Shown piece after piece: positions 1 to 21,570 of a stretch of DNA of 21,570 nucleotides. Origin of the DNA: Candidatus Micrarchaeota archaeon (GTDB taxonomy: Archaea > Micrarchaeota > Micrarchaeia > Anstonellales > Bilamarchaeaceae); assembly GCA_040754495.1 (NCBI GenBank), contig JBFMCO010000007.1, positions 1 through 21,570 on the forward strand. Reading direction: 5' to 3'. Numbering within the stretch: position 1 is the stretch's first letter; each line of letters opens with the position of its first letter. Under the pieces are notes generated by a model. The model searched no databases, was not told the origin of the DNA, and was given only the letters and a program-made list of their open reading frames with translations. Both the position numbers and the translations under genes were made by a program.

Positions 1-1
1 C

Positions 2-97
2 GAGGAGGTCTACAACTCAAAGCGGCTGCACTCGTCGATAGGATATGTGCCGCCCAATGAGTTTGAGGTGAGATTTTTAAACGGGAATGTGGCTTAA
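2..97 (+). CDS. IS3-family transposase (OrfB integrase core), C-terminal fragment
   Basis: The frame from nt 2 reads EEVYNSKRLHSSIGYVPPNEFEVRFLNGNVA*. This matches the YNxxRxHxxLgyxxPxxfE tail of IS3 OrfB. It is too short for the ORF track. Confidence 0.85.
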   Translation, partial: EEVYNSKRLHSSIGYVPPNEFEVRFLNGNVA

Positions 98-127
98 CTG
101 GTTGTCTACAAATAGGGGTTCACTCCA
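98..127. repeat. Right terminal inverted repeat (IRR) of the IS3 element
   Basis: CTGGTTGTCTACAAATAGGGGTTCACTCCA lies right after the transposase stop and ends in 5'-CA-3'. The partner IRL is outside the window, so the exact length cannot be confirmed. Confidence 0.7.
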
Positions 128-543
128 AGGTTTTCTTATCAAACCAAAGATAGTAGAGTATTATAGCCCCAAGCAAGGCTGGAATAAACATGGGAAGAGG
201 TAATTGAGGGAAGCGGATAAATAACAATACAAATGCCAGAAACAGTACAATAATGATAAATATTGTCGTTAACGCTCTTGCAATTTTAGATTGTTTCCAT
301 ATGAAAACGGCAAGAATGATTGCTATTGCTGGAATTGCCAAAAGCAGGAAGAAAAATAAATTAGTAATTAGTGTTATATCTTCAGGCACTGTTAAAGACG
401 CTGTTTTCGCTGTTGTTTCCACTAAAAAGGACATATCACGCACCTTGGAATAATAAGTATAGGGTAATCCCTGAAATAAGCAGTCCAAATAGCACTAAAA
501 GAATTGTTGCGATCAATAGACCGAACGGTTTTTCTTTCTTCAT
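120..543 (-). pseudogene. Small multi-pass membrane protein, split by a frameshift and truncated by the IS3 insertion
   Basis: ORF 543-436 (MKKEKPFGLLIATILLVLFGLLISGITLYLLFQGA*) is followed in another frame by 434-120 (MSFLVETT...IWKQSKIARAL...IILYYLWFDKKTLE*). Together they form one hydrophobic ~140-aa protein resembling small archaeal DUF2127-type 4-TM proteins (inference). The last codons and the stop come from the IS end. Confidence 0.6.
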
Positions 544-594
544 AGTATATCAGCTTGAATAAATTATACTAAAATAGAGTTAAATTTCTTCTCC

Positions 595-628
595 TGCAAT
601 ATCTTGCACATACATGCATGATCTTGCA
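595..628. promoter_or_regulatory. Tandem imperfect palindromes, candidate operator pair
   Basis: TGCAATATCTTGCA (595-608) and TGCATGATCTTGCA (615-628) have a 20-bp period and lie between divergent genes. Confidence 0.4.
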
Positions 629-684
629 TGTCTTGTCTGGAAGCAGTTTCACTTTTTGCAATCGTACCCTGCACAGGAAGCTTT

Positions 685-721
685 TTATTCATTTGTGGAT
701 AGTATTATTCACTTTTGGATA
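685..721. promoter_or_regulatory. Tandem near-palindromic direct repeats, candidate autoregulatory operators of the MNT-HEPN operon
   Basis: TTATTCATTTGTGGATA (685-701) and TTATTCACTTTTGGATA (705-721) are 15/17 identical, each with an ATTCA-N4-TGGAT core. They end 10 nt before ATG 731 of an HTH-bearing gene. Confidence 0.5.
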
Positions 722-730
722 AGTGACTGG

Positions 731-1264
731 ATGGAAGCGATACAACTCATGAAATACCGAGGAGCGCGGAAGCTTCTCGAAACACTGATCAAGTTCCCGA
801 ACAGACAGTTCACAATAAACGAGCTAGCGAAAGAGGCTGGTGTGCCTTTTGCATCGACATGGCGACTGGTGAGGAAGTGGGAGCCTGCGGGCCTGATAGA
901 AACCGGAAGAGTCGGAAGAAGCGTCACGGTGAAGCTCCATAGATCCGAATACCTGGATTCCGTCCTCTCGCTACTTAACATAAGCAAGAGCCCCCAGGTA
1001 TTCACTGCCAACGCCTTAGTAGACCTGCTCGCCAAGGAGAAAAAGGTCAAAGAGGCCTATCTGTTCGGCAGTGTTGCAAGTGGAAATGAGAAAATCATCA
1101 GTGACATTGACATCGCCTTGCTTGTCGAAAAAGATTTCGACGCAAACAGTTTAGTATTCCGCGTTTATGAAAAATACGGAACAAAGATAGTGCCGATCAC
1201 GTTCCTAAACAAGAAAGAACTGAAGGCATTCATGGCTGACAAGAAAGGGGAGCGGTTGAAATGA
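731..1264 (+). CDS. Winged-HTH plus minimal nucleotidyltransferase (MNT) antitoxin
   Basis: The N-terminal wHTH reads FTINELAKEAGVPFASTWRLVRKWEPAGLI. The C-terminal Pol-beta NTase motif reads YLFGSVASG...SDIDIALLV. Start 731 (or 749) is preferred over 614. It overlaps the next gene via ATGA. Confidence 0.88.
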   Translation: MEAIQLMKYRGARKLLETLIKFPNRQFTINELAKEAGVPFASTWRLVRKWEPAGLIETGRVGRSVTVKLHRSEYLDSVLSLLNISKSPQVFTANALVDLLAKEKKVKEAYLFGSVASGNEKIISDIDIALLVEKDFDANSLVFRVYEKYGTKIVPITFLNKKELKAFMADKKGERLK

Positions 1265-1659
1265 CAGATACGCCTGAAAGAGCAGTGCACGAAGCTGAAA
1301 ACTGGCTGGCATCTGCTAGGCACATCCTGATGGATGCGGCTGAAGACGAGGCACGAGTGAATGTCTGCTGTGCCCAGGCCATACATGCGATAATACGTGC
1401 GAACGACGCACTCTCACTGAAATTCCTCGGGCACAAAGCAACCCGCCATGACGATGCTGCCATCTTCTTTTCAAAGATCGTCAGGCAGGGAAAGCTTCCT
1501 GAGAACGCAGCGGAATTCAAGAACCTGATAGCGCAGGCGATGAGGGATAAAAGCGGGGCGGATTATGGGAAAGGCTCGTTCTCTTGCAAAGATGCTCAAA
1601 AGTATGTAGAGCAAACAGGGCATTTCGTCATGATGGTGAAGGACGTTTTGAAGTTGTGA
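1261..1659 (+). CDS. HEPN-domain protein (toxin partner of MNT)
   Basis: This 132-aa helical protein (AENWLASARH...CAQAIHAIIRANDAL...TRHDDA...RDKSGADYG) is coupled to an MNT gene, the standard archaeal MNT-HEPN arrangement. Confidence 0.85.
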   Translation: MTDTPERAVHEAENWLASARHILMDAAEDEARVNVCCAQAIHAIIRANDALSLKFLGHKATRHDDAAIFFSKIVRQGKLPENAAEFKNLIAQAMRDKSGADYGKGSFSCKDAQKYVEQTGHFVMMVKDVLKL

Positions 1660-1749
1660 CATGCAAAATGCTTAAATATTCAGAGTCACAATCCTATACA
1701 AAAAGAGCATGATATTGACTCTCAAGGAAAGGCCTTGAACAAATGCCTG

Positions 1750-1915
1750 GGTTCATCCCCGGGGCGTAATCCTTTCTGCTCGTCGCCGCCTTTTGCAGCC
1801 CCCGGCGAACCGGGCTTCTTCCACCTTCGGGGCTTTCGGACCCGGCAAGGGCCGTGGCCGGTGGGGTAGCACTCGCCCGGCCGGGGCTGGGCGATGCGGT
1901 TTCCGGGGATGAACC
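1750..1915. ncRNA. Unassigned GC-rich structured element (candidate ncRNA or MITE-like)
   Basis: A perfect 13-bp closing inverted repeat (GGTTCATCCCCGG 1750-1762 / CCGGGGATGAACC 1903-1915) encloses several internal helices. It is fully intergenic, and no family was recognised. Confidence 0.5.
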
Positions 1916-1922
1916 ACACGTG

Positions 1923-1930
1923 AATATAAG
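1923..1930 (+). promoter_or_regulatory. Archaeal TATA-like box for the surface-protein gene
   Basis: AATATAAG ends 22 nt before ATG 1953. Confidence 0.5.
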
Positions 1931-1952
1931 ATATCCCATGATATTCCTAGCC

Positions 1953-4900
1953 ATGAAACCCGGAACGTTCGTTCTTTCCCTCCTGGCGTTTTTGTCAATC
2001 GGATTCGCGGTGCCGGTCTCGTCCTGCAGCGAGATAACTTCGCCTGGGACGTACGACCTCACATCAGATGTCAGCGGAGAGCCCTATCCGGTCTCGCTGC
2101 CGTATGGGGGGAACGCCTGCTTCAGGATCGATTCTTCAGACGTCATTCTCGACTGCCACGGATTCGACTTGGTGGGCACGTATGTATACGGCAACTCATA
2201 CGGGGTCGCCGTAGAATCCCCCCTTTCGAATGTGGAGATACGGAACTGCGACATAACCCAATACGTATATGGAATTTTCTCAGACGTTTCCACGTCCTTG
2301 GTCGTGACGAACAACTCCATCCACGACAATCAAATCGGAGCCCAGCTGGAATCCTGTTCCAACTGCAGCGTGGAGGGCAACACTTTCCTTGACAATATCG
2401 GCAACAACCAGATATACGCGGAGCACGGGTCTGGAAACAACTTCACTGCAAACAGCATAACCCTTTCAACCCCTTCGGCATGGGCTGACGGGATGCAGTT
2501 TTATGACGAGTCATTCGACATCGTCCTCCTTAACAACATTAGTTTCATGGGCAGGGGCATCAATGTCAATTCCGCCTGCAGTAACATGACCTTCATCGGA
2601 AACAACGCCAGCAACAATTCACAGTATGGATTGGAGCTCGGGTTCAGCACAAACGGCACGGTCCGGGACAATCTTTTTCAGGATAACGGCCTCGTAGACA
2701 TATACCTTGTCGGACAGGACTGCTCAGATGTCATCGTAAATAACACAGGTTCCCGGGACATGCCGATATATTACAACAACAGCGCCGTCCTCCTCCAGGA
2801 CTCCGAGTTCTCGGAACTCATGCTGTGCGGCCATGGGGCGGACGGTTCCTCGCTCCAGAACGTCACGGTGCACGGCTCGGATAGCGTCTACAACAATGGG
2901 GCCTTCTTCAATAACGTGGATTATCTCGTGGTGAACAACTCCGAATCGTCCAACAACGCCTACGGTTTCCAGTGCTGGGGATGCAATTACGCTATATTCA
3001 CGAACGACACGGCCGACTACAATTACGCGCTCGAATACTACCAGCCCCGAGGCTTCGGATTCAGCATCGGCGACAGCCGGTATGGCTTTTTCGACAATCT
3101 CAGTGCATACGGGAACAACCAATATGGTTTCGTGATCCCGGACACCGATTCCGGTGGGCACACGGTGAGCAATTCTATTTTCCAGGAGAACCAGGAACTG
3201 GATTTCATGGCTTGGCCGACGTATCCGGAGTATTACTGCGATTATATTATAAGCAACATTACGGTTTCAGGCGACATGCCACTCGATTACTACAACGAAA
3301 GCGTGGTTCTCAGCGACATCACATCGCCGGAGATCCTGCTTTGCGGAACAGGCGCCAGCGGCTCGAACCTCACCAACATCACGCTGAGCGGCTCCCCGGA
3401 CGTGGGCAACAACGCCATAGTGCTCATGTTTGTCAACGATACCAGCATCAGCAATTCCGAATCGTCATGGAACTATTACGGCGTATATGCCTGGGGAGGA
3501 AAAAACATCGAGATATCCAACACGACCGCTTCATACAACGGCCTGGCGGGTTTCCAGATATATTATTCTGAGAATGCCCGCATCTTGGACAGCACCGCCG
3601 CAAGCGAACAGTACGGCGTGTACCTGAATGGTGCGGGCAACGCCACCGTAAGCAACAATACCATGCCCCTGGATTCATTCGGGGTGATGGCCGTTGGCGG
3701 ACCAAATACCACTATCATCAACAACAACATAACGGACAGCGGATATTCCATCATGCTGGGGTCGACTTCCGGAGGCAACGTTTCCGGGAATTCGATCGCC
3801 ACCGCGTACGGCTCGTGTATCTACGTCTATGACATAACCGGTGCCGGCATCTCCAATAACAGCGCCGACAACTGCTCGTCCTATGCCGGGGCATACGGCG
3901 CCATCTATCTCGGATATAACTCGAACGGCAACACCATCACGGATAATGCGCTCTCGGGAAGCAATTACGGCGTTTCGTTGGAGACTTATTTCACAGGGAA
4001 CAACAGCATCAGCCGGAACAGCATCCGCAACAACAGCGTCGGGGTCTATGCACAGTCTGGTGTGCACGACAATGACGTCTTCAACAACAGCATCGCCAAC
4101 AATTCCCAGTATGGCGTCTCGCTCAGCTACGCAGGGACGGGCAACCTCTTTCGCGGAAACGACATGGCCGGAAATCTCCTGCGCGGCTTCGACCTCGGAT
4201 ACAGCTCTGGCAACAACTTCACCGGGAATCGGATTTCCGGCTCCAGCTCCGGCTTTTCCATCGTCTCATCAAACCTTAACCATCTGTCCGGCAACGCCAT
4301 CGCTGACGTATGGACGGGGATAGATATATCCGCCGCATCTTCCGGCAACGTGCTCCAGTCGAGCAACATCACCCGGAGCAGCGCTTATGCCTTGTCGCTG
4401 TCGAATTCGGCCGGTACGAACATCTCTGACCTGCACTTCTACAACAACAGCATCGATATGAGGGTGCTGGGCCCCAATGTCACGTTCAACTCCTCTGGAG
4501 TCATATTCGACAACCCGTACGGAAATATCACCAATTATACGAACCTGTCTCTTTACGATTCCGCGGGACCTGAGGGCTACGTCCTTCTGTGGTCGCCAAG
4601 CCCGGCGCCCCTCCCGGAGAACCTGACCAGCTTCAACCAGAAATTCGTAGAGATATCAGCTTTCTCCGGGACGCCCACCCTAGACAGCCTCACCTGGCAC
4701 TGGGATGACTCCGAGCTCGCGGGATTCAACGAATCCAGGCTGGACCTCTGGGGGTATTCCTCCGGATGGTACAATGTCACGAGCGCGTCCCTTGATGAAG
4801 CCGCGAATGCCATTCATGTGACGGCCCTCGATCCAGCCAGCGTCTACGCCATCGTGCAGGATGAGCGGTTGTCCACGCCACCGCCAGAGGGGCCCCCAAG

Positions 4901-5900
4901 CGGGGATCAGGACAGGCGCGAAAGCCTCGATGCATCCGTCGATTCCTCCTGCGAGATGAACTCCGTAGAGGTCACCAGCGGCGATACCCCTGTTTCCGGC
5001 TCGCTGGTCATAGTTACAGACCGGAGCGGAAGCGTACTGGCATCAGGCTCCACGGACGGTTACGGAAGGTTCGGGTTCGGCGGCTGCGGAAAAAACGTTT
5101 CTTTGCATGCAAGCAAGTCCGGCTATCTGCCAGCCAGTGCCGAAGGGGCCCTGGTAAGCTGCTCGCAATGCGCTCTGCCTGAATGCTCTTCCGACAGCGA
5201 GTGCGATGCCGGACGCTGCAGCGACGGCAAGTGCACGGCCGGGCCGGGACCCGTGCCGCCCCCCGGACAGCAATGCACCGCGCCAGCATGCTGCGTTTCG
5301 GATTCGCAGTGCGCCGACAGCCAGGCCTGCCTCGGTGCCAATGATTCGGCCGGAACAAGCGCCTCGCCAGGCTCGTGCAAGGCATTGACCGGCTGCGGGC
5401 ATGTTGAAGGGCACAAGCTCGCCCCGTATGAATGCGGCCCTGAGGCAGGATGCCCGAGCTGCTCGGAGGGCTTCACCTGCGTGGAGCACAAGTGCGTGCA
5501 GAACGACATATCCTGCCCCACTACGGGCATAGTCGGCGACGAGAAGACCTGTGCTGCGACCGAGAACGGCCAGGCCTGCGCGAACTGCGACTTCGAGGTC
5601 ACCGACCCCTCGGGCAAGAAGTCCCGCGGAAGGACCGACGAGGAGGGCAACTTCAACCTGCCGCTCAACCTGGAGGGCACATACAAGGTGGCGCTGCTCA
5701 AGGACGGCAAGGTGATAAAGACCATAGATGTCAAGGCCTTCCCGCAGGCAGCCCCTGAGCAGCCCGAGAAGCCCCCGACGGCCGGCACAGACGCGTTCCC
5801 GCTCCTGTGGCTGGTGGTTCTGGTGCTCCTGGTCATGGGCGCAATTTTCTACTGGAGACGCCGGGGGCAGAAAAAGAAAGACACCGGAAAGAATGGATAG
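1953..5900 (+). CDS. Large cell-surface protein with NosD/parallel beta-helix repeats, Cys-rich and Ig-like modules and a C-terminal TM anchor
   Basis: It starts with a signal peptide (MKPGTFVLSLLAFLSIGFA). PbH1-like repeats follow (NNxIxxNxxGI-type) with many N-x-S/T sequons. Cys-rich CxxDxxC modules precede a hydrophobic helix (FPLLWLVVLVLLVMGAIFYW) and a basic tail (RRRGQKKK). Start 1953 (or 1938) is preferred over 1854. Confidence 0.88.
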   Translation: MKPGTFVLSLLAFLSIGFAVPVSSCSEITSPGTYDLTSDVSGEPYPVSLPYGGNACFRIDSSDVILDCHGFDLVGTYVYGNSYGVAVESPLSNVEIRNCDITQYVYGIFSDVSTSLVVTNNSIHDNQIGAQLESCSNCSVEGNTFLDNIGNNQIYAEHGSGNNFTANSITLSTPSAWADGMQFYDESFDIVLLNNISFMGRGINVNSACSNMTFIGNNASNNSQYGLELGFSTNGTVRDNLFQDNGLVDIYLVGQDCSDVIVNNTGSRDMPIYYNNSAVLLQDSEFSELMLCGHGADGSSLQNVTVHGSDSVYNNGAFFNNVDYLVVNNSESSNNAYGFQCWGCNYAIFTNDTADYNYALEYYQPRGFGFSIGDSRYGFFDNLSAYGNNQYGFVIPDTDSGGHTVSNSIFQENQELDFMAWPTYPEYYCDYIISNITVSGDMPLDYYNESVVLSDITSPEILLCGTGASGSNLTNITLSGSPDVGNNAIVLMFVNDTSISNSESSWNYYGVYAWGGKNIEISNTTASYNGLAGFQIYYSENARILDSTAASEQYGVYLNGAGNATVSNNTMPLDSFGVMAVGGPNTTIINNNITDSGYSIMLGSTSGGNVSGNSIATAYGSCIYVYDITGAGISNNSADNCSSYAGAYGAIYLGYNSNGNTITDNALSGSNYGVSLETYFTGNNSISRNSIRNNSVGVYAQSGVHDNDVFNNSIANNSQYGVSLSYAGTGNLFRGNDMAGNLLRGFDLGYSSGNNFTGNRISGSSSGFSIVSSNLNHLSGNAIADVWTGIDISAASSGNVLQSSNITRSSAYALSLSNSAGTNISDLHFYNNSIDMRVLGPNVTFNSSGVIFDNPYGNITNYTNLSLYDSAGPEGYVLLWSPSPAPLPENLTSFNQKFVEISAFSGTPTLDSLTWHWDDSELAGFNESRLDLWGYSSGWYNVTSASLDEAANAIHVTALDPASVYAIVQDERLSTPPPEGPPSGDQDRRESLDASVDSSCEMNSVEVTSGDTPVSGSLVIVTDRSGSVLASGSTDGYGRFGFGGCGKNVSLHASKSGYLPASAEGALVSCSQCALPECSSDSECDAGRCSDGKCTAGPGPVPPPGQQCTAPACCVSDSQCADSQACLGANDSAGTSASPGSCKALTGCGHVEGHKLAPYECGPEAGCPSCSEGFTCVEHKCVQNDISCPTTGIVGDEKTCAATENGQACANCDFEVTDPSGKKSRGRTDEEGNFNLPLNLEGTYKVALLKDGKVIKTIDVKAFPQAAPEQPEKPPTAGTDAFPLLWLVVLVLLVMGAIFYWRRRGQKKKDTGKNG
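2718..3482 (+). repeat. Internal ~172-aa tandem duplication within the beta-helix protein
   Basis: DCSDVIVNNTGSRDMPIYYNNSAVLLQDSEFSELMLCGHGADGSSLQNVTVHGS...NSESSNNAYG (from 2718) aligns with YCDYIISNITVSGDMPLDYYNESVVLSDITSPEILLCGTGASGSNLTNITLSGS...NSESSWNYYG (from 3234), an offset of 516 nt. Confidence 0.8.
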
Positions 5901-5951
5901 ACTGCAGAATGAAAGCTCGACCGCGATAAGACTTCGCGCGTGCAGCAGCAC

Positions 5952-6623
5952 CTAGTTCTCCGCTTTCATCTTCTTCCGCCGCTCAAGCTCGGACTTCGAA
6001 GGCTTTGGGAGTTCGAAGGTACCGACCTTGATTTGGCCCTCCCGCGCGTATGTAGCGATGATGACGCCGGTCTTCGACACCTTGCAGTCGAGCAGCTTCA
6101 GGCCGGCTGGGACCGTTCCGGAGTCGAAGAGGCGCTTGCCTTTCCCCAGCGTGAGCGGGAATATCCAAACGTTGAACTGGTCAATAAGGTCGTGTTTCAG
6201 CAAAGTTTGGATGAGGTTGCCGCTCCCGTGGATTTGTATCTCCGGCCCGTCCTGCTTCTTCAGTTTCGCGATTTCCTTCGCTACGTCGCCTTTGATGAGC
6301 GTGGAGTTTTCCCAGTCCGCTTTTGAAAGCGTCTTCGAGACGACGTATTTTTTCGAGCCATTCAGCTTGTCAGCAGCCGGCTTTTCAGGCCCGTCCTTGA
6401 CATACGGCCAGTGGGCGGCGAATATCTCGTATGTCTTCCGGCCGAGCAGGAGGTCGAACTTCCTTCCCATGAACTCGTCCATAACCTTGCCCATCTGCTC
6501 GTCCCAGTAATTTACCGACCACCCACCATATTTGAAGCCGCCTGACTGGTCCTCCTCCGGCCCGCCCGGGGCTTGCATGACGCCATCAAGGCTTACGAAC
6601 GTGTTCGCTACTATTTTCCTCAT
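5952..6623 (-). CDS. Dihydrofolate-reductase-like (RibD C-terminal domain) family protein
   Basis: Motifs: MRKIVANTFVSLDGVMQAPG, LLLGRKTYEIF, IHGSGNLIQTLLKHDLIDQFNVWIFPLTLGKGKRLF. Confidence 0.9.
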   Translation of the reverse strand: MRKIVANTFVSLDGVMQAPGGPEEDQSGGFKYGGWSVNYWDEQMGKVMDEFMGRKFDLLLGRKTYEIFAAHWPYVKDGPEKPAADKLNGSKKYVVSKTLSKADWENSTLIKGDVAKEIAKLKKQDGPEIQIHGSGNLIQTLLKHDLIDQFNVWIFPLTLGKGKRLFDSGTVPAGLKLLDCKVSKTGVIIATYAREGQIKVGTFELPKPSKSELERRKKMKAEN

Positions 6624-6976
6624 TTTTTCACCTCGTTCTTCTTCGCCCGCGCCCTGACCAGTTTCCGTATGAGGGCGGCAGGTAGTTTTTCGTCAAGAGG
6701 AAAGCGGATCGTCGCCGCTGCGGTCTTGTATCCTTTCAGCTCCTTCCTGTGCTCCGCCACAATCGGAGTTGGGATATACAGCCCGATATGCCTTTTTGCA
6801 AGCCGGAAATACGCAAGCCGTCCCCGATATGCGTAATACGGCATCCCGTAGCTGATTTTTTCCTCAGCCTTGGGCGCTGCGGCCTTGACTATTTTGCGCA
6901 TCTGGGCGAGCTTCGCTCGCGCTTCCTTAGGAGCCGCTGCGATATAGGAGCTTACATCGTTCGGTTTTTTTGCCAT
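6620..6976 (-). CDS. DUF1801 / YdhG-like protein
   Basis: Reads MAKKPNDVSSYIAAAPKEARAKLAQMRKIVKAAAPKAEEKISYGMPYY...HIGLY...ATIRFPLDEKLP, with ATG at 6976. Confidence 0.85.
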   Translation of the reverse strand: MAKKPNDVSSYIAAAPKEARAKLAQMRKIVKAAAPKAEEKISYGMPYYAYRGRLAYFRLAKRHIGLYIPTPIVAEHRKELKGYKTAAATIRFPLDEKLPAALIRKLVRARAKKNEVKK

Positions 6977-6977
6977 G

Positions 6978-7559
6978 TCATCCCTTCCCGGGGCCTTTCG
7001 GCCTGTAATAAAGCAAAACATTCCCTGAGCGGAATGTCCTTGTTTTCAGGAGTTCCAGGCCGAGCGTATTGCCCAGCCCCTTGAGCAGGCGCGTCCCGCC
7101 CCCTATGGCGACCGGATTCACCATGATGCGGAATTCGTCGACAAGGCCTGCCTTCACCAGGCTCACGCACAGGTTGTTGCTTCCGAAGATTGCGATGTCT
7201 TTCCCGGCCTGCCGCTTCAGCTGGGAAACGATTTTCTCCGCGTCCTTCTTAACGAGCGTGGTGTTGCGCCAATCGACGCTGGAAAGAGTCGTCGAAAAAA
7301 CGAGCTTCTGCGTGTCGCCGAGAATCCCCGCGACCTGAAGGTCGTCCCTGGCGGTGGCCGGATCCTTTTCGGCCGCGGGCCAGAAGTCCTCGAAGAGCTG
7401 GTAGGTCTTCCGCCCGAGCAGTATGGTGTCCGTCTCCTTAAGCTGCTTGATGGCGAATTCGTTGAACTCCCCGTCCACGTTGTGCCAGCCCAAATCATGG
7501 CCTTTGCCCTCGAAGAACCCGTCCAGGCTCACCATCATGAACAGGTATACCTTCCTCAT
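6978..7559 (-). CDS. Dihydrofolate-reductase-like (RibD C-terminal domain) family protein, second paralogue
   Basis: Motifs: MRKVYLFMMVSLDGFFEG, ILLGRKTYQLF, IFGSNNLCVSLVKAGLVDEFRIMVNPVAIGGGTRL. Start 7559 is preferred. Confidence 0.9.
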   Translation of the reverse strand: MRKVYLFMMVSLDGFFEGKGHDLGWHNVDGEFNEFAIKQLKETDTILLGRKTYQLFEDFWPAAEKDPATARDDLQVAGILGDTQKLVFSTTLSSVDWRNTTLVKKDAEKIVSQLKRQAGKDIAIFGSNNLCVSLVKAGLVDEFRIMVNPVAIGGGTRLLKGLGNTLGLELLKTRTFRSGNVLLYYRPKGPGKG

Positions 7560-7587
7560 GAGACCAGCACCGGCCATACGCGACCGC

Positions 7588-7965
7588 CTAAGCTTCGGCG
7601 ATGACCTTGAAGCCGCCGTAGGCCATGCGCTTCGTGTCGAAGGGCATCTCCATGTCCTTGTTCTTCGGGTCGCTCATCATCTCCTTCATGACCTTCTTGT
7701 TGACCGCGTCACGGTGGGCGCGGGACCGGTACAGGATGTAGGAGAACACGACAGCCTCGCCGCGCCGGGGCTTGGCCAGCTTCAGGAACGTCATGACAGG
7801 CGTTCCGCCCATGTCCGGGGCAAGGTCGTCCCCGACGCACTCCTTGTAGTCGAGGGCGCCGTGCTTCTTCCAGACCTTCCCGGCCGCCTGCGCCATGCGG
7901 CGATAAACCCCCAGCTTTTTCTTCGGTACCACCAGTACGAACCCGTCCACGTATCCTCCTTTCAT
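7588..7965 (-). CDS. DUF1428 family protein
   Basis: Motifs: YVDGFVLVVP, GALDYKECVGDD, VVFSYILYRSRAHRD, MPFDTKRMAYGGF. Confidence 0.88.
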   Translation of the reverse strand: MKGGYVDGFVLVVPKKKLGVYRRMAQAAGKVWKKHGALDYKECVGDDLAPDMGGTPVMTFLKLAKPRRGEAVVFSYILYRSRAHRDAVNKKVMKEMMSDPKNKDMEMPFDTKRMAYGGFKVIAEA

Positions 7966-8030
7966 ATTCTCAATCCTCCTTGTCCGATGCGGTTATCATT
8001 CTCGTCCGGGCACGGATTTTCCCCGGGACA

Positions 8031-9254
8031 TCACGTCTCGACCGCGATTACCTCGCCGGTCTCTATGTCTATGAAGACGTCCGTCTCGGGACCGCTGTCG
8101 GCAGCGACCTCCACCACGTAAACAAGCCTGCCGGATTTCCTTTCGATGGATATGCTGGTAACCTCGCCGGAGACTTCAGCGAGCGCGATTGCCTTCGCCT
8201 CGTCCTCCGTGATGTTGCCGACAAGCCCGCCAGGCTCCTCAGGGGCGGAGGGAGACGGCTCGGCGCCATATTCCACGCTGATGAGCCTTGTCGTCTCGTT
8301 GTCCTCAAGGACGACCTCCATAGCCACACCGCCAGGGCCGGCGCAGTAGTATTTGTGCTCCTTTGCCGACAAATCAAGCGGAGTCCAGTCATAGGTCTTG
8401 AGGCAGCCCGTGAAGCTTCCGTATGGGACGGAGACGGATTCGCTCACCGAAAGCACGTCCGCCATGTCTTCGGCTTCGCCCGCGAAATATTCCTGCCGGT
8501 AAGAATCGCCCGGAACCGGTGCGGCCTTCATGATTATCCCCGGCTTCGCCCCGTCCACGCCGGCTTCCCATGAGCCCGCGGTGCTGACCACCATGCCTCC
8601 GGCCAGCTCTTTTGTCTCCTCGCCGAAATACCATACGTTGCCTTCCTTGTCCTGCGCATACCAGTCCAGGGTGTCCTCTACTAGCTCCCCATCCAGCCAG
8701 ACGCGGTCCCAGACCACGATGGTCTCGACGCCCTGGACGGTCTTTGTCGCGTTCATCACGTACACTTCAATCCGCTCCGTCCCGTCCTGGGTTTCCCCTT
8801 CGTAGACCATCTTCTTGCGCGGCGTGAGCGAGAAATATTTGTTGGTGACGTTTGCCGTAAAGTCGGCCGGAGTTATCAGGGGCGAGTAGGTGGCGTTGGT
8901 TCCGTTCCGTGGCGGAGTCGCATTTGAGGGCGGCGTTTCGACAGGGACTCCAACGCAGCGGCTGTTCTCGCATTTCCCCGTGCTTTCGATTGTTGCACAT
9001 TCGCAGACAGGGTCGACCGTGCAATCGGGCGCCTTCTGGCTGTATTTGTTGACATATACTCCGAGGCCGCAGTCGCAGCACCGGTTCAGGCGCACGCAGT
9101 CGCTGTCGGTTTTGCAGTAATCCGCGACCTCGTAGCCCGGAGGGATTGATACATTCGTTGCGTTGGCCTGGTTAGTCGCGTTCTGGCCCGGCGGGGACTG
9201 CACGCATGCGGCTGCAATGAGCAGGATTCCGAGCAGTATCGCGGGTTTTGTCAT
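8031..9254 (-). CDS. Putative lipoprotein: Cys-rich module, uncharacterised beta-rich domain and C-terminal PepSY domain
   Basis: A signal peptide with lipobox-like IAAAC is followed by a Cys-rich segment (YCKTDSDC...CCDC...CENSRC). The central domain has NKYFSLTP and EDTLDWYAQDKEGNVWYFGE. The C-terminus is PepSY-like (ITEDEAKAIAL...VYVVEV...DVFIDIETGEVI). Confidence 0.78.
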   Translation of the reverse strand: MTKPAILLGILLIAAACVQSPPGQNATNQANATNVSIPPGYEVADYCKTDSDCVRLNRCCDCGLGVYVNKYSQKAPDCTVDPVCECATIESTGKCENSRCVGVPVETPPSNATPPRNGTNATYSPLITPADFTANVTNKYFSLTPRKKMVYEGETQDGTERIEVYVMNATKTVQGVETIVVWDRVWLDGELVEDTLDWYAQDKEGNVWYFGEETKELAGGMVVSTAGSWEAGVDGAKPGIIMKAAPVPGDSYRQEYFAGEAEDMADVLSVSESVSVPYGSFTGCLKTYDWTPLDLSAKEHKYYCAGPGGVAMEVVLEDNETTRLISVEYGAEPSPSAPEEPGGLVGNITEDEAKAIALAEVSGEVTSISIERKSGRLVYVVEVAADSGPETDVFIDIETGEVIAVET

Positions 9255-9291
9255 TCTTACACCGCAGGTGATTCCAATGCAGGATTTATAA

Positions 9292-9311
9292 GATTTAGGC
9301 TCGCCTAAATC
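9292..9311. promoter_or_regulatory. Perfect 8-bp palindrome next to the lipoprotein TATA box
   Basis: GATTTAGG-CTCG-CCTAAATC adjoins TTTATAAG (9285-9292; CTTATAAA on the minus strand), about 31 nt before ATG 9254. Confidence 0.4.
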
Positions 9312-9385
9312 GGGTGCATGGACGGCCTGGAACTGCCGGGGGCAGGTTCCGGCACCCCTAAAAACCCACCCTGATTATGCATAGC

Positions 9386-9514
9386 ATGGCGGAATGTTTT
9401 CTCTGCCACGTGCAGAGCGACACCAGAAGGGTGTTCATGGGAAGCGCCAGGGGGTTCGCGGACCTCTGTTTCGACTGCACCCTCCGTTTCTATAAGATAG
9501 GTAGGGAGGAGTGA
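9386..9514 (+). CDS. Putative 42-aa CxxC...CxxC zinc-finger microprotein (not in the ORF track)
   Basis: ATG 9386 to TGA 9514 reads MAECFLCHVQSDTRRVFMGSARGFADLCFDCTLRFYKIGREE. It has two CxxC pairs and fills an otherwise empty intergenic gap. Confidence 0.55.
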   Translation: MAECFLCHVQSDTRRVFMGSARGFADLCFDCTLRFYKIGREE

Positions 9515-9582
9515 GTTGGAAGCGGCCTGGCAGTTCCCCGTCGCCCAGTGCTATTTTTAACGCGCGCCGCATAATCAGACGC

Positions 9583-10161
9583 ATGACAGGGCTCCCGGAG
9601 GCTTTCATCCTCCTTCTCGGCATAATCGACCCGCTGACAAGCGTGGCGGCTTTCATGTCCCTTTCCAAAGGGATGGACGAGGGCGAGAAGAGGAAGGTCG
9701 CGCTGAAAGCCGTCCTCGTCGCAGCCGCGGTCTTCTACCTTTTCACGTTCGGGGGCGAGCCCATCATGAGGCTGCTCGGGGTGAGCATAGAGAGCTTCAG
9801 GGCGGCAGGCGGCATAATCCTTATCCTCCTTGGCGTGCAGATGAGCCTCGGCATATCGTTCCCGAAAGAGAAGGAGGAGGTGAGCGAGATTGCGGTGGTC
9901 CTCGCGACGCCGCTAATCAGCGGGCCGGCCACCATCACGACCGCGATAATACTTGCTAGCGACGCAGGCCTCATGGTAACCACGATAGCCGGCGCTGCGG
10001 CCCTCCTTATGACCCTGCTCGCGCTCGTGTTCGCCGGAACCCTGAACAGGCTGGTCGGGCGCTCGGGCGTGCAGATTATGTCCACGATGATGGGAATAGT
10101 GACTATTGCATGGGGCCTGCAGTTCCTGCTGACCGGGATGCACGCTTTCGAGCCGGCCTAA
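9583..10161 (+). CDS. marC: MarC family integral membrane protein
   Basis: Motifs: IIDPLTSVAAFMSL, LLGVSIESFRAAGGIIL, ATPLISGPATITT. TTTTTAA at 9554-9560 supports start 9583 over 9511. Confidence 0.9.
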   Translation: MTGLPEAFILLLGIIDPLTSVAAFMSLSKGMDEGEKRKVALKAVLVAAAVFYLFTFGGEPIMRLLGVSIESFRAAGGIILILLGVQMSLGISFPKEKEEVSEIAVVLATPLISGPATITTAIILASDAGLMVTTIAGAAALLMTLLALVFAGTLNRLVGRSGVQIMSTMMGIVTIAWGLQFLLTGMHAFEPA

Positions 10162-10193
10162 GCCATTAAAACCAGTATTGGCGAGTTCAGACC

Positions 10194-11189
10194 ATGCTGG
10201 AATGGCTCGTGGAGAGAGTCCCGAACATATCGACACACCTCTTCAACGCGTCTGCGCTTGCCTTCGCGGCTTTCGTTCTCATCTGCGCGGGAGCCGTGTT
10301 CCGCAGCCGCCACGAGGTAATCCTCAAGAAGCTGCGGGAGACGGATGCCAGGGGTTTCCTGATGAAGGCTTTTGCGGGAATGCTCATCTTCCAGGCCGCG
10401 ATATGGCTGGCCATGCTCCAGATAGACAGCGAGACGAGGGCCGTCCCGGAGAAGAAGCTCGTCATCATCGAGCTGGACGATTTCTGGAGCCTCGAGGGGG
10501 GCAATTTCGATGGAAACGGCTATTCCGTAGAGAGCTATGAGTCCGTGATACGGATAATCGAGGCCCACAACTACAGCGCGACGCTGGGCGTCGTCCCCTA
10601 CATCTTCATAGAGAACAACACGGACATCCTGGCCCTGCGCGATGATTCGGAGATGGTCGCGTACCTGCGGGAGAAGAAGGCCGCAGGGCACGAGATAGCC
10701 ATGCACGGGTATGCCCATTGCAGGAACAGGTATTACTGCCCGGACGTGGAGGAGAATTACCTTAACATCCTTGAGGGGAAGAAGGAGATAGACAAGCTGT
10801 TCTCCCAGGAAACCGTGACGTACCTGCCGCCTGGCAATTTCTGGGACGACTACCAGTACAACAACGTGAAGAGGAACCGGTTCAAGATAATCGGGAACAC
10901 CAGGATAGAGCGGCCTTACTGGGACGGGAACGTCCTGATAACTCCGAGGGGGTACGATGTCGTCGAGAAATGGGACTGGTACGGCGGCGACAACAGGCAT
11001 TCGCCATATTCGGAATGGGCGGAGGCGTACAACAGCAGCGACTTCTTCATCCTGCAGCTCCATCCCAACACCTTCGACAGCCAGGAGAAGCTTGACGACC
11101 TAGAGCGGTTCCTGGACTTCCTGGAGCGGGAAAACGCGACGGTGGTCACGTATTTCGAGGCCTACGGCCTGACGGATGGGCGGGATTAA
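10194..11189 (+). CDS. Membrane-anchored polysaccharide deacetylase (CE4/NodB-like, DUF2334-type)
   Basis: Two N-terminal TM helices, then IELDDFW, EIAMHGYAH, YLPPGN and LQLHP motifs. ATTAAAA at 10165-10171 lies upstream. Confidence 0.8.
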   Translation: MLEWLVERVPNISTHLFNASALAFAAFVLICAGAVFRSRHEVILKKLRETDARGFLMKAFAGMLIFQAAIWLAMLQIDSETRAVPEKKLVIIELDDFWSLEGGNFDGNGYSVESYESVIRIIEAHNYSATLGVVPYIFIENNTDILALRDDSEMVAYLREKKAAGHEIAMHGYAHCRNRYYCPDVEENYLNILEGKKEIDKLFSQETVTYLPPGNFWDDYQYNNVKRNRFKIIGNTRIERPYWDGNVLITPRGYDVVEKWDWYGGDNRHSPYSEWAEAYNSSDFFILQLHPNTFDSQEKLDDLERFLDFLERENATVVTYFEAYGLTDGRD

Positions 11190-11214
11190 TAAGGGTTTTC
11201 GCGGACTGATTGGC

Positions 11215-12093
11215 ATGAGACCCTTCCTGTTAATGCTACTGCTGGCGCCTGCCCTCGCCTATGCCGCCGAGCAGGCCGCCATAGGCGTTTATGTCATAAA
11301 CGCAGGCAAGTTCGACCCGCAGAGCGGAAGCTACACCGTGGACTTCTACCTCTCTTATACGTGCCCGCAGAACTGCTCCCCGGATTTCGAGTTCATAAAC
11401 GGGAGGGCGCTCTCGGTGGAGAAGGTGATAGACGAGCCCGCGGAGAAGTTCTACCGCATACAGGCCTCGCTCCAGGACCCGGTGGATTTCAGGAGGTTCC
11501 CGTTCGACTCGCACGACCTCACGATTGAGATAGAGGACAAGGAGAGGACGAAGGACGAGCTGGCATTTACAGTGGATGACGCGCAGAGCGGCGTGGAGCC
11601 GTCCATCCAGTTCGTGGGGTGGAAGCTCGATGGCTATGACGCGAAGGTCGAGGACCATTACTATCCGCCGTATGGCGAGACGTTCTCCAAATACACCTTC
11701 ACCATGGGCCTGGAGAGGGAGACCATCTCGTCGCTCCTCAAGGTGTTCGCGCCGGTCTTCTTCATCATGCTCCTGAACTTCTTCGCGCATTTTCCCGACC
11801 CGGACAAGATTGCGACGCGCATCACGCTCCACTCCTCGTTCCTGATAGCGGCGGTCATGTTCCACGTGGCGATAGGCAACCAGCTTCCGCCCGTCGGATA
11901 CCTGACGGTCGCGGACAAGTTCATGTTCGCGGCCTACATACCCCTCGCCTTCAGCCTGTTCTCGGCCATCGTGGTGCTGGAGCTCTCGGAAGAGAAAAAA
12001 GGAGATGTTGTCCGCAAGGTGCACCGCGCATCAGGCGTGGCCAGCTTCCTGCTCTGGCTCGCGGGCCTCGCCTTCGTCCTCCTCACCATGTAA
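11215..12093 (+). CDS. Prokaryotic pentameric ligand-gated ion channel (Pro-loop receptor, GLIC/ELIC-like)
   Basis: A signal peptide precedes a beta-rich extracellular domain with the Pro-loop FRRFPFD. Four TM helices follow, with an M1 proline (KVFAPVF), M2 (RITLHSSFLIAAVMFHV) and an M2-M3 loop (QLPPVGYLTVADKF). ATTAATAAG at 11185-11193 supports start 11215. Confidence 0.88.
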   Translation: MRPFLLMLLLAPALAYAAEQAAIGVYVINAGKFDPQSGSYTVDFYLSYTCPQNCSPDFEFINGRALSVEKVIDEPAEKFYRIQASLQDPVDFRRFPFDSHDLTIEIEDKERTKDELAFTVDDAQSGVEPSIQFVGWKLDGYDAKVEDHYYPPYGETFSKYTFTMGLERETISSLLKVFAPVFFIMLLNFFAHFPDPDKIATRITLHSSFLIAAVMFHVAIGNQLPPVGYLTVADKFMFAAYIPLAFSLFSAIVVLELSEEKKGDVVRKVHRASGVASFLLWLAGLAFVLLTM

Positions 12094-12249
12094 GGCGCGG
12101 ACGCGCGCGGCGAATATCTCCGCAAGAATCCTGCGGTCCTCAACGCTCAGTCCTATCCCCATTGCATCACCGCAGGGTGTGGGGCGAAGGGGGGGATATC
12201 CGTTGCGCAGGAGGGCGGATTTCCGCGGCCCTTTTGCAACTCATCCATC

Positions 12250-12834
12250 CTAGACCGGGCAAAAGTCTCCGGCGCACGACGCGTCGGTAGGCTTGCCGCG
12301 CTCCGGGCATTTCTCGGACTGGATGCATGCCTTGTCGGTTACGGACGACATCTGGGCATCAAGGGCGGGGCGGGCATCGTTCCCGTAAGTGATAAGTATC
12401 CGGTCCAGGTCGCCAAAAACATAATCGCCGGGCTCCTGCACCTCGTTCCATTCCCCGCCCGCGGGCCTTACGAACATGCGAAGGCGCTTTTCGCCGGAAT
12501 CGCAGTAGGGCGTGCCGTCGTCAAGGCCGATGCAGGTGGAGTTCAGCGTCATGTTGAGCGAGGAGAAGAACTCGGAGAGGGTGATGCCGCGCGCATGCAT
12601 GTGGACCACCTCCCCGTCCATGTCATGGAGGTGGATGACGTCGCTGAGGGTATGCCCTTCGCTGGACATGTAGCGCGCCTGCGAGAGGTCCAGCGCGCTG
12701 CCCTCGACATAGGCCTTCAGGTCAGCGTGTATGTGGAATGGCTTTGGCTGCTGCGGCTGGCCGAAGATAAGAAAGCCCGCCGCGGCCAGCGCCAGCAGGA
12801 GGCCGCCGGCTATGACGTGCCTCGAGTCAATCAT
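12250..12834 (-). CDS. Membrane-anchored His-rich protein (HxHAD family), paralogue A
   Basis: An N-terminal TM/signal is followed by FHIHADL, IHLHDMDGEVVHMH, TLSEFF, LRMFV, DYVFGDLDRILITYG and a four-Cys tail. It overlaps the ATP-cone gene via ATGA. Confidence 0.75.
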   Translation of the reverse strand: MIDSRHVIAGGLLLALAAAGFLIFGQPQQPKPFHIHADLKAYVEGSALDLSQARYMSSEGHTLSDVIHLHDMDGEVVHMHARGITLSEFFSSLNMTLNSTCIGLDDGTPYCDSGEKRLRMFVRPAGGEWNEVQEPGDYVFGDLDRILITYGNDARPALDAQMSSVTDKACIQSEKCPERGKPTDASCAGDFCPV

Positions 12835-13100
12835 GATATGTCCCTGTGCGTCTCGTACATGAATGCGACGGCCTCGTGCTCCTTGGCCAGCTTCTGCATG
12901 ATGAAGCCGAAAATCTCGGTGGAGTTCACCTCGTGGCGGCCCTTGAGGAATTTCCTGACCTCATCGAGCATCCTGCCGGCTATCCTCTCGCAGTCCTTCT
13001 CGCCGAGGCTGCAGTCCATGCATGCCGAATAGACCGAGCCGTACACTTTCTTGTCGTCGAACGCCTCCTTCTTTCCCCTTCTTTTCACCACCACTGCCAT
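12831..13100 (-). CDS. Stand-alone ATP-cone domain protein
   Basis: Reads MAVVVKRRGKKEAFDDKKVYGSVYSAC...VNSTEIFGFIMQKL, matching the VxKRdGxxexFd..Ki ATP-cone signature; 89 aa. Confidence 0.85.
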   Translation of the reverse strand: MAVVVKRRGKKEAFDDKKVYGSVYSACMDCSLGEKDCERIAGRMLDEVRKFLKGRHEVNSTEIFGFIMQKLAKEHEAVAFMYETHRDIS

Positions 13101-13104
13101 ACAA

Positions 13105-13815
13105 TCAACCCAGGTTTATCGTGCCGTTGGCTATGAGTATCAGGAGCCACCCCAGAAAAACCAGCAGTATGCCGATTCCGAGCCGCATGTTCGCCTTGTT
13201 CGCCTGCTTCCACATCTGCATGTCGCTGATTTTCACGCCTACCATCGCGGCCGCGAGGATGGCGATAAGGGGCGCCACGAATATGATGTTGTAGAGCACG
13301 AGGAGCAGCACTGCGGTCAGGTCGAAGCTCTGCTTGAGAACGAGCAGTATGGCGAGATACGGCCCGCCCGTGCATGGCAGCTCCACGCCGGCAACGAACG
13401 CGCCGAGGAAGATGACGCCCCATGCGCTGAGGTTCCGCATGTACTTCTTGATGTCCTTGGCCCTCTCCGGGGGGATTGCAAGGGATATGCCCTTGCCGTA
13501 CCAGAAGAAGTCCTTTATCTCGACTATGCCTCCCAAGACGATGACTCCCCCGACCGCGACCGATATGTACTGCGCGATGAAGAGGGGTATGCTGGCCAAA
13601 AACGCCATTATCCCTAGGCCTGCAAGCAGGTAGGTCAGGAAGACGGAGAAGACGTAGAGGCCGCCGTAGAAGAGCATCTTGCCCCGCAGCTGCTGGTTGG
13701 ACACCATCAGTGCCACGAGAAGTATCATCACCCCTATGGCGCACGGGTTTATGGAATCTATGGCCGCGGTAACGAGGACCGTAACGAGCGTCGGCAATGA
13801 TGCTTCGACTGCCAT
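13105..13815 (-). CDS. CcdA/DsbD-type transmembrane thiol-redox protein (cytochrome c biogenesis TM-region family)
   Basis: About six TM helices with two membrane cysteines, in DSINPCAIG and ELPCTGGPY. Confidence 0.82.
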   Translation of the reverse strand: MAVEASLPTLVTVLVTAAIDSINPCAIGVMILLVALMVSNQQLRGKMLFYGGLYVFSVFLTYLLAGLGIMAFLASIPLFIAQYISVAVGGVIVLGGIVEIKDFFWYGKGISLAIPPERAKDIKKYMRNLSAWGVIFLGAFVAGVELPCTGGPYLAILLVLKQSFDLTAVLLLVLYNIIFVAPLIAILAAAMVGVKISDMQMWKQANKANMRLGIGILLVFLGWLLILIANGTINLG

Positions 13816-14552
13816 CAGGGCGGGCCTCCGATATCCGGATTCACCTCGTCCGGCTTCTTCTCCGTGAACACGAATTTTATCGCATCCCCGGGAGGGACGA
13901 GCTCGTATGGCGAGATTACATAATCGTGGGCGTCATCGCCGAGCGGCTCCCCGTTCACGAAGACATGCCACCGCGCAGGCCGGCCGTTGCACAAATCGCC
14001 GTCGTTCCATGACATGACGCCCGCGTTCGTGGGCAGGGTCAGGCTGTCCTCGTCGAAATTGCCGCCGGCCTGGATGAGGAAGTTGCGCAGGCTCGCCTCC
14101 CCCTTCTTCAGGAGCACGCCCTCGACATGCATGCGGTTGTCGTTGTGCTCGTGAACGACCGGGCTGCCGACCTTGTTGTCAAGCCCCGATGGGTCCGCAA
14201 GCTCGTATTTCTCCCCGCACGCCCAGATTTCGAAATCAGCATGCCAATGCACCGGCCCGGCGCTTTCGGAAACCGCGTTCAGGTAGACGGTGGTGGCTCC
14301 GAGATAAATGGTGCTCAGCCCTATCGGGGCGGCTATCACGAAAAAAACAAGCTTCTTCGCCTCTTCCGAGAACCTGGCGAAAATCGCGTAGAAAACCGCG
14401 AGCCCGGAGACGAGGGCGGCCGCGTACAGGACGTGGAGGGGGTTCGGCACGCCGAGGAACGCCCACGGGTCGTCGTGGAGGGATTCGATGCTGTCGCTGT
14501 GCGGGAAGCATGCTGCGCCAAGGAGAAGAAGGGCGAGCAGTGCCTTACGCAT
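13815..14552 (-). CDS. Membrane His-rich protein (HxHAD family), paralogue B
   Basis: A signal/TM region is followed by VHWHADF, VVHEHNDNRMHVEG, SLRNF, VFVNG and DYVI. Start 14552 (MRKALL) is preferred over 14618. Its stop overlaps the CcdA start via TGATG. Confidence 0.75.
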   Translation of the reverse strand: MRKALLALLLLGAACFPHSDSIESLHDDPWAFLGVPNPLHVLYAAALVSGLAVFYAIFARFSEEAKKLVFFVIAAPIGLSTIYLGATTVYLNAVSESAGPVHWHADFEIWACGEKYELADPSGLDNKVGSPVVHEHNDNRMHVEGVLLKKGEASLRNFLIQAGGNFDEDSLTLPTNAGVMSWNDGDLCNGRPARWHVFVNGEPLGDDAHDYVISPYELVPPGDAIKFVFTEKKPDEVNPDIGGPP

Positions 14553-14567
14553 GGGGGTTTTAGGAGT

Positions 14568-14589
14568 CCCAAAATTTATATAATTTCCC
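14568..14589. promoter_or_regulatory. Shared bidirectional TATA element
   Basis: CCCAAAATTTATATAATTTCCC is centred between divergent ATGs 14552(-) and 14604(+), each about 22-25 nt from the TATA edge. Confidence 0.6.
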
Positions 14590-14603
14590 GCCATCGGTTG
14601 TGC

Positions 14604-15002
14604 ATGGACATCCCGCAACTGCTCAGGGAGGCGAGGACTATAGCGGTCGTCGGCTTATCAGACAAGCCCGAGAGGCCGAGCTACGACGTGGCGGAGTATC
14701 TCATGGGGCACGGATACACAATCATCCCCGTGAATCCGAACATCCATGAATGGAAAGGGCTGAAGGCGCATGCGTCGCTCCGGGACATTCCTGCGGGGGC
14801 GAAAGTGGATGTCGTAGACGTCTTCCGCAAGAGCGAGGACGTGCCGCCGGTCGTGGATGAGGCGATAAAGATAGGCGCAGGGGCTGTGTGGATGCAGCTT
14901 GGGATAGTGAACGAAGCGGCCGCGGAGAAGGCGCGGAAGGCGGGCCTCTTCGTGGTGATGGACCGCTGCATGAAAATCGAGCACATGAAACTCGGAAAGT
15001 GA
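14604..15002 (+). CDS. CoA-binding domain protein (YccU-like)
   Basis: Motifs: TIAVVGLSDKPERPSY, IIPVNP, DVVDVFRKSE, VWMQLGI, VVMDRCMKIEH. The true start is 14604 within the 14127 ORF. Confidence 0.92.
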   Translation: MDIPQLLREARTIAVVGLSDKPERPSYDVAEYLMGHGYTIIPVNPNIHEWKGLKAHASLRDIPAGAKVDVVDVFRKSEDVPPVVDEAIKIGAGAVWMQLGIVNEAAAEKARKAGLFVVMDRCMKIEHMKLGK

Positions 15003-15044
15003 GCGGGCGAGGGCAATATAAACGGTTATGGATACTATAGCTTC

Positions 15045-17444
15045 ATGGCGGAGCTGGACATAGAATCCATAGGCCCGAAACTGAAGGGAATAAAGCTCAG
15101 CCAGCTCCAGCCGGAGCTTATCGACGCGGTCCTGGAGCTTGCCGGCGAGCACGGCTACGAAGTCACCATCACCTCTTCGAGCAACCTCGAGTTCCTGTTC
15201 AAGATTTACCAGGCCGAGAAGGCGAAGGAGAAGGGGAAGCGCAGGTCGCTTGAGAAAGCCGAGAATATCATCCTCACCATCGCTGGCGTCTTCTCGCTCC
15301 ACCACGACACCGTCATTGCGGAGCAGAAGGGGAAGCGGGAGGAGCGCAAGCGCAGGGCGCATTACGATGCGATGGGGGAGGACATGCGCCTCAGCAGGCG
15401 GATGCGCGAGCTTTTCGAATCCATAGGGATAGACAACGAGAAGGAGATGCAGCGCTCGGTTGCGCTTCTTGGCGAGGAAAAAATCGAGGAGCGGGTCGGG
15501 CTTGCGAGGGCGAGCAGGCTCGGAGATGCGCTTGTCCGGGGCGTTTTCGGGGAGAACCCGGAGCTGATTCGCATCGTGAGGGACGAGGAGTTCAGCGCGG
15601 CGCTCTCGGCGATGGAGGGCAAGAAGGATTTCATAGACGCGTGGAAGGAGGCGAACAGGAAGCTTCCCCTGTGGGCTGATTACAGCGTTTCCCCGAGCGT
15701 CCTGCTTGCTGATTACAAGGTGCTCCATGGCGGCCTCGGCGAGGCGGCCGTCCCGCTGGGGGGAAGTGCCTCGCACGGGGAGAAGACAGTCCCAGGAAGG
15801 CCGTCTGCAATCGAAGCCTCGGGCGGAGCAGCGAGGGCCGAAGTGCCGCAAAAAGAGCCGGACCTCGGCGCGCTCGACTCGCTCGCCCATCCGGCGGCGG
15901 CGCGGGCCAGGGAGGCGTACGAGAGGCACGGCGGGGGCGTCGAGGGGAAGCTTGCCGCGCTTGCGGAACTCGGGATAGACATATCCGAGCTGAGCACAGA
16001 GCGGGAGAGCATAAGCGAGGATACGGACCCGGAGAGCCGCTCGAAGGAGCAGGCGAAGTTCGATTCATCCATATCGCTCTTTTTCGGGATTGTGGTCGGC
16101 GGAGGCCTCCAGAATCTCCTTGGAAAGAGCCTCGGGGCCGATGACGCGAGGATTAGCAACGTGAAATACCTTCCCGGGGCGGCCGGCGCCTTCGAGCTGG
16201 AGCTTTCCGGCGGGAGCATGAAAAAGGCCTACCTGAGCCTCCAGGACATGGAGCCCGCGCAGATAGGCCGGGAGGCGGTCGTGGCCGCGGGCATGGCGGC
16301 TTATCGCATATGGACCAGGGGGGAGGACGGCGAGAGGCTGTCCGCAGGAGGCATGCAGTACGCAGTTTCCGAGGATGCGAGGGAGCTCGGGAGGCGCGGG
16401 AGGATTACGCTCAGGATGCCGGACCTGGGGAGCGAGAGCGTAGAGACCATGGGCGCAGCCATGTTCAGGGAGGACCTCGTGCTCAGGCCGGACCCCGGGA
16501 ACGACCTGCATTCGGAGTTTTACAGCGCGCTGGCCGAGCCCGGGGGGAGGGCCCGCGTCCTGAGGGCGCTCCTTGCTTATTTCGAGATGTCGAGAAGGGC
16601 CCTGCTTGCCGACCGCAGGCCGCCGAACACGTGCGTCCTCAGGGTGGCCGGGGCAGGGGGGACGGCGTTCACGTTCCAGCCTACCGACCTTGACGGTGTG
16701 GGGAACTTCATCGACGCGGGCCCTGCCGGGGCCGACTTTTCGGACTTCAACAGGGACTTCCACAAGGCGGCCGCGGATTTCGCGCTCCAGATGCAGGAGG
16801 GGATGACGAGGGCGGCCGCGAGGGGCATCATCAGGAGGGAGGACGTGCCGCCGGCCGGAATGATATTCCGGGAGATATCGGATGCGGCGCGGGAGCCTTT
16901 CCCCCCGGACGGGCCGGAGAGGGTCGCGGAGAGGCGGGGGATATTCATCAGGCACGACGGGAACCCGATTGGCATCGGATTCGACGCCTCATCCGACGTC
17001 GGGCACACGATACCCTCCCACGGCGGGAGGAGCAGGATAGCAGGGCCTGACGGAAGGGTGCTGCTCGATGCCGCGAGGGCTGTCAGGACGGCCGCGGAAG
17101 CCGCGACTGATTCCGCACAGGAGGAATTCCTCTCCGGATTCGCGGCAGGCGGCCTCGCCCAGATGTCCAGGGCCCCGGCCAAGGCCGCGGAGATATGCAT
17201 GGCCATGTCAGAGGCGGAGGGCGCCGAGAAAGCAGAGAGGCTCGAGCGGCTCCGCAGGAGGAGCGGCGGGGAGATTGCCGCAGGGATTTATTCTTCCCCG
17301 GAGTTCACGGATTCCAGGGGCGACCTCAAGCTCCAGGTGGCCGAGAGGATGGCCAGGGAGATTATATTCGCCAGGGGCTTCGCCCTGCCCGCTGCCGGGG
17401 AGCGCGCGGCAAAGGCGCAATCTCATGACGAGCGCACGAAATAG
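15045..17444 (+). CDS. 799-aa protein: uncharacterised N-terminal domain (paralogous to 18014-18982) plus putative HipA/PI3K-like kinase-type region
   Basis: Long ORF with AATATAAA at 15015-15022. Residues 1-~224 align with the 18014 ORF. Later motifs are LPGAAGAF, ALLADRRPPN and FQPTDLD. The CDS is secure; the kinase call is tentative. Confidence 0.75.
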   Translation: MAELDIESIGPKLKGIKLSQLQPELIDAVLELAGEHGYEVTITSSSNLEFLFKIYQAEKAKEKGKRRSLEKAENIILTIAGVFSLHHDTVIAEQKGKREERKRRAHYDAMGEDMRLSRRMRELFESIGIDNEKEMQRSVALLGEEKIEERVGLARASRLGDALVRGVFGENPELIRIVRDEEFSAALSAMEGKKDFIDAWKEANRKLPLWADYSVSPSVLLADYKVLHGGLGEAAVPLGGSASHGEKTVPGRPSAIEASGGAARAEVPQKEPDLGALDSLAHPAAARAREAYERHGGGVEGKLAALAELGIDISELSTERESISEDTDPESRSKEQAKFDSSISLFFGIVVGGGLQNLLGKSLGADDARISNVKYLPGAAGAFELELSGGSMKKAYLSLQDMEPAQIGREAVVAAGMAAYRIWTRGEDGERLSAGGMQYAVSEDARELGRRGRITLRMPDLGSESVETMGAAMFREDLVLRPDPGNDLHSEFYSALAEPGGRARVLRALLAYFEMSRRALLADRRPPNTCVLRVAGAGGTAFTFQPTDLDGVGNFIDAGPAGADFSDFNRDFHKAAADFALQMQEGMTRAAARGIIRREDVPPAGMIFREISDAAREPFPPDGPERVAERRGIFIRHDGNPIGIGFDASSDVGHTIPSHGGRSRIAGPDGRVLLDAARAVRTAAEAATDSAQEEFLSGFAAGGLAQMSRAPAKAAEICMAMSEAEGAEKAERLERLRRRSGGEIAAGIYSSPEFTDSRGDLKLQVAERMAREIIFARGFALPAAGERAAKAQSHDERTK

Positions 17445-17448
17445 GCGC

Positions 17449-17913
17449 TCATATCAGCTTCTGGGTGTCCTCGCCGACCATCACGAATGCGAATTTCCTT
17501 CCTGATTTGCCGGCCTCGGAAGCGCCCCTCAGCGCGCTCCGGATGGATAGGCCCAGCGCATCCCAGTCCGCGGACGGGGCGGCAAGCGAGGAAACCGGAA
17601 CGCTCACCATGATTTTGCGCCTGCTGTCCACGAAAGTGCAGTAGAGCGAGCTGCCCTTCATGGAAAGGTCGATTGCGTAGGCCGGAGGCTTGTCCGGGAG
17701 CGGGAGGCCGAGGAAGAACGAGCCGCTCAGGGTTGATGCCGGGGTCTGGGGGTCGCTTGAGAACGAGATGCGCCTGCCGCCGCCTGCATCGTGCAGCCTG
17801 GGGGGGAGCGCAAGGAGCTTCATCGTGCCCTCGTCCATGGGCCCGAGCCTCGTCAGGGCGTGCAGCACCGACACCCGGCTCATTGCGGATTTTCCGCTTG
17901 ATTCCACCTGCAT
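17449..17913 (-). CDS. Hypothetical protein (154 aa)
   Basis: It fills the gap between the two paralogues. An AT-rich TTTTATT tract lies about 25 nt upstream on the minus strand (17936-17945). No family recognised. Confidence 0.55.
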   Translation of the reverse strand: MQVESSGKSAMSRVSVLHALTRLGPMDEGTMKLLALPPRLHDAGGGRRISFSSDPQTPASTLSGSFFLGLPLPDKPPAYAIDLSMKGSSLYCTFVDSRRKIMVSVPVSSLAAPSADWDALGLSIRSALRGASEAGKSGRKFAFVMVGEDTQKLI

Positions 17914-18013
17914 GCACCCATAGTTGTGCAGAGGCCAATAAAAAACATTAGGGAGGCATGGCCGCAGCGGGGCGTCCCGGAAACATTAAAATCCTCGACT
18001 GCGACATATTAGT

Positions 18014-18982
18014 ATGGACGTGGAAGCGCTTGCGCCGGCCCTCAGGAAGATGAAGGTGGGCGAGCTCGACCCGGAGCTCCGGAGCGAGATTGCCACACTT
18101 GCCCGGGAACTTGGCAGGGGCAGTGCGATAACCGCCTCCAGCAGCCTGCATTTCCTTCTGAAGCTTTACAGGGCGGAGAAGGCGAAGGAGAGGGGGAGGG
18201 AGAAGGCGCTGAAGAGGGCGGAGGAGCTGATTCTGCGGCTCTCCTCTTTACATCACGACATACAGAAGAGGGAAAGCGAAAGGAGGAGGGAGGAGAGGGG
18301 GAGGCGCATCCCGTTTCCCGCCATCCGGGAAAGCGTGATTGTGAGCGGGAAGCTCCGGGAGATGTTCGGGTCCATCGGCATTACCGACGAGGGCGTCATG
18401 GGCAGGGCGGTCGAGCTCCTGGGGGAGGAGAGAGCCGGGGAGAGGGTAGACATGGTGAAGCTCATGGACATCGGACCGGAGCTCACGAAGAGGCTTTTCT
18501 CCGAACACCCGGATACTGTGCTCATACCCAAGGAAGACGACTTCGTCTCCGAACTCGAAGCCATCGAGGCGAAAAAGGGGATGATAGACTCCTGGAGGGA
18601 GGCGAACGGCCGCGAGCCTCCGATGTGGGCTGATTACGACAAGACGCCCGGCATACTCGTGGACACGTACGAGGACATCACGCGGCTGCTGAACCTCGAG
18701 CCGCCTGAGACGGCCGGGGCTGAACAGAAGGAGGCCAGATACCGCGGCAAGCCCATGGACCCGGACGATTTCTCGAGAGTCGTGATGGCCATGGGATTCA
18801 GCGGGGTGAGGGAATCCAAGCACGGAAGGATTCTCAGCGACGGGAAGGGCAATATAATGTGCGTGCAGAGGGCGCACAGGAAGCAGGAGCAGCTCAACCC
18901 GAGCACGATAAAGAAGAAGCTCACAGAGGCCGGCGTGGACCTGGATGAGTTCGAGAAGAAGAGAAGGGAGCTGAAACTGTGA
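18014..18982 (+). CDS. Uncharacterised N-terminal domain fused to a C-terminal HicA-like mRNA-interferase domain
   Basis: The last ~78 aa read PMDPDDFSRVVMAMGFSGVRESKHGRIL...MCVQRAH...LNPSTIKKKLTEAGVDLDEF. This fits the HicA pattern GF..R..GSH...VP.H...L..gTl..IL..AG. A HicB-like gene follows, and ATTAAAAT at 17985-17992 lies upstream. Confidence 0.75.
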   Translation: MDVEALAPALRKMKVGELDPELRSEIATLARELGRGSAITASSSLHFLLKLYRAEKAKERGREKALKRAEELILRLSSLHHDIQKRESERRREERGRRIPFPAIRESVIVSGKLREMFGSIGITDEGVMGRAVELLGEERAGERVDMVKLMDIGPELTKRLFSEHPDTVLIPKEDDFVSELEAIEAKKGMIDSWREANGREPPMWADYDKTPGILVDTYEDITRLLNLEPPETAGAEQKEARYRGKPMDPDDFSRVVMAMGFSGVRESKHGRILSDGKGNIMCVQRAHRKQEQLNPSTIKKKLTEAGVDLDEFEKKRRELKL

Positions 18983-18995
18983 AGGAGGGAAGCGG

Positions 18996-19235
18996 ATGAA
19001 GGAAATAGAAGTGGAAGGATATACGGTCACGATAGAGAGGGCTTTCGGGAGGTTCGTCGTCTCAGTCCCCAAGCTGCCCGGATGCACGGTGCAGGTGGAC
19101 AGGGAGGAGGACGCGGGGAGGGAAATCCGGAAGCAGATGGGGATGTACTTCTCCGAGCTGGCCTCGAAGAAGCCAAAAGAGAAGCCAGGCGGGGATGAGC
19201 GGAGCACGAGGGCGACCGTGAAAATCAGGAAGTGA
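18996..19235 (+). CDS. hicB: HicB-like antitoxin (RNase H-like fold, no obvious HTH/RHH)
   Basis: Reads YTVTIERAFGRFVVSVPKLPGCTVQVDREEDAGREIRKQMGMYF, matching the HicB V.VP.LPGC motif. A GGAGG Shine-Dalgarno lies upstream. Confidence 0.82.
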   Translation: MKEIEVEGYTVTIERAFGRFVVSVPKLPGCTVQVDREEDAGREIRKQMGMYFSELASKKPKEKPGGDERSTRATVKIRK

Positions 19236-19239
19236 TGCG

Positions 19240-19803
19240 ATGGTCCTCGCGCCATCGAGCTACAAGGTGCTGCATAAGGGGAGCCCTGCGCCGGAATTCA
19301 GGCTGAAGGGCATCGACGGCAAGGAGCATAGCCTCGCGGAATTCAAGGGGAAAAAAGCCCTGCTCGTAATTTTCATGTGCAACCACTGCCCGTACGTCCA
19401 GCCCAAGATGCCGTATTTCGCAGAGCTGCAGAGGAGATACGGGCCTCTGGGCCTGCAGGTTGTCGGCATCAACTCCAACGACGCGAGGAAATACCCGGAA
19501 GACGGCCCGGAGAAGATGGCGCAATACGCTGCGAGGTTCGGGTTCGGCTTCCCGTATCTTGTCGATGAGGCGCAGGAAGCGGCGAGGGCGTATGGCGCCG
19601 AGTGCACGCCCGACCCGTTCCTGTTCGATAGCTCGCTCGCGCTCGCCTACCATGGAAGGTTCGACGATGCGCATGGCCGGCCGCATTCGGATGGCAAGAC
19701 CGCGGAGATGGAGGAGGCCATAAAGCAGGTGCTCTCAGGAGCCGCGGTCACCGTGGAGACGCTGCCCTCGATGGGATGCAGCATCAAGTGGAAGGGCAGG
19801 TGA
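19240..19803 (+). CDS. AhpC/TSA-redoxin (thioredoxin-fold) family protein
   Basis: Motifs: APEFRLKGIDGKEHSL, FMCNHCPYV, GINSND, FPYLVDEAQEAARAYGAECTPDPFLF, YHGRFDD, MGCSIKW. Confidence 0.92.
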   Translation: MVLAPSSYKVLHKGSPAPEFRLKGIDGKEHSLAEFKGKKALLVIFMCNHCPYVQPKMPYFAELQRRYGPLGLQVVGINSNDARKYPEDGPEKMAQYAARFGFGFPYLVDEAQEAARAYGAECTPDPFLFDSSLALAYHGRFDDAHGRPHSDGKTAEMEEAIKQVLSGAAVTVETLPSMGCSIKWKGR

Positions 19804-19836
19804 AGGTTTTTAACCGCTTCATACATTATCTAACAC

Positions 19837-20556
19837 ATGACTGACGCACAGCCCAGCCTGAGGCAGACTCCGGTGCCCGATAGAGCCAGGGCTGCGAATG
19901 GCAAGTCCTATATCCGGCGCCTCATTCCGGGCATGGACAGGTGGATGAGCAGGCGCGAGCTGAGGGCCGGGCTTCTTGCGGAGTCCATGGAGCTGGAAGG
20001 CCGGGCGGAGGCATGGGAGAGGCGCGGCCACTGGGAGATGGCTGCCAAATGCACGGAGATGGCGGCCGAGCCGGTGAGGAAGCTTCTGGACATCGAACTG
20101 CGCAGGGAGTTCATGGACAGGTACGCTCAGCTTCTCAAGGACGCGACGGTCAGGTATTCCCTGGAACTCGGCGAAGCCGCGAGATACGACCCTGCGATTT
20201 TCTTCAGGATGTCGAAGCTGGCCGCAAGGATGGGGGATGTCGCGAGGACGAGGACGAATTACGAGCGGATGCTGAAGGGATTCGAGCTGATGGTAAGCGA
20301 CCCGATGCTGGACAGCCTAGTCACGCTCAACAGGATGAAGAGGAGATTCCTTGCAGCCCTCTGGGAAGGCGGGCAGGACGAGGCATGCAGGCTCGCCGCT
20401 AATGCGCTCGAGGCTGCTGCAATGGTGAGGGCGCCGGGGACGGACAGGCGCCCTGACACGGCGCGGTGGCTCGAGAGGCAGTTCGAGGAGAGATACGGGG
20501 ACGCGTATCCGCTGCGGTGCGCGCTCTATGGCGGGAGCGTAGTCAGCCGTCCATGA
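19837..20556 (+). CDS. Hypothetical, mostly helical protein (239 aa)
   Basis: TTTTTAA at 19807-19813 lies upstream, and codon usage is GC-rich like its neighbours. No family recognised. Confidence 0.6.
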   Translation: MTDAQPSLRQTPVPDRARAANGKSYIRRLIPGMDRWMSRRELRAGLLAESMELEGRAEAWERRGHWEMAAKCTEMAAEPVRKLLDIELRREFMDRYAQLLKDATVRYSLELGEAARYDPAIFFRMSKLAARMGDVARTRTNYERMLKGFELMVSDPMLDSLVTLNRMKRRFLAALWEGGQDEACRLAANALEAAAMVRAPGTDRRPDTARWLERQFEERYGDAYPLRCALYGGSVVSRP

Positions 20557-21568
20557 ACGACCAGAAGACGTAGTCGAAGATTTTTCTCCTGATTCCCTTC
20601 CTCGGGTCCTTGAGTATCCAGTTTATCATCCAGCAGAACGGAAGCCGTGTGTCCGTAGCAAGCTTGTATATCCGGACCTGCCACTTGTGGGCGCTTGCGA
20701 GGCGCTCCATAATGCGCCTGCCCTCCGGGTCGCCGCGGATGTGCCTCGCGACGCCCTCGCCGCTCTTTATCGCATAGTAGATGCCTTCCGTGGTCAGGGG
20801 GTTCAGGAATCCGCCCGCATCCCCCACCAGGTAGACGTTGTCGAAGCGCCAGCCGCGGTAATCCGCGTTTCCTTTCATCGCCTCGGACGTGAGCTTCTTC
20901 GTGTCTATTCCGAACGTCTCGCCGAGCCAGGCCTTCGCCCGCGCCGCAGTCGCATGGTCGAACTCCTCACCGCACCAGGCGAGGCCAATCATGGTCTGGC
21001 CGCGGCTCTTGGACATCATGTATCCGTAGCCGGCCGGGAAGCTTTTCGGGAGCCAGTACATCTGGAACTCCGGGCATGGCTTGTCGTCGAGGTAATGGAA
21101 TGCCCATCCGGAGATGTCCTTGACCGGGAGCTTGAGGTGCCTGCGCACCGCCGAGAAGGAGCCGTCGGCGCCGACAAGGTGCTTGTAGGCGTATTTCCCC
21201 TTTGACGTCTCGACGTGCGTGGGCGTGATTTTCGTTACGGGCTCGGAGAAGCGGATGTCCGCTTCGCAGTGATTCATGATGTAGCTCTCGAGTTCATAGC
21301 GGCCGACCGTCCACAGGTAAGGGCGCCCGAACTTCAGGACCTGTTTCGAGTCGTCGGTGCCGACGCTGATTTCGGTCCATGGGTGGCCGCGGTCGAACTT
21401 CTCGCCCGGAAAAACCTTCGGGGAGATTTCGCCGGAGCAGATTTTCTTTCCCACCCGCTCGTTTTTCTCAAGGACCAAAACCCTTAACCCTGAACCAGAC
21501 AGGTATCTTGCGCACGAGAGCCCGCCCGGCCCGCCGCCTATTATCACGACATCGTAAGAATCAGCCAT
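20543..21568 (-). CDS. Geranylgeranyl-reductase-family FAD-dependent oxidoreductase
   Basis: Motifs: Rossmann VVIIGGGPGG, EK...KICSGEIS, LVGADGSFSAVRR, YLVGDAGGFLNPLTTEGIYYAIKSG. Confidence 0.88.
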   Translation of the reverse strand: MADSYDVVIIGGGPGGLSCARYLSGSGLRVLVLEKNERVGKKICSGEISPKVFPGEKFDRGHPWTEISVGTDDSKQVLKFGRPYLWTVGRYELESYIMNHCEADIRFSEPVTKITPTHVETSKGKYAYKHLVGADGSFSAVRRHLKLPVKDISGWAFHYLDDKPCPEFQMYWLPKSFPAGYGYMMSKSRGQTMIGLAWCGEEFDHATAARAKAWLGETFGIDTKKLTSEAMKGNADYRGWRFDNVYLVGDAGGFLNPLTTEGIYYAIKSGEGVARHIRGDPEGRRIMERLASAHKWQVRIYKLATDTRLPFCWMINWILKDPRKGIRRKIFDYVFWSFMDG

Positions 21569-21570
21569 CG

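Follow-up and report, generated by a model that had tools for sequence, protein, structure and literature searches.

A predicted HicA-family domain joined to an undescribed helical domain, beside a kinase-fold paralogue, in a small group of Micrarchaeota

Micrarchaeota are tiny symbiotic archaea. In a stretch of 21,570 nucleotides from Candidatus Micrarchaeota archaeon (GCA_040754495.1, JBFMCO010000007.1:1-21570; hereafter the window), two neighbouring genes begin with the same domain and continue into different predicted enzymes (Table 1). The common part is a helical domain of about 225 residues that lies outside every known family and is previously undescribed. What is new is a HicA-type RNase fold joined to this domain, beside a kinase-bearing duplicate, in a small group of Micrarchaeota. 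Our preferred reading, to which we give an even chance, is a class-1-like HicAB RNase/inhibitor module that carries a new domain with a regulatory or adaptor role, together with a separable pair formed by a kinase-like protein and a small orphan.

Table 1. Features of the module and its flanks, in positions of the window
Feature	Position	Strand	Basis
CoA_binding_2 gene, conserved upstream flank (context)	14598..15002	+	Pfam E 3.6e-43
Long paralogue, 799 aa: shared N-domain, disordered linker, PKL domain	15045..17444	+	ORF and translation
Shared N-domain of long paralogue, residues 1-230, all-helical	15045..15734	+	Paralogue alignment, profile
Predicted PKL-fold domain, residues about 300-780	15942..17384	+	VIA-align, unbiased fold search
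Catalytic-loop-like motif DRRPPN, D523-N528	16611..16628	+	Invariance in kinase-form proteins
DFG-like motif D548-L-D550-G551	16686..16697	+	Invariant, 12/12 kinase-form proteins
Conserved orphan gene, 154 aa	17449..17913	-	Homologues beside kinase-form genes
Divergent intergenic region, TATA-like boxes	17914..18013		Read from sequence
Short paralogue, 322 aa: shared N-domain, linker, HicA domain	18014..18982	+	ORF
Shared N-domain of short paralogue, residues 1-225	18014..18688	+	Paralogue alignment, profile
Predicted HicA-family dsRBD-like domain, residues 244-322	18743..18979	+	Fold search, family profile
H270 of HicA domain	18821-18823	+	Aligned to GGH histidine of 1whz
H288 of HicA domain	18875-18877	+	Invariant in 29 sequences
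HicB-like small protein, 79 aa	18996..19235	+	Locus survey, PF15919, profiles
AhpC/Redoxin peroxiredoxin (context; not a proven part)	19240..19803	+	Pfam E 1.6e-23

Two neighbouring genes share an undescribed N-terminal domain

Residues 4-225 of the long paralogue and 1-220 of the short paralogue align by BLASTP with 95 identities in 223 positions (43%), 68% positives and an E value of 2e-49, a likeness that far exceeds chance. The initial annotation had proposed that the two are paralogous over their first ~220 aa; both reading frames exist, and all of the motifs that it quoted are present. The proteins diverge past a linker of low model confidence (pLDDT <50 at residues 234-270 of the long and 229-239 of the short protein). 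The shared domain has two halves, N1 (about residues 5-90) and N2 (about 110-225), and the view that it matches no known family held up, as it is without a match in Pfam, PDB or the Atlas. The N-domain of the short paralogue likewise gave no fold match above Z 6 in an unbiased search of 48,161 chains. By profile search the genome contains exactly two copies, the two described here (match 1.4e-133 for the long paralogue). The family comprises 55 representative clusters in 1.84 billion proteins, almost all of them from one Micrarchaeota family.

A modular family had also been suggested, and cataloguing the C-terminal fusions bore this out: other partners of the N-domain or its halves are GGDEF-like, HD-like, sigma-70 r2/r4, carbonic anhydrase and ankyrin domains. 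In Micrarchaeota the N1 half heads HicA, kinase and GGDEF-like forms, beta-carbonic anhydrase, ankyrin repeats and 1657-aa proteins. Such very different cargo, together with a small neighbour gene of its own for each enzymatic form, would suit an N-domain (N1 especially) that serves as a localisation or delivery tag for proteins acting extracellularly or on the episymbiont's host, with HicB and the orphan protecting the producer itself as immunity proteins, in the manner of polymorphic toxin systems. We consider this highly improbable, given that N1 is highly charged and has neither a signal peptide nor a transmembrane segment, that no secretion genes lie near the module, that architectures are few and close relatives show no hypervariable C-termini, and that carbonic anhydrase is not an obvious effector.

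The short paralogue is predicted to end in a HicA domain and is followed by a HicB-like gene

The AF2 model of the short paralogue (pLDDT 80.5) places elements H250-259, E263-267, E271-275, E281-285 and H296-305 in its C-terminal domain. When this domain was used in the unbiased fold search, HicA structures took ranks 1-4 of 48,161 chains: 1whz (Z 10.3, rmsd 1.8 Å over 70 aa), followed by 6g26_E (Z 7.8), 5yrz_D (7.3) and 4p78_D (7.1). Foldseek concurred, and a shape search of the Atlas led to a HicA cluster (TM 0.79). In a single-protein search the window's own domain had no Pfam match even at E 10. Short-form relatives group into 29 homologue clusters (310-334 aa), PF07927 being matched by four of these, and the family profile A7 matched the HicA prototype 1whz (E 3.4e-6) with H270 on the GGH histidine. 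All 29 sequences compared have H288, and at least 90% of them have H270, which stands where the HicA active-site histidine is expected (the beta1-beta2 turn or beta2). Judged by model and profile, the short paralogue ends in a real HicA-family domain with both signature histidines kept, in agreement with the HicA-like C-terminus and neighbouring hicB of the initial annotation. S. pneumoniae HicA cannot do without the histidine to which H270 corresponds, and its HicB blocks that site (PMC6159526); the predicted domain here may also be an RNase.

At every one of 13 loci the HicB-like gene comes directly after the short form. It starts 13 nt past the short gene in the window, preceded by GGAGG, and often overlaps its upstream gene in the loci surveyed. 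PF15919 matched the window's protein with E 2.3e-3 (18.5 bits, below the curated cut-off of 27) and 11 of the 13 family members, again below the curated cut-off, with a best E of 7.9e-5. The HicB-like profile matched 2yzt with E 4.4e-3 and the HicB structures 6g1c and 6g1n with E about 0.2. The protein has an LPGC motif and no RHH or HTH domain; it fits the small HicB of class 1 (PMC10865869) because only a K/R-rich C-terminal tail follows its HicB-like N-domain.

Class 1 is one of 14 published HicA contexts and consists of hicA and, after it, a gene for a small HicB that has no DNA-binding domain, an arrangement that is common in archaea (Gerdes, 2024, mBio; PMC10865869). The module resembles it in gene order and in having a small HicB-like protein with no RHH or HTH domain, and by analogy the HicB-like protein may inhibit N-HicA. 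It differs in that HicA is here the C-terminal third of a protein with a new N-domain, found on HicA in none of the 14 contexts, and in that the module is chromosomally fixed, strongly conserved and accompanied by an upstream kinase-bearing paralogue. Two other contexts of the same survey, class 6, defined by a 'Shared Domain' (a C-terminal unit of three helices and 55-60 aa that RelE has as well), and class 14, SMC-HicA, with a coiled-coil ATPase, likewise combine a HicA dsRBD with an extra helical domain that occurs on another enzyme family and for which external interactions were inferred, as here. The extra domain in the window, however, is N-terminal, 225 aa long, unrelated in sequence, and common to a kinase or GGDEF-like paralogue.

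The long paralogue is predicted to end in a divergent kinase-like fold

The long paralogue was modelled by AF2 with a mean pLDDT of 79.6. The top 50 matches of its kinase-like domain in the unbiased fold search were all enzymes of the protein-kinase-like (PKL) fold, with Z scores of 9.6 for PI4KIIIb and PI3KC2a, 9.5 for Vps34 and 9.3 for CotH (230-290 aligned residues, rmsd 4.6-7.9 Å). VIA-align gave Z 9.6-10.3 to the catalytic domains of PI3K, PI4K and Vps34 over 255-285 aligned residues (rmsd 5-8 Å). According to the model, the protein thus ends in a divergent PKL fold of the PI3K/PI4K/CotH-like kind. Its long-form relatives fall into 11 homologue clusters of 734-875 aa, from Micrarchaeota where named. 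D523, R524, R525 and N528, as well as D548, D550 and G551 (DxDG) and the Gly-rich loop, are invariant in the 12 kinase-form proteins, and in the AF2 model the DRRPPN and DxDG motifs flank strands 529-536 and 539-546 in a kinase-like order. The atypical PKL enzymes (PI3K/PI4K, CotH, actin-fragmin kinase, aminoglycoside phosphotransferases) have the same bilobal fold, Gly-rich loop and D-x-x-x-x-N catalytic loop, after which come two strands and the metal-binding D-x-G, but are only 7-11% identical, with Z at most about 10, and the family studied here has the extra invariant motifs YLxLQDMEPA, SEDAR and IGIGFDA. The predicted domain may be an active kinase; its chemistry may not be phosphotransfer, because the basic beta-3 residue that precedes YLxLQD varies between K and R in the 12 sequences and is not a strict Lys.

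The initial annotation had called this end kinase-like and pointed to the HipA kinases as known toxins. The searches sustain the PKL fold and do not favour a specifically HipA-like one: no Pfam or NCBIfam model, HipA included, matched the whole long protein or residues 330-799, even at E 10, and HipA 4pu4_B was found by Foldseek alone (E 0.02), outside the best 50 matches of the unbiased search. The gene upstream is CoA_binding_2 and not a HipB-type HTH antitoxin. The locus resembles HipA/HipB in pairing a kinase-superfamily enzyme of PI3K/PI4K-like flavour with a small dedicated neighbour gene, but this neighbour is a convergent orphan where HipB is an upstream HTH protein, and the kinase part is preceded by an extension of 300 aa.

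The long form arose by duplication, and the two units are separable

The long form derives from a duplicated N-HicA gene in which the RNase residues were lost and an enzyme domain was added. In the N-domain tree all 16 long forms fall into a single clade (SH-aLRT 99) nested among the short forms, and seven long forms contain a collinear HicA remnant without the histidines; this HicA part, His-less in relatives, is deleted in the window. Two relatives have a GGDEF-like domain in place of the kinase, at the same position. The earlier picture of one domain carrying two effectors therefore survives for the two C-terminal types and changes with respect to their origin. A linked system had been proposed as well. 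Long and short forms do lie side by side in six or more genomes or contigs, but most genomes have the short form only, the long form occurs without the short at loci L017 and L018, and in G244 the two units are on different contigs. The units are separable and are inherited vertically in one Micrarchaeota family, 45 of 99 genomes of which have the module; it is found in about half of the genus, and a 94%-complete genome of the same genus has a clean empty site.

The adjacency of the two forms, the exchange of kinase for GGDEF-like domain and the patchy distribution with an empty site would all suit a two-protein antiviral (abortive-infection) system, in which the kinase or GGDEF-like paralogue senses infection and frees the HicA RNase from its HicB partner by phosphorylation, by a nucleotide signal or by homotypic contact between the shared N-domains. 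HicA domains are known from many defence-type contexts (PMC10865869), and effector-associated (adaptor) domains provide a paired-adaptor logic in bacterial conflict systems, where a shared domain of this kind signals homotypic coupling (Kaur et al., 2020, eLife; PMC7159879). As in those systems, two neighbouring genes begin with one and the same non-catalytic domain and end in different enzymes; in contrast to them, there is no NTPase core, the host is an archaeal DPANN member and each genome has two copies only. An antiviral role, which the initial annotation had raised, nevertheless seems distinctly unlikely. Besides the frequent occurrence of the short form alone and of the units apart, none of the four proteins, whole or in parts, matched a PADLOC-DB 2.0 model at E 1, neither defence-island neighbours nor a mobile-element context were found around the module, no phage, plasmid or viral-contig relatives were found, and the module occupies one chromosomal site throughout, in fixed synteny beside redox genes.

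The module occupies a fixed chromosomal site next to redox genes

The order at this site is a CoA_binding gene, the module, and AhpC or an FAD oxidoreductase, with 36-56% identity across loci; the upstream gene is directly adjacent and of the CoA_binding_2 type in nearly all of them. AhpC starts 4 nt past the hicB-like gene in the window, a gap of 1-4 nt recurs at L001, L003, L019 and the P0039 contig, and AhpC is likely an operon neighbour of the hicB-like gene. The GC content of the module equals that of its flanks, and mean column identity is high at 59%; the HicA part is strongly conserved. Typical toxin-antitoxin pairs are mobile and fast-evolving, unlike this module, and its high conservation and fixed site by housekeeping-type genes are just as compatible with domestication or with a role that is not toxic. 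In that case the HicA-like dsRBD and the HicB-like protein could be a lineage-specific RNA-binding or RNA-processing factor, co-expressed with the CoA-binding, peroxiredoxin and FAD-disulfide-reductase-type genes in thiol-redox homeostasis, and not a toxin with its antidote. Synteny across divergent genomes, the short gaps to AhpC, the conservation of the HicA part, the GC content and the lack of mobile elements and defence matches speak for such a housekeeping or regulatory module. We still think it unlikely: the patchy presence and the empty site make a core function doubtful because the module is lost so often, the catalytic-type histidine is retained, the partner is strictly of a HicB-like type, and AhpC does not adjoin the module in L007-L010.

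In the preferred HicAB reading, unit 1 (18014-19235) would be a class 1 hicA-hicB pair whose HicA is tethered to the new 225-residue helical N-domain. HicB would block the RNase site as in solved HicAB complexes, and the N-domain would supply the regulation or partner binding that a canonical HicB obtains from its DNA-binding domain, such that only a particular signal would release the RNase. Stress or infection could be that signal, the former because unit 1 shares its likely operon with a peroxiredoxin. Unit 2 (15045-17913) would be the N-HicA duplicate in which HicA decayed and an atypical PKL enzyme with an intact catalytic loop was gained, always accompanied by a convergent orphan of 130-154 aa that may be a regulator, substrate or antidote of the kinase protein. 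It is possible that the two units are coupled through the shared N-domain.

A conserved orphan gene lies between the paralogues

The minus-strand gene between the paralogues had been overlooked in the initial annotation. It runs towards the kinase gene (convergent) and away from the N-HicA gene (divergent), and its homologues (33-47% identity) directly follow every kinase-form gene examined (7/7 loci). At L001 and L040, the two loci of the GGDEF form that were checked and that come from a single contig, no homologue was found. The orphan family comprises 18 clusters, with no Pfam or PDB match and no HTH found; a 98%-identical relative is annotated at 129 aa, compared with 154 aa here. The region separating this gene from the N-HicA gene contains a TATA-like box for the orphan at 17938-17947 (minus strand) and another for N-HicA at about 17984-17992, both of which, read from the sequence, may act as promoter elements.

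Two paralogues share an undescribed N-terminal domain

The three open reading frames (ORFs) for P0001, P0002 and P0003 are present as stated in the initial annotation (see the table of coordinates), and every motif cited there was found in P0001 and P0002. These two proteins are also paralogous over their N-terminal ~220 aa, as proposed: their first ~225 residues, here called the N-domain, are 43% identical (E 2e-49). The window is contig C7 of its genome (1.63 Mb, 80% complete), in which these are the only two copies. Neither protein matched Pfam, NCBIfam or PADLOC, and an antiviral role, which had been suggested, found no counterpart among known defence systems in the PADLOC check.

The view that the shared domain lies outside known families was borne out in all databases searched. 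The N-domain had no match in Pfam, NCBIfam or PADLOC and none below E 0.2 in PDB profile searches; no Foldseek, VIA-align or Atlas match to the N part exceeded Z 6 or TM 0.35. A ZCCHC3 RNA-binding-domain match (E 1e-4) to the N1 half (residues ~5-90) was seen in one of 14 N1 sequences and was therefore taken as chance. Only 55 proteins with the N-domain turned up when 1.84 billion representatives were searched exhaustively by HMM, and the source names of relatives were Micrarchaeota, Micrarchaeia or 'Bilamarchaeum'. Complex prediction for two N-domains (long-family residues 1-232 with short-family residues 1-228) scored 0.00, a value that counts neither way on binding.

In other Micrarchaeota N1 occurs on its own, at the N-terminus of beta-carbonic anhydrases, of an ankyrin-repeat protein and of a 1657-aa protein; the singleton P0089, for instance, is N1 plus carbonic anhydrase. 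Such varied cargo suggests that N1 acts generally in regulation, docking or targeting and not specifically in toxins. That N1 is a delivery tag, with immunity partners alongside, we regard as very improbable.

Coordinates of the features discussed (in the window unless another locus is named)
Feature	Coordinates	Strand	Description
Nucleotidyltransferase gene	614-1264		Polbeta/NTP_transf_2
ORF overlapping it by 4 nt	1261-1659		132 aa
The two together, in a low-GC stretch	614-1659		GC 0.41
Beta-helix protein gene	1854-5900		1348 aa
CoA_binding_2 gene	14598-15002
P0001, long paralogue	15045-17444	+	799 aa
Orphan gene	17449-17913	-	154 aa
P0002, short paralogue (N-HicA)	18014-18982	+	322 aa
P0003, HicB-like protein	18996-19235	+	79 aa
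AhpC gene	19240-19803
ORF downstream of AhpC	19837-20556		239 aa
Empty site, L027 (G089, contig C15)	8212-9480		ATP-cone gene, CoA-binding gene, AhpC; no module
P0090, GGDEF-like long form, L001	3655-5964		GGDEF-like form in the kinase paralogue's place
N1-headed genes (first ~90 residues), L028, L030, L031	whole loci
N1-headed gene, L032	238-1767
N1-headed gene, L035	88-5058
N1-headed protein, P0089

The short protein ends in a HicA domain and is followed by a HicB-like gene

In an alignment-based AF2 model of P0002 (pLDDT 80.5) the N part is all-helical, residues 229-239 form a disordered linker and the C-terminal domain is alpha-beta-beta-beta-alpha. Unbiased comparison with 48,161 PDB chains placed HicA proteins in all four best positions (1whz, Z 10.3, rmsd 1.8 A over 70 aa; 6g26_E, 7.8; 5yrz_D, 7.3; 4p78_D, 7.1), and Foldseek and an Atlas shape search concurred. 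A profile of the C-terminal domain of the P0002 family also matched 1whz (E 3.4e-6), so the HicA-like end read from the ORF was confirmed. The profile alignment pairs H270 with the histidine of the HicA 'GGH' motif and H288 with the second conserved His; in the short family H270 is conserved in at least 90% of sequences and H288 is invariant. S. pneumoniae HicA requires the histidine at the H270 position for its RNase activity, and HicB covers it (PMC6159526). The full N-HicA architecture was found in about 30 clusters of 310-334 aa, four of which matched PF07927 (HicA).

The hicB gene assigned downstream was likewise recovered, as a small HicB-like gene directly following the short form at 13 of 13 loci. 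Its family shares the core V-EGY...VP-LPGC and has the HicB-like structure 2yzt as its best PDB match; 11 of the 13 members match PF15919 below the cut-off, and P0003 itself gives a sub-threshold HicB_lk match. These proteins have a basic tail only, with no RHH or HTH domain, and in this they correspond to the 'class 1' hicAB that is common in archaea (Gerdes, 2024, PMC10865869). The claim of a new system was upheld in part: the N-domain and the orphan family described below are undescribed, but the module itself matches class 1 hicAB. The locus is a hicAB that holds two undescribed protein families. None of the 14 genetic contexts catalogued for HicA domains (Gerdes, 2024, PMC10865869) has the N-domain, which would make this a further context, and the first with that domain.

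The long protein carries a kinase-like domain

The C-terminal part of P0001 is common to eleven clusters of 734-875 aa. Its AF2 model (pLDDT 79.6, above 90 over much of residues 400-780) resembled the catalytic domains of PI3K, PI4K and Vps34 (Z 9.5-10.3), and in an unbiased fold search all 50 matches listed were protein-kinase-like enzymes, including PI4K, PI3K, CotH, actin-fragmin kinase, LanM kinase domains, Tel1, Bud32, Rio1 and aminoglycoside and macrolide phosphotransferases. Twelve kinase-form proteins share the invariant motifs YLxGAxGAFE (Gly-rich loop), YLxLQDMEPA, SEDAR, LLxDRRxxNT (catalytic-loop-like) and FTFQPTDxDGxGNFI, the last two flanking two strands in a kinase-like arrangement; the basic residue of beta-3 is K or R. 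Because of these fold matches and flanking motifs, the model supports a protein-kinase-like fold with a probably active centre. The kinase-like fold first suggested for this ORF stood, and its placement in the HipA family was rejected. HipA appeared in Foldseek only (E 0.02), was not among the 50 matches listed, and had no Pfam or NCBIfam match to back it; neither HipA membership nor toxin status is supported for this kinase.

The long form derives from a duplicated N-HicA gene

Domain mapping gave about 45 N-HicA, 14 N-kinase and two N-GGDEF-like proteins. The latter, P0090 and P0045, were assigned from Pfam (E 7e-3), Atlas features (0.95) and Atlas structure, in which the ten matches listed were all GGDEF-family clusters (TM 0.30-0.39). 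Their GGDEF-like sequence TGD...NQLFG..GD...RGEGGEV is preceded by a His-less HicA remnant. In many long forms such a remnant, collinear with HicA, separates the N-domain from the enzyme domain; P0001 no longer has one. A quick IQ-TREE search with 79 N-domains put all 16 long forms into one clade (SH-aLRT 99) nested among the short forms. Since the clade is nested and HicA remnants persist, the long gene is, judging by sequence comparison, a duplicate of N-HicA that lost its RNase and captured a kinase or GGDEF-like domain. One domain carrying two toxin-type effectors, the arrangement first envisaged, holds for the N-domain on both proteins and is not supported for the second effector as a toxin; the long form is better seen as a duplicate with the RNase lost.

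Three further singletons were found. In P0068 (1180 aa, no Pfam match) the N-domain takes up residues 1-192 and hardly differs from the N part of P0030; after it come a long helical stretch and the HD-like motif H...LLHDIGYG. P0082 (929 aa, on an 11.5-kb Logan contig) has a transmembrane region, two copies of the N2 half and a HicA-like end; its gene fills the same site downstream of the CoA_binding_2 gene, with an 82-aa gene next. P0085 (410 aa, on a 2.3-kb ENA contig) combines sigma-70 r2/r4 with N2 at residues 43-133 (57 bits), and a sigma-70-type factor would be odd in an archaeon.

The module occupies a fixed chromosomal site

The module lies between a CoA_binding_2 gene and a gene for AhpC or an FAD oxidoreductase, an order that holds across loci whose proteins share only 36-56% identity; the gap from the hicB-like gene to ahpC is 1-4 nt. 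At this site a domesticated, non-toxic RNA factor in a thiol-redox operon is conceivable, and we consider it unlikely. In G089, a genome of the same genus (94% complete), ahpC follows the CoA-binding gene after 57 nt, leaving an empty site. Of the 301 genomes in the phylum sample, 27 had the module, almost all of them from one family, and a phylum-wide core housekeeping gene was rejected for this reason. With a larger profile the figures were 45 of 99 genomes for the family and 23 of 39 for the genus, where part of the matches are N1-only proteins. Downstream of AhpC, the window's 239-aa ORF (no Pfam match) is conserved in L019 and G305 (46-50% identity), and L001 and L003 have genes of 212-232 aa at that position.

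Co-occurrence of the two paralogues extends beyond the window, the forms being adjacent in G157, G305, G306, G307 and the P0039 contig. In G244 they are separated, and the short form is missing from L017 and L018, where the long form is present; L018 retains a HicB-like gene after the orphan. No relatives were found in 50,697 phage records, 72,556 plasmids or IMG/VR contigs, so a mobile-element origin was rejected. The GC content of the module equals that of its flanks, and neither integrase nor defence genes were found beside it. A genuine two-protein antiviral switch appears decidedly unlikely to us.

A convergent orphan gene accompanies the kinase form

Each kinase-form gene examined is immediately followed by the minus-strand orphan, which the initial annotation does not mention, or by a homologue of it (33-47% identity). 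These genes are those of the window, L003/G157, L019/G307, the P0039 contig, G305, L017/G244 and L018. The orphan is missing at L001 (resampled as L040), the sole GGDEF-form neighbourhood read. The family comprises 18 clusters, with no Pfam or PDB match. The gene runs towards the kinase gene and away from N-HicA, from which it is separated by a 100-nt spacer with TATA-like boxes on each strand.

We give about an even chance to a putative HicA RNase that would be held by the small HicB, with the N-domain providing regulation or partner binding, and with the kinase and orphan, of ancestry shared with the N-HicA unit, sitting alongside as a separable pair. A more elaborate scheme, doubtful when taken as a whole, would make the N-domain a new DPANN signal-input or adaptor module through which a nucleotide-using enzyme (an atypical kinase, or a GGDEF-like cyclase in relatives) gates the HicB-held RNase; the result would be a two-protein switch for growth arrest or abortive infection, unlike any described so far, and carbonic anhydrases, ankyrin proteins and giant proteins would use the N1 half again as a general tag for docking.

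To our knowledge, the toxin-antitoxin and defence biology of DPANN archaea is almost wholly uncharted. At this locus a history can be traced from toxin gene duplication through RNase decay to capture of a kinase or GGDEF-like domain at the same site, each form paired with its own small partner. The forms amount to a ready-made set of constructs with which to test how added domains regulate a HicA RNase, and the N-domain (55 clusters) and orphan, both unannotated families, are candidates for family databases. Restriction to one Micrarchaeota family limits the impact.

Other genes in the window

The nucleotidyltransferase gene and the overlapping ORF, which has no Pfam match, look like a minimal nucleotidyltransferase toxin-antitoxin-type pair. 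The 1348-aa protein has right-handed beta-helix/NosD repeats, a CarboxypepD_reg domain and a TM-like C-terminal end, and is probably a surface protein.

What the first reader, a model, noticed from the sequence alone, without database searches (positions are those of the whole stretch)
18014..19235. HicA-like toxin fused to a large N-terminal domain
Canonical HicA is a free ~60-90-aa protein. Here it forms the last quarter of a 322-aa ORF, keeps the His of the GSH-equivalent (ESKH) and the VPxH-equivalent (VQRAH), and is followed by a short HicB lacking an obvious DNA-binding domain. An in-frame ATG at 18755 could also yield a free 75-aa HicA. The N-terminal domain may gate or localise the RNase (inference).
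Basis: partly seen in the sequence, partly recalled or inferred. Interest (0 to 1): 0.75.

Follow-up and report, generated by a model that had tools for sequence, protein, structure and literature searches.

The report
HicA RNase fused to new archaeal domain
In a small group of tiny symbiotic archaea (Micrarchaeota), a HicA toxin-type RNA-cutting domain is permanently joined to a previously undescribed 230-residue helical domain and is always followed by a stripped-down HicB partner gene, an unusual form of a well-known toxin-antitoxin pair whose added domain has no known function.

Summary
ORF 18014-18982 (322 aa) ends in a genuine HicA-fold domain (residues 244-322; Z 10.5, rmsd 1.8 A over 70 residues to 1WHZ; Z 7.1-7.6 to three solved HicA toxins). 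It keeps the family's catalytic His (H270, in the beta1-beta2 turn). The next ORF (18996-19235) is a HicB-like N-domain with only a basic tail.

The fusion is not an artefact. About 45 cluster representatives of ~320 aa share it, all from one Micrarchaeota lineage. Among ~128 Pfam HicA matches in 201 genomes of the phylum, the only frames over 151 aa belong to this family.

The N-terminal 228 residues fold confidently (pLDDT 91.6) into two helical lobes with no Pfam or convincing PDB match. The same domain heads the upstream 799-aa paralogue, and its lobes occur separately on other proteins.

The pair is accessory: found in 12 of 37 genomes of the family, with an empty site in a congener.

The HicB-like gene follows the N-domain even where the HicA part has lost its His or is absent. 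The internal ATG is not conserved.

Best reading: a lineage-specific HicAB variant whose RNase is tethered to a new regulatory or adaptor domain.

The parts
17985..17992 (+). A/T-rich TATA-like box (ATTAAAAT) about 26 nt upstream of the ATG; probable promoter of a leaderless transcript
   Evidence: Seen directly in the sequence. A comparable A/T box lies at the same distance in orthologues L008, L004, L006 and L010. That it acts as a promoter is inferred.
18014..18982 (+). 322-aa ORF: N-domain fused to a HicA-fold domain (end includes the stop codon)
   Evidence: ORF list. 30 homologues of 307-334 aa at 37-89% identity. Alignment A1.
18014..18301 (+). N-domain lobe A (residues 1-96): helices 3-12, 20-32, 46-57 and a long basic helix 63-96
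   Evidence: Model m19cbf324bf7d, pLDDT 91.6. pI 9.9. The lobe occurs alone on beta-carbonic-anhydrase-like proteins P0093 and P0102.
18335..18697 (+). N-domain lobe B (residues 108-228): acidic helical lobe with invariant G122 and near-invariant I123 and R144 (SIGITDE motif)
   Evidence: Model blocks at pLDDT 97-98. Conservation. The lobe occurs alone in the sigma-70-like protein P0089 and in P0101. Only weak, recurring mTERF matches.
18698..18742 (+). Variable, low-confidence linker (residues 229-243)
   Evidence: pLDDT below 50 at residues 230-241. Length and sequence vary in A1.
18743..18979 (+). HicA-fold (dsRBD-like) domain, residues 244-322, plus an extra C-terminal helix 310-319
   Evidence: Z 10.5 to 1WHZ; Z 7.1-7.6 to HicA toxins 6G26, 5YRZ, 4P78.
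18821..18823 (+). Codon of His270, the equivalent of the catalytic His of HicA, in the beta1-beta2 turn
   Evidence: Aligned to the GGH His of 1WHZ. Strands 263-268 and 271-275. The role of this His in HicA comes from PMC6159526 and PMC11594946.
18875..18877 (+). Codon of His288, invariant in A1; the equivalent of the second conserved His of HicA (PxH)
18983..18988 (+). Shine-Dalgarno-like AGGAGG, 7 nt before the start of the HicB-like ORF
   Evidence: Seen directly in the sequence. In L004 and L006 the two genes instead overlap by 4 nt.
18996..19235 (+). 79-aa HicB-like protein: HicB N-terminal domain (residues ~1-55) plus a basic tail; no RHH or HTH domain
15045..17444 (+). 799-aa paralogue with the same N-domain (43% identity over 223 aa) and an unrelated ~570-aa C-terminal region
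   Evidence: It lies in a separate transcription unit, because a conserved 154-aa gene sits between them on the minus strand.

Best explanation
The ORF encodes one polypeptide with three parts: a previously undescribed two-lobed helical N-domain (residues 1-228), a flexible linker, and a HicA-type RNase domain (244-322). The RNase domain keeps the single catalytic His of the family. It is transcribed from its own promoter, probably as a leaderless message, and is translationally linked to a minimal HicB-like protein.

The pair is an accessory, vertically inherited but often lost module of one family-level lineage of Micrarchaeota.

The most likely mechanism is partly inferred. The HicB-like protein binds and masks the HicA face around His270, as in solved HicAB complexes. 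The N-domain holds, targets or regulates the RNase: it may sense a trigger, bind nucleic acid, or dock to a partner such as the large paralogue through the shared domain. This would take over the regulatory part that a DNA-binding HicB normally supplies. When the block is released, the tethered HicA domain cleaves RNA and arrests growth.

Shown here: the architecture, the fold, residue conservation, gene linkage and phyletic pattern. Inferred: RNase activity, neutralisation by the HicB-like protein, and any role of the N-domain.
For: HicA identity:
- HicA fold, with His270 in the beta1-beta2 turn.
- This His is the one residue shown to be essential in HicA toxins (PMC6159526; PMC11594946).

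Linkage to the HicB-like gene:
- Toxin-first order, with an SD 7 nt before the HicB-like start.
- 4-nt overlaps in L004 and L006.
- A HicB-like ORF lies directly downstream in 12 of 13 loci read.

The fusion is real and unusual:
- The N-domain profile finds 77 cluster representatives among 1.84 billion proteins, about 45 of them ~320 aa.
- All other PF07927 matches in 201 genomes of the phylum lie in open frames of 39-151 aa. The only longer ones (339, 327, 312 aa) belong to this family.

Accessory, TA-like distribution:
- Found in 15 of 201 genomes of the phylum, 12 of 37 in the family and 6 of 11 in the genus.
- In the congener G089 (94% complete) the CoA-binding gene abuts AhpC, with nothing between them.

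Other points:
- The N-domain folds confidently (pLDDT 91.6).
- A TATA-like box about 26 nt before ATG 18014 is conserved in orthologues.
Against: - No RNase activity or toxicity has been shown for any member.
- The window's own sequence does not reach any curated HicA or HicB threshold.
- His270 is Glu in about 12 of 61 family members, and both His are lost in a clade of six. Two diverged N-domain-only proteins have no HicA part. Yet the HicB-like gene persists in all loci of these kinds that were read. That is unexpected if HicB's only job is to neutralise an RNase.
- Synteny is stable across genera, and there are no PADLOC hits. Neither suggests a mobile defence island.
- The Gly of the canonical G-S-H motif is Ser, Ala or Thr here.
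Confidence: 0.5

Rival explanations
1. Domesticated module. The conserved functional core is the N-domain protein plus the HicB-like protein. The HicA part serves mainly as a dsRBD-like RNA-binding or protein-docking appendage that can be inactivated or lost. The pair is then a non-toxic RNA- or nucleic-acid-associated regulator specific to this lineage.
For: - The HicB-like gene follows the N-domain in the Glu-type, degenerate and N-domain-only forms.
- The N-only proteins P0074 and P0084 are diverged from each other yet both keep the partner.
- The chromosomal neighbourhood is stable: CoA-binding gene, AhpC, FAD oxidoreductase.
- There is a precedent in DPANN: TA-derived MNT-HEPN genes in a housekeeping context (PMC6393860).
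- Lobe B gives weak, recurring matches to the nucleic-acid-binding mTERF repeats and occurs at the N-terminus of a sigma-70-like protein.
Against: - The window's clade keeps both His, and the HicA domain is well conserved.
- The pair is missing from most genomes of the same family and from half of the genus, with a clean empty site, so it is dispensable.
- The mTERF matches are all within the noise range for helical proteins (Z at most 5.7).
Confidence: 0.3
2. Polymorphic-effector system. The N-domain is a shared delivery or anchoring module that carries interchangeable C-terminal effectors (HicA RNase, the ~570-aa region of the 799-aa paralogue, others). These would be used in conflicts with the host archaeon or competitors, with the HicB-like protein as immunity protein.
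For: - The same N-domain sits on unrelated C-termini. The window's 799-aa protein and the syntenic 770-aa protein of L004 share 51% identity over residues 1-231 and nothing detectable after that.
- Further architectures of 498, 929, 1180 and 1636 aa exist.
- On the N-domain tree the His- and Glu-type HicA parts are not clustered.
Against: - No hydrophobic segment is evident by eye in the N-domain (no signal-peptide or transmembrane predictor was run), and no secretion genes were noted nearby.
- The large paralogues are not followed by an immunity-like gene.
- The tree is too poorly resolved to show domain swapping: starred branches force only one change.
- The HicB-like gene persists without any effector part.
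Confidence: 0.08
3. The biologically relevant product is a free ~75-aa HicA made from the internal ATG at 18755. The upstream 247 codons would be a separate or regulatory reading frame.
For: - Met248 is present in 17 of 20 aligned relatives and sits where a free HicA would start.
- One short metagenomic contig (L038) has the N-domain and the HicA part as two ORFs, split by a 1-nt frame change in the linker.
Against: - Met248 is Ile (ATC) in L009 and Leu (CTA) in L010.
- There is no well-placed SD: AAGGAGG lies 20 nt upstream in the window only.
- The frame is open and conserved across the linker in about 45 cluster representatives.
- L038 is a single 1.2-kb assembly and may carry an error.
Confidence: 0.05

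Closest known systems
HicA toxins of type II HicAB systems (PF07927; structures 1WHZ, 4P78, 6G26, 5YRZ)
   Same: - dsRBD-like alpha-beta-beta-beta-alpha fold.
- Catalytic His in the beta1-beta2 turn, and a second conserved His.
- Toxin gene placed before the hicB-like gene.
- Patchy, accessory distribution.
   Different: - It is the C-terminal quarter of a 322-aa protein rather than a free 60-90-aa protein.
- The Gly of G-S-H is replaced by Ser, Ala or Thr.
- It has an extra C-terminal helix (310-319).
- The window's sequence is below Pfam detection.
- Subclades replace the catalytic His by Glu or lose the domain.
HicB antitoxins, in particular short DBD-less HicB/UPF0150 proteins such as TTHA1756 (2YZT)
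   Same: - N-terminal HicB-like domain with the LPGC motif.
- Position directly after the HicA-bearing gene.
- HicB proteins without a DNA-binding domain are described as common (PMC11594946).
   Different: - It ends in a short basic tail instead of an RHH or HTH domain.
- It co-occurs with the N-domain even when no HicA part is present.
MNT-HEPN fusion of DPANN archaea (cls.004259, Makarova et al. 2019, PMC6393860)
   Same: A toxin-antitoxin-derived RNase module, fused into a larger protein and sitting in a non-mobile context in DPANN genomes.
   Different: - Different toxin family.
- That gene is widely conserved in DPANN, whereas this pair is confined to one family-level lineage and often absent there.
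mTERF helical repeats
   Same: Lobe B (residues 105-217) gives recurring weak structural matches to MTERF1, MTERF3 and MTERF4 and to a mitoribosomal protein. One family member gives a weak Pfam mTERF hit.
   Different: - All scores are in the noise range for helical proteins: Z 4.4-5.7; Foldseek probability at most 0.41; Pfam E 0.05.
- There are at most two repeat-like units.
- This is a lead only.

Membership tests
HicA (PF07927, HicA_toxin) | dsRBD-like alpha-beta-beta-beta-alpha fold | tested here: met
   DSSP of the model: H250-259, E263-268, E271-275, E281-285, H296-305. VIA Z 10.5 with rmsd 1.8 A over 70 aa to 1WHZ; Z 7.1-7.6 to 6G26_E, 5YRZ_D and 4P78_D. Foldseek target-normalised TM 0.78-0.81.
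HicA (PF07927, HicA_toxin) | Conserved catalytic His in the turn between beta1 and beta2 | tested here: met
   H270 aligns with the GGH His of 1WHZ and lies between strands 263-268 and 271-275. It is near-invariant in A1. In the wider family it is Glu in about 12 of 61 members and absent in a clade of six.
HicA (PF07927, HicA_toxin) | Sequence match to the curated family model at its gathering score | tested here: not met
   The window's protein and its isolated C-terminal 75-85 aa give no PF07927 hit up to E 10, and no NCBIfam hit. By contrast, 6 of 20 relatives hit PF07927 (best E 5.5e-7), orthologues in G118 and G106 exceed the cut-off, and the family profile finds 1WHZ at E 2.3e-3.
HicA (PF07927, HicA_toxin) | Small stand-alone protein (about 60-100 aa) | tested here: not met
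   Here it is residues 244-322 of a 322-aa ORF. Free HicA frames in the same phylum are 39-151 aa.
HicA (PF07927, HicA_toxin) | Ribonuclease activity and toxicity on expression | not testable with these tools
   Needs expression and RNase assays.
HicB (PF15919, HicB_lk_antitox) | HicB N-terminal domain encoded directly downstream of hicA | tested here: inconclusive
   PF15919 at E 2.3e-3, 18.5 bits against a cut-off of 27. 5 of 10 orthologues hit it, best E 9.2e-5. The profile finds 2YZT at E 0.01. The position and the LPGC motif fit. The protein was not folded.
HicB (PF15919, HicB_lk_antitox) | C-terminal RHH or HTH DNA-binding domain | tested here: not met
   Only a 24-residue K/R-rich tail follows residue 55, and there is no Pfam DNA-binding hit. 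DBD-less HicB proteins are described as common (PMC11594946), so this does not exclude membership.
Type II toxin-antitoxin module | Two tightly linked genes with a patchy, dispensable distribution | tested here: met
   SD-coupled or overlapping genes. Found in 12 of 37 genomes of the family and 6 of 11 of the genus. Empty site in G089.
Type II toxin-antitoxin module | Antitoxin binds and neutralises the toxin; autoregulation of the operon | not testable with these tools
   No operator-like palindrome was seen in 17880-18030. Binding needs experiment.
Polymorphic toxin systems | Conserved N-terminal module with interchangeable C-terminal effector domains | tested here: inconclusive
   The N-domain occurs on unrelated C-termini. 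No export signal or secretion context was examined with a tool, and the tree does not resolve swapping.
mTERF repeat proteins | Tandem three-helix mTERF motifs detectable by fold or profile | tested here: inconclusive
   3M66_A Z 4.5; 3N6S_A Z 4.4; 8A22_Xb Z 5.7. 7OF3_G Foldseek probability 0.41. One of 49 members hits PF02536 at E 0.05.

The most novel reading that the evidence does not exclude
The N-domain protein and the HicB-like protein may be the conserved core of a new, lineage-specific two-gene system. In it, a previously undescribed bipartite adaptor or sensor domain carries swappable C-terminal effectors: an active HicA RNase, a Glu-variant HicA, a degenerate HicA, none at all, or large unrelated regions in the paralogues. 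The two lobes of this domain also travel separately onto beta-carbonic anhydrases, a sigma-70-like factor and other HicA domains. The HicB-like partner would act on the N-domain and not, or not only, on HicA.
Probability: 0.25. Interest if true: 0.7.

Novelty: new variant of a known kind. Interest (0 to 1): 0.5.

Why it matters
HicA toxins are treated as minimal, free, single-domain RNases. Their control is thought to lie wholly in HicB, through binding and promoter repression.

Here the RNase is permanently tethered to a large domain found nowhere outside a narrow DPANN lineage, while HicB has been reduced to its toxin-binding half. If the N-domain regulates or targets the RNase, this would be a different control logic for a classic toxin family.

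It would also be a rare functional handle on the genomic dark matter of Micrarchaeota, which are uncultivated, host-dependent archaea. The persistence of the HicB-like gene beside N-domain proteins that lack HicA raises a further question: whether HicB-fold proteins have partners other than HicA.

Tried and rejected
- **Complex prediction** of the HicA domain (A1, residues 242-322) with the HicB-like protein (A4): score 0.01, no verdict. This is neither for nor against binding.
- **Curated family scans of the window's own proteins.** Pfam, NCBIfam and PADLOC gave nothing for the 322-aa protein.
- **Fold of the N-domain.** With the full model and with a dedicated high-confidence model I ran VIA-align against 48,161 PDB representatives (best Z 5.8), Foldseek against PDB (no E at or below 0.001), ESM Atlas by shape (TM at most 0.33 by query) and Atlas by features (no usable hit). 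No convincing match, which does not prove the fold is new.
- **An RHH-like reading** of residues 38-96 (strand, helix, helix), considered by eye. No RHH structure appeared among the fold matches, so I dropped it.
The family profile against PDB sequences found no kinase at E up to 1, and Pfam found none.
- **Operator search upstream of 18014.** Only an 8-nt direct repeat and a weak 12-nt inverted repeat that spans the start codon.
- **Tree test for swapping of His-type and Glu-type HicA parts.** The labels are scattered, but the tree is too poorly resolved to exclude a single origin. The careful tree search did not finish in the time allowed.
- **The sigma-70-like protein P0089.** Its contig DNA could not be fetched.

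Full report
**1. What is in the sequence**

ORF 18014-18982 (+) encodes 322 aa, and ORF 18996-19235 (+) encodes 79 aa.
- An AGGAGG at 18983-18988 lies 7 nt before the second start.
- An A/T-rich ATTAAAAT box at 17985-17992 lies about 26 nt before the first ATG. A comparable box sits at the same distance in orthologues. This is the spacing expected for an archaeal TATA box on a leaderless message (inference).
- The long ORF on the opposite strand (18248-19255) has no support and is taken as a shadow frame of this G+C-rich DNA.

**2. Is the C-terminus HicA?**

The window's protein gives no Pfam or NCBIfam HicA hit, whole or cut to the last 75-85 residues, even at E 10. The call rests on three other lines.
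- **Relatives.** A search of 5.8 billion proteins returned 30 homologues of 307-334 aa (one of 498 aa), at 37-89% identity, named where named as Micrarchaeota or Bilamarchaeum. Six of 20 aligned members hit PF07927, best E 5.5e-7.
- **Profile.** The family profile finds the Thermus HicA-family structure 1WHZ at E 2.3e-3. H270 sits on its GGH histidine and H288 on its second histidine.
- **Structure.** The AlphaFold model (pLDDT 78) has helix 250-259, strands 263-268, 271-275 and 281-285, and helix 296-305. This part matches 1WHZ at Z 10.5 (rmsd 1.8 A, 70 residues). It matches the HicA toxins of Burkholderia (6G26_E, Z 7.6), Streptococcus (5YRZ_D, Z 7.2) and Yersinia (4P78_D, Z 7.1), clearly above everything else (Foldseek).

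In characterised HicA toxins a single conserved His in the beta1-beta2 turn is essential for RNase activity and toxicity (PMC6159526; PMC11594946). H270 is that residue.

**3. The downstream ORF**

It is HicB-like at sub-threshold level.
- PF15919 at E 2.3e-3, 18.5 bits against a cut-off of 27.
- Five of ten orthologues hit the same model.
- The profile finds the short HicB-family protein 2YZT at E 0.01.

The alignment shows the typical VEGY...VPxLPGC core of about 55 residues. A variable K/R-rich tail follows, and there is no RHH or HTH domain. In L004 and L006 the two genes overlap by 4 nt.

**4. The fusion is real and unusual**
- A profile of the N-terminal 228 residues, scored against 1.84 billion cluster representatives, found only 77 proteins. 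About 45 are ~320 aa with the same architecture.
- A scan of 201 genomes of the phylum with PF07927 found about 128 matches in 74 genomes. All lie in open frames of 39-151 aa except three of 339, 327 and 312 aa, which are members of this family.
- No free PF07927 gene was found in the window's own genome, which is 80% complete.

**5. The N-domain**

Folded alone with 49 sequences, it gives a confident model (pLDDT 91.6).
- **Lobe A** (residues 1-96): basic, pI 9.9, ending in a long charged helix 63-96.
- A low-confidence loop follows.
- **Lobe B** (residues 108-228): acidic, pI 4.5, with G122 invariant and I123 and R144 nearly so, in an SIGITDE motif.

No library gave a convincing match.
- Best VIA Z is 5.8, within the noise stated for helical proteins.
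- Foldseek gave no E at or below 0.001.
- The Atlas gave nothing.
- Pfam on all 49 members gave only scattered weak hits.

The one recurring theme is mTERF repeats for lobe B: 3M66, 3N6S, 7OF3_G, 8A22_Xb, and one Pfam hit at E 0.05. This is a lead only.

The lobes are separable modules.
- Lobe A alone heads ~430-470-aa proteins with a beta-carbonic-anhydrase domain (P0093, P0102).
- Lobe B alone occurs at the N-terminus of a sigma-70-like protein (P0089, E 1.9e-12).
- Lobe B also occurs in P0101 before what looks by eye like a HicA-type C-terminus with an SGH motif; Pfam does not detect it.

**6. The paralogue**

The upstream 799-aa ORF (15045-17444) shares the N-domain: 43% identity over 223 residues, E 4e-55. 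It then continues with ~570 residues that have no Pfam or PDB-sequence match.
- A conserved 154-aa gene on the other strand separates the two, so they are separate transcription units.
- On a quick tree, the N-domains of the large paralogues form one clade (SH-aLRT 100) nested among the HicA-bearing forms. This points to one duplication.
- At the syntenic position in Bilamarchaeum (L004), the 770-aa protein shares 51% identity over residues 1-231 and nothing detectable afterwards. It has a weak PADLOC HicA-like hit at residues 249-285.
- Several genomes carry the 322-type gene and the HicB-like gene without any large paralogue.

**7. Distribution and context**

The family profile matched 15 of 201 genomes of the phylum: 12 of 37 in the window's family and 6 of 11 in its genus.
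- Where present, the pair usually sits between a CoA-binding-domain gene and AhpC and/or an FAD oxidoreductase.
- In the congener G089 (94% complete) the CoA-binding gene is followed directly by AhpC.
- The pair is therefore vertically inherited but dispensable, which fits an accessory TA-like module.

**8. What complicates the simple toxin-antitoxin reading**

Across 61 family members of 280-360 aa:
- His270 is kept in the window's clade.
- It is Glu in about 12 members, which still hit PF07927 weakly.
- Both His are gone in a well-supported clade of six.

Three cluster representatives are N-domain-only proteins of 217-254 aa. A HicB-like ORF lies immediately downstream in 12 of 13 loci read. 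These include loci of the Glu type (L010, L012), the degenerate type (L014, L016) and two diverged N-only proteins (L032, L036). The constant pair is thus the N-domain plus the HicB-like gene, and the HicA part is variable.

**9. The internal start**
- Met248 is ATC in L009 and CTA in L010.
- The window's AAGGAGG lies 20 nt upstream of it and is not conserved.
- One short contig (L038) has the two parts in separate frames, through a 1-nt change in the linker. This may be an assembly error.

A conserved free HicA product is therefore unlikely.

**10. Verdict**

This is a lineage-specific variant of the HicAB pair. An intact-looking HicA RNase domain is tethered to a new two-lobed domain and paired with a minimal HicB.
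- **Most likely working (confidence 0.5):** HicB-like masking of the His270 face, with the N-domain supplying regulation or targeting.
- **Main rival (0.3):** a domesticated N-domain/HicB-like core in which HicA is an optional RNA-binding or effector part.
- **Class:** new variant of a known kind. The N-domain itself appears undescribed.

I tested and confirmed its shared-domain claim. Its kinase idea for the paralogue (e1-5723390) found no support at sequence level.

Noticed in passing
window 17449-17913 (-): A 154-aa ORF between the 799-aa and 322-aa genes is a real conserved gene: 44% identity (E 8e-38) to a 148-aa gene at the same place in L006. It has no Pfam hit and its function is unknown.
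   Followed up: partly
window 15045-17444 (+) and L004:5655-7967: The large paralogues at the same chromosomal position share only the N-domain (51% identity over residues 1-231), and their ~540-570-aa C-terminal regions are unrelated. The L004 protein has a weak HicA-like PADLOC hit at residues 249-285. The earlier HipA/PI3K-kinase idea for the 799-aa protein found no support in a profile search of PDB sequences; the protein was not folded.
   Followed up: partly
L033 (G169:C8, ORF 8347-9666), P0093, P0102: Lobe A of the N-domain alone is fused to a beta-carbonic-anhydrase (Pro_CA) domain in ~430-470-aa Micrarchaeota proteins.
   Followed up: partly
P0089 (410 aa, ENA metagenome contig of 2.3 kb): Lobe B, with the same SIGITD motif, forms the N-terminus of a protein with Sigma70_r2 and r4 domains. 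The organism is unknown and the DNA could not be fetched.
   Followed up: partly
L038:381-1177: A 1.2-kb metagenomic contig carries the N-domain (230 aa, then a stop) and the HicA part as separate ORFs, through a 1-nt frame change in the linker. This is either a natural split form or an assembly error.
   Followed up: partly
L024 (G089:C15) 8516-9477: A genome of the same genus has the CoA-binding gene directly followed by AhpC, an empty site for the paralogue/HicA-fusion/HicB-like cassette.
   Followed up: yes
window 19240-20556 (+) and 20543-21568 (-): AhpC/Redoxin peroxiredoxin starts 5 nt after the HicB-like stop, so it is possibly co-transcribed. A conserved 239-aa protein of unknown function follows, with a convergent 341-aa FAD-dependent oxidoreductase. 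This block is syntenic in L004 and L006.
   Followed up: partly
window 1854-5900 (+); 8031-9254 (-): A 1348-aa protein with Beta_helix/NosD repeats and a CarboxypepD_reg domain, and a 407-aa protein ending in a PepSY domain. Both are probably surface or secreted proteins.
   Followed up: no
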